NCBI GenBank assembly: GCA_963847625.1
Contig: CAWKAR010000027.1
Span: forward strand, 192,001-256,000
Length of the DNA stretch: 64,000 bases
Direction: 5' to 3'
Origin: a candidate division FCPU426 bacterium
GTDB taxonomy: Bacteria > Oederibacteriota > Muellerivitia > Muellerivitales > Muellerivitaceae
Shown here: piece after piece, positions 1-64,000 of the stretch
Numbering within the stretch: the stretch's first letter is position 1
How the letters are laid out: every line of letters starts with the position of its first letter
The notes under the pieces: generated by a model
What the model was told of the DNA's origin: nothing
Database searches by the model: none
The model's input: the letters and a program-made list of their open reading frames with translations, nothing else
Program-made: the position numbers and the translations under genes

Positions 1-456
1 AATAATCTGCTGGATGGGCTTTTTTTCATGGACACCATCAATCCATTGGCCAGATAGGTCAATCAGACCGGTCTGGTTCTTCGACTGGGTGAGAACTTCC
101 GTCTCGAAACGTCCCATCTGGCTGGTGGAGGCAGCTTGTTTTTCCTTGGCCCGTCCTCCGATCACATGCCGCATCGCCGGATCAACACTCAATCGTTCTG
201 CGTCGTTGGTGTCCTCGTAACCGGCTAGGCGGCTGTAGATTGATTGCCGCAAAAGCGCCGTCATCGTATGTTGCGTATTCTTGCCGGTTCGCCGATCCCT
301 CAGAAGGTTTTCCGTTCTGTCAGTCAAACCAAAGGCTTCATCGAGTTCACGATAGGGAATCAACCCGCCATCGGAAGTGACCTTCGCGCCATGGAACTCC
401 AGCTTGAGACCAGGATCAAAAACCACCCGAAGAGCGTCTTTTCCCCTTTCACCCAT
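1..456 (-). CDS. IS1380-family transposase, N-terminal part (runs off the window); not in the ORF track
   Basis: Manual translation from ATG at 456: MGERGKDALRVVFDPGLKLEFHGAKVTSDGGLIPYRELDEAFGLT...RLAGYEDTNDAERLSVDPAMR, typical of the IS1380 N-terminus; G-rich RBS upstream. Confidence 0.85.
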   Translation of the reverse strand, partial: MGERGKDALRVVFDPGLKLEFHGAKVTSDGGLIPYRELDEAFGLTDRTENLLRDRRTGKNTQHTMTALLRQSIYSRLAGYEDTNDAERLSVDPAMRHVIGGRAKEKQAASTSQMGRFETEVLTQSKNQTGLIDLSGQWIDGVHEKKPIQQII

Positions 457-562
457 TGCATTCCCCCCTCTCGTGGTCCCCAAAGTGAAGAAAAACCTTT
501 GTTTGTATGGCCAAACGACGCCTTATTATACTCGAAAGGTAATTTCATCTGGGAAATCCGGG
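1..562 (-). mobile_element. IS1380-family insertion sequence, left end (partial)
   Basis: Minus-strand end CCCGGATTTCCCAGATG starts at 562; abrupt GC-to-AT switch at 563. Confidence 0.75.
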
Positions 563-563
563 T

Positions 564-806
564 TTAAATGTTCTTCCATACAAAGTTGATTTAGAAAGAG
601 CAGTTAACATACTATATGGAAAAGTTGTAGAAGTTTTAGCTTTAAATACCCCATTTGTTATAGCTAATGGGGATACACTTACAGGAATTTTAAAAAGCGA
701 AAAAAAAGAGCTTAAAAAAACAACTACCTGTGAAGTCTCAATGCAAAACGTGCCAATGGCTGGTCCTCAACAAGCAGTAACTTTAAAAACGTCTGCTTGG
801 GTTTAA
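564..806 (+). pseudogene. 3' remnant of an AT-rich gene interrupted by the IS1380 element
   Basis: Open frame of 80 codons (LNVLPYKVDLERAVNIL...TLKTSAWV*) begins at the IS boundary with no RBS. Confidence 0.55.
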
Positions 807-838
807 TGATATAATTAGTCTCGGCAGAAGGAGAGAAA

Positions 839-1036
839 ATGAAGCTACTTTTTAATTCTTCGATACCAGTAAGCCGATTATCTGAATTTTCTGATGTAGT
901 TAATTATGTTTCTTCAGCTATTGAGCAAAATGATCAATTCATTATAGTTAATGATCAAAATCCCATTGTTGAATTAATTAATCAATCCAACAAAAGCATT
1001 CATGAATTGAGAAAAGAGAAAAAGCAGAAAAAATAA
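839..1036 (+). CDS. small AT-rich hypothetical protein
   Basis: 65 aa ORF with AGGAGAG RBS. Confidence 0.5.
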   Translation: MKLLFNSSIPVSRLSEFSDVVNYVSSAIEQNDQFIIVNDQNPIVELINQSNKSIHELRKEKKQKK

Positions 1037-1505
1037 TTCTTAAAGAGTATCTTAATCACCAAAAACCAAAGGAATTATTTCTCCGAGTTTCGGGAAAGTT
1101 TTTTCCAATAATATGTGAAATTGGTCCCACGTTGCCGCCGCCCTCATTATTCAATCGCAATAATAAACGGTGTCATTAATTTTTAATATTTAAAACTCTT
1201 CCGAGAACAATTAGATATCCATTCTTCATTGTGTTTCTTCCTCCCCACCATTTCTTATCATTTGTTTATGCAAATGACATTGCCATTAATCGCCTATCAA
1301 CTTGTGGTTGATGGGCGGGCAAATCCCGCGAAGATCCATGATCCGTGAACTGCTGTCTTAAAACACCAATATAAAATGGATAATGGAAAATGAATAATGG
1401 TTGAAGATTTCCAAAGGACGGGGTCGTTGTCATTTTCAGGGGGCCTGCTAAAATAACGGCTCGTTTTGAGCCGCATTTAATAACAGGATGAACAGGATAA
1501 ATGAC

Positions 1506-2705
1506 ATGAAACAGACCCAACTTCCGCTTCCCCTGGGGTACATCGCCTCAGGAGTCCACGCGGGATTAAAGAAAGACCGCAGGCTGGACCTGGCCCTGAT
1601 CTGCTCCACCCTGCCGGCCCAGGCGGCCGGGATGGTCACCACCAACCGGGTGAAAGCCGCGCCGGCCCGGCACACGGAAAAGGCCCTGAAAGCCGGCCAT
1701 AAAATCCAGGCGGTCGTGGTCACCACCTCCAACGCCAATGCCCTGACCGGCAAGCAAGGCGAGAGGGATGTCCAAACCACCGTCAAAGCTGCGGGTGACC
1801 TTTTGGGGTTGGACGATCAAGCCGTCCTGATGCATTCCACGGGCGTCATCGGGGTCCCCCTTCCCATGCCGAAAGTATTGGCCGGTCTCCGGCACGCCGT
1901 CCTTTGCCTTTCCCGCAGGGGGGGCATGGACGCGGCGAACGCCATCCTCACCACGGACACGTTCGCGAAGGTTTCCGCCAGGCCGTTCACGGTGGGCGGA
2001 AAAAACGCGTGGCTCACGGGGCTGGCCAAGGGGTCGGGCATGATCCATCCGAACATGGCCACGATGCTGGTTTACCTTTTGACGGACGCCGCGATTTCCC
2101 GGCCGCTTTTGCGGAAGGCCCTCCAGGAGGCGGTAGAAGAAAGCTTCCACCGCATCACGGTGGACGGGGACGTTTCCACCAACGATTCGGTGCTGTTGCT
2201 TTCCAACGGCGCCTGCGGCAACAAGCCCCTATCGTCTCCGGGTGCGGATTACCGGAATTTCGTGAAAGTCCTCAGTGAGGTTTGCCTGGACTTGGCGAAA
2301 GCCGTCGTGAGGGACGGGGAGGGAGCCACGAAATTCGTGACGATATCGGTTCGGGGCGCCCGGACGGATTCGGACGCCTACCTGGCGGCCATGGCAACGG
2401 CCAAATCACCCCTGGTGAAAACCGCCCTTTTCGGGGCCGACCCCAACTGGGGTAGGGCCTTGGCGGCGGTGGGTTATTCCGGCGCGAAGGTGGAGGAGTA
2501 CAAGGCGAAAGTTTGGATCGGCGGCTACCGGGTTTATGACCGGGGGAAAAAACTGACCTGGTCCCGGGAAAAATTAAGGAAGATCCTCAAGGGAAAAAAC
2601 GTGGATATCGCGGTGGACCTGGGGTTGGGAAAAGGAAGGACCACGGTTTATACCTGCGACCTGACGGATGGGTACATCGATATCAACGGCCGTTACACGA
2701 CCTAA
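1506..2705 (+). CDS. argJ: bifunctional ornithine acetyltransferase / N-acetylglutamate synthase
   Basis: Motifs STGVIG, ILTTDT, AKGSGMIHPNMATML, DGDVSTND, DGEGATK, DPNWGR; the upstream ATG at 1488 lies in a 9-bp repeat. Confidence 0.95.
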   Translation: MKQTQLPLPLGYIASGVHAGLKKDRRLDLALICSTLPAQAAGMVTTNRVKAAPARHTEKALKAGHKIQAVVVTTSNANALTGKQGERDVQTTVKAAGDLLGLDDQAVLMHSTGVIGVPLPMPKVLAGLRHAVLCLSRRGGMDAANAILTTDTFAKVSARPFTVGGKNAWLTGLAKGSGMIHPNMATMLVYLLTDAAISRPLLRKALQEAVEESFHRITVDGDVSTNDSVLLLSNGACGNKPLSSPGADYRNFVKVLSEVCLDLAKAVVRDGEGATKFVTISVRGARTDSDAYLAAMATAKSPLVKTALFGADPNWGRALAAVGYSGAKVEEYKAKVWIGGYRVYDRGKKLTWSREKLRKILKGKNVDIAVDLGLGKGRTTVYTCDLTDGYIDINGRYTT

Positions 2706-2776
2706 TAGTTCAAATCACAATTCCGTTCTGGGTTTTCTTTTTCGGTGTTATTTCAGTTAAGTCGTCATAGTACCTT

Positions 2777-2917
2777 CACACCTGTCCAAAATAAATCTAG
2801 CCACGGATGCATGGGATTCATGGGATTTATAAGCATAAATTTTTAAAAACTTTTTTTGTGGTCTATCCGAGTGCATCCCCTGAATCCGTGGCAAAGGACT
2901 TGGTTTTGCTTAACGCC
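2777..2917 (-). repeat. dispersed MITE/REP-like element family A, copy 1
   Basis: Reverse complement matches 4150-4446 and 56572-56705 (GCCACGGATTCAGGGGATG...AATCCCATGAATCCCATGCATCCGTGGCTAG). Confidence 0.8.
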
Positions 2918-3086
2918 TTACAGATAAAAGAATTCCTGATTTTATTTATCTTTGTTACCTGGATTTTGTTTAATTTGGACGGCAATGAAGTCCCTTTTTT
3001 TATTTAAAGGGAATTGGCACAATGACATCTTAAAGATGAAAGCTTTTGATCAAATACGAACTGAGAGATTGAAATAGGAGAGACGA

Positions 3087-4148
3087 TTGAAAAAACGAAA
3101 AACCAGGAAGGGCGCCATCGGCAAGATCGGCGAATTCGGGTTCATCGGTAAAATCCGGACCCTTTTGAAATCCAATCCTCCATCCGTCATCCAGGGACTG
3201 GGCGACGACGCCGCCATATTCAAACCCTCGGCGGGCCACGAGCTGGTTTTCACCACCGACATGCTGGTGGAAGGCCGGCACTTCGACTTCCGCTTCATCA
3301 CGCCCTGGCAATTGGGAGCCAAAACCATGGCGGTCAACCTGAGCGATTGCGCGGCCATGGGGGCGAAACCCACCGTGGCGGTGCTTTCCATCGGCGTGCC
3401 GTCCTCTTTCCCGGTGAGGGACCTCGAGGCTTTTTACGACGGCCTCACGGGCTGGGGCGAATCCTACGGCGCTAGGGTAGTAGGCGGCGACACGGTGGGA
3501 AGCGAAAAGTTCATCGTGAACCTGGCCTTGATCGGGGAAATCGAACCGGGAAGGGCGCTCTTAAGAAGCGGGGCCAAGGTTGGGGATTCCGTCCTCGTGA
3601 CGGGAACCCTGGGCGATTCGGCCGCGGGCCTTCACACCCTCCGGCATCCCTCCGGGAGGGGCAAGGAAGCCATTCCCCTTTTGATCAAACGCCACCTGAC
3701 CCCCGTCCCTCGTTTCAACGTGGGCCGGTATCTTTCCACCCGAAAACTGGCTACCTCCGCCATCGACATCTCGGACGGCCTTTCCAGCGAAATCAACCAT
3801 TTATGCCGGGAATCGGGAGTGGGGGCGGAAATTCTTGAGGAGACCATTCCCCTTTCGATCGCCATGATCCATTATTGCCATGAAAACCGCTTGAAGCCGC
3901 TGGACTTCGCCCTGGGGGGCGGGGAAGATTACGAGCTTTTATTCACCGTGAAATCCTCCCGGGCTGAGCAGATTTCCCATGAACTGTCCGCGGAAACGGG
4001 CACTCCCGTCCATGTCATCGGGAAGATGGTTTCCCCGGCCAAGGGCGTCCGCTTGGTCACCCGCAAGGGAAAAAGAACGGCCTTGAAGCCGGGGGGATAC
4101 GATCATTTTTCAGGTTTGAAAAATACACAAAACATTTTTAAGCCTTAA
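3087..4148 (+). CDS. thiL: thiamine-monophosphate kinase
   Basis: GEFGFI, GLGDDAA, TTDMLVEGRHF, NLSDCAAMG, IDISDGL, GGEDYELLF. Confidence 0.95.
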   Translation: MKKRKTRKGAIGKIGEFGFIGKIRTLLKSNPPSVIQGLGDDAAIFKPSAGHELVFTTDMLVEGRHFDFRFITPWQLGAKTMAVNLSDCAAMGAKPTVAVLSIGVPSSFPVRDLEAFYDGLTGWGESYGARVVGGDTVGSEKFIVNLALIGEIEPGRALLRSGAKVGDSVLVTGTLGDSAAGLHTLRHPSGRGKEAIPLLIKRHLTPVPRFNVGRYLSTRKLATSAIDISDGLSSEINHLCRESGVGAEILEETIPLSIAMIHYCHENRLKPLDFALGGGEDYELLFTVKSSRAEQISHELSAETGTPVHVIGKMVSPAKGVRLVTRKGKRTALKPGGYDHFSGLKNTQNIFKP

Positions 4149-4149
4149 A

Positions 4150-4446
4150 GGCGTAAAGCAAGACCAAATTTTTGCCACGGATTCAGGGGATGTGCCGATT
4201 CACCCATAAACCAGTTAAGGATATCGGTACTATACCGAACTTTCATTGAAAGCTTTAATGAGGTTCGGCATGCACTCAGATTGTCCTAAGAAAAAGGCTT
4301 TAAGTATTTATGTTTATTAAATCCCATGAATCCCATGCATCTGTGCCGATTATCCAAAAAAATTATTGGAGATCGGTACAATACCAATCTCAATAAAAGC
4401 TTTATGGAAGATTGGCATGTGGCTAGGTTTATTTTGGACAGGTGTG
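4150..4446 (+). repeat. family A element, copy 2, carrying two nested double-hairpin insertions (4193-4270, 4344-4417)
   Basis: Aligns to copies 1 and 3 once the two inserts are removed. Confidence 0.8.
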
Positions 4447-4473
4447 TAAACAAATTAAAATCAGGGGCACTTT

Positions 4474-4947
4474 TTGCTGACCACTAGTTTCAACTGTGAG
4501 TCGCCCGAGGAAACCCAAAAGCTGGGGGAGTTGGCCGGTTCCAAGGCTTTGCGGGGCGATGTCTGGTGCCTTTCGGGGCCCCTGGGCGCCGGGAAGACCC
4601 TGTTCATGAAGGGATTGGCCAAGGGCCTGGGGTTCGAGGGTATGGTGACCTCGCCCACTTTCGCGCTCCAGCACATTTACGAGGGGCGGTTGACGCTATA
4701 CCATTTCGACTGGTACAGGCTTTTGAAGCCCGGGGAAGTCCAGGGGCTCGGCTGGGAGGAGTGGCTGACCCGGGGGGGAGTGGTGGCCGTGGAATGGGGG
4801 GACAAGTTCCCGGAACTCATGCCCGACACCGCCCTCAAAATAGGTTTTGACATCGTTTCCGATGAAGTCAGGCGAGTCACGTTGGAAGCCGGCCATCCCG
4901 GCTCGATCCCGCGTTTGGAGGAGTTGATTCAATGCTGGCCGCCCTAG
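4474..4947 (+). CDS. tsaE: tRNA t6A biosynthesis ATPase
   Basis: GPLGAGKT, VTSPTF, YHFDWYRL, VEWG. Confidence 0.95.
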   Translation: MLTTSFNCESPEETQKLGELAGSKALRGDVWCLSGPLGAGKTLFMKGLAKGLGFEGMVTSPTFALQHIYEGRLTLYHFDWYRLLKPGEVQGLGWEEWLTRGGVVAVEWGDKFPELMPDTALKIGFDIVSDEVRRVTLEAGHPGSIPRLEELIQCWPP

Positions 4948-5621
4948 AAACCACGACACACATTTCAAGCGTCGCCCTGCTCGACTTGGTCACAGGCGAA
5001 GAGATCGCCGAATGCTCACTGCCCGCGGGATGGGAAAGCTCCGCCACCCTCGTCCCGGCCTTGGAAACCCTCCTCCAGCAGAAGGGGTTCGACCCCCGGG
5101 ACCTGGACGCCGTGGCTGTTTCCATCGGGCCGGGGAGTTTCACGGGCATCCGGGTGGGCATGGCCACAGCGCAGGGCCTTTGCCTTCCCTCCAATCTCCT
5201 GGCGTACGGCATCAACACCCTCGACGGCTTGGCCGAGAACCTCCGGCATTCCGAGATGCTGGGGGAGGCTTTGTGCCTGCTGGACGCGCAAAGAAACGAG
5301 TGTTTTACGGGACACTACCTGATCGAGCCGGAAAGTTTCCGCCACCTCAGCCCCTCCGGAATCATGGGAGTGGACATGATGTCCACCTTGTTAAGGGAGC
5401 GGGCCTGGATCATTGGGCCGGGCGCGTTGAAGTTCGAGAAGGATATCCGGGAATGCCTGGGAACCAGCGCCATGTTCGCCTTCACGGCCCTTCACCAACC
5501 CAAGGCCATGAGCATCGCCCGGGTTGCCTACCGGAGGTGGAAGGCGGGCTCCCGGACGACCGTCGACCAGATGGAGCCCCTTTACCTGCGCCCGCCAGCG
5601 GTGGACGAAAAACCGGGCTAA
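4932..5621 (+). CDS. tsaB: tRNA t6A biosynthesis protein TsaB
   Basis: LALETT, GPGSFTGIRVG, PLYLR; follows tsaE. Confidence 0.93.
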   Translation: MLAALETTTHISSVALLDLVTGEEIAECSLPAGWESSATLVPALETLLQQKGFDPRDLDAVAVSIGPGSFTGIRVGMATAQGLCLPSNLLAYGINTLDGLAENLRHSEMLGEALCLLDAQRNECFTGHYLIEPESFRHLSPSGIMGVDMMSTLLRERAWIIGPGALKFEKDIRECLGTSAMFAFTALHQPKAMSIARVAYRRWKAGSRTTVDQMEPLYLRPPAVDEKPG

Positions 5622-5666
5622 AAATTTTTGATCCGGAATACCTGGTTCCGGCGACCCTGAGGAACT

Positions 5667-6116
5667 ATGACCTTTCGTCCCATGCTGATGGAAGACCTGG
5701 AGCAAGTGGCGGAGATCGAGAAAAATTCCATGCCCTCCCCCTGGTCCAAGGAATTGTTCGAGGAGGAACTCCACCGGGACCAGGCGCATTACTTCGTCCT
5801 GGAGGAGGAAGGCAAGGTTGCGGGATACATGGGCTATTGGGAGGCGCCCCAGGAAGCCCATATCATCACCCTGGCCGTCCATCCGGGTTTCCGGGCCCGG
5901 GGGTTGGGAAGCCAGATCGTCCACCAGTGCCTGGGTTACGCCGCCAAGCGGGGGGCCAGGCTGGCCACCCTGGAGGCGAGGGAGGGAAACGAGGCGGCCC
6001 GGGGCCTTTACGAGAAATGCGGGTTCCGGTTCGTCGCGATCCGCAAGAAATATTACAGCGACAACCTGGAGGACGCGGTGGTGATGCTGAAGGAACTGAC
6101 GGACGCTGAAAGTTGA
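5667..6116 (+). CDS. rimI: ribosomal-protein-alanine N-acetyltransferase
   Basis: GNAT motifs LAVHPGFRARGLG, LEAREGNEAARGLY, RKKYY...EDAVVM. Confidence 0.9.
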   Translation: MTFRPMLMEDLEQVAEIEKNSMPSPWSKELFEEELHRDQAHYFVLEEEGKVAGYMGYWEAPQEAHIITLAVHPGFRARGLGSQIVHQCLGYAAKRGARLATLEAREGNEAARGLYEKCGFRFVAIRKKYYSDNLEDAVVMLKELTDAES

Positions 6117-6155
6117 AAATGCCTGATTCCGTGATTTTGTTGTGAGATTAATTTA

Positions 6156-6400
6156 AGGGATTTACTTACTTAACTCCCTTTTGCTGGAGGGTTTATTTGT
6201 CATTGCGAGGAACGAATTTTGTGACGAAGCAACCACAGTTCATGGGTGGTTTAAAGCTGTGGGTTTTGCCAGTGGTAAAAACTGTTATTTAAACTGAGGT
6301 TGCCACGTCATGACCGCCCCGCTATTCGCGGGGCATTCCTCGCAATGACACCTAACTAAATCTTTACTTTTCGTCTAGGGAGTTAAGTAAGTAAATCCCT
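6156..6400. mobile_element. MITE, 245 bp, with perfect 24-bp terminal inverted repeats and a 6-bp target duplication
   Basis: AGGGATTTACTTACTTAACTCCCT at 6156-6179 and its reverse complement at 6377-6400; AATTTA at 6150-6155 and 6401-6406. Confidence 0.8.
6198..6350. repeat. palindromic REP-like element family B (TGTCATTGCGAG...CTCGCAATGACA)
   Basis: 15-bp terminal inverted repeat; related copies at 38836 (left half) and 50727-52080. Confidence 0.8.
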
Positions 6401-6416
6401 AATTTAAAGGTACAAC

Positions 6417-7766
6417 ATGCCAGAACCGTTCCAAAATTTTATAACCTCCTTGCGCGACACCGGCGAGGAAGCCTTCGAGCTGGTCCTGAGGAAACCCATC
6501 AATCTCCTGGGGGCGCAGGGAGCCAAGGCCCGCCGGATGTTCCTGGACCTTCCCCTGCGGCAAAAAGTCACCATTTACGCGGGCGTCCTTTGGGTCATTC
6601 CCATCGTCATCGTCAGCCAATACGCCAGCCTTTATATGTTGAGTTTGGGGCTCTCCAAGACCGAAGTCGGGGTTTATCCGTCCCTGATGGGCCTCGTCAG
6701 CCTGGTGGGTTATTTTCTCGGCGGCTATTTGTCCGACGCCTGGGGGAGGAAGAAAACCCTCATTACTTTCGACATCCTGAGCTGGGGCGGATACTGCCTT
6801 TGTCTCGCTATGGCGTTCAACAAGTGGTGGTGCGTGGCCGCCATTTTCTTCATGGCCACCAATTCCGGGTCGACCGCGCCCTATGTCTGCCTGCTGGCCG
6901 AGGGGGTGGCCAAAAAAACCAGGCCGCTCGTTTTTTCAGTCCTGGCCATCGTCAACATGATGCCTTCCCTGGCGTTTCTCTCCCTCCTGGGCGGCATTTG
7001 GGTGAACCAGCACGGCCGTTTGAAAGCCGGCCACGAGATGTTCTGGCTTTTCTTCGCCTTCATCGCGTTGGGCATCGCGTTAAGGTGGAGATACCTCCCG
7101 AAATCCCCGACTTTCGAGAAACCGTCCGGGTCCTGGTACCGGATCTTCCGGGATGGCCTGAACCAATACCGGAAATCCCTCCGACCTTTTTTCCAAAAGA
7201 AAATCCCCCGCATCATGCTTTTTTCCAAGTTCCTGGACGAATGGATCATCTGGGCTTGGAGTATTTATTCCTCCCTTTATTTTGTCGACCATCTCGGCAT
7301 GAAGGATTCCTACCTGTCCATCCTGGGGCCCGTTTCAGCTTATCCGGCCGCCCTCGTGGTTTTTTTGTTCGTGCCCCAGCTTAAGCAAAAGCAGGTCATG
7401 AAGATTTTGGGGGTGGACCAATTGTTCGGGGTGGCCGCTTTCGCGATCCTCCTGCTGCTTTCCCCCGGGGGCAACAACATCCTCCTGGTTTGCCTGTTAT
7501 CGGCCAGCTTGTGGGCGGTCGGCGTCGCCCTTTACGGGTCGGTCAGCGCTTCCGTGTGGATGAACATCATGAGGGAAAAGGAAAGGAGCAAGGTGGTGGC
7601 GGCCTCCTACGCGGCCATCAAGCTCGGCCTTTTGACCGGGGCTCTCGGCGCCCTTGTTTACGGGAAAATCTCGCCTGTGGTTTTGCTTTATTTGATGATC
7701 GGCCTGAGAATTTTAAATTTTTACCTTTTACGGCGCGCGTCAAAGCTTCTCCTGAAAACTTCATAA
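6417..7766 (+). CDS. MFS transporter
   Basis: About 12 hydrophobic segments; motif A GGYLSDAWGRK. Confidence 0.85.
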   Translation: MPEPFQNFITSLRDTGEEAFELVLRKPINLLGAQGAKARRMFLDLPLRQKVTIYAGVLWVIPIVIVSQYASLYMLSLGLSKTEVGVYPSLMGLVSLVGYFLGGYLSDAWGRKKTLITFDILSWGGYCLCLAMAFNKWWCVAAIFFMATNSGSTAPYVCLLAEGVAKKTRPLVFSVLAIVNMMPSLAFLSLLGGIWVNQHGRLKAGHEMFWLFFAFIALGIALRWRYLPKSPTFEKPSGSWYRIFRDGLNQYRKSLRPFFQKKIPRIMLFSKFLDEWIIWAWSIYSSLYFVDHLGMKDSYLSILGPVSAYPAALVVFLFVPQLKQKQVMKILGVDQLFGVAAFAILLLLSPGGNNILLVCLLSASLWAVGVALYGSVSASVWMNIMREKERSKVVAASYAAIKLGLLTGALGALVYGKISPVVLLYLMIGLRILNFYLLRRASKLLLKTS

Positions 7767-7789
7767 ACCTATAGCAATAAAGGAACAGT

Positions 7790-8662
7790 GTGGGATACCT
7801 ATACGCGTTGGCGGCTTTCGCCTGCATCGGCAGTTACCTGGTGCCTGTGCGTTTTTCCACGGCCAAGGGGATTTCCTTCCTGCCCCTCATGGGCCTGGGA
7901 ATGCTGCTTTTGGAATTATTCCGGTGGGGCTCCATCGGAGCGCTTTGGATCCATCCCCTATGGTTTTGGGGCAGTCTGGTGTCGGGTTTCCTATGGGTTT
8001 TAGGGCAGGGATTTGGCAACCTGGCCCTGGAGGAAATCAGCCTGGCAAAAGCCGCCGCTTTCTACAACACCAACACTTTCATCAACATGGGGCTGGGTTT
8101 GGCCCTTTTTAAGGAAGCCTCGGGTTGGAGGTCCTACCTGTTGTTGCTGGCGGGCGGGTGCCTGCTTTTCACGGGAGCCCTCTGGGTCTCCCGGGCGGCC
8201 GCGGTCCCGGCCAAGGAAAAAAACCTGAAAAGGGGAATTTGGCTGAGCTTATGCGCCGGGTTCTTCTGGGGGATTTATTTCGTCCCGGTCAAGGCGCTCC
8301 AGGTCTTCTCGCCGGAACCGTCCCTTTCCTCCCTGGACGTCCTCACGGGCCTTGTATTGGGAGGAGGGATACCCGCCCTGGGCTTGGGTTTGTTTCAAAA
8401 CCGAAGGATCTGGACCTTGCGGAATGTGGGCTGGGGCGTCGTATGCGCCTTTTTATGGAACGTGGGCACTTTCTTTTTCCTAATGGCCATCCAAACGCTG
8501 GGACTTTCCCGCGCGGTTCCCGTGGTCAACTCCAACAGCCTGGTTTACGCGGCCTGGTCCTTTTTTGTGTTTAAGGAACTGCCCTTATCCCAAGGCGGAA
8601 AAGTTCTGGGCGGGACTTTATTGGCCATCTTGGGAATCATTTTCTTGGCCTGTTCCGCTTAA
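7790..8662 (+). CDS. DMT superfamily (GRP/EamA-like) transporter
   Basis: About 10 TM segments in two repeats; GSYLVP and GIYFVP motifs. Confidence 0.75.
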   Translation: MGYLYALAAFACIGSYLVPVRFSTAKGISFLPLMGLGMLLLELFRWGSIGALWIHPLWFWGSLVSGFLWVLGQGFGNLALEEISLAKAAAFYNTNTFINMGLGLALFKEASGWRSYLLLLAGGCLLFTGALWVSRAAAVPAKEKNLKRGIWLSLCAGFFWGIYFVPVKALQVFSPEPSLSSLDVLTGLVLGGGIPALGLGLFQNRRIWTLRNVGWGVVCAFLWNVGTFFFLMAIQTLGLSRAVPVVNSNSLVYAAWSFFVFKELPLSQGGKVLGGTLLAILGIIFLACSA

Positions 8663-8773
8663 AAAACCAGCGTGTTTTCTGTTGCGCTGATACAAAAAAT
8701 TATAATTTCCCCATGGAATCCCGGCTGTTTATAGCTTGAAACTTCGTGTTGAAACCCACATAATCATTTTTCC

Positions 8774-9349
8774 ATGAAAAATCAAAATAATATCGCACTC
8801 AAGGAATGGGCGGTCATCCTCAAGGCGCTGGAGGAAGGCAAACAGACCATCCTTTTGGGCAAGGACGGCGTCCGGGAAGAGGGAGGGGAATACCAACCCG
8901 AGCATCCGGAATTTTTCCTTTACCCGACCCTGGAGCAGGAGTCCAAACAGGGGATCAAGCCGGACTGGCGCCCGAGGCTCGCGGCCATCGAGCGGGAAAA
9001 CAAGGACCCCAAGCGGATCCATTTCCGGCTCTATGCCATTTTGGAGAAGGCGCAAAAGATAACCGATTGGGAGATTTGCAAGCGGATCGTCCCCTTTACG
9101 GTTTTCAGCGAGGATGCGGTTGAAAAACGCTTCAACGGCGGGGATTGGCAAGGGGTCTATCTTTTCGTCGTGCGCGCCTTTTCCCTGCCCGTCCCGTTGG
9201 ACCTTCCCGTGAAACCCTCCTATGAGGGGTGCAAAACATGGGTGCCCCTGGAGACGTCCATGTTTACGGCCGGGTCCCTTCCCGTGATTCCAGACGGCGC
9301 ATGGCCCTACACCCAGGGCAGTATTTTAAAGATGCTGAAAGCCGTTTAA
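8774..9349 (+). CDS. DUF1802 family protein
   Basis: ALKEWAVILKALEEGKQTILL, FFLYPT, YEGCKTWV. Confidence 0.8.
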   Translation: MKNQNNIALKEWAVILKALEEGKQTILLGKDGVREEGGEYQPEHPEFFLYPTLEQESKQGIKPDWRPRLAAIERENKDPKRIHFRLYAILEKAQKITDWEICKRIVPFTVFSEDAVEKRFNGGDWQGVYLFVVRAFSLPVPLDLPVKPSYEGCKTWVPLETSMFTAGSLPVIPDGAWPYTQGSILKMLKAV

Positions 9350-9387
9350 TCCCGAACAGGAAATCTTTCCAATCGCAAGAGATGACC

Positions 9388-10227
9388 ATGAAACTCAAGC
9401 CGGCCGTCGCGGGCCAATTCTATCCCGGGGTAAAGAAGGAACTGGAAGGGGTTTTGGAAACCTTCCGGAGCCAGGCCGCCCCGGCCCCCTTGCCGGGTGA
9501 ACCGGTTGGATTGCTCCTCCCCCACGCCGGTTATCCCTATTCGGGCGCCGTGGCTGCCCTGGGTTATCTTTCCCTCGCTCCATTCGACATTGAAACGGTA
9601 GTGGTCGCGGGCCCCAGCCATTATGTTTCCTTCAACGGCATCTCGATCTTCGCGGGGGAAGCGGCCCTGACCCCCTTGGGGGAACTGCAGGTGGACCAGG
9701 AAGCCTGCCGGATTCTATTGGATTCTGACCGGCATTTCGCCGAATTTAAACCGGCATTCTCCCGGGAACATTCCGTGGAGGTCCATTTCCCCTTGATCCA
9801 GTCTTTCCTGCCGGGAGCCAAGGTCGTGCCCCTGGTCCTGGGCCAGGGGTTGGAAGACACCGCGGAACCGCTTGTTCAGGCTTTGGGGGCCTTGCGGAAG
9901 AAAAAACCGTTCCTGTTCGTCGCCTCCTCCGACCTTTCGCACTTTCCCGACTACGACACGGCCAACAAGGCGGACCGGCAATTCCTGAAAGCCCTGCTGA
10001 GCGGGGACGAGAAAAAAGTCCAACAAACCGACGAGAAAATCATGTCCAGCGGCCTCAGGAATTACCACTGCACCCATTGCGGAAGGGAACCCGTGGCGGC
10101 GCTGCTGAAGTGGGCCCGGGAAGTAAACGCGGGAAATATCCGCGAATTGCTTTACAGGAACTCAGGCGATGTCACCGGGGACCGTTCGCGCGTGGTGGGT
10201 TATTCCGCCGTGGCGTTTTGCAAATAA
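9388..10227 (+). CDS. amrB: AmmeMemoRadiSam system protein B (MEMO1 family)
   Basis: PAVAGQFYP, PHAGYPYSG, GPSH, EHSVEV, SSDLSHF, YRNSGDV, VVGY. Confidence 0.9.
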   Translation: MKLKPAVAGQFYPGVKKELEGVLETFRSQAAPAPLPGEPVGLLLPHAGYPYSGAVAALGYLSLAPFDIETVVVAGPSHYVSFNGISIFAGEAALTPLGELQVDQEACRILLDSDRHFAEFKPAFSREHSVEVHFPLIQSFLPGAKVVPLVLGQGLEDTAEPLVQALGALRKKKPFLFVASSDLSHFPDYDTANKADRQFLKALLSGDEKKVQQTDEKIMSSGLRNYHCTHCGREPVAALLKWAREVNAGNIRELLYRNSGDVTGDRSRVVGYSAVAFCK

Positions 10228-10490
10228 ACAAGAAACGGTTCATGAGTGAATAAGCCTGTTTGAAGCTTGAGCATTCCACCGCAACACGGGGGACCTAGGA
10301 CCAGCCTCGTTGAAAGGGGAATGGTTCGGTTTTATAATGCCGTAAATCCTTGTTTAAATGTGACGGTCTTGACCTTAAAATCAGGGCCTCGCAATGCCAT
10401 TACAACCCTGCCCTTGAAAAGCCGGTTGAAACTTCTCATGATGACTTGTGAAAAACGCCGGATATTAAGAAGAACCCATGGAGATGGTTC

Positions 10491-10994
10491 ATGATTGAGA
10501 TGAAAGTGAGGGGAATCGCGGTGGATCCCCAGCTAAAAACCCCCGCGGTGATCCTGACCGACGAGGAGGAAAAGCGGTACCTGCCCATTTGGATCGGCGT
10601 GGCGGAGGCCACGGCCATTTTTATCCAATTGAACGAGCAAACCCTCCCCCGGCCGATGACCCATGACCTTCTCAAGACCGTCATCGAGACCCTCGGGGCC
10701 AAGGTGAACAAGGTTTTGGTCAACGACATCAACCAGAACACCTTCTTCGCCCGGATTTACCTCGAGCTTCCTGAAATGGGGGAAAGATTCGACATCGACG
10801 CCAGGCCTTCGGACGCCATCGCCCTGGCCCTTCGCACGAACTCCCCCATATTCGTGGCGGAAAAAGTGGTGGTCAACGCCACCATCGTGGACAAGGATAA
10901 ATATAAGGAAGAAATGAGCGAGTTTAAAAAATTCCTCGAGAATCTCACACCGACCGACTTTAAGGACATCTCAGGACCGGCTGCGGAGAGTTGA
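10491..10994 (+). CDS. bifunctional nuclease family protein (DUF151)
   Basis: LPIWIG, PRPMTHDL, IDARPSDAIALA. Confidence 0.92.
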   Translation: MIEMKVRGIAVDPQLKTPAVILTDEEEKRYLPIWIGVAEATAIFIQLNEQTLPRPMTHDLLKTVIETLGAKVNKVLVNDINQNTFFARIYLELPEMGERFDIDARPSDAIALALRTNSPIFVAEKVVVNATIVDKDKYKEEMSEFKKFLENLTPTDFKDISGPAAES

Positions 10995-11133
10995 CCAGGC
11001 AAACCCGGGCAACAGTGAGCCCGGACTTCAAGCCGGAAATTCCCATGATGAAGGTCCATTCCGCTTTATTTTCCAAGTGGGTGGGGACTTGGACCGTCTG
11101 ACACCCTTGGAGTGATCCAGAAGAGGAGATGAG

Positions 11134-11466
11134 GTGTACGCGTCGAACCCGGTTTCCGGCCGTTTAACTTTGACGGACGCCCATTTTATCCTATTGTTCC
11201 ACACCACCCATGAGACCATGCATGCCGAATCGATCTTGAAAGGCGACCGCCTGCGGTTCAAGTTGATTCCCAGGCCCCGGGCCATCCAGGATGACTGCGG
11301 ATTGGGTTTGGTCATCGTCAAGGAGGACAGGAGCCGGGTCGAGTTTCTCCTGAAAGCCTCGGAAATCTACATCAAAGCCGCATTCCATGTGGAAAAGGAT
11401 GGAAATTGGACAAGGGAAGATTATCCACAAGCGCCAATCTATTACGACTCTCCACCCTCGGGCTGA
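11134..11466 (+). CDS. DUF3343 domain protein
   Basis: FHTTHETMHAESIL...LIPRPRAIQDDCGLGL; start uncertain. Confidence 0.7.
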   Translation: MYASNPVSGRLTLTDAHFILLFHTTHETMHAESILKGDRLRFKLIPRPRAIQDDCGLGLVIVKEDRSRVEFLLKASEIYIKAAFHVEKDGNWTREDYPQAPIYYDSPPSG

Positions 11467-11654
11467 ATTTCAGCTTTTCCATATTCCTGGGAATGGGTTT
11501 GGGATGGTGCCTCTATAAATGGCTGCACCTGGGGGGATGGATCATCATCGCCGGCTTATTAATCGGCGTTATTACCAGCTATGTCCTTTTAATAGAAGAT
11601 TTAAGAGCCCTCACCTCCACCTCCGGAACAACTCCAGATGAGAAAAAAGAATAA
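11406..11654 (+). CDS. AtpZ/AtpI-family small membrane protein
   Basis: Two Gly-rich TM helices at the head of the atp operon. Confidence 0.7.
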   Translation: MDKGRLSTSANLLRLSTLGLNFSFSIFLGMGLGWCLYKWLHLGGWIIIAGLLIGVITSYVLLIEDLRALTSTSGTTPDEKKE

Positions 11655-12060
11655 TTATTCCAACGCGGGTTTAACCCTAAAGCCTTTTTTTTGGAGAACC
11701 TGCCTGGGGACCCTGCTGGGAGGAATTCTTTTCGGCGCGGGCGCTTTTTTCACGGGCCGGGCCCACCTGGCATTGGGCTTTTTGCTGGGAGCTTTATTGT
11801 CCGTTTTGAATTTCCTGCTCTTGAATACGTTGGTCGTGAAAGTATTGGCGGCGGGCGGCGGGAAAGGAAGCAAGATTTTCTGGACCCAGCAAATCCTTCG
11901 TTGGCTCGCATTTGCCTTGATTATTTTGGTCCTGGTCCGTATTTCCTTCTCCTGCCTTTTAGGGGCGCTGGGCAGTTATCTTTGGTTCCTGGCGGTCCTG
12001 GCATGGCTGGGCTGGCAAGCCGCCCGCGCCAGAAAAAATATTAAACTTACCGCCGGATAA
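11638..12060 (+). CDS. atpI: ATP synthase subunit I family protein
   Basis: Four TM helices, GFLLGALLSVLNF; upstream of atpB. Confidence 0.75.
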   Translation: MRKKNNYSNAGLTLKPFFWRTCLGTLLGGILFGAGAFFTGRAHLALGFLLGALLSVLNFLLLNTLVVKVLAAGGGKGSKIFWTQQILRWLAFALIILVLVRISFSCLLGALGSYLWFLAVLAWLGWQAARARKNIKLTAG

Positions 12061-12271
12061 TAATTTTTTACGCCAAAAAATATTTTTGAAGGCGCAATTA
12101 CCCGCTTTTAAATAGCGTTGACCATTCGAGAAACCCCCATTAGACTACCCCTTGTTTTTCTGGGGAGAAATTTTTCTCAAAGTTTGCGGCGAGTCCCAAC
12201 ACCTTCCTTCATTTATTCTCCCGAACTTTCTGATCCATCATCGTTAAACGATTTGAGAAAGGCTCCAGTCC

Positions 12272-13102
12272 ATGCATGAGGCTGAGAACCCCATAATCAT
12301 TCCCACCCGTCTTTTCGCTTTCCTTGGTTTTGACAATTTCATCAACCCCTACACCGTCGCCCTGCTCGCCTTCGGCCTGGTGTTTCTTTTGATGTGGAGG
12401 GCCCGCTCGAACATGAAATTAGTGCCCACCGGGGCGCAAAATTTCGTGGAAATGGTTTTCGATTTCGTGCAGAACCTGGCCGAACCCCTCGTCGGCAAGC
12501 ACACCCGGTTTTTCTTCCCCTTGTTTCTCATACTTTTCTTATTCATCTTTTTCGGGAACCTGATGGGGTTGGTGCCCGGCCTGGTTTCGCCCACCAGCCG
12601 CCTGGAAGTCAATGCGGGCATGGCCTTGACGGTGTTTTTCTCCACCCACCTTTGGGGCGTCAAAGAAAAGGGCCTCAAGTATTTCAAGCATTTTCTGCCG
12701 CCTAAAATACCGGCCAACTCGCCTAACTTCTTCCTGAACCTTTTGATGAGGATCATCTACCTGGTGCTTCTGGTGTTAATGCCCATCATCCACGTCATTG
12801 GGGAACTGGTGAAGCCCGTCTCGCTTACCTTTCGTTTATTCGGCAACATGATGGCCAAGGAGAAACTTCTGGCCATCCTGGTCTTCCTGGTCACCGTGTT
12901 TTGGGACCAAAACCTTGCCCTGAAGATCGCGTCCTCCTTTCCCTTCCTTTTAAGGGTGGCCATCGTGATCCTGGGTGTTTTCGTCTCTTTCGTCCAGGCT
13001 TTCGTATTCATGCTTTTGGCCATGGTTTACATCGGGGGGGCCGTCCAATCCCATGAGGGCCATGAGGAAGGCGGGGAAGATCACGGCCACGCCGTTTCTT
13101 AA
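12272..13102 (+). CDS. atpB: ATP synthase Fo subunit a
   Basis: PTGAQN, GNLMGLVP, SLTFRLFGNM, VQAFVFMLL. Confidence 0.95.
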   Translation: MHEAENPIIIPTRLFAFLGFDNFINPYTVALLAFGLVFLLMWRARSNMKLVPTGAQNFVEMVFDFVQNLAEPLVGKHTRFFFPLFLILFLFIFFGNLMGLVPGLVSPTSRLEVNAGMALTVFFSTHLWGVKEKGLKYFKHFLPPKIPANSPNFFLNLLMRIIYLVLLVLMPIIHVIGELVKPVSLTFRLFGNMMAKEKLLAILVFLVTVFWDQNLALKIASSFPFLLRVAIVILGVFVSFVQAFVFMLLAMVYIGGAVQSHEGHEEGGEDHGHAVS

Positions 13103-13555
<453 letters not shown>

Positions 13556-13571
13556 GTCTGATAAAGAAACC

Positions 13572-13600
13572 TCGCCCAGGGGTCCAAGACCCCTGGGCGA
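13572..13600 (+). promoter_or_regulatory. perfect 13-bp stem-loop between atpE and atpF (mRNA stabiliser or partial terminator)
   Basis: TCGCCCAGGGGTC-CAA-GACCCCTGGGCGA; no U-tract. Confidence 0.6.
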
Positions 13601-13621
13601 ACATCTTGGAAGAGGGACGAC

Positions 13622-14110
13622 ATGGAATTCAACGTCAATTTTTTCATTCTGCAGCTGGTCACCTTCGCGATCGGAATATGGCTGTCCACCCTGATTTTTA
13701 TTCCGTACCTGAAAAATTGGATGAAAAGCCGCCAAAAACGCATTGAGGACCAGCTCAACAACGCCGAAAAGCGGCAAAAAGAATCGGAAGTCCTCAAGGC
13801 GGATTTGGAACGCAAGCTGAAGGATCTCGAGCAAAAAGCCACGGAGACCCTGCAAGAAGCCCGTAAGGAAGCCGGACGGATGAAAGACGATATTGTCCAG
13901 GCCGCGCGCAAGGAAGCGGACCTTTTCCTGGCGGACGCCCGGAAAACTATCGAGAACGAGAGCCAGGCGGTATCCCGCTCCCTTCAAAAGGAAGTCGGCA
14001 CCTTGGCTGTCGCCATCGCCGAAAAGCTCATCCGTTCCTCGATCGACGCCAAAGTGCAGGAGAAAATCGTGCAGGAAAGCATCAGGGAAATAAACGCCCA
14101 GAAGAATTAA
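13622..14110 (+). CDS. atpF: ATP synthase Fo subunit b
   Basis: N-terminal TM helix plus charged coiled coil; operon position. Confidence 0.92.
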   Translation: MEFNVNFFILQLVTFAIGIWLSTLIFIPYLKNWMKSRQKRIEDQLNNAEKRQKESEVLKADLERKLKDLEQKATETLQEARKEAGRMKDDIVQAARKEADLFLADARKTIENESQAVSRSLQKEVGTLAVAIAEKLIRSSIDAKVQEKIVQESIREINAQKN

Positions 14111-14133
14111 TCCGGCAGTCCCAGGAGTAGAAC

Positions 14134-14679
14134 ATGGAATCGGTCATCGCCGAGAAGTACGCCGTAGCCCTTTTGCAGGTGGCCCGCGAAATGAAAACCG
14201 TGGACGCGCTTGGCGCCGAAATCCAATCCGTGCAGGATCTCGTGGATTCCTATCCCGACCTCAAGGCGACGCTGGAGCATCCCCGGATCAAATCCCAGGA
14301 AAAGTTGGACGCTTTAAAGGCCCTTTTGGGCAACAAGCTTTCCCAGACCCTGGAAAATTTCCTCCGGCTCCTCCTGGCCAAGAAACGCATCAAGCACTTG
14401 AAGGCCGTCACGGAGCATTACGAACGCCTTTGCCTGCAGATGCAGGGAAAGGCTGCCGCCCGGGTTATGACGGCCATGCCTTTGTCCGCTTCCCAGAAAG
14501 AAGCCCTTTCCCAGAAACTCACCCAGATGTTCGGCTTGACGGTCGAACTGAAGGAGGAAGTCAAGCCGGATTTGATCGGGGGCATGATGGTTTACCTGGG
14601 AGACCAGCGCATGGACGGCAGCATTCTGGGACAACTGGAAAAGATGAAACAACGGTTGACAAAAGTGGAGATCGATTAA
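14134..14679 (+). CDS. atpH: ATP synthase F1 subunit delta
   Basis: IAEKYAVAL, DLIGG, DGSILGQL. Confidence 0.93.
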   Translation: MESVIAEKYAVALLQVAREMKTVDALGAEIQSVQDLVDSYPDLKATLEHPRIKSQEKLDALKALLGNKLSQTLENFLRLLLAKKRIKHLKAVTEHYERLCLQMQGKAAARVMTAMPLSASQKEALSQKLTQMFGLTVELKEEVKPDLIGGMMVYLGDQRMDGSILGQLEKMKQRLTKVEID

Positions 14680-14727
14680 GCCGTTTTAATATCGTGGTTA
14701 TAACATAAGAAATTCGGGAGGTTCGCC

Positions 14728-16230
14728 GTGGCCATCCAAGCTGATGAAGTGACAAAAATATTAAAAACCCGCATCAAGGAATTCAAACCCGAGGCGGAAC
14801 TCAACCAGGTCGGGGAGGTCATCAAGGTCGGCGACGGCGTGGCCGTCGTATACGGCTTGAAAAACGCCATGGCGGGGGAACTGCTGAAATTCCCCAACGA
14901 TGTTTATGGCATCGTTTTCAACCTGGAGACGGATTCGGTGGGCGTGGTGCTCATGGGGGAATCCCAGAAGGTCCAAGAGGGGGATCCCGTGTCCTTGACG
15001 GGCCGCATCTCGGAAGTGCCAACGGGGAGGGAACTTTTGGGCCGCGTGGTCAACCCCCTTGGAATTCCGCTGGACGGAAAGGGCCCCTTGAACGCCTCTT
15101 CCAGCCGCCGCATCGAGTTTCGGGCCCCGGGCGTGGTTCAAAGGCAGCCGGTCAAGGAACCGCTTCATACCGGCATCAAGGCCATTGATTGCATGATCCC
15201 GATCGGCCGGGGACAACGGGAGCTCATCATCGGGGACCGGCAAACCGGAAAAACCGCCATCGCCCTGGACACCATCCTGAACCAAAAAGGAAAGGACGTG
15301 GTTTGCGTCTATGTGGCCATCGGCCAGAAACAATCCACCGTCGCGCAGGTCGCCCGCACGCTGGAAGAGCACGACGCCCTGAAGTATTGCATCATCGTCT
15401 CGGCCACTGCCTCCACCCCGGCGCCCTTGCAGTACATCGCCCCCTATTCCGGCTGCGCCATGGCGGAGGAATTCACCTATAAGGGCGGCCATTCCCTGGT
15501 GGTTTACGACGACTTATCCAAGCAAGCCGTGGCTTACCGTGAATTATCCCTGCTCCTTCGCAGGCCGCCGGGCCGGGAAGCCTATCCAGGAGACGTTTTC
15601 TACCTCCATTCCCGGTTGTTGGAGCGCGCCTGCAAACTCAACGAAAAACTTGGCGGCGGTTCCTTGACGGCTCTTCCCATCATCGAAACCCAGGCCGGGG
15701 ACGTGACGGCTTATATTCCCACGAACGTCATTTCCATCACGGATGGGCAGATCTACCTGGAATCCAACCTGTTTTACTCCGGCGTGCGGCCCGCCATCAA
15801 TGTCGGCATTTCAGTGTCCCGCGTGGGCGGCAACGCGCAAACCAAGGCCACGAAAAAGGTGGCGGGCAGGTTGAAGCTGGACATGGGACAGTACAACGAA
15901 CTGGCGGCTTTCGCCCAGTTCGGGGCCGAGCTGGACAAGGTATCCATGTCGCAATTAAGCCGGGGCGCCCACATGGTGGAACTCCTCAAGCAACCCCAGT
16001 ATTCCCCCATGATAATGGAGGAACAGGTCGCGTCGGTTTTTGCGGGAGTGAATGGATATATGGACGGCCTCCCCATCGAGAAAGTCAAACCCTTTGAAGC
16101 GGGTCTTTTGTCCTTCCTGAAGAACAAGCGCCCGGAAATTCTCAAGGACATCAGGGACAAGAACGACCTGACGGACGACAACAAGGCGAAACTAGTGGCG
16201 GCCATTGAGGAATTCGCGAAAACCTTTTGA
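14728..16230 (+). CDS. atpA: ATP synthase F1 subunit alpha
   Basis: [29 protein letters not shown]. Confidence 0.98.
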
Positions 16231-16243
16231 GGAGTCTTAATCA

Positions 16244-17107
16244 TTGGCACAGATTAGGGAAATCAAACAACGCCTGAAAAACGCCAAAAATATCAACCAG
16301 ATCACCATGGCCATGAAAATGGTGGCCACGGCAAGGTTGAAACGGGCCCAACAGCGCATCCTGGGAGCCCGGCCTTACGCTTTCCGCATGACAGACGTGA
16401 TCAAAAATCTCGCATCCAGTGTCAGCGAGGATGAGCATCCCTTACTGGCTGTGAGGGATAAAGGACCGACCGCTCTATTGGTCGTGACAGCTGACAGGGG
16501 ATTTTGCGGCAGTTTCAACGCCAATATCTTCCGCCGGGCACAGGCCTATATCAAGGAAAACCCGGATACGGTTCTTCTCGTAGTGGGAAAGAAGGGCCGG
16601 GATTTCTTCAAGAGGCGAAACTACAACATCCGCAGGGAATGGCTTCAGATCTTTCCCCAGGTTTCCTTCGAGACGATCCAGGAAATGCGGGATCAGATCG
16701 AAACCCATTATGTCAAGGAAGGCTTTAAATCCGTCCTGACCCTTTACAACGAGTTCAAGAGTGTTGTCCAGCAGAAGGTCATCTTGGAAACCCTCTTGCC
16801 CCTGAAGATTTCCGGGGAACAAACCGAAGGGAAAACCAATTATATCGGGGGGGATTACGCCTTTGAGCCGGATGTGAACACGATCCTGGATTCGCTGCTT
16901 TCCAAGTACCTGGCCACCGAAATCCACCGGATTTTACTGGAGAGCTTTTCCTCGGAAATGGGGGCCAGGCGCAACGCCATGGAAGCCGCCACCAAGAACG
17001 CCAAGGAAATGATCGGCAAGTTGACCCTGGAATTCAACCGGGCCCGCCAGGCCATCATCACCAAGGAAATTTCCGAGATCGTGGGCGGCGCCGAAGCGCT
17101 TAAATGA
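16244..17107 (+). CDS. atpG: ATP synthase F1 subunit gamma
   Basis: ITMAMKMVA, DRGFCGSFN, RQAIITKEISEI. Confidence 0.97.
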   Translation: MAQIREIKQRLKNAKNINQITMAMKMVATARLKRAQQRILGARPYAFRMTDVIKNLASSVSEDEHPLLAVRDKGPTALLVVTADRGFCGSFNANIFRRAQAYIKENPDTVLLVVGKKGRDFFKRRNYNIRREWLQIFPQVSFETIQEMRDQIETHYVKEGFKSVLTLYNEFKSVVQQKVILETLLPLKISGEQTEGKTNYIGGDYAFEPDVNTILDSLLSKYLATEIHRILLESFSSEMGARRNAMEAATKNAKEMIGKLTLEFNRARQAIITKEISEIVGGAEALK

Positions 17108-17147
17108 TATTTTGAGTTTTTTAGAATAAAAAGATTTTAGAAATTAA

Positions 17148-18581
<1,434 letters not shown>

Positions 18582-18599
18582 AAGAAGGCGGTAGGGAAA

Positions 18600-19019
18600 A
18601 TGGCGAACAGCTTAAAATTTCAAGTGGCCGCTCCTGACCGGCCCGCCCTCGATGAGGAAGTGAATTCGGTCATCCTTCCGGGCGGCATGGGGGAATTCGG
18701 GGTTCTGCCGCGGCATATGAAGTTTCTTTCCACACTCAAACCAGGAACACTTCAGGTCCTCAAGGGCCAGCAAAGGGATCTTTATTTTGTCTCAGGGGGG
18801 TTTGTCGAGGTAAACCCGGACTCCGTGATTGTTTTGGCGGAGGCCTACGAAAAAGCGGAGGAAATCGACGTGGAAAGGGCCCAAAAGGCCAAAAAACTGG
18901 CCGAGGAAAAACTGGCTGAGAAAAAAGATGCCGGCGAGGTGGTGCAGGCAAAAGCTTCCTTGGCCAGGGCCGTAGCCCGTTTAAAGGTCGTCGAGGAATC
19001 GAAAAAAGCCAAAAAATAA
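18600..19019 (+). CDS. atpC: ATP synthase F1 subunit epsilon
   Basis: GEFGVLPRH, VSGGFVEV, C-terminal helices. Confidence 0.95.
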   Translation: MANSLKFQVAAPDRPALDEEVNSVILPGGMGEFGVLPRHMKFLSTLKPGTLQVLKGQQRDLYFVSGGFVEVNPDSVIVLAEAYEKAEEIDVERAQKAKKLAEEKLAEKKDAGEVVQAKASLARAVARLKVVEESKKAKK

Positions 19020-19256
19020 GAATTAAAAACCTTTGAAAAATTTGAATTTCAAAACACTCCAAAAGGTTGAATACATTCCGTGCGGAAGAAAAAAAGGCCT
19101 AGAAGGACAAAACACAATTCTTTTTCAAAAAAATAAAAATATAGTTTTTTTGATATTCCTTCGCACTTTTCTCGCTATTGCTAATGGTTCCCTTGAGTTC
19201 ATGTTGTAATAAACGGTAAAATATTCCTGTTTTTCACGTATTAAAAGGTGTTGCTC

Positions 19257-19655
19257 ATGATCGTTGGTACGGGTGTGGATTTAATTGAAATTGAACGGGT
19301 GGAACAAGCGCATGCCAGCTTCGGCTGCCGTTTCATTGACCGCCTTTTTACCCCCGCTGAAGCGGAATATTGCCTGAAGAAGAAAGATCCTTATCCATCG
19401 CTTGCCGGCCGATTTGCCGCCAAAGAAGCGGTGATCAAGGCATTCAGCCAAGGTTTCGGGGGCCGATGGAAGTGGCGACATATTGAGGTGGTTCGGGAAA
19501 AAAGCGGCAAACCCACCATCCGTTTGGAAGGCATCTTGGAAAAGCTCCGCGCGGAAAGGAAAATCAACCGGATTCATCTGTCCCTCGCCCATAGTAAAAG
19601 GGACGCGACCGCGACCGTGATTTTAGAATCCGAGCCATCGGGAGATCGAACGTGA
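19257..19655 (+). CDS. acpS: holo-[ACP] synthase
   Basis: GTGVDLIEIER, AGRFAAKEA, GKP. Confidence 0.95.
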   Translation: MIVGTGVDLIEIERVEQAHASFGCRFIDRLFTPAEAEYCLKKKDPYPSLAGRFAAKEAVIKAFSQGFGGRWKWRHIEVVREKSGKPTIRLEGILEKLRAERKINRIHLSLAHSKRDATATVILESEPSGDRT

Positions 19656-21130
19656 AACGTCCAGCCAAATGGGTTCCACGCCAATTGACCGAAACCCAAT
19701 GGTTTTGGTTCCTCCTTTTCATGGGCTTGTTGACGCGGATCCCTTTATTGAGGGTGGCAAAGGCGGAAACCACTGATGGCATTCTCAGTTTGACTTATTT
19801 CTCCCCAAACTTCGTTGATACCCCGCGGTTTTGCATTCTTCCCGGATATTCCACCCTGCTTTGGATCGGCCAATTTTTAGGTTTGGATGGAATCCTGTGG
19901 GGAAGGATCGTGGCGGCGGTCGCGGGCCTTTTATTCCTGATACCCCTTTGGAAATTCGCTAAACGATGGGTTTCGACTGAAATGACGGGAGTGATCTGTC
20001 TTTTCGCGCTTTTTTCCCCTTTGCTCTGGCAATGGTCACTGAAAGTCATGGCCGATACACTGTTTTTACTGTTTTTTTGGTGGTGTCTGGAAAGATTGAC
20101 CACGGCCTCGATCGAACAAAACAATACCTCTTGGCTGACGGGCTGCCTGGCGGGAATCCTGGCGGCCCTGGTTCGGCCCGAAGGTTTTTTATTATTGCCC
20201 TGGGTCATCGTGGTCGGAAAAAAATTAGGTTTTTTCCAATGGAATAGACTTGTTCTCGTCTTCTGGCTCGGGGCTGCCTTTTTTTTGGAAAAAAGAATCC
20301 TCACGATTTTAATAGCCTACCGGGAAGGATTGGGACTCACGAACGGTCCGGACCGGGTCCTTTTCCCGTTCATCAATTTTATCGAACATATCTACGCCTA
20401 CTTAACCCAGCCGTTTTTCGTATTTACCCCCCTTCTTTATTTGTTCGCCATCCTTGGAACGGCGAAAATGGTTCTCCGGCATGATCCGACAGGCCACAGT
20501 TTCAAACGAATCGTGCTTCAGGTTTATTTCCTGCTTTTGGTTTCAAGACTGGTTCCAACGACCTACCAGGACCGGCATATGCTTCCCTTCTTGCCGATCA
20601 TTCTCATCGCGGCCGGCTATCATCTGGAGACTTTTTTGGAGCAATGGCACGGTCAAAGCTCGGCCCTAAAAAAAACGCTTTGGAAAAATGGTTTGGTCAG
20701 TCTTTGCCTCTGCTACAGTGCCCTCTATTCATCCGCGGTTTTGATCGGCCAAAACGATTCTTTTGGGGACCTAAAACGTTCGGCGGAATTCCTGAAAACC
20801 CTGCCTCCAGGGGCCGTGATCTACTCGGATGAAATCCCAAAAACCCAATATTGGTCGGGGCGTTCCCTGCGGTATTTAACATTGCCTTTTAAGCCGCAAT
20901 CCGGGGATTACCTTGCGCTACACAGTTTTTATACCCAGCGGTTGGGGTTTATCGATGAAAGTTTAAAGAGCCGGCATGGGGCGGGCCTGCTCCATACAGA
21001 TCACAGCATGGTCGTTCCTTTGCTATCGGACTTGATGGAGGATCCGAGCATGCAAAACCGAACCGTTTCAACGGCCTATAGATTCCAACCGCAATTTTTC
21101 CAAAGTTTGGTTTACAAGATCGCCAAGTAA
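19652..21130 (+). CDS. polytopic membrane protein, probable GT-C (ArnT/PMT-like) glycosyltransferase
   Basis: Many TM helices; PGYS, LVRPEG and DRHMLP segments typical of GT-C enzymes. Confidence 0.6.
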   Translation: MKRPAKWVPRQLTETQWFWFLLFMGLLTRIPLLRVAKAETTDGILSLTYFSPNFVDTPRFCILPGYSTLLWIGQFLGLDGILWGRIVAAVAGLLFLIPLWKFAKRWVSTEMTGVICLFALFSPLLWQWSLKVMADTLFLLFFWWCLERLTTASIEQNNTSWLTGCLAGILAALVRPEGFLLLPWVIVVGKKLGFFQWNRLVLVFWLGAAFFLEKRILTILIAYREGLGLTNGPDRVLFPFINFIEHIYAYLTQPFFVFTPLLYLFAILGTAKMVLRHDPTGHSFKRIVLQVYFLLLVSRLVPTTYQDRHMLPFLPIILIAAGYHLETFLEQWHGQSSALKKTLWKNGLVSLCLCYSALYSSAVLIGQNDSFGDLKRSAEFLKTLPPGAVIYSDEIPKTQYWSGRSLRYLTLPFKPQSGDYLALHSFYTQRLGFIDESLKSRHGAGLLHTDHSMVVPLLSDLMEDPSMQNRTVSTAYRFQPQFFQSLVYKIAK

Positions 21131-21142
21131 AAGGAGTAATCC

Positions 21143-22795
21143 ATGAAACTGGCCACAAGCCAAGACATGAAAAAAATCGATGAAATGGCTGTAAAGGAAT
21201 TTTCCGTGACCGTCGGAAAATTTATGGAATCCGCCGGACAAGCCGTGGTGGATGCCATGGAAAGTAAGTTTGGAATTCTTTCCCATAAGACGGTGGGAGT
21301 GCTTTGCGGCCCAGGCCATAACGGCGGCGACGGACTCGTGGTTGCCCGTCTTCTTAAGGAGAATAAATCCAGCGTCGTGGCCGTCGTGGTGGGCGACCCG
21401 GAGGATATGGCGGAAGAAACTCTCAAGCAATTCCAAAAGGCCAAGACCGTCAAGGTGCCAATTCTGTTTTTAAAGGGCTCGGAAGGGTTAAAGTCAGTCC
21501 AAGTGGCCTTGGAGGAATGCGACCTTCTGGTGGACTCCCTTTTCGGGACCGGACTTTCGCGCCCGGTGGAAGGTCTCTTCCGGGAATTGATCCGGGCGGT
21601 CAAGACGTTAGCAAAACCGATCGTCGCGGTCGATGTGCCTTCGGGGTTTTCCTCCGATGCGGGTGTGCCCCTGGGCGAGGCTTTGACCGCCCAACTCACG
21701 GTTACTTTTGGACTCTCCAAAATAGGTTTTTATTCCCCGACCGCTCCGGCTTTTTTGGGGGAATGGAAAGTGGATAAAATCGGGTTCCCGGAGCAGCTTT
21801 TAAACGCCCCATTTTTAAAACATGAAATTACTGAGCCGGAGATGGTCCGTAAATGTCTTCCTTCCTACGATGATTACACCCACAAAGGAACACGAGGCCG
21901 GGTCTTGATCGTGGCCGGGGCCACGGGTCTCACCGGGGCCGCCACCCTTTGCGCCCTCGGAGCGCAACGGATCGGCACCGGATTGGTGACGGTGGCTTGC
22001 CCCGAAAGCTTGAATTCCATTTTGGAAGCCAAATTGACGGAACCCATGACCGCGCCGGTCCCCGAAGTGGAAGGCGGTTTTTTTTCCTTGAAGGCAGCCG
22101 GCCGGATCATCCACTTGGCCACGAATGTCAATTCGGTGGTGATCGGTCCTGGAATAGGCCGGCACCGGGAAACCGGACAATTACTGAGGGAACTTTTGAC
22201 CAAACTTACCTTGCCTATGGTTGTGGACGCCGATGCCCTCAATCTCTTGGGGGGACAGTTAGACATATTCAAGGCCGTTAAGGCTCCCGTCCTTCTGACA
22301 CCCCATCCCGGGGAGGCGGCCTGGCTTTTAAAAACTACCATTAACGATGTCGAACAAAACCGCGTTAAAGTTGCGAAGCAAATAGCCCAGGGCTATAATG
22401 TCGTCGTTATTTTAAAGGGACACCACACCGTCATTGCCAATCCCAAGGGAGAGGTCCGGATTAACCCCACCGGGGGACGGGCCTTGGCAACCGCCGGCAC
22501 TGGTGATGTCCTATCCGGTATCCTTGGCGGTTTGTTAGCCCAGCGTATACCTCTTTTTGAGGCGGCTACAGCCGGTGTTTACCTTCACGGGATGGCTGGC
22601 GACAAGGCAAGCAAGCGGATGGGGCCGGATGGGGTTTTGGCCGGTGATTTATTGCCTCTTCTTCCAAAAGTATTGCGATTAGTGAGAGAAAATAAAAGGG
22701 AGCCCCTATGGCCGTCTCAAACGAACTCCAAGCCCATTGGGAGGCGTTCCTCAAAGTCGCCCAAGTCCGTGAACCGCGCCTCTACGAACATTTAA
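21143..22795 (+). CDS. nnr: bifunctional NAD(P)HX epimerase/dehydratase
   Basis: CGPGHNGGDG, DSLFGTG, AVDVPSG, THKG, VDADAL, TPHPGE, ATAGTGDVLSG. Confidence 0.95.
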   Translation: MKLATSQDMKKIDEMAVKEFSVTVGKFMESAGQAVVDAMESKFGILSHKTVGVLCGPGHNGGDGLVVARLLKENKSSVVAVVVGDPEDMAEETLKQFQKAKTVKVPILFLKGSEGLKSVQVALEECDLLVDSLFGTGLSRPVEGLFRELIRAVKTLAKPIVAVDVPSGFSSDAGVPLGEALTAQLTVTFGLSKIGFYSPTAPAFLGEWKVDKIGFPEQLLNAPFLKHEITEPEMVRKCLPSYDDYTHKGTRGRVLIVAGATGLTGAATLCALGAQRIGTGLVTVACPESLNSILEAKLTEPMTAPVPEVEGGFFSLKAAGRIIHLATNVNSVVIGPGIGRHRETGQLLRELLTKLTLPMVVDADALNLLGGQLDIFKAVKAPVLLTPHPGEAAWLLKTTINDVEQNRVKVAKQIAQGYNVVVILKGHHTVIANPKGEVRINPTGGRALATAGTGDVLSGILGGLLAQRIPLFEAATAGVYLHGMAGDKASKRMGPDGVLAGDLLPLLPKVLRLVRENKREPLWPSQTNSKPIGRRSSKSPKSVNRASTNI

Positions 22796-23391
22796 AACTT
22801 GCCCGACCCAAGGAATTGACCAAATACAACTTGGTTGTTCTAGCGAAAACACCGGAAGAACTTAAGGAAATGGAGGTTGGTTTAAAGGTTTATCATGATA
22901 AGATAACCGAGTTTGTTCCTTTGGTTTTTGGCGATAATCGGGGCATCAAAACTGAATTAGCCAAGGAAGAGGAATGGCAGTTATTCGCCCCTGAAGACAC
23001 TGCCCAGGAGGTTTCTCAGAAGAAACCGTTGGCGCCGGTAGTGTCCACCCCTCCACCGGTGGATCAAAATGAGCTGTTAAAGGTCTTGGAAACTTCCATC
23101 CGGCAAAAAATTGAGGCGGAAGTCAGGGCTTCTCTTGCCGAGGAAAAGGAAAGCCCGGAAAAGCAGAAAGAACTCCTTCAGAAATTGAAGGAAGAACTTG
23201 AGGAAGAAGAGGAAAACCGCCAGTTAGCGATTCGAATGGCCCTGATAGCCGAAGGGGACAAGATCCTCACCCAACTCGTTATGATTTGGCAGCAAGCCAA
23301 GCAAAACGGGGATGGCGGTCTTCAGTGGAACGAGGTCAAGCAACGCTTGTTGGAACTTCTGGACGCCACAGTCCAGCTGACACATTCGTAA
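22708..23391 (+). CDS. hypothetical protein with acidic coiled-coil C-terminus
   Basis: 227 aa, RBS AGGGAG, operon context. Confidence 0.7.
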   Translation: MAVSNELQAHWEAFLKVAQVREPRLYEHLKLARPKELTKYNLVVLAKTPEELKEMEVGLKVYHDKITEFVPLVFGDNRGIKTELAKEEEWQLFAPEDTAQEVSQKKPLAPVVSTPPPVDQNELLKVLETSIRQKIEAEVRASLAEEKESPEKQKELLQKLKEELEEEEENRQLAIRMALIAEGDKILTQLVMIWQQAKQNGDGGLQWNEVKQRLLELLDATVQLTHS

Positions 23392-23415
23392 TTTGAAAAA
23401 AAGGATGGAGGAAAA

Positions 23416-24015
23416 ATGATCAACCAAACCGTGGATTCCGCCTGGGGATATTTGGCCCTTTCTTTCATAACTTGGACCGTGACTTTTGCTGTCCTTGTTT
23501 TCGGTTTCATGCTTCGGCGAAGGATTCTTTTATGGGACGACCAATGGAAGGAAAAGCTGGAGGAAACCGGTGTGTCGATTAAGGAGTTTGCGGAAGACCT
23601 GGAAATAACACATGAAAAAATCCGTTATACTTTCCGCTTGCTGGGTTTTTTCCTGATCGTCATTGTGGCTCTGATGGCTTTGGTCGTTTATTTGGCCATG
23701 ATCCAGAAGCCCGTATTGGGCTTTCCTCAAGTCTTGAATGGCATTTGGATTTTGGTTTTGGTGGCTCTCTCCGTGGTCATTCCGGCTTTCGTCAATTTTG
23801 CAGTTGGGACCTATTTATCCGAGACCATGTTGTTAAAGACGAATGGGTTCGTGTACCGCGAGGTCCGGGAAGAAATTTTGCAGAAGAAAGCCAAGTTGAA
23901 GATCATGGAAAAAGCCAAGCAATTGAGAGCCCAACGGGAAGCCCTTCGAACGTCTTCACCGGCCCCGCCCGTTTCAAGCCCCGGGACGAAGGCCCCCACA
24001 CCCGCGGCAAAATAA
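23416..24015 (+). CDS. hypothetical membrane protein
   Basis: Three TM helices, GGAGG RBS. Confidence 0.7.
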   Translation: MINQTVDSAWGYLALSFITWTVTFAVLVFGFMLRRRILLWDDQWKEKLEETGVSIKEFAEDLEITHEKIRYTFRLLGFFLIVIVALMALVVYLAMIQKPVLGFPQVLNGIWILVLVALSVVIPAFVNFAVGTYLSETMLLKTNGFVYREVREEILQKKAKLKIMEKAKQLRAQREALRTSSPAPPVSSPGTKAPTPAAK

Positions 24016-24093
24016 TCGCCTCGCTAAAAATTTTCAGCCTCACCGGTTGTCTCCGGTTTGGTTTTACAGTCATACCGTCCAAAGGGATTCATC

Positions 24094-24453
24094 ATGTTTA
24101 AAAAATTATTTTTAATATTCTTTTTCATGATCGGCTTAACGGGTTGCGCGTCCGTGGGAATCGTGGATTCCAGCCTACAGCTGGAAATAACACCCAGCCC
24201 GGTCGAGAGGGGAAAGCCGGCTTTGGCCGAGATTAACGCTCCCATGGAAGCGGAAAAAGTCACCGGTACGGTCCGGGTTTTTGGAAGTCCGCAACTATTG
24301 TTCAGGAAAAACGAGGAAAAAAACATTTGGTATTTTTATGGGACCATTCCCTTTTCCCCCTGGGTCAAGCCGGGCACTTATCAAGTGAGGGTAGTCGTTT
24401 ATTTGCCGAAAGGAAGCCCCCATTACACTGAAATGAAAGTCGAACTTAAATGA
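24094..24453 (+). CDS. hypothetical lipoprotein
   Basis: Signal peptide with lipobox LTGC; beta-rich body. Confidence 0.7.
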   Translation: MFKKLFLIFFFMIGLTGCASVGIVDSSLQLEITPSPVERGKPALAEINAPMEAEKVTGTVRVFGSPQLLFRKNEEKNIWYFYGTIPFSPWVKPGTYQVRVVVYLPKGSPHYTEMKVELK

Positions 24454-25313
24454 GGGAAACCGAATCCGTCTCCGTCATCATTCCCGCCTATAACGAGGAG
24501 GGGGCGGTAGCAGGTGTGGTCCAATCGGTTCGGTCCCAACTGAAAAAAGCGAAGGTGAAATTCGAGATCCTGGTAGTAGACGACGGAAGCCGCGACCGGA
24601 CATTCCAGGAAGCCAAAAAGTCCGGAGCCAGTGTGATTTCCATGGGCGAAAATCGCGGTTACGGGGCATCCCTCAAGGCGGGGATGAGACAGGCCCGCCA
24701 CAACTTGATCGCCATTTTGGACGCGGACGGAACCTATCCCACAGAAGAACTGCCGAATCTCATCCAGATGGCACAAACGGCCGATATGACCGTCGGGGCC
24801 AGGATCAAACCCTTTACCGCGATCCCGCCTCTGCGGCGGTTTCCGAAATGGGTCCTGGGGAAATGGGCCAATTACCTGGCTGAAAGGAAAATCCCCGATT
24901 TGAACTCGGGATTAAGGGTTTTTCGTAAAAATATAGCCGCCCGGTACGAAGGCCTTTTCCCGAACGGTTTTTCCTTCACCACCACCCTGACCCTGGCCTT
25001 GGAATGCCATGGATATATCGTCAAATACCATCCCATCACCTATCACGAAAGGATCGGGGCTTCCAAAATTAGGCCTTTTCAGGACACCCTTAACTTCTTT
25101 TCCCTGGTTTTAAGGGTGGTCATGTATTTCAAGCCCTTGAAGATTTTCATCCCTCTGAGCGCTATGATTCTACTAAGCGGTGTCGTCATCGGAATTTTAT
25201 CCTACTCCCGTGTCCAGGCCGTTAACGGCATGTCCTTGTTTTTATTGGTGGCCGGACTCCAAATCGCCGCTTTAGGACTCTTGGCCGACCTGTTGGTAAA
25301 GAGGGGAAGATAA
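24450..25313 (+). CDS. GT2 glycosyltransferase (DPM1-like) with C-terminal TM helices
   Basis: IIPAYNEE, VDDGSRD, NRGYG, DADGTY, DLNSGLR. Confidence 0.9.
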   Translation: MRETESVSVIIPAYNEEGAVAGVVQSVRSQLKKAKVKFEILVVDDGSRDRTFQEAKKSGASVISMGENRGYGASLKAGMRQARHNLIAILDADGTYPTEELPNLIQMAQTADMTVGARIKPFTAIPPLRRFPKWVLGKWANYLAERKIPDLNSGLRVFRKNIAARYEGLFPNGFSFTTTLTLALECHGYIVKYHPITYHERIGASKIRPFQDTLNFFSLVLRVVMYFKPLKIFIPLSAMILLSGVVIGILSYSRVQAVNGMSLFLLVAGLQIAALGLLADLLVKRGR

Positions 25314-25317
25314 TCCG

Positions 25318-26736
25318 ATGAAGGTATTGCTGGTCAACCCACCCAGTGAAAATATGATCACCACCAATATCCCATCGGTGGTGGACGAAGAGAGGGGTTT
25401 CAACCCGCCTTTAGGACTTCTTTACGTGGCGGGATACGCCAAGACCCATACCCAACATGAAATACTCGTCCTGGATTGCCAAGTCGAGGAAATTTCCCAG
25501 GATGAAGTGGAAGACCGAATCCGCGAAATCCATCCTGACGTTGTCGGCATTCAAACCCTCACCTTTACGGTCATCGACGCGCGCATGGTCGCGAAAGCCG
25601 CCAAAAGGGCAAATCCCCTGTGCAAGGTGGTCATGGGCGGACCCCACGTGCATATTTTCGCCCGTGAAACTCTCGCCATGCCGGAAGTGGATTTCGCGGT
25701 CAAGGGGGAAGGAGAATTGGCGTTCACCCAGCTTCTCTCTGCCTTGGAAGGCGGCATCGCTTTCGACCAGGTATTTGGGTTGGCATACCGCGATCCCTCC
25801 ACGGGACAAATCAAGGATAATCCACCGGCCCCTCCCATCGAGGACTTGGACCAGTTGCCCCATCCGGCCAGGGAATTGACCCCCATCCACAAGTATTATT
25901 CCATTCTCGCCAAACACAATCCCATCACCACCATGTTCACGAGCCGGGGGTGCCCCTATCGGTGCCTTTTTTGCGACCGCCCCACCATGGGCCGCCGGTT
26001 CCGCAGCCACTCGGCGACGGCCGTGGTCGATGAGATGACAGCGTGCGTGAAGATGGGGATCCGGGAATTTTTCATTTATGACGACACTTTCAACGTGAAC
26101 CGCAAGAGGGTTTTCGATATATGCGGGGAAATCAAGCGGCGAAAAATGGAGATTACCTTCGACATCCGGGCCCGGGCGGACCGGATGGACGAGGAAATGC
26201 TCAAAGAACTAGCCTCAGCCGGCTGCGATCGCATCCACTATGGAGTAGAGTCTGGCAACGAGGAAGTTTTGGAGACCCTCTTGAAGGATTTGAACCTGGA
26301 TCAAGTCCGGGAGGTGTTTAAAGCCACTCGAAAACACGGCATGAAAACCCTGGCTTATTTCATGATCGGCAACCCGGGTGAAACGCGAGCCATGGCCCAT
26401 AAAACAATCGAGTTCGCGAAGGAATTGGATCCTGATTTCGTCCATTTTTCCGTTTTAACCCCGTTTCCGGCCACCGCCATTTATTACAAGGCTTTGGAAG
26501 AAGGCCGTTACGACCATGATTATTGGGCGGAGTTTGCCAAGAATCCTAGCCTCGATTTTAAACCCCGCTTATGGGAAGAATTCATGACCCGCGAGGAATT
26601 GATTGGTTTGCTGAAGGAGGCCTATAAGTCTTTTTACCTTAGGCCGAAAATTTTCATGAAAAATATGGTTCGCACTCATTCCGCGCTCGATCTTTTTCGA
26701 AAAGCCCGTGTGGGATTGAAAATGCTTCGGATATAA
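25318..26736 (+). CDS. B12-binding-domain radical SAM protein
   Basis: PPLGLLYVAG, GGPH, SRGCPYRCLFC, GVESG. Confidence 0.9.
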   Translation: MKVLLVNPPSENMITTNIPSVVDEERGFNPPLGLLYVAGYAKTHTQHEILVLDCQVEEISQDEVEDRIREIHPDVVGIQTLTFTVIDARMVAKAAKRANPLCKVVMGGPHVHIFARETLAMPEVDFAVKGEGELAFTQLLSALEGGIAFDQVFGLAYRDPSTGQIKDNPPAPPIEDLDQLPHPARELTPIHKYYSILAKHNPITTMFTSRGCPYRCLFCDRPTMGRRFRSHSATAVVDEMTACVKMGIREFFIYDDTFNVNRKRVFDICGEIKRRKMEITFDIRARADRMDEEMLKELASAGCDRIHYGVESGNEEVLETLLKDLNLDQVREVFKATRKHGMKTLAYFMIGNPGETRAMAHKTIEFAKELDPDFVHFSVLTPFPATAIYYKALEEGRYDHDYWAEFAKNPSLDFKPRLWEEFMTREELIGLLKEAYKSFYLRPKIFMKNMVRTHSALDLFRKARVGLKMLRI

Positions 26737-26834
26737 TCTCCTCCAACGTCTAGGCCCGACTCTACGTGCTTTTGATATGGCATCCGAGATCGGGTTTTCC
26801 GCTTTACCGGGGAAAAATACCCGAATATCGATTG

Positions 26835-27884
26835 CTGAATTCAACCAGTAAGTGCAACACCTTGACTAAAGACCTGCTCCGGCGTTTTGAAACGAAGGCA
26901 CTTGCGAGGACGATGGTTTAGGATCCGTTCCACGCGTCGTACATTCGCTGGGGTTATAGTAGCAAAATCCGTTTTCTTGGGATAGAAGCGACGAACAAGA
27001 CCTGCAGTATTTTCAACACAACCTTTCTCCCAACTGTGGAAGGGCAAACAAAAGAATGAACGAGTGCCTGAAACACGATTCACCTGGAGATGTTCGACGT
27101 TTTCGGAGCCATTGTCGTATGTGATGGTACGGCGGAGGCCTTTTGAAATCCGAACCAACCGACGGTTGATTGCGGCTCTAGTGTGGAAAGCTGATTTTTG
27201 AGGTAGCCAAGCCAGTTTCACCAGACGACTTTTGCGCTCGACCATAACCAGAAGTGAGGGTTTGCTTTTCCGGGAGATGATGGTGTCGGCCTCCCAGTGC
27301 CCGAATTGCTGTCTTGTTTCAACGATAGCTGGTCGTTGGGTAATGGGAGTACGTTGAGGAATATGGCTTTTGCGATGTTTTTGAGTGTGCCAACGTCGCA
27401 AACGTTTTCGATGGGCCCGGGCTAGATGAGGAATGAGGTTTCGAGCTTCGCAGTAGATGAATTGATAGATGGCTTCATGGGAAACGGAAAGTTTTGGTTT
27501 CTCCCGGCGAAGAAAACCGGCAATTTGCTCGGGCGAGAGTCCACGAGGTATTTCTCGCAGTACTAAACGGCGAATCTCAGGATTTTTAAGCCTTAAATGA
27601 GTACGTGAAAGACGGTTTCGGTGTTCTGCACGCATGTGAGCTCTGGCGGGCAGGTAGCGGCAAGATCGTATAGGAGGGGCGTTGCGCTTCAGTTCTCGGG
27701 AAATGCTGGATACATCACGGCCCAGACGGCGTGCGATTTCCCGAAGGGAGAGGCCTTCAGCATTCCAAACTGAAATTTCTTCACGTTCGGCTAACGACAG
27801 ATGCTTGTAGGATGATTTCATAGCACTTAGGATAACCCCCGGGTTCTGCCGGGTCTAAGTGTTGCACTTCGTTATTGAACTGGG
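26835..27884 (-). mobile_element. IS30-family insertion sequence
   Basis: Imperfect 26-bp IRs (19/26; shared TTCAA...AAGTGCAACAC); GATTG direct repeat at 26830-26834 and 27885-27889. Confidence 0.85.
26841..27821 (-). CDS. IS30-family transposase
   Basis: HLSLAERE HTH, SISRELKRN, GHWEADT, TYDNGSE, WEKGCVEN, NHRPRKCL. Confidence 0.95.
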   Translation of the reverse strand: MKSSYKHLSLAEREEISVWNAEGLSLREIARRLGRDVSSISRELKRNAPPIRSCRYLPARAHMRAEHRNRLSRTHLRLKNPEIRRLVLREIPRGLSPEQIAGFLRREKPKLSVSHEAIYQFIYCEARNLIPHLARAHRKRLRRWHTQKHRKSHIPQRTPITQRPAIVETRQQFGHWEADTIISRKSKPSLLVMVERKSRLVKLAWLPQKSAFHTRAAINRRLVRISKGLRRTITYDNGSENVEHLQVNRVSGTRSFFCLPFHSWEKGCVENTAGLVRRFYPKKTDFATITPANVRRVERILNHRPRKCLRFKTPEQVFSQGVALTG

Positions 27885-27911
27885 GATTGTGAAAAAGGAA
27901 TTCATTTCTCT

Positions 27912-28877
27912 ATGAGACGCTATATACCCGTCATTTTTGGCTTTCTTTTATTCGCTGGGGTCTTGTTCTTTGGCAAGATCAACCTGGCCGACACAATGGT
28001 TTATTTGAAGAAGGCCGATTGGACTTATCTGGCCCTGGCGCTGTTAGGCTTTCTCGTCATGGTTTATATCAAGGGAATTCGTTGGAGCTTTCTTTTGCGG
28101 ATGCAGTCGGCGCGATATCCAGTCTGGAATTGTTTCCTGATCTACATGTCGACATTATTTTGGGGAAACTTTACCCCGGGCCGCGCGGGAGATTTTTTCA
28201 AGGTTTTTTACCTCAAGGAGGACCTAAAATTTTCCACGGGAACCGGCATGGCGAGCGTCCTGGTGGACCGGGTGTTCGATTTATACCTTCTCCTGGTTCT
28301 GGGCGGACTGGGAATCCTTGTTTATCCCATGCCGTCGGACACCACCTCACTCAAGATGATATTGGCCGTAAAAGTCCTTTTCGGGGTTTTGATCGTCATC
28401 ACGCTTTTGGCTTTCAACAGGAAGATCGGCGAGGTTTTTTTGAAAGCGGCTTTCCAACGCCTCCTGAAACAAGAGCACAGGGACAAGACGGATAAGCTTT
28501 TTGAAGATTTTCACGAAGCCATGGCCTCCTTTTATAAACCCGCCATCCTGGTGCCGATTCTTCTTTCGCTGGTCTCCTACGCTTCTTTCTTTTGCGGTTG
28601 TTATATGATCGCCCTATCCATCGGAATACCGGTCAACCTCTTTTACCTTTCCTTCTGCGTCTCCGTGGTGAATATCGTGTCCCTCTTGACCTTTTTGGGC
28701 ATGGGGACAAGGGAAGCGGCTTTGATCTTTCTCTTCGCCTTGGTGTCCATCACCAAGGACCAAGCCCTGGCTTATTCACTTCTACTTTTATTTGTGGGAA
28801 ATATTCTTTTCAATCTCTTGGGTTTGGTTTGTTTTTATCTGAAGCCCATCCGGTTAAAGGGGCTTTCCCTCTCCTAA
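27912..28877 (+). CDS. lysylphosphatidylglycerol-synthase TM-domain / flippase-like protein (UPF0104)
   Basis: RW, NFTPGRAGD, DRVFD, GMGTREA. Confidence 0.85.
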   Translation: MRRYIPVIFGFLLFAGVLFFGKINLADTMVYLKKADWTYLALALLGFLVMVYIKGIRWSFLLRMQSARYPVWNCFLIYMSTLFWGNFTPGRAGDFFKVFYLKEDLKFSTGTGMASVLVDRVFDLYLLLVLGGLGILVYPMPSDTTSLKMILAVKVLFGVLIVITLLAFNRKIGEVFLKAAFQRLLKQEHRDKTDKLFEDFHEAMASFYKPAILVPILLSLVSYASFFCGCYMIALSIGIPVNLFYLSFCVSVVNIVSLLTFLGMGTREAALIFLFALVSITKDQALAYSLLLLFVGNILFNLLGLVCFYLKPIRLKGLSLS

Positions 28878-28898
28878 TTCGGGCGCTAGACTGGACAG

Positions 28899-29660
28899 AT
28901 GGCAAAAACCATATGTATCACTAACCAAAAGGGCGGGGTCGGGAAAACCACCACGGCCGTTAACTTGGCCGCCTGCCTGGCCGCCCTCGAAAGAAAAACT
29001 TTGCTCGTGGACATGGACCCCCAAGGTAATTCCACCAGCGGGGTGGGCCTGCAGAAAAACGAGTATGAAACCAACATTTATCAAGTACTGATGGGTGAGG
29101 CGGATATTCTGGCGACGGTTAAGCCCACGGAATTAAAAAAGCTTTTTTGCCTTCCTTCCAACGGCCACTTGATCGGGGCGGAAGTCGAGCTCGTGAACAT
29201 GGAGGAGAGGGAAACGCGGTTAAAAAAGGCCCTGGCCGAAGTCCAAGACCAGTTCGAATTTATTTTAATCGATTGTCCGCCATCTCTCGGTTTTTTGACC
29301 CTCAACGCTTTGACCGCGGCCCAGTCGGTCTTGATCCCCATCCAAAGCGAGTATTACGCCCTGGAGGGATTGAGTTCCCTCATGGAAACCGTGGAGCGCG
29401 TGAGGGAAAGCTTGAACCCCAAACTGGAAATCGAAGGAGCGCTTTTGACCATGGTTGACACCCGGACCCGCCTTTCCTCCCAGGTTTCCGAGGAGGTGCG
29501 AAAGTTTTTCGGGAAAAAGGTGTACAATACGACCATTCCCCGGAATGTCCAACTCTCCGAGTCGCCTTCGTTTGGGAAACCGATTATTCTTTACGATATC
29601 CGCTGCAGTGGTGCCCAAGCCTATCTAAATCTCACCAAGGAGATCGTCCGCAATGGCTAA
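28899..29660 (+). CDS. parA: chromosome partitioning ATPase ParA/Soj
   Basis: NQKGGVGKTTT, DMDPQGN, DCPPSLG, EYYALEG, SPSFG. Confidence 0.96.
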   Translation: MAKTICITNQKGGVGKTTTAVNLAACLAALERKTLLVDMDPQGNSTSGVGLQKNEYETNIYQVLMGEADILATVKPTELKKLFCLPSNGHLIGAEVELVNMEERETRLKKALAEVQDQFEFILIDCPPSLGFLTLNALTAAQSVLIPIQSEYYALEGLSSLMETVERVRESLNPKLEIEGALLTMVDTRTRLSSQVSEEVRKFFGKKVYNTTIPRNVQLSESPSFGKPIILYDIRCSGAQAYLNLTKEIVRNG

Positions 29661-30513
29661 AAAAGCCCTCGGCCGAGGGTTGGAAGCCCTCATTCCGAAA
29701 AAGACTTCCGACGATAAAAAAGGGCATGCCCTGCAGATTCCCGTATCCCAAGTCCAGCCCAATCCTTTCCAACCCCGTAAAATATTCCGACCCGAAGAAC
29801 TGCAGGAATTGATCCATTCCATCCGGGAGAAGGGAATTCTCCAGCCGATCCTGGTGCGAAAAAAGGGGGAACATTGGGAAATCATCGCGGGGGAACGCCG
29901 GTTCCGGGCCGTGCAAAAATTGGGCATGCTGACCATTCCCGCCGTCGAAGTCCAGGTTTCCGACGTGGAGGTCCTGGAAATGGCTTTGGTGGAAAACCTC
30001 CAGCGCACCGACCTTTCCCCCCTGGAAGAGGCCGCGGGTTATCACCGGCTCCAGGAAGAATTCAACATGACCCAGGAGCAAATAGCCCAGAAGGTCGGCA
30101 AGGACCGTGCCACCGTGGCCAATACCTTGCGCCTCCTGAAGCTGACGCCCGAAGTCCAGTCTCTTCTTTCCTCCGGCCAACTCACAGCGGGTCACGCGCG
30201 CGTACTCGCGGCTCTTTCAACACCCCAGGAACAACTGAAATGGGCGAAAAAAATTTCTCAACAAGGATTGCCCGTGCGGGATGTGGAGAAATGGCTGCAA
30301 AACCAAAAAGGCCCGGTGAAAAAAACAAAATCCTCAAGCGGCCCAAAGGACCCAAACTTGACAAAATTGGAGGAAAACCTCCGCAATTGGCTTGGTACGA
30401 AAGTTTCCATCAAGGCCCTTGGGAAACAAAAGGGAACAATTTATTTGGAATATTATTCCCTGGATGATTTGGACCGGATTTTGAATTTGTTCCGCAAGGC
30501 CGGCTACCGTTGA
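29653..30513 (+). CDS. parB: chromosome partitioning protein ParB/Spo0J
   Basis: LGRGLEAL, NPFQPR, GERRFRA, ENLQR, HTH. Confidence 0.96.
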   Translation: MAKKALGRGLEALIPKKTSDDKKGHALQIPVSQVQPNPFQPRKIFRPEELQELIHSIREKGILQPILVRKKGEHWEIIAGERRFRAVQKLGMLTIPAVEVQVSDVEVLEMALVENLQRTDLSPLEEAAGYHRLQEEFNMTQEQIAQKVGKDRATVANTLRLLKLTPEVQSLLSSGQLTAGHARVLAALSTPQEQLKWAKKISQQGLPVRDVEKWLQNQKGPVKKTKSSSGPKDPNLTKLEENLRNWLGTKVSIKALGKQKGTIYLEYYSLDDLDRILNLFRKAGYR

Positions 30514-30605
30514 CATTCGAAGTGAATGTGTTAAATTATTTTCAGCAAAGAATATTTGTTCGGGATTGATCCCTCCCTAAATGCACCCTTTCCAAGGAGT
30601 GAAAA

Positions 30606-30890
30606 GTGCCCCAGACTGCGGCGGAGATCATAGCGAAAAAAATCGAGATGGAAACCAAGCGGCTTGCGCCACAAGCCGTCTTCCGGGTGGATTACTCCAA
30701 TTACCATGATGACGGCGTGGATATTTACTTGTACGCCCCCCGGAAGGTGTCCGACATATTGAGGGGCAGGCTGAAAGGGTTGATGGATGGGGAGTTGAGA
30801 AGGGTTAAACACGTACGAGCCCGGTTGCTCATGGAAGACATCGAGAATATGACCGAGGAAGCCAAGAAAAAATACGGAATAGCTGTTTAA
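30606..30890 (+). CDS. hypothetical protein
   Basis: 94 aa, AAGGAG RBS, host-like codon usage. Confidence 0.65.
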   Translation: MPQTAAEIIAKKIEMETKRLAPQAVFRVDYSNYHDDGVDIYLYAPRKVSDILRGRLKGLMDGELRRVKHVRARLLMEDIENMTEEAKKKYGIAV

Positions 30891-31141
30891 CTTTTCCTAA
30901 AAACGTTTCATGAGTTTCCCTTTTGAGATGCGAACCCAAAAACCCTTCCTAGCTTGCCCTTAAATAGTTCTTTTTCCGCCTGAATCCCCATGGAAAAACC
31001 ATACCCTTTTCATGATGAATCGGGGTCTTGACTATGTTTTCAGCGGGGGTAACATGCCCCCGGTCTTATTTTCTTAATGGTAAGTCTGAAGAAAACCGCC
31101 AGGCAAAAATCATCAAATCATTACTTTTGGAAGACTTTTAA

Positions 31142-33919
31142 ATGCCAAAACCTCGTTTATTCCTCCTGGATGGAGCCGCGCTGGCATACCGGGCCTACTT
31201 CGCCTTCATTAAAAACCCTCTCACCAACGCCAATAGCTTGAATACCTCCGCGGTATTTGGATTTTTAAACATTCTCCTGAGCTTATTGGAAAAGGAAAAA
31301 CCCGAGTATTTCGCAGTCATTTTCGACTCCCGCGAACCCACATTCCGGCATAAACGGTACAAGGAATATAAGGCCACCCGGGAAAAAATGCCCGAAGACA
31401 TGGCAGAATCGCTTCCTTATATCGACAAAGTGGTCAAGGCCTTGAATATCCCGGCGCTCGTCCTGCCCGGTTTCGAGGCCGACGACTTGATTGGCACGCT
31501 GGTGGCCCGCGCGAAAGAGGAGGAAATCCAAAGTTTTATTGTGTCCGGGGACAAGGACTTCATGCAACTCATCGGCCCCGACGTGAAGATGTACAACCCG
31601 AGGAAACCGGACGATATGGTGGTCGTGGATGAGAAGGGTGTCCTGGAAAAATTCGGGGTCAGGCCCGACCAGGTCATCGACGTCCTGGCCCTCATGGGGG
31701 ACGCCTCCGACAACGTGCCAGGAGTTCCGGGGATCGGCGAAAAAACCGCTTCGGCGCTGATCAACGAGTTCGGTTCCCTGGACAACCTGTTCAAGAACGC
31801 GGAAAAAATCTCCAAGCCCAAACTGAAAGAAACCCTCCTGAAGAACAAACCCCTGGCCGACCTTTCCAAGGAACTGGTCACGATCGATTGCCAAGTGCCC
31901 CTGAAGGAAAAACTGGAGGATTTGGTTTGCGGCAAGCCGGATCTGGACGAGATCAAGGAAATATTCAAGGAGCTGGAGTTCAACCGGCTCTTCACCCGTG
32001 TAGAGCAATATTCGGACGGCCTTAAAGGAACATCCGAAAAAAAGGAAAAGCCGGAACCAAAAGCGAAAGTAAAAAAGGAAAAGGAACCAGCGGAAGAATT
32101 CATTCCGGAAGTCAAGATCGTTTCCTCCAAGTACAGGCCCCTCTTGACCCCGGAGGAGATCCAAGAGGCCTTGGAAGCTGCCTCAAAAGCGGAAGAGGTG
32201 GCGGTCGACACCGAAACCACCGGCTTGGACTCCTTGACGGCCGAGATCGTCGGCGTTTCCTTGGCCTGGAAAGAAAAAGAAGCGGTTTATATTCCTTTCA
32301 ACCAGCGGTTGGAAAAAGAAAAGCTCCTGAAATTTCTCAAACCGTTCCTGGAAAACCCGAAAATCAAAAAGGGCGGGCAAAACAGCAAGTACGACTGGGC
32401 GGTGTTCAAGACCCACGGCATCAACCCCCAGGGATTCGCATTCGACACGATGGTGGAAAGCTACCTTTTGGATTCCTCCAGCCGCCAACACAACTTGGAC
32501 GCCATCGCCCTCAAACATTTCAACTACACCAAGATCCCCACCGAGGCAGTGATCGGAAGCGGCAAAAGGCAGATTACCATGGAGAAGGTTCCCCTGGAGG
32601 CCATCACCCAGTACGCCTGCGAGGACGCGGATTTCACCTTCCGGGCCCACGCCCTTTTCGCGCCCCGCATCAAAAAAGAAGGGTTGGACCAGCTTTACCA
32701 GGAAGTGGAACTGCCGCTCGTGATGGTGCTGGAGGACATGGAGCGAAAGGGAATCTCCATCGACGTCAAACTGCTCCAGAAACTGTCCGGCGAAGCGGGG
32801 GAAGAGCTGGAAAAGCTCACCAAGAAGATCTTCAAGGAAGCCGGTGAGGAGTTTAACATCGGCTCCCCTCAGCAATTGGGAAAAATTCTTTTCGAGAAAA
32901 TGCAGGTTCAACGGATTTCTGGAACCCGGGTGAAAAAGACCAAAACAGGCTATGCCACCGACGTGGATGTTTTGGAGTCCCTCAAGGGCATCCCGGTGGC
33001 GGACATGCTTTTAGACTACCGGCAAACCGCCAAATTGAAGAACACCTACCTGGACGTTTTGCCCACGCTGGTCCATCCCCGGGACGGCCGCATCCACACC
33101 TCCTACAACCAGACGGTAACTGCGACGGGCCGGCTTTCTTCCACCGACCCCAATTTGCAGAATATCCCCATTCGCTCGGAATTCGGCCGGAAGATCCGCG
33201 CGGCTTTCGTGGCGGAGGGCCCCCAAAAAACGCTGATCTCGGCTGATTACTCCCAAATCGAATTGAGGGTCCTGGCGCACATTACCGAGGATCCGAACCT
33301 GATCGAGACTTTCCAGAACGAAGAGGATGTCCATGCGCGCACCGCCTCGCTGATATTCGGGATGCCCCTGGAAAAAGTAACGCCGGGCCAGCGGAGCCAG
33401 GCCAAAACCATCAACTTCGGGGTCATCTACGGCATGGGCCCCCAACGGCTGGCCCGGGAGAACGGCGTCACCATGGCTGAAGCCAAGAAATTCATCGAGG
33501 AATATTTTGCCAAGTACCCCGGCATCCAAAAATTCACGACTGAGCAGGTGGAAACCGCTAAAAAACAAAATTATGTGTCGACCATCCTGGGGCGCAAACG
33601 GCTTATCCCGGAAATCCATTCCACTAACATCGGGCTTCGGATCAACGCGGAGCACATGGCGGTGAACACGCCCATCCAGGGGTCAGCCGCGGATCTGATC
33701 AAGGTGGCCATGGTCCGGCTTCATGAGAAACTCAAACAAAAAAAGATGGAAACTGCCATGCTTCTGCAGGTGCACGACGAACTGGTTTTCGAGGCGCCGA
33801 AAAACGAGGTGGAGAACGCCAAGCAGATGATCGTCCATGAAATGGAAAACGCCATGAAACTGAAAGTTCCCCTCAAGGTCGACGTGGGGGTGGGCAAGAA
33901 CTGGCTGGAAGCCCACTAA
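31142..33919 (+). CDS. polA: DNA polymerase I
   Basis: 5'-3' exonuclease (GDASDNVPGV), 3'-5' exonuclease (DTETTG), polymerase motifs DYSQIELR, KTINFGVIYG, VHDE. Confidence 0.98.
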   Translation: MPKPRLFLLDGAALAYRAYFAFIKNPLTNANSLNTSAVFGFLNILLSLLEKEKPEYFAVIFDSREPTFRHKRYKEYKATREKMPEDMAESLPYIDKVVKALNIPALVLPGFEADDLIGTLVARAKEEEIQSFIVSGDKDFMQLIGPDVKMYNPRKPDDMVVVDEKGVLEKFGVRPDQVIDVLALMGDASDNVPGVPGIGEKTASALINEFGSLDNLFKNAEKISKPKLKETLLKNKPLADLSKELVTIDCQVPLKEKLEDLVCGKPDLDEIKEIFKELEFNRLFTRVEQYSDGLKGTSEKKEKPEPKAKVKKEKEPAEEFIPEVKIVSSKYRPLLTPEEIQEALEAASKAEEVAVDTETTGLDSLTAEIVGVSLAWKEKEAVYIPFNQRLEKEKLLKFLKPFLENPKIKKGGQNSKYDWAVFKTHGINPQGFAFDTMVESYLLDSSSRQHNLDAIALKHFNYTKIPTEAVIGSGKRQITMEKVPLEAITQYACEDADFTFRAHALFAPRIKKEGLDQLYQEVELPLVMVLEDMERKGISIDVKLLQKLSGEAGEELEKLTKKIFKEAGEEFNIGSPQQLGKILFEKMQVQRISGTRVKKTKTGYATDVDVLESLKGIPVADMLLDYRQTAKLKNTYLDVLPTLVHPRDGRIHTSYNQTVTATGRLSSTDPNLQNIPIRSEFGRKIRAAFVAEGPQKTLISADYSQIELRVLAHITEDPNLIETFQNEEDVHARTASLIFGMPLEKVTPGQRSQAKTINFGVIYGMGPQRLARENGVTMAEAKKFIEEYFAKYPGIQKFTTEQVETAKKQNYVSTILGRKRLIPEIHSTNIGLRINAEHMAVNTPIQGSAADLIKVAMVRLHEKLKQKKMETAMLLQVHDELVFEAPKNEVENAKQMIVHEMENAMKLKVPLKVDVGVGKNWLEAH

Positions 33920-33954
33920 CGGATGAAGAGTCAATAAATCCCGGGAGGGGATTC

Positions 33955-36096
33955 GTGACGAAAAAGGCGAAATGGTTCTTCTGTTTTGTTTTATTCGCCC
34001 TCTCGGGCATCGGAAGCCAGTTTCTATTCGCCACCTCGGGAGAGACCCTGGTTTGGGGATTGGGCTTTCCGTTTTTTCTTTTAGCCTTGGTCTTATTCGG
34101 TTTTTTGACTTCCTCCCTTCCGCCTCAATCCATTCCCGAAGAACCCCTGCCGCCGGTGACGGCGTTCGGATTATTCGGGGCGGTCGCGGCGCTGGCGTTG
34201 TTTTTCGGAACCTTCCGGATTTTGCTTGAGCCCCCCGGGTTTTTCGTCGACCAGGGCTCCATGGGTTTGGATGCTCTCCGGCTTTTAAAGGGGCATTGCC
34301 TCCCGCCGTTCCATTTAATCTACCTCAACAGCCCGCCCCTCATTATTTATTGCCTGGCCGCGTGGTTCGCGCTTTTTCCCGCTACGACCCTTTCCCTGCA
34401 TCTATTCTTTTTAACGGTGTCTTGGGCGGGAATGCTTTTTTTTTACTGGTTTCTCCGAGACCTGGGCGGGAAACGATGGGCCCTGACCGGTTTGGCGGTT
34501 TTGGCGGTCATGAGATGGTATTTCCTCGTCGCGCGGGACGGGTTTCCCAGCATCGAGGCGCCTTTTTTTACTTTTCTCGTTTTGCTCTTTTGGTGGAAAG
34601 CATTGCAGACCCGGAATATGGCCTATTACGCCCTGGGGGGCTTTTTTTTAGGGGCCGGGTATTATGCTTACCAGTCCCTGAAAGTCCTACCTTTGTTGGT
34701 GGTGATCCTGGCCCTATACGAAATAAAAATGAAAATTCCCGGCCTGCGATGGAAAGGAACAGCCCTCATGGGGGGTGTGTTTTTGGCCGTAGCTTCGCCA
34801 GTTCTCTATTCATGGATCCAACAGGGGAGCTTGGGGGCCCGGGAATCCTTCCTTTGGATCGGCCAAGAAATAATCACCAAAAAAAGCCTCGCGCCACTTT
34901 TTAAGAACCTGACGGATTGGGCCTTGATGTTCAACCGCCTGGAGGCTCCCTATCCCTTCAAGTGGGCCGAAGGCCACCGGCTTTTGGATGATTCCGCCTC
35001 TTTTTTGTTATGGATCGGTTTTTTCCACGCCCTCAGGTATTGGAAGAACAGGGCCTGTTTTTACTCGTTCACCGGATTTCTCGTGATGAGCCTTCCTTTG
35101 ATTTTAGCCTCGGACCGCCTGATGGCCGAAAGGATCGCGGGAGCCGCGCCTTTCGCAGCCTCCTTGGCCGCGCTACCGGTGCTGGCGCTTCTTCGCGGGA
35201 CGAGGGAGAGGCTGGGACGGGTCCCAAGCCTCCTTTGGGTTTCCTTGGCTTTGGCTTTCGCCCTCTCGGTTTACCAGAATTACGACGTTTATTTCCGCCA
35301 GCAGGCGGGCGACCGGGACAACTGGCACAGTTTCACGCCCGAAGCGACCCGGGTCGCGGAAACGGTGGTGTCTCATCCGGGCGTGGCCTATGAGCTGGCC
35401 CCCTGTTTTTGGGGACAGGAAACCGTCAAATTTCTTTGCTTCGACCAAGCGGGCAGGGTCCGGCCGCTCGATTTGCAACAAGCCCTCCGTCCGAAAGCGC
35501 CCCCCCCTGGAAATCTTTGCTTCGTGTTGGACCAGGGGAAAAGACCGACCCTCGAACTCTTGAAAAAGGTTTACCGGGGGGGCGGGGAAGAAGAACTAAA
35601 AGATCCCTGGGGCGTTCCCATGGCTTATTTATATTATTGGAGGGGCGGTCCGGGGAGGGAATGCCGCCCCCTGGAAGAACGGGGCCTCTTGGGGCGCTAC
35701 TTTGAATCGGGGGACGGTTCGGGAAGCCCGAGCGCGGTACGCTGGGATCCCCTCCTGAATTTCACGCACCTGAGCGATTTTCTCGTTCCGGGCCCGGGTT
35801 TCTTCGTCCAATGGAACGGGGTTTTGAACGCGCCACAAAAGGGGAAGTACGGGTTTTCCATTCTTTCAAAGGACCATGGAAAGCTTTGGGTGGATGGCCG
35901 TCCGGTGATAGATACCTGGGTTTCGAGCCAAGCTTCCATCAAACTTTCAAAGGGAGAGCACCGGATTGACCTTTCAGATGGAAGGACCAGGTTCGGGGAA
36001 ATCCGAATGGATTTCCACCTGCTGTGGATGCCTCCTGGCCAGTCCCACTTCAGCTTGGTTCCTATGATGGCTTTCGGAAAGCTCCCGCGGCACTGA
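33955..36096 (+). CDS. GT-C (ArnT/PMT-like) membrane glycosyltransferase with C-terminal PA14-like domain
   Basis: Many TM helices, GFFVDQ, PPL; C-terminal GLLGRYF...FFVQWNG...GKYGF...LWVDG. Confidence 0.7.
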   Translation: MTKKAKWFFCFVLFALSGIGSQFLFATSGETLVWGLGFPFFLLALVLFGFLTSSLPPQSIPEEPLPPVTAFGLFGAVAALALFFGTFRILLEPPGFFVDQGSMGLDALRLLKGHCLPPFHLIYLNSPPLIIYCLAAWFALFPATTLSLHLFFLTVSWAGMLFFYWFLRDLGGKRWALTGLAVLAVMRWYFLVARDGFPSIEAPFFTFLVLLFWWKALQTRNMAYYALGGFFLGAGYYAYQSLKVLPLLVVILALYEIKMKIPGLRWKGTALMGGVFLAVASPVLYSWIQQGSLGARESFLWIGQEIITKKSLAPLFKNLTDWALMFNRLEAPYPFKWAEGHRLLDDSASFLLWIGFFHALRYWKNRACFYSFTGFLVMSLPLILASDRLMAERIAGAAPFAASLAALPVLALLRGTRERLGRVPSLLWVSLALAFALSVYQNYDVYFRQQAGDRDNWHSFTPEATRVAETVVSHPGVAYELAPCFWGQETVKFLCFDQAGRVRPLDLQQALRPKAPPPGNLCFVLDQGKRPTLELLKKVYRGGGEEELKDPWGVPMAYLYYWRGGPGRECRPLEERGLLGRYFESGDGSGSPSAVRWDPLLNFTHLSDFLVPGPGFFVQWNGVLNAPQKGKYGFSILSKDHGKLWVDGRPVIDTWVSSQASIKLSKGEHRIDLSDGRTRFGEIRMDFHLLWMPPGQSHFSLVPMMAFGKLPRH

Positions 36097-36255
36097 ATTT
36101 TCCCGGATTCATGTAACTTAAAATTCGGAAAACCCCGAGGCTTGACCGGGAAACCATATAGCCAAAACCCCTTAAGCGTCCCTTCGCGGGAATGTATCTT
36201 TCAGGTTTTCCTTGCATGCTTCCGGCAGCAAGGCGTAGTTAACCCCATCTCGCCA

Positions 36256-36741
36256 CTATTTCACCAACTGCAGGTCGGGGTTTTGGGTTCCGTACTGGGT
36301 GGCACTTAAATCAACGTCCTCCGGCGGACTTTGCTTGTAAAGCCGGTAAGCGGTGGCAAGGGCCTTATAATAATAAAAGCCGAATTCCAACTTGTCCCTT
36401 TCGACCTTGTCAAATACCACCGCGTTGGCCCCGATTTCAGCGGCTTTCTTTTGGAATCCCTGGATGAGTTTTTCATAGGACCATTGGGAATTCGGAGGAG
36501 TCAAGAGGGTGCCCACCGCGACCGATTGAAGGTCGGGAGGAAAAGCGTCCTTGGAGAGGAAAAAGTAAATTTCGTTGGGTTGCAGTGCGGGCAAGGAAGC
36601 TTGGGGATCGAACTTTTTTACCACTGCCGGGTATTCATAAAGGAGGGTAAATCCACAGCCGCCAATGCTCAGCGCCAATCCGGCGAAAAAAAAGAAACTA
36701 AGGAAGTTATTAGACCCGCTTGGTTTAAAAGTGTTTTTCAT
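36256..36741 (-). CDS. hypothetical lipoprotein
   Basis: Lipobox IGGC; KKAAEIGANAV resembles YbjQ/DUF4156-like folds. Confidence 0.65.
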   Translation of the reverse strand: MKNTFKPSGSNNFLSFFFFAGLALSIGGCGFTLLYEYPAVVKKFDPQASLPALQPNEIYFFLSKDAFPPDLQSVAVGTLLTPPNSQWSYEKLIQGFQKKAAEIGANAVVFDKVERDKLEFGFYYYKALATAYRLYKQSPPEDVDLSATQYGTQNPDLQLVK

Positions 36742-37194
36742 TTTTTATTCTTTGACCCGGCTGCCATTTTACCCCTGCCGGTGTTGGGCCCTCGTCGTGG
36801 ACAAGGCCGGCCCGGGGAAATCATATCACAGGAATTGGTTTAGGTTTGTTTCATCATCGGAACAAAACTGGTTTTCAGGATCAGATTTTTGCGAGAGGCC
36901 AGGCCCTCATTTTTTTGTTTGGGATTATTTGACTTAAGATCGGGTTGGCAACCTACCACCATTCCATATTTAAAAACGATTCTTCCCCAATGCATTCCCC
37001 CTAATAAAAACAAGTTAGGAATTTCATCATTCTCGACAATGAAAGGAAGAAAGCTCAGGAATAGAAAAGGAAATTCCTTGGCATTTGGCGAAAACCAGAA
37101 TAAAAACGTGGTGAATTAACCCGGCCTAACGTCTAAAATCTGGTTTCAATATAAACCCTTCGGCCTTGATTGAGGCTGGAGTAGGAGGAATTTC

Positions 37195-37817
37195 ATGCTT
37201 CAAGCCATCAAGGCTTTCGCCCTCTTGGGGGGGAATGGGTCCTTTACCTATTATTAGCTTTGTCCATCTGGAGTATCGCAGTCATCTGGGACCGGTTTTT
37301 CCTGTTCCGGAAAAAAGCCAAGGACGCCCAAATGCTGGAAGAGAAGATTCCTTCCCTCTTCGCCCAGGGGCAATTCGAGGAAGCGCGGGAACTGGTGGAA
37401 AAATCCGATTCCCCCGCGGGAGCCATCCTGAAAGCGGGATTGTCCAACCTGTCCGCTGGGCCCGTCGCCTTGGAGCAAATCATGGAAAGCCAGAAAATCC
37501 TGGAAAAAATGGCGATGGAAAAAAACCTGCTCGTGCTGGGCACCCTGGGTAGCAACGCACCTTTCATCGGCTTGTTCGGGACCGTCCTGGGAATCATCAA
37601 GGCGTTCAACGACCTGGCCCTGGCCGGCACCTCGGGGCCGACCGTGGTCATGCGGGGCGTCTCCGAGGCCCTGGTCGCCACCGCGGTTGGGCTCCTGATA
37701 GCCATCCCCTGCGTGGCCGCCTTCAACTACTTCCAAAACCTGGTCAAGCGCTCGCTCTTGAACGCCGACCGGCTTTCGGGACTGCTCCTAGCCTACACCC
37801 CAAGGGAAAAGGGATAA
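37195..37817 (+). CDS. exbB: MotA/TolQ/ExbB proton channel protein, frameshifted at a G7 tract (37227-37233)
   Basis: APFIGLFGTVLGI, SEALVATAVGL; ATG with AGGAGG RBS at 37195 is out of frame with the body unless one G is added. Confidence 0.85.
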
Positions 37818-37821
37818 GAAC

Positions 37822-38226
37822 ATGGCCCATACCCGCCACGACCCCGACGAGCCGATCACCCAGATCAACGTCGTGCCGCTGGTGGACATCATGCTGGTGC
37901 TTTTGATCATCTTCATGCTGACGGCCAGTTTCATCGCGACACCTTCCGTTCCGGTCCACCTGCCCAAAGCTTACACTTCCGACCCGTCCCTCCCCCGGAG
38001 CATCTCGGTGGTCCTGAACACCAAGGGCGAAATCTTCTACCAGGGCAAGAAAATCGTGAGGGAGGATTTGCCCAACCGCTTGCGGGGTTCCGCTGCCACG
38101 AACCCGGAACTCCGGGTCGTGCTTTCTGCGGATGATACGGTGACCCACGGCAAGGTGATCGAGGTCCTGGACATGATGCGCCAGGCGGGCATCACCCAGG
38201 TCGCCCTGGGAGTGGAGAAACCTTGA
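37822..38226 (+). CDS. exbD: ExbD/TolR biopolymer transporter
   Basis: INVVPLVDIMLVLLIIFM. Confidence 0.93.
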   Translation: MAHTRHDPDEPITQINVVPLVDIMLVLLIIFMLTASFIATPSVPVHLPKAYTSDPSLPRSISVVLNTKGEIFYQGKKIVREDLPNRLRGSAATNPELRVVLSADDTVTHGKVIEVLDMMRQAGITQVALGVEKP

Positions 38227-38819
38227 GAAGCCCCGCTTTCCTTTCCGTCCGCCCCCTGTCCTGGGTTTTGTCCCTGGGGATTCACGCGGCTTTCATCCTG
38301 GGGGTCCTATGGCTGGCGCGCCCCCGCCTCCTGGACCTGACCATGGTCACCCTGGAATCGGCACAGGCCAAAGCGACGGCCTTTTTCCAACCGGCGAAAG
38401 AGGACCTTTGGCAAAGGCCCATGTTGAAGATCACCGGAAGGATTCCACTTCCGAAACCTAAACCCGAGCCAACGCCTCCGCCGCCCTCCGCCCAGGCGGT
38501 CCCCTCCTCGGGGGAGGGAATCGGCCAGATCCGAACGGTGGCCCAAGTCAGCCAATTGCCCCAATTCAAGAACCAGGTCCAAGCTGTTTACCCGGAAGCC
38601 GCCAAGAACGCGAACCTCGAGGGTGTCGTAATGCTTCAAGTGGATATTGACGCCAGCGGTTTCGTCATGGACGTGAAGGTGATCCAAAGCTTGGGTTCCG
38701 GGTGCGACGAGGCGGCGGTTAACGCCATGAAGCAGTCCACATTTTCACCGGCCATGGCGGGCACGGAAGCGGTGCCGGTGAGGATCCGGATTCCTTACCG
38801 GTTCAAGATCAACGGATGA
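38223..38819 (+). CDS. tonB: TonB family energy transducer
   Basis: TM helix with SLGIH, Pro-rich linker, YPEAAK...EGVV. Confidence 0.9.
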   Translation: MRSPAFLSVRPLSWVLSLGIHAAFILGVLWLARPRLLDLTMVTLESAQAKATAFFQPAKEDLWQRPMLKITGRIPLPKPKPEPTPPPPSAQAVPSSGEGIGQIRTVAQVSQLPQFKNQVQAVYPEAAKNANLEGVVMLQVDIDASGFVMDVKVIQSLGSGCDEAAVNAMKQSTFSPAMAGTEAVPVRIRIPYRFKING

Positions 38820-38835
38820 AATAAAAAATAAGTTA

Positions 38836-38880
38836 TGTCATTGCGAGATGTGAGCTATGCAGCGTGGCAATCACAGTTTG
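38836..38880. repeat. family B REP-like element, left half only
   Basis: TGTCATTGCGAG...GCAATCACAGTT similar to 6198-6240. Confidence 0.55.
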
Positions 38881-39163
38881 TGGGAGGTTTGCACTGTGAG
38901 TTTAATTCTTTTTTCGCCCCCTTCACTCAAGCATTCATTTAATCCGCAGGGGTGAGTTATTGAACGCTTGTACGCTGACTCGCTCCACACATTCCCCGGT
39001 GGGTTCTTGAATTAAGGGCATGTTGGAGTGCCCATAGATTCTCGAGAAGTTAGGCGCTTATAGGGTCTCCCTTTCGTTCACTGGTTTCGTGTTAAGTCGG
39101 GCTATTTGAATGATGCTCTCTTGATGGGGGCGGAGATTTTAATAAAGGTAGGCATTTAAAGGA

Positions 39164-41602
39164 TTGAATTTGAAAAGATTTAGAAAATACTTTTGGCTAA
39201 CCCTTTTGCTGTTACTCGGCTTTTGGAATTCCGCGAGTAGCCAGGAATTGATCCCCGAATCTATCCCGACCGCCGGCCCGGCCCAATCGGCTGAAACTCT
39301 TTATCTTTTATCAGGCCGGATCTTGGAGAAGGGAACTAAGGACCCGGTCCTGGGCGGAAGTCTTTTCCTGGAAGCAGCGGGAAATACGCTCCTTGCGGAG
39401 CCGGCGTCCAACACCCCGGAGGCCCAAACCAACCAGACGCCGGTTCCGGACATTACCCCCGTTCCGACCCCGGTGACCTACTCGGCGGACGCGGACTTGA
39501 AAGGGAATTACAAGGTTTCTGTGCCGGCGGGTACCTACCGTTTGGTCGCCGCGGGGGAAGGGTTCAAAAAAGTCACCCGGGCTTCTTTTCCCATTGGAAA
39601 AAATACGCATAAGGATTTTTATCTCGACCGGGAAGGCTTCACCTTGCCCGAGGTTTTGGTGACCACCACCAAGGTTCCCAAAACCCAGGTCAGTCACGAG
39701 TCCCTATCGAAGGCTGAATTAGTGGAAGTGCCTGGAACGCAGGAGGATGTTCTCAAGGCCCTTCAAGCCCTTCCGGGTGTCATCACCGCCGGGTCCCTCA
39801 ACGGTCAGCTTTTGGTACGGGGAAGCGGGCCCAATGACAACCAGTATTACGTGGATAACATCCCCATAGGGTACCCCTATCACTTTGGCATTGTCTCAAC
39901 ACTGGATTCAAACCTGGTTAAAGACATCGATTTTTATGCCGGCGGGTTCGGCCCCCAGTACCCGAATTCCATGGGCGGCCTGGTGGATGTCACCCAGAGG
40001 GATCCCAGGTCCGACCGCTGGGGCTTTCGCGCGGATGTGAACCTGTTCCTCTCTGAAATCGAATTCGAGGGGCCCATTAACCCGGAAAGCTCCCTGGCTA
40101 TTGCCGGGCGCCGGAGTTACCTGGACCTTTTCATCAAGGATTTTTCCGGATCGGGAGCCACCATCCTGGTGCCTGATTTCTCCGATTACCAGGTGAAGTA
40201 CAGCTACAACTCCTCCCCGAAAATCCACTGGGATTTTCTGGCCATGGGCAGCGCCGATTCCATCAGCGGGGATATCTCGAACTCAGCGACCTTCGCGGCG
40301 AATGACCCGGAACTTGCGGGAAATTTCAACTTCACCAACGGTTACAACAACCAGGGGATCAATTTCAGGGACCTCCTGGACGACCAGAACAGGATCACCA
40401 ACGCCCTTTACCACACGGACAGCTATTTGAACTTTTCCCTGGGACCCGGACTCTTCGAGAACAATTCCATCGAGGATTTCGGGGACAAGTTTTCCCTCGT
40501 CCATGATTTCAACCCCGACGCCAGCCTGGAAGGGGGAATTCAATACGACCATTTCGTCAACGATTTGAGCGCCTATTACGCCGTTTACACCGACCAGAAC
40601 GGCCAGCCTAACGGAACCTTCAACCTGACGACCGCGCCCAAGCTCAGTTCCACGGGTACCGTCAACTCCGACGATTTTTCCGCCTACCTAGACCAGAAGT
40701 TCAAGGCCCTCGAGAAAAAACTGGAAATCTCGGTGGGTGCACGGGCGGATTACGTGAATTCGGATTCCACGGTGTTCCTCACCCCCCGGGCCGCGGCCGC
40801 CTACCATTTGACCGCGGACACCACCCTGAAGGCTTCCTTAGGCCTGTATGACGAGTCCCCCGACCGCATCCTGGGCGCGCCATACCTGGACGCGGGACTG
40901 GGCAACCCCCACCTGGCGCCCGAGCAATCCATCGACACGGTTCTGGGCGTGGAGCAAAAGCTGAACGATTCGGGACTTCTCTTCAGGGTCGAGGGTTACA
41001 AAAAGGATTTCTCCAATTTAATCGTCGCCAATCCCATCCTCAGTCCAGGCCAGGCCTATATCAATACCGGCTCGGGTTACGCCCAAGGGCTGGAAATTTT
41101 TCTCAGGCAACCACCCACTGAACGTTTCTTCGGCTGGATCGCCTATACCCACAGCCTATCCCAACGGCAGGATTCCCCTTCCGGCCCGACCTTTCCCTTC
41201 GAATATGACGAGCCCAATGGCCTGATTGCGGTGGGAACCTACAAATTTAATCCCGGATGGGACATGGGATTCAAGGTCCTCCTTGACGCCGGGCTTCCCT
41301 ACACCCCTGTGGCTTCTGCGGGGCAAACCGCCGTGACCGTCAACGGCCAGCCCACCACTATTTACGTGGCCCAATACGGCCCCACGGACTCGGCCCGGCT
41401 TCCAGCTTATAAAAGGCTGGATTTTTCCACTTCCATCAAAACCACCTACGACACCTGGGAATGGAAGGTCTATTTGGATATAGTCAACCTGCTTGGGACC
41501 AAGAACGTGCTGGGTTACCAGTACAACAACACTTACACCCAAAAGACGGAGCGGGACGACCTGCCGTTCCTGCCTTACCTGGGTTTAGAGGTGAAGTATT
41601 AG
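39164..41602 (+). CDS. TonB-dependent outer-membrane receptor with N-terminal extension domain
   Basis: Signal peptide; plug motifs LPGV, VRGSG, YYVDNIP, MGGLVD; barrel motifs RLPAYKRLD, NLL; terminal aromatic residue. Confidence 0.9.
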   Translation: MNLKRFRKYFWLTLLLLLGFWNSASSQELIPESIPTAGPAQSAETLYLLSGRILEKGTKDPVLGGSLFLEAAGNTLLAEPASNTPEAQTNQTPVPDITPVPTPVTYSADADLKGNYKVSVPAGTYRLVAAGEGFKKVTRASFPIGKNTHKDFYLDREGFTLPEVLVTTTKVPKTQVSHESLSKAELVEVPGTQEDVLKALQALPGVITAGSLNGQLLVRGSGPNDNQYYVDNIPIGYPYHFGIVSTLDSNLVKDIDFYAGGFGPQYPNSMGGLVDVTQRDPRSDRWGFRADVNLFLSEIEFEGPINPESSLAIAGRRSYLDLFIKDFSGSGATILVPDFSDYQVKYSYNSSPKIHWDFLAMGSADSISGDISNSATFAANDPELAGNFNFTNGYNNQGINFRDLLDDQNRITNALYHTDSYLNFSLGPGLFENNSIEDFGDKFSLVHDFNPDASLEGGIQYDHFVNDLSAYYAVYTDQNGQPNGTFNLTTAPKLSSTGTVNSDDFSAYLDQKFKALEKKLEISVGARADYVNSDSTVFLTPRAAAAYHLTADTTLKASLGLYDESPDRILGAPYLDAGLGNPHLAPEQSIDTVLGVEQKLNDSGLLFRVEGYKKDFSNLIVANPILSPGQAYINTGSGYAQGLEIFLRQPPTERFFGWIAYTHSLSQRQDSPSGPTFPFEYDEPNGLIAVGTYKFNPGWDMGFKVLLDAGLPYTPVASAGQTAVTVNGQPTTIYVAQYGPTDSARLPAYKRLDFSTSIKTTYDTWEWKVYLDIVNLLGTKNVLGYQYNNTYTQKTERDDLPFLPYLGLEVKY

Positions 41603-41836
41603 ACCAACCCAACCCTTACCACACGGCCCTTCGCACCGCAGCGAGGGGCCGTGGACAGAGGAACAGCTAAGAAAATAATTTTAAATTAGATCATCATTAA
41701 TAGTTGCGTCTTTGCGTTTCTGTGGTGTATTAGACCTTGAAATGTGGGGCCCGCCCATGCGTCTCGGGGTCCCGGCTCAAATCACCGAAATAGAATTGAG
41801 CCGCGGTTGAAGGGCTTTTGAGGCTGGGAGGCGAAA

Positions 41837-42223
41837 TTGGCGAAGAAAAAAAAGAATAATAAAAAGATGATATTTGCAGTAAGTGTTCCCGTCGTTTTTT
41901 TAGTTCTCTTGTATTTTATCTTTCAATGGCAAAGTGGAAAAAAAGTAAGCACTGACGGCGGAAAAACACTTGAAAATCCGGGCCAAATAAATTTGTTGTT
42001 TATTGGTTTCAAGATCAAAAATTTTCGATGGCCGGCCAATATAGTTGAACTGGAAAATTACCTGAAAGAAAACAAAGAAAAAGGGGATTACGATTTAACG
42101 GCCTATCAAAACTTGACTTTCACGGAAACCCCCCAGAAAACGCTTAAAATCCATTACGACGGTTACGAAAAAGGGAATGTCACCGCGGGACCGTATGACG
42201 CGGAACTTAATATGGGCCCCTAA
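41837..42223 (+). CDS. hypothetical membrane-anchored protein (AT-rich)
   Basis: Basic N-terminus plus one TM helix; GGAGG RBS. Confidence 0.6.
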   Translation: MAKKKKNNKKMIFAVSVPVVFLVLLYFIFQWQSGKKVSTDGGKTLENPGQINLLFIGFKIKNFRWPANIVELENYLKENKEKGDYDLTAYQNLTFTETPQKTLKIHYDGYEKGNVTAGPYDAELNMGP

Positions 42224-42296
42224 TGTGTTTATCGCAAGTTGCTCCATTTCAGATAGAGGAATATGATATTTGAAGATTATCTTGCCGGAGGCGTTC

Positions 42297-43409
42297 ATGC
42301 GCCGTTTTTTATATCTAATGGCTTTCGGTCTTATCCTTTCCCCCCTTTTGGGATTTTTCCCGATCGCTTGCAGCAATAAATACAGTGTTACCCCTGCCAA
42401 GACCACACCCATACAAGCCACACCCACACACGTTAATGGCGGCGTGGTGACAACCTTGGCGGGGTCAGGCTCCGGGACATTCGCCAACGGTACGGGGACC
42501 GCTGCCTCCTTCAATTTTCCCACCGGAGTCGCGGCCGACCTGCAGGGAAATGTTTACGTCGCGGATTTGGGCAACAACCTGATCCGGAAAATCACTCCCG
42601 GCGGAGTGGTCTCGACCCTGGCGGGCACGTTGGTGGCCGGCTACGCCGACGGACCCAGTAGCATCGCGTCCTTCTTTTTTCCCCAAGGAGTCGCGTCCGA
42701 TTCCTCCGGGACTGTTTACGTTGCTGATCAGTACAACAATTACATCCGAAAAATTACTCCCGGCGGGGTGGTGTCGACCCTGGCGGGGATAGGGATCCCC
42801 GGGTACGCCAACGGACCAGGGAAAGTCGCATCGTTTAATTTTCCCGAGTACATCGCGGTCGATTCTTCCGGATATCTTTTTATCGGGGATACCGTGAACT
42901 CCATGGTCAGGGAAATTACCCCCGCCTGCGTCGTGTCGACCCTGGCGGGGTCAGGGGCTTTTGGGAACGCCAATGGGCCGGGGAGCACCGCGTCGTTCTC
43001 GGGTTTATGCGGAGTCGCGGTCGATCTTCTCGGAAATGTTTACGTCGCGGATACCCAGAATTGCCTGATCCGTAAAATCACTCCCGGCGGTGTGGTTTCA
43101 ACCCTGGCGGGGAATGGTTTGGTCGGTTCCGCCGACGGGCTGGCGACAGCGGCTTCGTTCAATAACCCCAGCGGGGTAGCGGTTGATTCCTCCGGAACTG
43201 TTTATGTCGCGGATACATTGAACAACCTGATCCGAAAAATTACTCCCGGCGGGGTGGTGTCGACCCTGGTGGGGTCAGGTTCCGCAGGATCCAACGATGG
43301 AACCGGGTCTGCCGCATCCTTTAATAATCCCTTCGGAATCGCGATTGATTCTTCGGGAATTCTTTACGTCGCCGATACTTTGAACAATTTAATACGAAAA
43401 ATACAGTAA
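42297..43409 (+). CDS. NHL-repeat beta-propeller lipoprotein
   Basis: Lipobox PIAC; six repeats of FN.P.GVAVDSSG.VYVAD..NNLIRKITPGGVVSTLAG. Confidence 0.9.
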   Translation: MRRFLYLMAFGLILSPLLGFFPIACSNKYSVTPAKTTPIQATPTHVNGGVVTTLAGSGSGTFANGTGTAASFNFPTGVAADLQGNVYVADLGNNLIRKITPGGVVSTLAGTLVAGYADGPSSIASFFFPQGVASDSSGTVYVADQYNNYIRKITPGGVVSTLAGIGIPGYANGPGKVASFNFPEYIAVDSSGYLFIGDTVNSMVREITPACVVSTLAGSGAFGNANGPGSTASFSGLCGVAVDLLGNVYVADTQNCLIRKITPGGVVSTLAGNGLVGSADGLATAASFNNPSGVAVDSSGTVYVADTLNNLIRKITPGGVVSTLVGSGSAGSNDGTGSAASFNNPFGIAIDSSGILYVADTLNNLIRKIQ

Positions 43410-43571
43410 TCATCATTTGAATCCTGTTTTAGGAACACATCTTTCCACAGATCTTTCCAGCCGCCGGCATCTTTTCAGGACTTAATCCAAGTTTGTCAGT
43501 CCCCTCCGGCTCGGTTAAACTATCCCTGCCACTGGTGAGATGCGGCAAAACCCTTTCGTGAAGGAAAAACA

Positions 43572-44513
43572 ATGCCTGGTAAGCGCCGAATGATCCCTTG
43601 CCCCGCTTGCGGCGAAAAGGACCGCTTCACCGACTATTGTCCCGCGTCGTTCCTGAGGGGAGATATACGTTGGATCAGGGAGTGCGGCAACTGCCGTCTG
43701 TCCGTTCTATGGCCCCTGCCCACCCCAGGGGAACTCAACACTTATTACAACCAGGGATATTACAATTTCAACCGCCATAGCGAGGAAGGGAAGGGCTATT
43801 ACTACGCCCGCATGCTGCGGCGCATCCGGGGAAAGGGCCGGATCTTGGATATCGGCTGTGCCACTGGTTTTTTCCTGAGCGGGATCCGCCAGAATTGCGA
43901 CTGGGAGGTCTACGGCCAGGAAAGGGGAAAAGAGGCGGCAACCTACGCCCGCGAGAAAATGGAGCTTCCCATAAAGGACGTTCCCCTGGAAAAGGCCCAT
44001 TACCCCAAAAATTTTTTTGATTTCATCCACCTCAACAACGTCCTGGAGCACGTGACCGATCCCGCGGCGGTGATGGCCGAGGTGGGCCGCATCCTAAAAC
44101 CGGGGGGACGACTTTATTTGGCCGTTCCCAACGGAGGGGTGGACCGGCACGGCTACCGGGATTACCACCTCCGAATGGGGGAACGCGCGGCCAGCATGGA
44201 TGGGCACTTGTATTTCTTCAGCCCGCTGTCGCTATCCTTTCTCGCCCAAAATGCCGCTCTTCGAATCGAGAAATTCTACAGTTGCGGCCTCAAGCGGGCC
44301 ATGCGCGTCCTGGGTTTATGGCCCCGCAAGCGGGGCTGGGAGCGCGTCTACCAGGGAAGGGAGCCAGGCGAGAGCAGCGTGGAGAGGGCAGTTGAGGTGG
44401 GCCGTTCCTATCCCCGGCTTTATTACCTGTTCAAGCATGGCAAGGAACAGTTGTTGCGGTTTCCTTTTTATTTCCACTGGACCTACGATTTCAACCTTTA
44501 TTTGATGAAGTAA
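43572..44513 (+). CDS. class I SAM-dependent methyltransferase with N-terminal Zn-ribbon
   Basis: CPAC...CGNC, LDIGCATG, VLEHV, LKPGG. Confidence 0.88.
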   Translation: MPGKRRMIPCPACGEKDRFTDYCPASFLRGDIRWIRECGNCRLSVLWPLPTPGELNTYYNQGYYNFNRHSEEGKGYYYARMLRRIRGKGRILDIGCATGFFLSGIRQNCDWEVYGQERGKEAATYAREKMELPIKDVPLEKAHYPKNFFDFIHLNNVLEHVTDPAAVMAEVGRILKPGGRLYLAVPNGGVDRHGYRDYHLRMGERAASMDGHLYFFSPLSLSFLAQNAALRIEKFYSCGLKRAMRVLGLWPRKRGWERVYQGREPGESSVERAVEVGRSYPRLYYLFKHGKEQLLRFPFYFHWTYDFNLYLMK

Positions 44514-44552
44514 CGATGCGGCTTCGGGGACCATGCAAACGCGGGAAGGATT

Positions 44553-45341
44553 ATGCCGGTGAAAAAACCTGTTTTATCTGTCGTCATCATCACCCTCAAT
44601 GAAGAGAAAAAGATCGGGCGCTGCCTGAGGAGTTTGAAATTCTCGAAGGAAACCTTCAGCCGCCTCGAAACCATCGTGGTGGACGCCCGAAGCGGGGATA
44701 AAACCGTGGCGTTGGCGAAATCACTCGGCGCGAAAACCTTTGTCCGTCCCTGGAAAAGCTATTCGGACCAGAAAAACTGGGCCTTGGAGCGCTGTTTGGG
44801 CGATTGGATCCTCTCCCTGGACGCCGACGAGGAATTGACCTCCGAACTCATAGCCGAGATTGAAAAACAGGTTCCTTTGACCCCGGCGGAGGTGGATGGT
44901 TATTCCTTCAAAAGGCGGGCGTTCTTTTTGGGCCGCTGGATCAGGTATTGCGGCTGGTGGCCGGATACCCAGAGGCGGCTGATCCGCAGGGGTTCGGGGG
45001 CCTTTACGAATGAGCCGGTGCATGAAGGGTTGGAAGTGAAGGGTAAAACCCTGGAGCTAAACGAACCCATGAACCACTACACCTACGATTCCATCCGCCA
45101 GTACCTGGATAAAATGAACCGCTATTCTGATTTGGCCGTTTTGGAAATGAAACCCAAGAAAATCCGGTTTTGGTGGTTTTATTTGATCTTTGCCCCCTTC
45201 TTCACCTTCATCCGGATGTATGTTTCCCGGCGGGGGTATTTGGACGGCTGGCATGGTCTAGCGGTTTGCGGACTATCTACCTTCAATGATTTCGTGATTT
45301 GCGCCAAGTTGTGGGAGAAAGTGATTTTAAAGCGCAATTGA
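44553..45341 (+). CDS. GT2 glycosyltransferase (WaaE/KdtX-like)
   Basis: IITLNEE, LDADE, GWWPD, VHE, KMNRYS. Confidence 0.88.
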   Translation: MPVKKPVLSVVIITLNEEKKIGRCLRSLKFSKETFSRLETIVVDARSGDKTVALAKSLGAKTFVRPWKSYSDQKNWALERCLGDWILSLDADEELTSELIAEIEKQVPLTPAEVDGYSFKRRAFFLGRWIRYCGWWPDTQRRLIRRGSGAFTNEPVHEGLEVKGKTLELNEPMNHYTYDSIRQYLDKMNRYSDLAVLEMKPKKIRFWWFYLIFAPFFTFIRMYVSRRGYLDGWHGLAVCGLSTFNDFVICAKLWEKVILKRN

Positions 45342-45402
45342 ATTCAAGGAAACAATTAACTCAGTTAAACTATTCGGGTACACATGAGGTACTCAAAGGA
45401 GA

Positions 45403-46344
45403 ATGCGAATGAAAAAGAAATTCTCGATTTGTTCTGTTGTGACGCTCATCTCCATTTTATTTTTGACTTCACCCGCATCGGCGCAACTGAAGTATAAGAA
45501 ACAAGAAATTTTGCGTTTGAATTGGGGCGAAAACCCGGGACAAATTGGAAAAATAGAACGCCACAAGACTGGGGAAGCCGGCGTTTATCCATCCAGCCTG
45601 GGAATCGACGCAAAAAGTAATTTTTATTTATTGGACACCGTTAATCAAAGAATCCAAATTTTTAATAAAACAGGAGCGTTGCTCCGAACGGTTGACGCCG
45701 GGGAAAAAGGCGTCAAAGAAATGGTGGTGGATGAAAAAGGGAATATTTTTTTACCCTATCGTACGCCGGAAGAATTTTATAAAGTTTCAATGATAAAACC
45801 GGACGGCAAAGTGATCCGCACAAAAGAAGTTTGGTCGGGTTTAATCAGCGACGGGATCATTTATGATTCCAAAGGAAATTCCGTTTCGGCGATCGAGCAA
45901 TATTCCCCGACGAAGTTCGGCATTTCCCCTAAAATTATTCCCGTGCTTGACCTTGCGGAATGCACAAAAACTGAAATCGGCATAAATTATTCGCGGATAA
46001 AAAAGCATTATAAAAAAAACAACATATTCACGAGTAAGACCGTGGTACTCATACCTTTCAAAAATGGAATGAGTACCCACCCGCAAGTTCTGGGAGTTGA
46101 TGAAAATGGGAATGTATTTGTTTTATACAGTTTTTTTCCAAGGCCCGGGGCCCAGACTTTAGCGGCGGATAGTGTTTACGTTTACTCGCCGGACGGCCAA
46201 TGCCAGGATGATATTCCCGTAGAAGTGGAAAAGCGCACTTCTGAAAGCCCTAACTCAAATTTATTCAAAGTGGATAATAAAGGGAATCTCTACCAACTAT
46301 GTTTGTTAAAAAATGGCGCCCATTTATTTAAGTGGTCTCGTTAA
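45403..46344 (+). CDS. secreted hypothetical protein, probably beta-propeller (AT-rich)
   Basis: Signal peptide ending ASA; NHL-like YLLDTVNQRIQIF and repeated VD..GN. Confidence 0.6.
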   Translation: MRMKKKFSICSVVTLISILFLTSPASAQLKYKKQEILRLNWGENPGQIGKIERHKTGEAGVYPSSLGIDAKSNFYLLDTVNQRIQIFNKTGALLRTVDAGEKGVKEMVVDEKGNIFLPYRTPEEFYKVSMIKPDGKVIRTKEVWSGLISDGIIYDSKGNSVSAIEQYSPTKFGISPKIIPVLDLAECTKTEIGINYSRIKKHYKKNNIFTSKTVVLIPFKNGMSTHPQVLGVDENGNVFVLYSFFPRPGAQTLAADSVYVYSPDGQCQDDIPVEVEKRTSESPNSNLFKVDNKGNLYQLCLLKNGAHLFKWSR

Positions 46345-46567
46345 TCATTCAAAGAGGATCCGCTTTTTGCCCGTGAACCCATGGGTCAAGCCATTCTTGC
46401 GCGTTCAAGCAACTCTTCTTTCCCCAGTGTCTTCCCTTCCGATTCCGAATATTGGCTCGATTCGATAAAATCAAAGGGTTTAAAATATTTAAAGAAGGGC
46501 AGGACAGCGCTGAGTTAGAATGTTAAATTAAAGCTTGTCACTGGATTAACCGAGGCGAAGAAACCAC

Positions 46568-47161
46568 ATGGTTTGGAAAAAACATTCTCTTTGGGCGGCG
46601 ATAATGCTCGCATCCGCCATTTTTATTTCATCCGGTTGCGGCTCGCCCAATCCGGCCCCTCCGAAACCCGGGGGATTGCAGGTGGGGGATAAAGCTACGG
46701 ATTTCTCCCTTTTGGACTCGGACGGCCACACCGTGACCCTTTCAAATGTCAAGGAAGGATGGTACCTCGTCCTTTTTTTTTACCGCGGCTATTGGTGCTC
46801 GGCCTGCCTGAACCAGTTGTTGAACCTGAAACAGGATTTCCCCAAATTTGCGGCATTCCATGCCGCGGTGGTTGCAGTCAGTACGGACAGCGTGGAGGAC
46901 AGCAACCATTTCAACCAACAATGGCGGTTTCCCTTTCCCCTGTTTTCGGACCCGCGGCTCCACTTGATCGACGATTACGGGGCCCGGCATCCCGAGGGGC
47001 ACGAAGGCAAGGATATCGCCCACCCGGCTGTCATCATCATCGATCCCCAAAAAATCGTCCGGTATAAATACATCGGGAAATTCGCGACGGACCGTCCCGA
47101 AGACGATGAAATCCTTTACACCATTCAGCAATTGGAAAAAAACTTTCCCCCGGCCCAGTAA
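46568..47161 (+). CDS. peroxiredoxin-like (AhpC/TSA) lipoprotein
   Basis: Lipobox SSGC; GDKATDFSL, YRGYWCSAC, LFSDP. Confidence 0.85.
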   Translation: MVWKKHSLWAAIMLASAIFISSGCGSPNPAPPKPGGLQVGDKATDFSLLDSDGHTVTLSNVKEGWYLVLFFYRGYWCSACLNQLLNLKQDFPKFAAFHAAVVAVSTDSVEDSNHFNQQWRFPFPLFSDPRLHLIDDYGARHPEGHEGKDIAHPAVIIIDPQKIVRYKYIGKFATDRPEDDEILYTIQQLEKNFPPAQ

Positions 47162-47176
47162 ACGGTAAATCCATCC

Positions 47177-47914
47177 ATGAGAACCGGTTTCGAAGCGAAG
47201 GGCGGGCCGGTTGGAATCCTTCTTTTACACGGCTTGAGCGGTACGCCGGAAGAGGTAAAACCCTTGGGTGATTACCTGGCCCAAAGGGGGTTCTCCACAT
47301 TGGGGCCATGGCTTCCGGGACATGGCACAAACCCGGTGGATCTGGCGAAAACAAAATGGCAGGATTGGGCGTCAAGTTCCCGGGAAGCCTTGGAATCCCT
47401 CCGGCAACACTGTCCCAGGGTATATGTCGGGGGCCTTTCCATGGGCGGGGTCTTGGCCCTCCACTTGGCGGCCCATTACCCGGTTTCGGGCCTGATTTCC
47501 ATGGCCGCGCCGGTTCGGATTTCCGACTTTCGTTTCAAAGGCATCGCTTTTTTCCGTTTCCTCCAATGGAGGACCTCCCAATTGACCGGGGGCGTCCTGA
47601 ACCCGGCTGTTTCTCACTTGACCTATCCCTATGTCGCCACGAAAAGCCTACACGAACTCAAGAAATTGATGGACCGGGTTTGGAAGGATTTAGCCTTGGT
47701 AAAAGTTCCGGCATTGATCATCCAGGGAAGGAAGGATTCCATGGTACCACCTGATAATGGCGGCTTAATCCACCAGCGGTTGGGTTCCACCCTGAAACAC
47801 CTCCTTTATCTGGATAGATCCGACCATGTGGTGACCTTGGACTATGACAGGGAGACCGTATTTGAAAAAACGCTATGTTTTATCCAGTCGGATGGAATTC
47901 GAGTTAATGCGTGA
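47177..47914 (+). CDS. alpha/beta-hydrolase carboxylesterase
   Basis: LLHG, LPGHG, GLSMGG, D and H catalytic positions. Confidence 0.9.
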   Translation: MRTGFEAKGGPVGILLLHGLSGTPEEVKPLGDYLAQRGFSTLGPWLPGHGTNPVDLAKTKWQDWASSSREALESLRQHCPRVYVGGLSMGGVLALHLAAHYPVSGLISMAAPVRISDFRFKGIAFFRFLQWRTSQLTGGVLNPAVSHLTYPYVATKSLHELKKLMDRVWKDLALVKVPALIIQGRKDSMVPPDNGGLIHQRLGSTLKHLLYLDRSDHVVTLDYDRETVFEKTLCFIQSDGIRVNA

Positions 47915-48091
47915 GATTGGCATCCTTTAACTTCCGAAAGGCTGATAATAATTGACAGGTATTGTCCCGACTCTTATGTTAAAAAGTAAGAAATATCCGT
48001 AAAATGGTAGAAACCGCGAGGCAATGTAGTTTCTAATAAATCATCGGCTTGAAACGATAACTTCATTCATTCGTTCCTTCGGCAAAGGATT

Positions 48092-49009
48092 ATGACCCAC
48101 CATTTCCATTCCCATTTCAAAAAGAAAATAACCATCATGGTGATTCCCCATGACGGCGGGAAACCCATCCAAATCAAGTCGAATTTTTATACCCTTTACG
48201 CTTTGATTTTGGTTTTGGCGGGGATCCTCGCTTGGGCGGGTTTGATCGTCCACAAAGACGTGGATTACCATTTGGCACTGATGACCCAACAGCGTTTCAA
48301 GGCCAATATGCAGGAGATCCTGGGCGAGTTGGAAAACAACCGTGTCCTCCTTTCGCGAATGTCCCAGGTGGACGTCCAGTTCCGGAAACTTTTAAAATTG
48401 GGCGACCGCAAACAGGTCCTGGCCTATAACGGAATGGGCGGGCCGACCGAGGAGGATTCCACCCGGTTGTCCCAAATCCTCCAGGAGAAAAACGACCAGC
48501 TCATGGGTAAGATCGACGCCAGTTTGAAAGGCACCCACCAACAAGCCGCCCTTCAGGAGGCCAGCTTCAAGGAAATAAGCGTGTTCCTGGACAAGCAACG
48601 GTCCATCCTGGCCGCCACTCCCTCCATTTGGCCCATCAAAGGCTGGATTACTTCCGGTTTCGGGGCGCGGGCTTCCCCCCTGACGGGTGAACCGGGAAGG
48701 CACATGGGGGTGGACATCGCCAACGAAATCGGCACACCCATTCGCGCGACCGCCGATGGAATGGTGACTTACGCCGGCTGGGAAACGGGTTACGGACGTT
48801 TGGTGGCTATCGAACACGGTTATGGCTATAGCACCAGGTACGGCCATTGCTCCCGCCTGGAAATCCACGTGGGGGACGAGATAAAAAGGGGACAGATCAT
48901 CGGTTACGTGGGCTCCTCGGGACGGTCCACGGGAAGCCATTGCCATTACGAAGTGCGCATCCACGGCATTCCGGTGGACCCGGAAAAGTACCTTCCACAG
49001 GATAATTGA
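48092..49009 (+). CDS. M23 family metallopeptidase with TM helix and coiled coil
   Basis: PSIWP, HMGVD, YGH, STGSHCHYE. Confidence 0.92.
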   Translation: MTHHFHSHFKKKITIMVIPHDGGKPIQIKSNFYTLYALILVLAGILAWAGLIVHKDVDYHLALMTQQRFKANMQEILGELENNRVLLSRMSQVDVQFRKLLKLGDRKQVLAYNGMGGPTEEDSTRLSQILQEKNDQLMGKIDASLKGTHQQAALQEASFKEISVFLDKQRSILAATPSIWPIKGWITSGFGARASPLTGEPGRHMGVDIANEIGTPIRATADGMVTYAGWETGYGRLVAIEHGYGYSTRYGHCSRLEIHVGDEIKRGQIIGYVGSSGRSTGSHCHYEVRIHGIPVDPEKYLPQDN

Positions 49010-49025
49010 GGAAAGGAAGACAATA

Positions 49026-49421
49026 ATGAGTTTATTTCACTGGGGTGATGGGAAGGCCATGGGAAGCGTGGATACCATCATCGGCCACGACACTTCGTTG
49101 CGCGGGAGTTACCATTCGAAAAACACCATCCGGGTGGACGGGGAGATTTACGGGAATGTCACCAGCGAGGATGGGATTATCGTCGGGGAAAAGGGAATGG
49201 TCCGCGGAAACCTGACGGGGAAAGCCATTTTCATCGGGGGAAAGGTGAAGGGAAACATCATCGCATTCCAAAGGCTTGAGTTGCAGAGCACGGCCCAAAT
49301 CGAGGGGGATGTTACGACTCCCGTCCTGGTGATCGATGACGGGGCGATTTTCGATGGAAACTGCAAAATGGAGGAAGAAAACAAGGTCGTGGACTTGTCT
49401 AAAACGTCCCGTGAATTGTAA
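49026..49421 (+). CDS. bactofilin (CcmA family)
   Basis: TIIG, IRVDG, G.V.GN repeats, GAIFDGNC. Confidence 0.92.
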   Translation: MSLFHWGDGKAMGSVDTIIGHDTSLRGSYHSKNTIRVDGEIYGNVTSEDGIIVGEKGMVRGNLTGKAIFIGGKVKGNIIAFQRLELQSTAQIEGDVTTPVLVIDDGAIFDGNCKMEEENKVVDLSKTSREL

Positions 49422-49442
49422 GTGAACCCATGGAAATCCAAG

Positions 49443-49472
49443 AAAGGGGCGCTGACCAGCGTCCCTTTTTTA
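49443..49472 (+). terminator. intrinsic terminator (possibly bidirectional)
   Basis: AAAGGGGCGCT-GACC-AGCGTCCCTTTTTT. Confidence 0.7.
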
Positions 49473-49539
49473 TTTCCCGGGTAGGTTTCCGGAATCAACC
49501 CTGTGCTAAAATCCCTTGGGCTTTAAGAAAGAAAAAACC

Positions 49540-50709
49540 ATGAAAAAGAAAAAACCGAAAGGTATTTACCTCGATTGCGCGGCCACGACCCTCCAAAAAC
49601 CGCCCCAGGTGCTGAAAGCGCTGGTCCAATACGCCACCGAAGTGGGGGTTTCCCACGGCCGGGGGGCTTATCGCAAGGGGATCGAGGCCAACGAGCTGGT
49701 TTTCCAAACCCGCCTGGCGTTAGCCAAACTGTTCAACGTCCAGCGGATGGACCGGATCCTTTTCATGAAAAACGTGACCGAAGCGCTTAACACCGCTTTG
49801 AAGGGATTCCTGAAAAAAGGGGACCACGTCGTCCTCTCCAGCTTGGAGCATAACGCGGTCATCAGGCCCTTGAACAAGTTGAAGGCCTCCCAGGGTCTGG
49901 AATACACCTTGGTGCCGGCCAACAGCCAAGGCCGCCTGAATCCCTACGACTTCGAAAAGGCCCTCAGGCCCAACACCCGGATGGTCTGTCTCGTCCACGC
50001 CTCCAACGTCACCGGCAATTTGAGCCCGGTGGAGGAAGTGGGGGCCCTTTGTTCCAGGAAAGGGATCGCTTTCCTGTTGGACGCGGCCCAAACCGCGGGA
50101 TTGGTCCCCCTTTCGATGAAGGACCTCCATGTGGATTTTCTCGCCTTCACCGGCCATAAGGGCCTGATGGGCCCCACAGGAACGGGGGGACTGGTTGTGG
50201 CGCCCCAGTGGAACCTGGATTCTTTCCTGGAAGGGGGAACCGGATCCAACAGCGATAAGGAGGAACAACCCCAAAATTGGCCGGACAAGTTCGAAAGCGG
50301 GACCCAGAATTACTGGGGACTGGCTGGCCTCAAGGCGGCCGTGGAATTTCTCCTGAAATCAGGGGTGGAAAGTGTGCGCAACAAAGAGGAAGCCCTGACA
50401 GGGCTATTCCTAACCGAAGTGGGAAAAATAAGAGGGATAAAAGTATACGGTTTGCCCGGCGGCACGGGCAAGGAAAGGATCGCAGTGGTTTCCCTCAATG
50501 TCGAGGGAAAGGACCCTTCCGAAGTGGGGTTTGAATTGGACGAGAAGTATGGAATCATGACCCGGGTGGGATTGCACTGCGCGCCCCTGGCCCACCGAAC
50601 CATCGGGACCTACCCCGTCGGAACGGTGCGGTTCAGCTTCGGTTACTACAACACCGAGAAGGAAATCGAGAAAGCCTTAATGGCTTTAAGGGAAATGACG
50701 AAAAAATAG
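49540..50709 (+). CDS. cysteine desulfurase family protein (class V PLP enzyme)
   Basis: YLDCAAT, EHNAV, HASNVTG, DAAQ, TGHKG, RVGLHCAP. Confidence 0.9.
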   Translation: MKKKKPKGIYLDCAATTLQKPPQVLKALVQYATEVGVSHGRGAYRKGIEANELVFQTRLALAKLFNVQRMDRILFMKNVTEALNTALKGFLKKGDHVVLSSLEHNAVIRPLNKLKASQGLEYTLVPANSQGRLNPYDFEKALRPNTRMVCLVHASNVTGNLSPVEEVGALCSRKGIAFLLDAAQTAGLVPLSMKDLHVDFLAFTGHKGLMGPTGTGGLVVAPQWNLDSFLEGGTGSNSDKEEQPQNWPDKFESGTQNYWGLAGLKAAVEFLLKSGVESVRNKEEALTGLFLTEVGKIRGIKVYGLPGGTGKERIAVVSLNVEGKDPSEVGFELDEKYGIMTRVGLHCAPLAHRTIGTYPVGTVRFSFGYYNTEKEIEKALMALREMTKK

Positions 50710-50815
50710 TAGTGCGTCAATTTAGCTGTCATTGCGAGCCCCACGCACCGCAGCGTGTGGCAGGGGTGAATTATGTGGCGGGCTTGAAGTGGTTGGCCTT
50801 TGGCCAACCATGCTA

Positions 50816-51950
50816 GTGTAGTGCGTCCTAAATAACTTTACTTAACAAGAGATCTTGCCTATCATATTTGTAAATGAGGCACGCAGAAGCCATCGCTTTG
50901 TCACCGGAGGAACGCTCCACGTTGGATACATGGGCCACGGGGAGAAAACTTCCCTTCCGGCTAGTCCAACGGGCCCGGATTATTCAAATGGCGGCCAATG
51001 GAGTTTTTAGCCAGGAAATCGCCCGAAAATTGAAAATTTCCCGTCCCACTGTTCAACTGTGGAGGCAGAGGTTTCTGGCCCTACGATTGCCCGGATTGGA
51101 GAAGGACGCTCCTCGTCCTGGCCGTATCCCCCGCATTCTTCAGAAACAAATCTCCGCAGTTATTGAAGCTACCCTTCACACAACCCCTGCCAACGCCACC
51201 CACTGGAGCACGCGCAGCATGGCCAAAGCAAAGGGTCTCAGCGAAGCCACAATCCGAAGAATCTGGAAGCGGCACAACCTAAAACCACACTTAATCGAAA
51301 CCTTCAAGCTCAGCAAAGACAAGCGGTTCTTAGAAAAGTTCCACGATGTGGTGGGGCTTTATTTGAATCCACCCGACAAGGCGTTAGTTCTATGTGTGGA
51401 CGAAAAGAGCCAGATTCAGGCTTTGGATCGCACTCAACCTATGCTGCCATTGCGTCCGGGCATTCCAGCCCGTCAAACCCACGACTACAAACGCAACGGG
51501 ACAACAACTCTGTTTGCCGCTTTAAGTATGTTGGATGGCAAAGTCATCGGAGATTGTATGCCTCGGCACCGGCATCAGGAATTCATCCGTTTTTTGCAAA
51601 TCATTGACGTCAAGACACCTTCTGACTTGGCTTTGCATCTGATCGTGGACAACTACGGGACTCACAAACATCCCAGGGTCCAATCTTGGCTAAAACGCCA
51701 CCCGCGATTCTGCCTTCACTTCATTCCTACTTCCTCGTCCTGGCTCAACATGGTGGAGCGTTGGTTCCGCGAAATCACGGACAAACGGATTCGCCGTGGT
51801 TCCTTCAATAGCGTGCCGGATTTGATAGAGGCTATCAGGCAGTTCATTGAAGCCAATAACCAAAAACCGCACGTTTTTATGTGGACGGCTTCGGCAGAAA
51901 AAATCTTGGCCAAAATTACCAAATGTAAAGAAGCGTTAGACGCACTACAC
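50816..51950 (+). mobile_element. IS630-family insertion sequence
   Basis: IRs GTGTAGTGCGTC / GACGCACTACAC; TA duplication in a CTAG context (50814-15, 51951-52). Confidence 0.92.
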
Positions 51951-51953
51951 TAG
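50874..51953 (+). CDS. IS630-family transposase
   Basis: HWSTR, CVDEKSQIQAL, DNYGTHK, SSWLNMVERWF; stop codon uses the target TA. Confidence 0.95.
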   Translation: MRHAEAIALSPEERSTLDTWATGRKLPFRLVQRARIIQMAANGVFSQEIARKLKISRPTVQLWRQRFLALRLPGLEKDAPRPGRIPRILQKQISAVIEATLHTTPANATHWSTRSMAKAKGLSEATIRRIWKRHNLKPHLIETFKLSKDKRFLEKFHDVVGLYLNPPDKALVLCVDEKSQIQALDRTQPMLPLRPGIPARQTHDYKRNGTTTLFAALSMLDGKVIGDCMPRHRHQEFIRFLQIIDVKTPSDLALHLIVDNYGTHKHPRVQSWLKRHPRFCLHFIPTSSSWLNMVERWFREITDKRIRRGSFNSVPDLIEAIRQFIEANNQKPHVFMWTASAEKILAKITKCKEALDALH

Positions 51954-52181
51954 GGCCGTAGGCCCCAGACAACCCCAGTTTATGGGTGATTTTGGAATGT
52001 ATAGTTTCTGGCATTATTTAAACTTAGGTTGCTTCGTCATAGACGTCCGCCTATTCGGCGGACATTTCCTCGCAATGACACCTAAATCAAATAAAAAGCC
52101 TCCCTTTGGTTATCCAGCTTGATTAAGGTTTGCCAAAAAGCATAACATTCCAACATTATTTGATGAATTCCGAGGTTTGAA

Positions 52182-53291
52182 ATGAAGATCGGTGTAGCGA
52201 TGAGCGGAGGAGTGGATTCTTCCACGGTTCTTGGCCTTCTGAAGGAACAGGGCCATGAGGTGGTGGGCTTGACCCTGAAAATCCTTCCCTGCGAAATCAC
52301 ACCGGGTGAAAACGGCGCCGTAAGCGTGAAGACGGCCGGGCCCCAGGGCCAGCGTTGTTGCTCGGTCCAAGACATCCAGGACGCCCGGGATGTCGCCTTG
52401 AAGGTGGGGGCCCCCCATTACGTGAACGACGGTTTGGATGTGTTTAAGGCCCGGGTCGTGGAGCGCTTCCTGGACGAGTACGAACAAGGGTTGACCCCCA
52501 ATCCCTGTGTGGAGTGCAACCGCTTCGCCAAGCTGCCCCTGCTGCTCCGACAAGCCCTATCCCTGGGTTGCGAAAAACTCGCGACTGGACATTACGCGGG
52601 TCTGGAACAGGAACCCGCCACGGGCAGATGGGTCCTCCGGAAGGCGGCTGATCCCGATAAGGACCAAAGTTACGCCCTTTATAAGCTCAGCCAAAAAATC
52701 CTCTCCCGGCTCCTTTTTCCCCTGGGGGAATATAAGAAGGAACAAGTCAGGGTGGAGGCCAGGCGTTTGGGGCTGAATACCGCCGAAAAACCCGAAAGCA
52801 TGGAAATTTGTTTCGTGACCCAGGGAAACTACAAAACCTTCGTGAAACAGCACCGGCCCCGGGCCTTCGTGCCGGGCAACATCGTGGATCGGGAAGGCAA
52901 AATTCTCGGGCGCCATGAAGGCATCGCCGGTTACACCATCGGCCAACGCAAGGGTTTGGCCCTGTCGGGGGGGCCTTATTACGTGAAAAGCCTCAACCCT
53001 GATACCGCCACGGTCACGGTAGGCCGGGAAGAGGATGTTTTTACAAAAGAATTCCAGGTGGGGGAGTTGAATTGGGTGGCTTGGGTGTCCCTTACAGAAC
53101 CAAGGGAAGCTCAGGTCAAAGTCCGGTATAGGACCCAGGCCCAACCGGCGGTGTTATATCCGGAAGGCGACCAAAGGATAAAGGTGGTCCTCGAGGAGCC
53201 GGCCAGGGCCGTGACTCCCGGCCAATCGGCGGTTTTTTATGATGGAGATAAAGTAGTAGGCGGAGGGGTTATCCAAAAGAATGGGAATTAG
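52182..53291 (+). CDS. mnmA: tRNA-specific 2-thiouridylase
   Basis: SGGVDS, TPNPCVECN, ATGHY, KDQSY, TIGQRKG, TPGQ. Confidence 0.96.
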   Translation: MKIGVAMSGGVDSSTVLGLLKEQGHEVVGLTLKILPCEITPGENGAVSVKTAGPQGQRCCSVQDIQDARDVALKVGAPHYVNDGLDVFKARVVERFLDEYEQGLTPNPCVECNRFAKLPLLLRQALSLGCEKLATGHYAGLEQEPATGRWVLRKAADPDKDQSYALYKLSQKILSRLLFPLGEYKKEQVRVEARRLGLNTAEKPESMEICFVTQGNYKTFVKQHRPRAFVPGNIVDREGKILGRHEGIAGYTIGQRKGLALSGGPYYVKSLNPDTATVTVGREEDVFTKEFQVGELNWVAWVSLTEPREAQVKVRYRTQAQPAVLYPEGDQRIKVVLEEPARAVTPGQSAVFYDGDKVVGGGVIQKNGN

Positions 53292-53498
53292 AATGAAAAC
53301 TTTCGTCCTATTCATTCCCGTTTCCCGCTCAAGAGATTGACGTTTTCCCGGGAAATTAATTCCAGCGGAAGAACGGCCGGCAAGCATCTATATAGGAACC
53401 CATTCATACCGCGAATGGGTTTTCATAACAGTTTTAAACCCGGGAAACAAAGGATTTTTGTTGTTTTATTCAATCTGAATATGGGTATAATTTTGGCC

Positions 53499-54065
53499 AT
53501 GATTTCAAAGCTTTCATTCCTGAAAACCACCTTTATTTTCCTGGCCCTGATCTGTTTTTCGGGGCTCACGGCATATCCCCTCATTCCCAAAGCCCATGCG
53601 CTTTTTTGGGAGGACGATACTGACAGCAATGATCCCAAGGAAGTGATCCGCCGGCCGGACCATTTCGGCCTATTCGACTGGGTGGATGACATCGGAAAAA
53701 CCGAGAAGGAAAAACATTACCGTGATATGGACAATCCGGACTCTGGACCCGGGGTGAACAGCGGTGCCAGGACCCTGGAAGTGGTCACCTCGGGAATCGT
53801 GGGGTTTACCGCGGGTTTGTTCATCGCGAACCGGGTTACCACCGACCAGACTCAGATGACCACCAACCTGTTCATCGGGGGTTCCATCGGTTTGGGAGTG
53901 GGGATCGTTGTCGGGGCCCTCATCATGCCGCGGGACTACGAGGTGGACCAACACGTGCGGATCGAATACCTGAAAGAGCGCCAAGCCTGGCTGCAGGACC
54001 CTGTCCGACTCGACCTTCAAAAGGCTTTTCGCCCTACGGATTTCGCTTTTTCCCTCAGCTTCTGA
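53499..54065 (+). CDS. hypothetical exported/membrane protein
   Basis: Signal peptide ending AHA; two Gly-rich hydrophobic helices; start uncertain. Confidence 0.6.
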   Translation: MISKLSFLKTTFIFLALICFSGLTAYPLIPKAHALFWEDDTDSNDPKEVIRRPDHFGLFDWVDDIGKTEKEKHYRDMDNPDSGPGVNSGARTLEVVTSGIVGFTAGLFIANRVTTDQTQMTTNLFIGGSIGLGVGIVVGALIMPRDYEVDQHVRIEYLKERQAWLQDPVRLDLQKAFRPTDFAFSLSF

Positions 54066-54115
54066 TTCCCGCCGGTTTTTTTCCGTAATTTTCCCTTGGG
54101 TCAAAGAGGTGTATC

Positions 54116-55309
54116 TTGCCGTCTTACGTTCGAATAAAGCTGAAACCAAAAGAGGAAGACCGTTTGCTGACGGGCCATCCCTGGGTCTACGCCAATGAAG
54201 TGGAAAAACCCCCCGGAATCATTTCACCCGGCACCCTGGTGGAGGTGGTCAGCTCCAAAGGCCTGCCCGTGGGACGGGGGGTGGCGAATCCCGCCTCCAA
54301 AATTTTGGTCCGGCTGTTAACGCGCGACTTTGGACAGGATATCGATGAAACCTTGGTGAAAGAAAGGATCCAAACGGCGCTGAAGGTCCGGGATGGGCTC
54401 CTTGAAAAGAATCAAACAAACGGCGTCCGGCTTCTCTTTGGGGAAGCTGACGGCCTGCCTGGCGTCATCGCCGACGCTTTCGGGGAAACCGTGGTTTTAG
54501 CCTGCTTCAGCGCCGGACTCAAGCCGTTCATTCCCGTTATTTCCCAAACCCTCCAGGACCAGGGATACAAATTTATCTTCGAAAAAAGCGTGGGAGAGGT
54601 TTGTAAAAAGGAAGGCATGGCTGAATTCCAGGGTTGGCTGACCGATCCCGGGCCCATTCCGATCCTATTGACCGAGGGAAAAGCGAAATTCCGGATACAG
54701 CCCGAGCAGGGCCAGAAAACAGGGTTCTACCTGGATTTCCGGGAAACCCGGTTGCGTTTGCAGCAATTGAGCCGGGGGAAAAAAATACTGGACGCTTTTT
54801 GTTACACCGGCGCCGCGTCCATCCAGGCGGCCCTGGGGGGGGCCCTTGAGGTTTGGGGGCTTGATTCCTCCCAAGCGGCGCTCGAGGAAGCGTCGGAAAA
54901 CGCCCGCTTGAACGGCGTGGAAGGCATCGTGCGTTTCGAGAAAAACGACAGTTTTAAGGCCCTGAGGGAATTGAGAAAAGAGGGAAAATATTTCGATGGA
55001 ATCCTCCTGGATCCGCCGCCCCTGGCCAAAAGCGCGCATGATGTTCCGGCCGCGCGGATCGCGTTCAAGCGGCTGGTATCCCAAGCCGTGGATCTTTTGA
55101 ATCCCGGCGGTTTCCTGATCCCGGCTTCCTGCTCGCACCATTTTTCCTGGACGATCCTGGAGGGCGTTGTCCGGGACGTGGAGGAGGAATCCGGGCGATC
55201 CTTCAAGCTGTTGGACCGGTTGACCCAGCCGCCGGACCACCCCATCCTGTTGTCGATTCCGGAGACGGAATATATAAGGGTTTTGATTTTATCCGAGGTT
55301 CTCTATTGA
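54116..55309 (+). CDS. rlmI: RlmI/RlmK-family rRNA methyltransferase
   Basis: PUA domain GHPWVY, EADGLPG, GQKTGFYLD, DAFCYTG, LDPP, SCS. Confidence 0.88.
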   Translation: MPSYVRIKLKPKEEDRLLTGHPWVYANEVEKPPGIISPGTLVEVVSSKGLPVGRGVANPASKILVRLLTRDFGQDIDETLVKERIQTALKVRDGLLEKNQTNGVRLLFGEADGLPGVIADAFGETVVLACFSAGLKPFIPVISQTLQDQGYKFIFEKSVGEVCKKEGMAEFQGWLTDPGPIPILLTEGKAKFRIQPEQGQKTGFYLDFRETRLRLQQLSRGKKILDAFCYTGAASIQAALGGALEVWGLDSSQAALEEASENARLNGVEGIVRFEKNDSFKALRELRKEGKYFDGILLDPPPLAKSAHDVPAARIAFKRLVSQAVDLLNPGGFLIPASCSHHFSWTILEGVVRDVEEESGRSFKLLDRLTQPPDHPILLSIPETEYIRVLILSEVLY

Positions 55310-55396
55310 ATCCAATGCGGTTAAAATACATTGAAGGGTTGTTTCCCCGGCGGGTTTACTGAAGGGCTTTCATCTTAAATAGGAGAATGAATTTTA

Positions 55397-56557
55397 GTGA
55401 AGATCCTGGTCACCGGTTGCGCGGGTTTCATCGGGTCGCATGTGACGGAAAGGCTCTTAAAAGAGGGCCATAACGTCACGGGAGTCGACGACTTCGATAT
55501 TTATTATTCCCGCAACCAAAAGGAAAAAAACCTTCTTCCCGTCCTCATGCATCCCAACTTCAAGCTGGTAGAGGACAACCTCGCCACCATGGCCCTCGTG
55601 AAGGTCTTGAAGGGCACGGAGGCGGTCGTCCACCTGGCGGCCCAGCCCGGAGTCCGGGGTTCGTGGGGATCCTCTTTCCACCGTTATATCACCAACAACA
55701 TCCAAGTCACCCAGAAGTTGTTGGAGGAATCCAAAACCTTAAAGTTAAAACGTTTCGTTTATGCTTCCTCGTCTTCCGTTTACGGGGACGTGGGGGACTC
55801 GCTGAATGAGGAAATGAAGTGTCAACCCGGGAGCCCCTACGGGGTCACCAAGCTGGCCGCGGAGCACCTTTGCCGGGTATACCACCAGGAATACAAGATG
55901 CCCACCGCGGCCTTGAGATTTTTCTCGGTATACGGCCCGGGCCAGAGGCCGGACATGGCTTTCCACCGGTTTTGCCAAAACATCCTCCACGAGGCCGCCC
56001 TGACACTCTACGGCGATGGGAAACAGGTCCGGGATTTCACCTATGTGGACGACGTGGCGGAGATCGTCGCGGCGGCGTTAACGGCGGACGTAATAGGCGA
56101 GGTCGTGAACGTGGGAGGGGGATCGCCCGCGACCCTCCTGGAAGCGGTGGCATTGTTGGAGGAAATCAGCGGCGTTGCCTGTTCCAAAACTTTCCTGGAG
56201 AGGCAAAGGGGGGATGTTTTCGCCACCCGCGCGGATACCTCGAAATTGGAAAGGCTGTTCGGCCTCAAACCCAAGACCACCCTGAGGGAAGGCCTGGCCC
56301 GCGAGTGGGAATGGATGAAGCAGTTCGTGCAAAGCGAGGACGAGGAAAGGGCCATCAAGGCCAAAATCCAGCCCATCCTGGGAGTGGATGAAGCCGTTCT
56401 CGCCGAGGCCAAATCGGACGAGAAGGCGGCCAAGAAGGCCGCCCGCAAGGCATCCGCCAAGGCCAAGAAAGAACAGGCGGCCGGTGTGGCGGATATTTCA
56501 CCGGAACCCAGCGCGGTTTCCCAACCCCCGGATGCGCCGGAGAACCCGGTTTCGTAA
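55397..56557 (+). CDS. NAD-dependent nucleotide-sugar epimerase/dehydratase
   Basis: GCAGFIG, HLAAQPGVR, SSSSVYG, YGVTK, RPDMA; Lys/Ala-rich tail. Confidence 0.92.
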   Translation: MKILVTGCAGFIGSHVTERLLKEGHNVTGVDDFDIYYSRNQKEKNLLPVLMHPNFKLVEDNLATMALVKVLKGTEAVVHLAAQPGVRGSWGSSFHRYITNNIQVTQKLLEESKTLKLKRFVYASSSSVYGDVGDSLNEEMKCQPGSPYGVTKLAAEHLCRVYHQEYKMPTAALRFFSVYGPGQRPDMAFHRFCQNILHEAALTLYGDGKQVRDFTYVDDVAEIVAAALTADVIGEVVNVGGGSPATLLEAVALLEEISGVACSKTFLERQRGDVFATRADTSKLERLFGLKPKTTLREGLAREWEWMKQFVQSEDEERAIKAKIQPILGVDEAVLAEAKSDEKAAKKAARKASAKAKKEQAAGVADISPEPSAVSQPPDAPENPVS

Positions 56558-56571
56558 CGGTATCTAAAAAA

Positions 56572-56705
56572 CGTAAAGCAAAACTACGGTTTAGCCACAG
56601 ATTCAGGGGATACAATTAAGATAGGTAAAATAAAAAGGGCTTTAAATATTTGTATTTCTTAAATCCCATGAATCCCATGTATCCGTGGCTAGGTTTTATT
56701 TAGGA
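56572..56705 (+). repeat. family A element, copy 3
   Basis: GCCACAGATTCAGGGGATAC...AATCCCATGAATCCCATGTATCCGTGGCTAGGTTTTATT. Confidence 0.8.
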
Positions 56706-56794
56706 TCGATTTGGTTTTTAATGAATTATCTTTGATGAGGCTCTGTCAACGGCCCTTCGCTAGGATGCGAAGAGTTTTGAGGTAAATTAAGGTT

Positions 56795-57997
56795 TTGTTA
56801 GTTTCTTTTAACCGGGCGGCCCCTATTCGAAACTCAAAACAAAACAAGCATTCCCCCCGGAAAATTAAAATCGCCCATATCATCACCCGTTTGGAACTGG
56901 GCGGCGCCCAGCAGAACACCCTCTATTGCTGCGCACACCACGACCGGCGTAAATACGAGGTGATCCTGGTCAGCGGCGTGGGCGGTTATTTGGACGAAGA
57001 AGCCCGGAAGGTGAAGGACTGCAAGACCTATTTTATTCCCGAGTTGAAACACCCCATCCATCCCCTGTGGGACCTACTCGCCCTGAGACACATCACTAAA
57101 ATCCTGAAATTTGAAAAGGTGGATTTGGTCCATACCCACAGCTCCAAGGCCGGGATCCTCGGGCGTTGGGCCGCCAGGCGTGCGGGTGTCCCCCGAATCA
57201 TCCATACAGTCCATGGTTGGGGGTTTTTCCCTGGCCAGTTTTTCCTGAAGCGTTGGTTGTACCAAACCCTGGAACGCTGGGCGGCCCGGTTCACGGACAT
57301 TCTCATCGCGGTCAGTGGGGATAACAAAAAAGAAGGCTTGAGGGCCGGAATCGGAAGGGAAGAACAATACCGGGTCATCCACAGCGGGATTGATCCGAAA
57401 AAATATATGCTCCCACGGTCCGCGGCCCTCAAGGCCCGGCGGTTTTTCGGCTCGCAAGGAAGGCTGGTGGTCCTGGTCCTTTCCAACTTCAAAAGCCAAA
57501 AATCGCCCCTGGACGTTGTCCTTGTGGCGGCCTGCTTGGCCGCGGAAATCCCCAATGTCCTCTTTCTTTGGGCGGGGGATGGTGATCTCCGATGGGAGGT
57601 CGAAAAATCGATAATGAAATATCGGCTGGAAAATAACATCAATCTATTGGGGTGGAGGGAAGACGTGGCGGAGCTATTAGCGGCTTCGGATGTCCTGCTT
57701 TTGACCTCCCTTTACGAAGGCTTGCCAAGGGTAGTGCTACAGGCTATGGCCGCAGGAAAGCCGGTCGTAGCCACGGCCGTTTCGGGCACTCCAGAGGCGG
57801 TCCTGGACGGCAGGACGGGCTATCTTCACGCTCCCCATGATGTGGATGGCATGGCCAAAAGCCTTTGCAAGATTTTATCCGGTAAGAAACTTGCCCTGAA
57901 AATGGGCAAGGCGGGGCGCCAATCTTTAAGGGGAACCTTTATCATCCAAAGGATGCTTCGGGAAATCGAAAAGGTTTACCGGGAATTGACCCGGTAA
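56795..57997 (+). CDS. GT4 glycosyltransferase
   Basis: GGAQ, HTHSSKAG, HTVHG, EGLP; start uncertain. Confidence 0.9.
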   Translation: MLVSFNRAAPIRNSKQNKHSPRKIKIAHIITRLELGGAQQNTLYCCAHHDRRKYEVILVSGVGGYLDEEARKVKDCKTYFIPELKHPIHPLWDLLALRHITKILKFEKVDLVHTHSSKAGILGRWAARRAGVPRIIHTVHGWGFFPGQFFLKRWLYQTLERWAARFTDILIAVSGDNKKEGLRAGIGREEQYRVIHSGIDPKKYMLPRSAALKARRFFGSQGRLVVLVLSNFKSQKSPLDVVLVAACLAAEIPNVLFLWAGDGDLRWEVEKSIMKYRLENNINLLGWREDVAELLAASDVLLLTSLYEGLPRVVLQAMAAGKPVVATAVSGTPEAVLDGRTGYLHAPHDVDGMAKSLCKILSGKKLALKMGKAGRQSLRGTFIIQRMLREIEKVYRELTR

Positions 57998-58168
57998 ACG
58001 CTACCGGCATAACCGGATTTCTGGTAAACGGAAGCCGCATTTCTGGTAAACAGACCCCCGTTTCTGGTAAATAAGGTTGGTTTTTTGGTAAACACCCGCT
58101 GGCATACCCGGATTTCTGGTAAACGGGGCCCGGGTTTTTGTTAAACCGGATCGTTTTTTGGAAAACGC
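57991..58168. repeat. short-core/variable-spacer array (core TTTCTGGTAAAC, ~8 units, mostly 20-22 bp period)
   Basis: Core CTGGTAAA or variants at 57991, 58021, 58043, 58064, 58085, 58116, 58138, 58158. Confidence 0.8.
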
Positions 58169-58277
58169 CCGTCGGCCTGCCCTGAGTTCATCGAATGGGC
58201 ATGCTGATAACACCGTGGGACAAACCTGTAGTACAATTATGGCCTTCGGCTTTTAATATGAGTGAGGCCTATCGGAT

Positions 58278-60675
58278 ATGATGCCACGCCATCCCCTGGG
58301 ATTCATCCTCGCGGTTCTTCTGTTGGCGATGCCTTTCGCCTGCACAAAAAACTTCTCCACCCCCCCTATTTCCCCCGCTGGGCCTGCCCCGACCTTGACG
58401 GCCACCGTCCCCCCCCTCTCCGACGGGCACTATTAGCCCGAGCCCCACCAACACCCCTACCCTGACCGGGACGATGTCGCCCACCTATTCCCCGACGGGG
58501 ACACCCACCGGCACCCCGACCAATACGCCGTCGCCTCTGCCTTCGCCCCAGGGGGTGCTGGGATGGCTGAACCCGTCCTCCAATCCCCAGATCTTCTGGG
58601 CGACCGACCCCAGTCCCGAGGTGACCGGGTACCGGCTTTACATAAGCAATAACGGGACCAGCTACTCTCCCACCAGCATTTTCAGCAAGACCGGGACCTA
58701 CATGTACGTGGACCACAGTATCGGCACCACCTTCAACTATTATTATTACGTCGTGGCCACAGGCACCCGGCCGGACAGCCCGGCTTCCCGGGTGGTGCAC
58801 GCCATATCCGGCACCACCGCCTCCAACAGCCTGACCCTCACCGCCTCCAATTCCACCACGCCCGTTTATTCCATCACCAATGGAACCGTGGCGGGTGCCA
58901 CGCGCAGGGTCTGGCTGACCTTCCAAACCTCCAACGTGTTCGTGGATTGGGTTTGGGGCGAGGAGGCCGCCGTGCTGACCAGCGTGAATTACGGCTACGC
59001 CGCCACGGGCATCACCTACCAGCCGGCGGCCGTGCTTTCAAGCGGCACCCAGTACGGCTTGCTCGTCCATACCTTCAACGCCAGCAACTGGGATATCGAC
59101 GTGAGCACCGTGCTTTTCACGCCGGCCGTGACGCCCACCGCCAGCCCCACGCCAACGCCGACCCTCACGTTGTCGCCCACTATTACCGACAGCCCGACCG
59201 TCACCCGGTCGCCGACGAATTCGCCCACCCCCACCCCGACCGTAACACCTACCCCTCCCCCAACGGTGGTGGCGACGCCGTCCAGTTCACTGGTTCTCGC
59301 CGATATGGAGTGCGATTGCCCCTCCCTTTACCCGCAAAACGGCATCAATGGGTTTTTTTCCACCTCCAACGATACAATTGGCTCCACGGTTTGGCCGCCC
59401 GCCGGCTCTTACTTCGTGATGTCCTCTCCTGGGTATAATTCCAGCTACTGCGCCAGGATCACCGGAACCGTGGCGGCTCCCGGGGCGGCGCAAACCTGTA
59501 CCAACTCCTTCGGCCCTGTTATCACCTATAACAATCCCTTTGCGTCCATGGAAGCCAATTTCGTAACACAGGGAAGCTATAACATCCCCTCGAGCATCAC
59601 AGGCATCGCTTTCAATATGAAGGCATCCTTTACCAACACCTGCATTACGCCGGTAGTGCGTTTCATGGTTTACGACACAATCACCACCGCCACTAACGAC
59701 GCCAATGGCGTCAACCTGCCCATCACGGTTCAAGGTTCCTGGCTGCCTTCGCCAGTGACGGTTTTTTTCAATCAAATGACCACTACGGGAAAAACGGGCG
59801 GCACGCCACAGACACACTCATTCGACCAAGCGCATGCGGTCCAGTTTCAATGGCAAGTGAACTACCCCTGCAATTTCGACATATCTGTTGATAATGTCAC
59901 GTTCATTACGGACTCCCCTCCCGCGGCGGCTAACCCCCTGCCCGGTTCATCGGGTTGGCCGGTGTCCTTGATTGATAACTGTGAACAAGGCTCCAACTTC
60001 AGCCCTCCCATAGCCAACCGGGACGGGGGACCCTGGTTTACTTATCGCGCTACGAATATCAACCCGCCTGACGTGATATGCCCTGGGGCAGGCTACCCTT
60101 TCCAAATGAGTCCGGGGGGTGGTCCCCTCAGCCCGCAATACGCCGCCCATGTGACCGGCACCATGAGTTTCCAGGGAACTACCCAGGGTTATCCGGGTTT
60201 CGGCGTTCATTTCAAGGGGGCGGATTCATGCGGGTATGACCAGGTTTACGATATCACGCAAGGCGGTTCATACAACTTTACCGGGATACAGTTTTACGTA
60301 AAGGTGGGATCAAGCACAATGTTTGGTTTTCAAACTTTCATGATCGAAATACCTGATGCGTCGACCGATCCGAATATCGCAAGTCCGACATGCCAGAATT
60401 ATTTATATGCTTGTAACGGAAACAAGGGAACATTGTGGGATATGGCTACAGATCCCAACAATTTATGGGGTGGAGATGTATACGACACATGGCTAGGCCC
60501 CGTTAAGATTCCCTTTAGTAATTTTACTCTTCCGAATTGGGCCACTAATAATCCCGTCAAAGCGATTCAACTTAATCAGGCGGTTGGCGTTCAATTTCAG
60601 GATGTTTATACCAATGGCACGCAGACTACCGCGGGTAATTTTGATATTTGGATCGACGACCTTAGTTTCTATTGA
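58278..60675 (+). CDS. large surface lipoprotein (FN3-like domain, Pro/Thr linkers, two CBM11/CIA30-like domains), frameshifted at C8 (58409-58416)
   Basis: MMPRHPLGFILAVLLLAMPFAC lipobox upstream and out of frame; VTGYRLY...YYYYVVA; two domains ending FDISVDNVTF and FDIWIDDLSFY. Confidence 0.7.
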
Positions 60676-60932
60676 TCGGCTGGGGTTTTGAACCTCTCCC
60701 TGGACCGGCCCTCCTTCCTGAAATAGCCCCCTCATGGTTTGCCTGTCGGCATAGGCTGATACCACTGTCGGCATGGATGGCCTGCCCAACATCGTAAGCT
60801 AACCCAGTTCCCGGCTTTACCGCGTTTACCGGGTTCCCTTGTTCCCGGGCCTGCCCCGAGTGTTCCAGTGGTTCCAGGCCAGCTAGCGGTGAGTTTATCG
60901 AACCTGTTCCGGAGTTCCCGGGTTCCGTGGTA

Positions 60933-61670
60933 CCTAATAGCAGATTTCGGGGTGCCTAGTAGCAGGTTCGGCGGATCTGTGGGCACGATCCGGGCGCCCT
61001 GTGGGCATGAGCCGGTGGCCCTGTGGGCATGTGTCGGCGCCCTGGGGGCATGGTCCGGGAGTCCTGTAGGCATGGGCCGGTGTCCCCTGTAGGCATGGGC
61101 CGGGAGTCCTGTAGGCACGGCGCAAGAGTCCTGTAGGCACAGGCCAGTACCCCTATAGGCATGGGGCGTGCCGCCTACTGGCAGGTCTGGGCTACCTACT
61201 GGCAGATCAGGGCTGCCTACTGGCAGTTCCGGCGGTGCCTACTGGCAGGTTCTGGGCTACCTACTGGCAGGTCCGGCGAACCTACTGGCAGGTTTCGGGC
61301 TGCCTACTGGTAGAATCGGCTGTACCTACTGGCAGGTCGGGGCCGCCTACTGGCAGCTTCCGAGTCTCCTACTGGCATGTTCCTCCAAACCCGTTAAACG
61401 GGGCGGAACCCATTAAACGAAGCTGGGCTAACCCGTTAAACGGGATGGAACCCATAAAACGGAGCCGGGCCAACCCATTAAATGGGACGGAACCCATTAA
61501 ACGGAGCCGGGCCAACCCGTTAAACGGGGCGGAACCCATTAAACGGAGCCGGGCCAACCCGTTAAACGGGGCGGAACCCATTAAACGGAACCGGGCTAAC
61601 CCATTAAATGGGGCGGAACCCATTAAACGGAGCCGAGCTAAGCCATTAAACGGGACTTAACCCATTAAAG
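60933..61670. repeat. composite phased array of 35 units on a ~21.5-bp lattice with blockwise-changing cores
   Basis: 2x CCTARTAGCAG, 9x CCTGTRGGCAY, 10x CCTACTGGCAG, 14x AACCCRTTAAAY. Confidence 0.9.
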
Positions 61671-61677
61671 AGGGTGC

Positions 61678-61760
61678 CCTGTAAGCCTGTAAGCCGGTAA
61701 GGCGGTAAGTCGGGCGGTAAGCCTGTAAGTTGATAAGGTAGGCTGTAAACCTGTAAGCCC
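61678..61760. repeat. degenerate 8-bp tandem repeat (CCTGTAAG/GCGGTAAG)
   Basis: cctgtaagcctgtaagccggtaaggcggtaag... Confidence 0.75.
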
Positions 61761-62343
61761 TATCCGACAGGGGCCCCGCCTTTCCGACAGGGCGTCCGTC
61801 AGGCAGCTTTGGTAGACAAGCCGCCTGCCCCACGAAGCTTCAGCATAGTGGGGGGTTCCAGGGGCCTGGGACGGCAATCCTAAATTCTCAATGTTAAATG
61901 TTGAATTATCGAGGATTTCCGAAATGCGGAAATCTAACCTAAATTTATAATTTAAAACTCAACATTCAAAATTGGCTTTTAATGAGTTCCCGGGTTCCCG
62001 GCTAGCCAATAAATTGGGTTTTGGCTGGGTCTCTGGGCCCCTTCGGGAACCTCAGGGCAGGTCACTGTGGTGAAAAGTGGTTTTTCGACGGCCTTTAAAA
62101 CCCGATTTTCCAAAGAATTCCCGCCTTTTATTCCAGAACGGTAAAATATTGGTACTTCCAAGACGATTGTGAGGATGAGCTTGCCCTGACATGTCTCCCG
62201 GAGTTGCTTGCCCCTCGACATGTGTCTCGAAGCTTGAGCGTAGGGACAAGCCCGAAGGGGGTAGTGGGATAACGAAAGGAGAGTGAAATGAAGGAAGTCC
62301 AACTCAGGGACCTAGGGTGTACAAAGAAATTAGAGTCAAAAAA

Positions 62344-62892
62344 ATGACAAGTAAAATATCCCAAAACCAAAACAAGCTTAAAAAATATTTATTCGAAACG
62401 ACCGCCAATTTTCCAACTATTTGGCTTTCAAAAGGCAAGGAATTAAAAAAAGGCGCCGATGTACTATTGGCATCGGATGCCAATCATTTATATTTGTTTT
62501 TAATCGCTTTTTCTTTTGAAAATCTTTTAAAAGGGATTTTGATATGTGGTGGATTAAATAGAAAAATCAAATTATTAACTCTTAGGAAATGGGAGGGTTT
62601 AGGCCACGACTTATTACATCTTTCAAAGAAAAGTAATATTTCTATAAGTAATCATGAAGAGAAAATCTTAAAGCGGTTAACGAATTATTCAATGTGGGGA
62701 GGGCGTTATCCTATACCAGTTGATCCCGAATATTACCCAGAAATAATAGAGTTCCCCAAAGGATCACCTATGCCAAATATTTACTTCGAAAGCAGCGATC
62801 CCCAAACTATTAATAAGTTATATGAACGTTTTGAAAAAAATCTTCAATTGAAAATAAGATATTTAGGAAAAAATACTAATAAATACTCCTAA
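62344..62892 (+). CDS. AT-rich hypothetical protein, HEPN-like
   Basis: ENLLKG...GHDLLHL...GRYP pattern. Confidence 0.55.
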   Translation: MTSKISQNQNKLKKYLFETTANFPTIWLSKGKELKKGADVLLASDANHLYLFLIAFSFENLLKGILICGGLNRKIKLLTLRKWEGLGHDLLHLSKKSNISISNHEEKILKRLTNYSMWGGRYPIPVDPEYYPEIIEFPKGSPMPNIYFESSDPQTINKLYERFEKNLQLKIRYLGKNTNKYS

Positions 62893-63052
62893 ATGCGTGT
62901 AACGCTTAAATGATGAGAATGGATTGTCCGCGACAGGGAAGCATTTATAACGATTCGCAAAATCGTCCGTGATGGGGTCATTTCTGACTATTTGCGAACC
63001 ACTTCAAAACGAACAGTTCGCAAATCGCAAGGAATCGGGAGGTTACGAGACT

Positions 63053-63823
63053 ATGAAAAAAATCATGATTTTTATTTCACTTTATACTTTTAGTTTTTTT
63101 CCCTGGGGTGAACAATCATTTGCGCATGTAGATTCCCAGCTTTCACGCCAAAAAACAATCAACATCAAAGATTACTTTATTGCGAATCAATATCCCCTTA
63201 ATCCAGCGATAGAAGGGATAGAGGGCAAAATCGAGCTTTTGCAAGATAAAGCCTTCAAAAACTGGAAAAACCCAGGCAGTCGTAAGGAGGGTAATTTCCA
63301 AATGGGTGAGAACTACGCGAAAAATTTTGAGCCTGCGCTTTTACGGTTGCGGAATAAAGAAGGTCGAATCGTGGAAACGATAAATTTAAAGAGCGTTTGG
63401 TATGATCCCATTTGGATCAACCTTGGGAAAGAGGACCTTTACGGAACTGGACGTACCTCCTATTTTGTCCAACAAGATAATGAAATTGGATCTGGCATAG
63501 CTCAAGGCACCTATTGCCGTTATTTTGACGTGGTAAAAGGACATATTGTCTGGTTGAAGTCAAAAGACAGAAAAACTGGCAGGATTCATTCTATCGATCT
63601 TAATTTAAATATGCTCTGTGTTTGGAAATCTGTTCCTTCGCCCAATGGTAAAGGAAAGGTTATTCTTCAGAGGTTCGCGGAATATTCCCGGAAAAATCGC
63701 CATGGTATTACCCACTATGAGCGCTATGAGTTTAATGGGCATGAATGGATTAAATACGAGAAAATCGTGCATGAGGCTGTTGATTCCGAAACCGAACTTT
63801 CCGGTATCGAGGCTTTTCATTAA
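63053..63823 (+). CDS. secreted hypothetical protein (AT-rich)
   Basis: GGAGG RBS; MKKIMIFISLYTFSFF...SFA signal peptide. Confidence 0.65.
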   Translation: MKKIMIFISLYTFSFFPWGEQSFAHVDSQLSRQKTINIKDYFIANQYPLNPAIEGIEGKIELLQDKAFKNWKNPGSRKEGNFQMGENYAKNFEPALLRLRNKEGRIVETINLKSVWYDPIWINLGKEDLYGTGRTSYFVQQDNEIGSGIAQGTYCRYFDVVKGHIVWLKSKDRKTGRIHSIDLNLNMLCVWKSVPSPNGKGKVILQRFAEYSRKNRHGITHYERYEFNGHEWIKYEKIVHEAVDSETELSGIEAFH

Positions 63824-63911
63824 TTTATTTTAAGAATTATCACAAATTTAGTGGTTCGCAAATCACTGAATCCGGGGAGCCGGTTTAATGCCCGTTAGAG
63901 AGGTTAGCTTC

Positions 63912-64000
63912 ATGAATAAGTTTTTAATATCGCGGCTGGGAATTCAGGGTTGGATATGGATGATTTTGGCGGTTGCCTTCTTTTTCCCCATCCAAGGTTG
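63912..64000 (+). CDS. partial exported protein (runs off the window)
   Basis: GAGAGG RBS; MNKFLISRLGIQGWIWMILAVAFFFPIQG. Confidence 0.45.
   Translation, partial: MNKFLISRLGIQGWIWMILAVAFFFPIQG

Follow-up and report, generated by a model that had tools for sequence, protein, structure and literature searches.

A composite tandem array with a 21-22-bp step in a candidate division FCPU426 genome and its candidate ParB-like readers

The array locus

We have analyzed a tandem-repeat array in a genome of candidate division FCPU426 (assembly GCA_963847625.1, 94% complete), referred to here as G000. The window is the 64,000-nucleotide stretch of contig CAWKAR010000027.1 (C27) from position 192,001 to 256,000; window positions are used below unless a contig is named, and the features around the array are collected in Table 1. 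The array, at 60933..61670, is an orphan composite: it consists of four blocks (A to D) with different cores, and no gene of the protein family described below lies nearby. A sequence-only reading of the window had proposed 35 consecutive units (2 A, 9 B, 10 C and 14 D), all of which were confirmed at these coordinates.

Table 1. Features of the array and its surroundings (window positions)
Feature	Position	Strand	Remarks
Second, smaller orphan array	58013..58150	+	Core TTTCTGGTAAAC, identical to the core before paralog G000:C3:27833
Thr/Pro-rich lipoprotein-like gene	58278..60675	+	Between the two arrays
Patch of additional short repeats	60742..60930		Upstream of the array
Block A, 2 units	60933..60975	+	Core CCTARTAGCAG, that of the array before paralog G000:C45:76490
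Block B, 9 units	60976..61173	+	Core CCTGTRGGCAY
Block C, 10 units	61174..61387	+	Core CCTACTGGCAG
Block D, 14 units	61388..61670	+	Core AACCCRTTAAA; 19/23 bp alternating (42-bp period)
C and D segment	61229..61682	+	Unit-for-unit sister copy at G000:C27:278875-279326, 26 kb away, 85% (blastn)
8-bp GTAAGCC-type block, then two TTCCGACAG units	61676..61806		Both common to other array loci
AT-rich heptamer inverted repeat	61871..61990		Separate dispersed family, frequent beside arrays
Conserved promoter-like module (TAAAAT)	62081..62189	+	Downstream of arrays and co-oriented at 5 G000 loci
AT-rich ORF	62344..62892	+	Downstream of the array; no Pfam/NCBIfam match

Several of the flanking features recur at other arrays. 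A module of the upstream patch (60862-60924) is common to two other array loci of G000 and two of the related genome G001, and the TAAAAT module, a putative promoter, is also found beside one G001 array and at two G000 sites without a detected array. A sigma-70 scan of 60600-62400 gave no consensus promoter and did not pick up the TAAAAT module. The heptamer inverted repeat has about 25 other sites in G000 and also occurs in-frame inside the linkers of the paralogs. None of the ORFs flanking the array received a name from Pfam or NCBIfam, and neither a gene of the HTH family nor a remnant of one was found near 60933..61670; the ORF downstream of the array is possibly a regulated gene. The signal peptide of the lipoprotein-like gene (58278-58436) is out of frame with the 733-aa body, as a result of either a frameshift or an assembly slip. 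The chromosomal parB gene also lies inside the window, at 29734-30003 (G000:C27:221734), and contig C27 carries 7 of the 41 arrays of the genome where 3 are expected (Poisson p 0.03), a weak hint of array enrichment near the origin.

Units, steps and core conservation

The core counts quoted by the sequence-only reading hold for the units themselves; the exact consensus is present in only 6 of 9 B, 8 of 10 C and 12 of 14 D units, the rest being variants. The mean step is 21.38 bp over the 34 steps of the array, with single steps in one frame of 21-23 bp in A-C and 19/23 bp in D. A spacing of 21-22 bp had been claimed for every block boundary; the first two are indeed 21 and 22, and the third is 20 by the core starts used in that reading. 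With block D placed in the frame common to the other cores, the boundary steps become 21, 22 and 21. The short units of block D (61388-61670) are, by eye, dyad-symmetric about one base, in a G-C form in four and an A-T form in two.

The contrast between near-identical cores and differing spacers, which had been drawn for blocks A-C, is borne out in B and C, with the correction that the spacers are interrelated and have a consensus in each block. Mismatches to the consensus in block C number 2/110 in the core and 38/100 in the spacer (Fisher p 2e-12), and in block B 10/99 and 27/90 (p 8e-4). In block D the excess of core over spacer conservation is weak, both in the short units (4/77 against 8/56, p 0.12) and in the long units (1/66 against 6/60, p 0.053), and the spacers are near-identical. 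We compared these contrasts with a neutral model, in which duplication and uniform mutation were simulated with free choice of the best 11-bp window. A neutral minisatellite process had been named as one that might reproduce the contrast; none of 3668 matched runs was as extreme as block C, and 110 of 4528 were as extreme as block B. A look-up of the spacers in the genome gave 175 matches against 133 for shuffles, a comparison that is little informative at lengths of 9-12 bp.

The array is real, and an assembly artefact is unlikely because the block types recur in a second species and contigs from a public run carry pieces of the array. These low-depth contigs, from one public DNA run, contain array pieces and flanking gene sequence that is 99% alike, without spanning the locus.

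Related arrays in the genome

Scanning the genome and its relatives for 20-23 bp periodicity revealed comparable arrays, with 41 merged intergenic loci in G000; a second detector gave 45. Some 20 core types are distributed over the 41 loci, whose match lags peak at 21-22, 42-44, 63-66 and 84-88. Pattern scans across relatives used the cores of the carriers and are partly circular for that reason; the reversed-pattern control of one scan also matched G001 (44) and G022 (3).

The sister copy of the C and D segment has the same C/D junction and shares spacers with 61229..61682, and segments have therefore been copied between loci. Several of its units have A or A/C hybrid cores at positions where the array has C, so that cores appear to have changed in place. 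The sequence-only reading had suggested a templated enzyme, which would add units singly with new spacers. Such an enzyme could account for core blocks that change on one lattice, and we regard it as highly improbable: the sister copy retains the same spacers and junction, block order varies among loci, and no recurrent enzyme gene was found beside 56 loci of the protein family. The sister copy thus leaves the addition of units unsupported and indicates the copying of segments.

A ParB-like protein family downstream of the arrays

When the neighbours of all G000 loci were listed, one protein family was found to recur seven times directly downstream of arrays. In its members a helical N-terminal domain of 140 residues is joined by a linker to a hydrophobic helix, which is usually followed by an outer part with a PDZ-like end. 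The hydrophobic helix (mean KD >= 1.3) is present in 35 of 37 genes, the other two being truncated, and is a putative membrane helix from which we infer the membrane topology. The PDZ label of the outer end rests on weak Pfam matches (E 0.0025-0.008) and Atlas leads below 0.9. Modelling a full-length paralog from its sequence alone gave nothing usable (pLDDT 33.5), and the PH-like label of the outer domain is for this reason a reading by eye. Four short paralogs (L004, L043, L046 and L072; 219-249 aa) have no outer domain, and all of them have 43-bp units, with two different cores.

Pfam and NCBIfam gave no name to the N-terminal domain, and a sequence search of the PDB with it returned nothing credible. 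Its structural model (pLDDT 84) matches best the DNA-binding domains of ParB, Noc, KorB and SopB, with scores below the firm level (Foldseek E 0.04-0.16; VIA Z 7.6 and 7.3); hhalign of the domain to the ParB of G000 itself gave a probability of 0.8%. No ParB_N (CTPase) domain was found in the 7 G000 paralogs or in 6 library members; in the array-linked proteins the HTH begins at the first residues. The family profile also reaches longer proteins with Pfam ParB_N and HTH_ParB; ParB_N was present in 7 of 7 long representatives, 6 of them above the cut-off, which favours an origin of the family from ParB in which the CTPase domain was lost. This long form is likely the source of the short form. 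It is multi-copy, with up to 6 genes per genome, combines ParB_N and HTH with long C-terminal parts, some with a membrane helix and PDZ-like or TPR ends, and is found without arrays in G001, G002, G013, G014, G016, G019, G022, G023, G078 and others.

The short form turned up in 9 of 31 genomes of the taxonomic family and in none of the 68 other genomes of the phylum. In a library of 1.84 billion the family profile matched 57 clusters at E 1e-30 or better; scans of the viral and genome_contigs sets gave no match. Neither ParA, nor an integrase, nor any other recurrent neighbour gene was found beside 56 family loci of 3-9 kb, in a survey where genes were clustered and only part were annotated; the largest other cluster comprised 4 loci. 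Paralog fragments without the HTH domain are found at G000:C3:22620-24200, C34:111360-111520 and C63:93177-93347, with arrays absent in the flanks shown.

Every one of the seven intact G000 paralogs has an array upstream, and no two of these arrays have the same core. In seven genomes together, an array of 21-22- or 43-bp units lies within 500 bases before the start of 36 of 37 short-form genes, with 73-393 covered bases; at the 37th, array and gene are split by an IS. In a held-out test, an array was predicted beforehand and found before 4 of 4 genes in two more genomes. The same prediction was carried to metagenomes; the search returned 26 loci, of which two partial ones and one without flank were set aside, and an array precedes the gene in all 23 with enough flank (about 16 distinct genes). 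By comparison, none of 24 homologs with the long N-terminus reaches 73 covered bases, the lowest short-form value; the two highest reach 64 and 63, and one of these is a coding repeat. DNA chosen regardless of arrays contained 6 arrays in 400 kb from the carrier G001, whereas 773 kb from G002 and G013, two genomes with the long form only, contained none; the genomes in this comparison are kin and thus dependent samples. One genome, G011, has a composite array yet no match to the family profile. Between array and gene, the conserved motif TGAC-N4-ATCAT occurs in several genomes, at L046, L043, L030, L038, L078 and L142-L145, and was not seen before the G000 paralogs; we take it to resemble an FNR/CRP box. 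Because arrays directly precede almost every family gene, each with its own core, these ParB-like paralogs, with their predicted membrane anchor, are likely the readers of the arrays and are our candidates for that role.

Several gene-adjacent arrays extend into the ribosome-binding site, and array orientation follows transcription. Together with the report that Bacillus satellites are transcribed (PMC8625621, available text), these features would suit arrays acting as RNA, either as a transcribed leader or as processed small RNAs. We consider this improbable. Relative to shuffles, the two strands gain about the same folding stability (z -2.9 and -3.5), which gives no strand signal; Rfam produced two weak matches far below gathering scores and no family, and a Nop match is absent from the 94%-complete genome as well. 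A period of this length suits the DNA helix, and a DNA-binding fold is predicted for the linked protein. The guide-RNA option of the sequence-only reading is not supported, in view of the same Nop and Rfam results and of the spacers, which have a consensus and are near-identical in block D.

Orphan arrays and their cores

The cores of all seven G000 paralogs recur in orphan loci. At least two copies of one resident core are present in 23 of 33 orphans; among random windows this was true of 1 in about 3000. In G019, G022 and G023, too, orphans carry cores of paralogs of their own genome, and two paralog cores confined to G001 are present in G001 orphans and absent from G000. No G000 paralog corresponds to blocks B, C and D or to some ten further core types, and orphan cores without a matching paralog were likewise found in G001, G016 and G023. 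For block B, no paralog with its core exists in the G000 assembly and the nearest paralog cores of relatives are 2 positions off. The block C core is 2 changes from that of block A and 1 from the core of a G022 paralog. The block D core, also without a matching paralog in the G000 assembly, is one or two changes from paralog cores of relatives; the same type makes up the far end of the C34 paralog's array, and the core preceding metagenome gene L168 is similar to it.

Most orphan arrays point the same way as the upstream gene (25 of 34, p 0.009) and as the downstream gene (22 of 32, p 0.05), on crude ORF calls; for replichore polarity (19 of 27) the contig skew was too noisy to be of use. In G001, G002 and G023 the orthologous glycosyltransferase gene has no array after it. 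Three of ten G001 orphan sites, and probably a fourth, are arrayed in G000 too, with other cores.

These observations bear on an explanation in which only the gene-adjacent arrays are operators, and orphans are by-products copied by recombination into variable intergenic hot spots, where they drift or serve as passive sinks. The copied segment did inherit its spacers, the site of the array is not common to a same-genus genome, IS elements, toxin-antitoxin genes and other repeats surround arrays, and most blocks of 60933..61670 have no resident paralog. Against such an origin stand the cores, which are far more conserved than spacers within this very orphan, the orphan sites common to G001 and G000, and the prevailing co-orientation with the upstream gene. 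We rate it as unlikely, though the main competitor of the reading proposed below.

Covariation of cores and recognition helices

Core similarity tracks the recognition helix modestly and in a manner that depends on the method. With 49 genes and automatic core extraction, no other 7-residue window scores as high as that of the recognition helix (by ranks, partial r 0.148, p 0.012 over all windows; raw 0.215, 0 of 2000 permutations). A 36-gene set gave p 0.09 in the rank test over all windows, and pairs with a held-out gene gave p 0.11, the first HTH helix scoring equally high. A k-mer cosine test was negative, as was a test by per-position information, for which the blind alignment misplaced several cores. 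The nearest neighbour by helix was the better guide in 14 cases and that by the rest of the domain in 13. Trees provide 1-3 supported independent pairs, too few to use. Blind core predictions for three held-out genes gave partial matches only, and of four core rules set beforehand, one proved right in 4 of 6 new cases, one could be applied to close kin only and two had no case to apply to. L162 and L078 have the same helix and the same core end, as do L151 and the C45:76490 paralog; in both pairs other genes match better overall. The pair L079 and L164, at 76% identity, differs in both helix and core.

At the residue equivalent to ParB R173, all 13 genes with Arg have a core that ends in AC, compared with none of 9 genes with Asp; this tally was hand-framed, was noticed post hoc and comes mostly from one clade, and the Arg changes only 3 times on the tree. 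In ParB, R173 contacts guanine and specificity is set in the recognition helix, according to the available text of PMC7383237, which the association of Arg with AC-ending cores parallels. A residue-level code between helix and core is suggested, and only suggested, because the other tests are negative, the advance rule held in 4 of 6 cases and independent pairs are too few.

An ordinary minisatellite that was co-duplicated with one gene family, and has no binding relation to it, could give a covariation signal this small; gene and array are co-inherited in close kin, and 20-23-nt satellites occur in many bacteria (PMC8161180, available text). We judge it quite improbable, given that the neutral simulation fails for block C, that nine genomes and many metagenomes preserve the period despite their changing cores, that long homologs of the ParB_N type have no arrays, and that what covariation there is peaks at the HTH.

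Comparison with known systems

The repeats belong to a known class. The available text of Subirana and Messeguer (PMC8161180, PMC6749651) describes non-coding bacterial tandem repeats of constant length and variable sequence, with units of 20-23 nt and also 40-44 nt; these satellites are intergenic and species-specific, with several families per genome, a short motif in each unit and an open role. Our array has 35 units of mean length 21.38 bp where their definition takes at least four units of 20-23 or 40-44 nt, and the roughly 20 core types at 41 loci correspond to several families of the same length in one genome. It is unlike the published satellites in that one array unites several families on a single lattice, and in having candidate cognate proteins tied to it by position and partly by covariation; the available text of PMC8161180 and PMC6749651 names no such proteins. 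The sequence-only reading had ranked the array as an undescribed system, which does not stand for the repeat class, already in print (PMC8161180), and does stand for the link to a protein family as far as the available text of that paper goes. In the main text of the literature that we searched, ParB paralogs that lack the CTPase, are anchored in the membrane and have private arrays are not described. Proteins with a ParB-CTPase fusion have been surveyed (10.1101/2025.10.10.680097); the survey mentions neither PDZ nor FCPU426 in its available part, and its design leaves out proteins without the CTPase fold. What is new is a strong positional and a modest sequence link of arrays to an undescribed ParB offshoot. 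A 2020 paper in J. Bacteriol. on constant-length repeats reportedly included a 22/44-nt class and guessed at protein binding, and may bear on how new this link is.

Compared with ParABS systems, the family has a predicted ParB-type HTH domain (with the fold scores given above) and lacks the N-terminal CTPase domain, and a ParA gene is not a recurrent neighbour at its 56 loci. The cores are 11-bp direct repeats, some with partial dyad symmetry by eye, and not 16-bp palindromic parS sites; no perfect palindrome of the parS type was found in G000. ParB-parS and Noc-NBS share the predicted DNA-binding fold, and the AC core end resembles the parS half-site (PMC7383237, available text). Noc also ties dispersed sites to the membrane (same source), by means of an N-terminal, CTP-gated amphipathic helix, whereas here a hydrophobic helix follows the DNA-binding domain. 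The family further differs from ParB and Noc in its membrane helix, outer domain and many paralogs with private cores, and clamping or spreading is not expected because it has no CTPase domain.

Replication iterons are helically phased, and the unit of sopC is 43 bp. In plasmid centromere and iteron arrays (sopC, type Ib parS, tubC) the sites lie before the gene of the binding protein and double as its operator, as the available text of PMC5016525 describes. The family genes would show the same layout if their proteins do bind the arrays; it is absent at the orphan 60933..61670. By analogy, the array may work like such a plasmid array read by a ParB-type domain, with the differences that it is chromosomal, one of about forty dispersed loci, has no adjacent motor or Rep gene and would have a membrane-anchored reader. 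Membrane-anchored regulators of the ToxR/CadC type and RodZ connect an HTH in the cytoplasm to an outer domain through one membrane helix. They differ from the present family, which has a ParB-type domain and long phased arrays, and in which four paralogs end soon after the membrane helix.

TIGR-Tas arrays, like ours, alternate short conserved repeats with short variable stretches (PMC12045711, available text), with a 36-nt dual-repeat unit where ours is 21-22 or 42 bp and has related spacers, near-constant in block D. A further mark of TIGR-Tas is that its arrays are processed into small RNAs. The sequence-only reading had noted that no Nop-domain Tas gene was visible, and indeed neither the G000 assembly, at 94% completeness, nor the flanking ORFs gave a match to PF01798. 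CRISPR repeats and unique spacers are some 25-45 bp each, in contrast to the 11-bp cores and related 8-12-bp spacers here. By the features examined, the array is not a ParABS, Noc, TIGR-Tas or CRISPR locus.

Proposed role of the arrays

Of the options raised by the sequence-only reading, the phased protein-binding lattice is the one that gained support, and position, fold and covariation now name a candidate reader. With a probability of roughly 0.6, we propose that a lineage-restricted family of ParB-type DNA-binding proteins, anchored in the membrane, binds the array as a phased lattice, the use of orphans included; position, domain make-up and covariation are the computed elements of this proposal, and binding, membrane topology and function the inferred ones. 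Each 11-bp core would be a putative half-site for one HTH head, and the step of 21.4 bp, two helical turns, would place all sites on one face of the DNA, presumably the sole face that heads fixed in the membrane could reach. The array before each family gene would serve as the operator of that gene, and through orphan composites several paralogs could hold, repress or titrate other chromosomal sites at the membrane. As a recognition helix changed, cores would be replaced in place under selection while spacers drifted, giving rise to blocks. Block A would bind the C45:76490 paralog, and blocks B-D would bind paralogs that are relaxed, unassembled or lost; the array at 60933..61670 may be idle.

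A further-reaching version is tentative, and we would sooner doubt than accept it. Here the arrays would form a chromosome-to-membrane address system, in which CTPase-less ParB heads in the inner membrane have private 11-bp cores at intervals of two helical turns, composites act as multi-address docking strips for several paralogs, the outer PDZ-type domain couples the heads to the state of the envelope and cores are rewritten as helices change.

The constancy of the 21-22-bp length across unrelated repeat families is a stated open question in the available text of PMC8161180. The lattice would offer a specific answer in one lineage, one that specifies the proteins, the cores and a geometric basis for the length; were the address system true, it would be the first protein-level explanation of this satellite length. 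The ParB offshoot would have given up the CTPase clamp in exchange for a membrane anchor and diversified into paralogs that each have sites of their own. If orphans are occupied, they would represent a new mode of attaching or regulating chromosomal loci at the membrane. With approximately 50 recognition helices, each naturally paired with a DNA site, the family would lend itself to the study of specificity change in ParB-type proteins.

Other array loci

Array neighbourhoods contain IS elements, toxin-antitoxin genes and other repeats. IS elements lie inside arrays at four G000 loci (C34:107557-108877, C35:7005-8486, C45:74969-76345 and C3:149622-150996) and beside several more, and arrays may be preferred IS targets. 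In G023, which belongs to another genus, an orphan at L149:12677-13020 has an A-type followed by a D-type block, in the same order as in 60933..61670.
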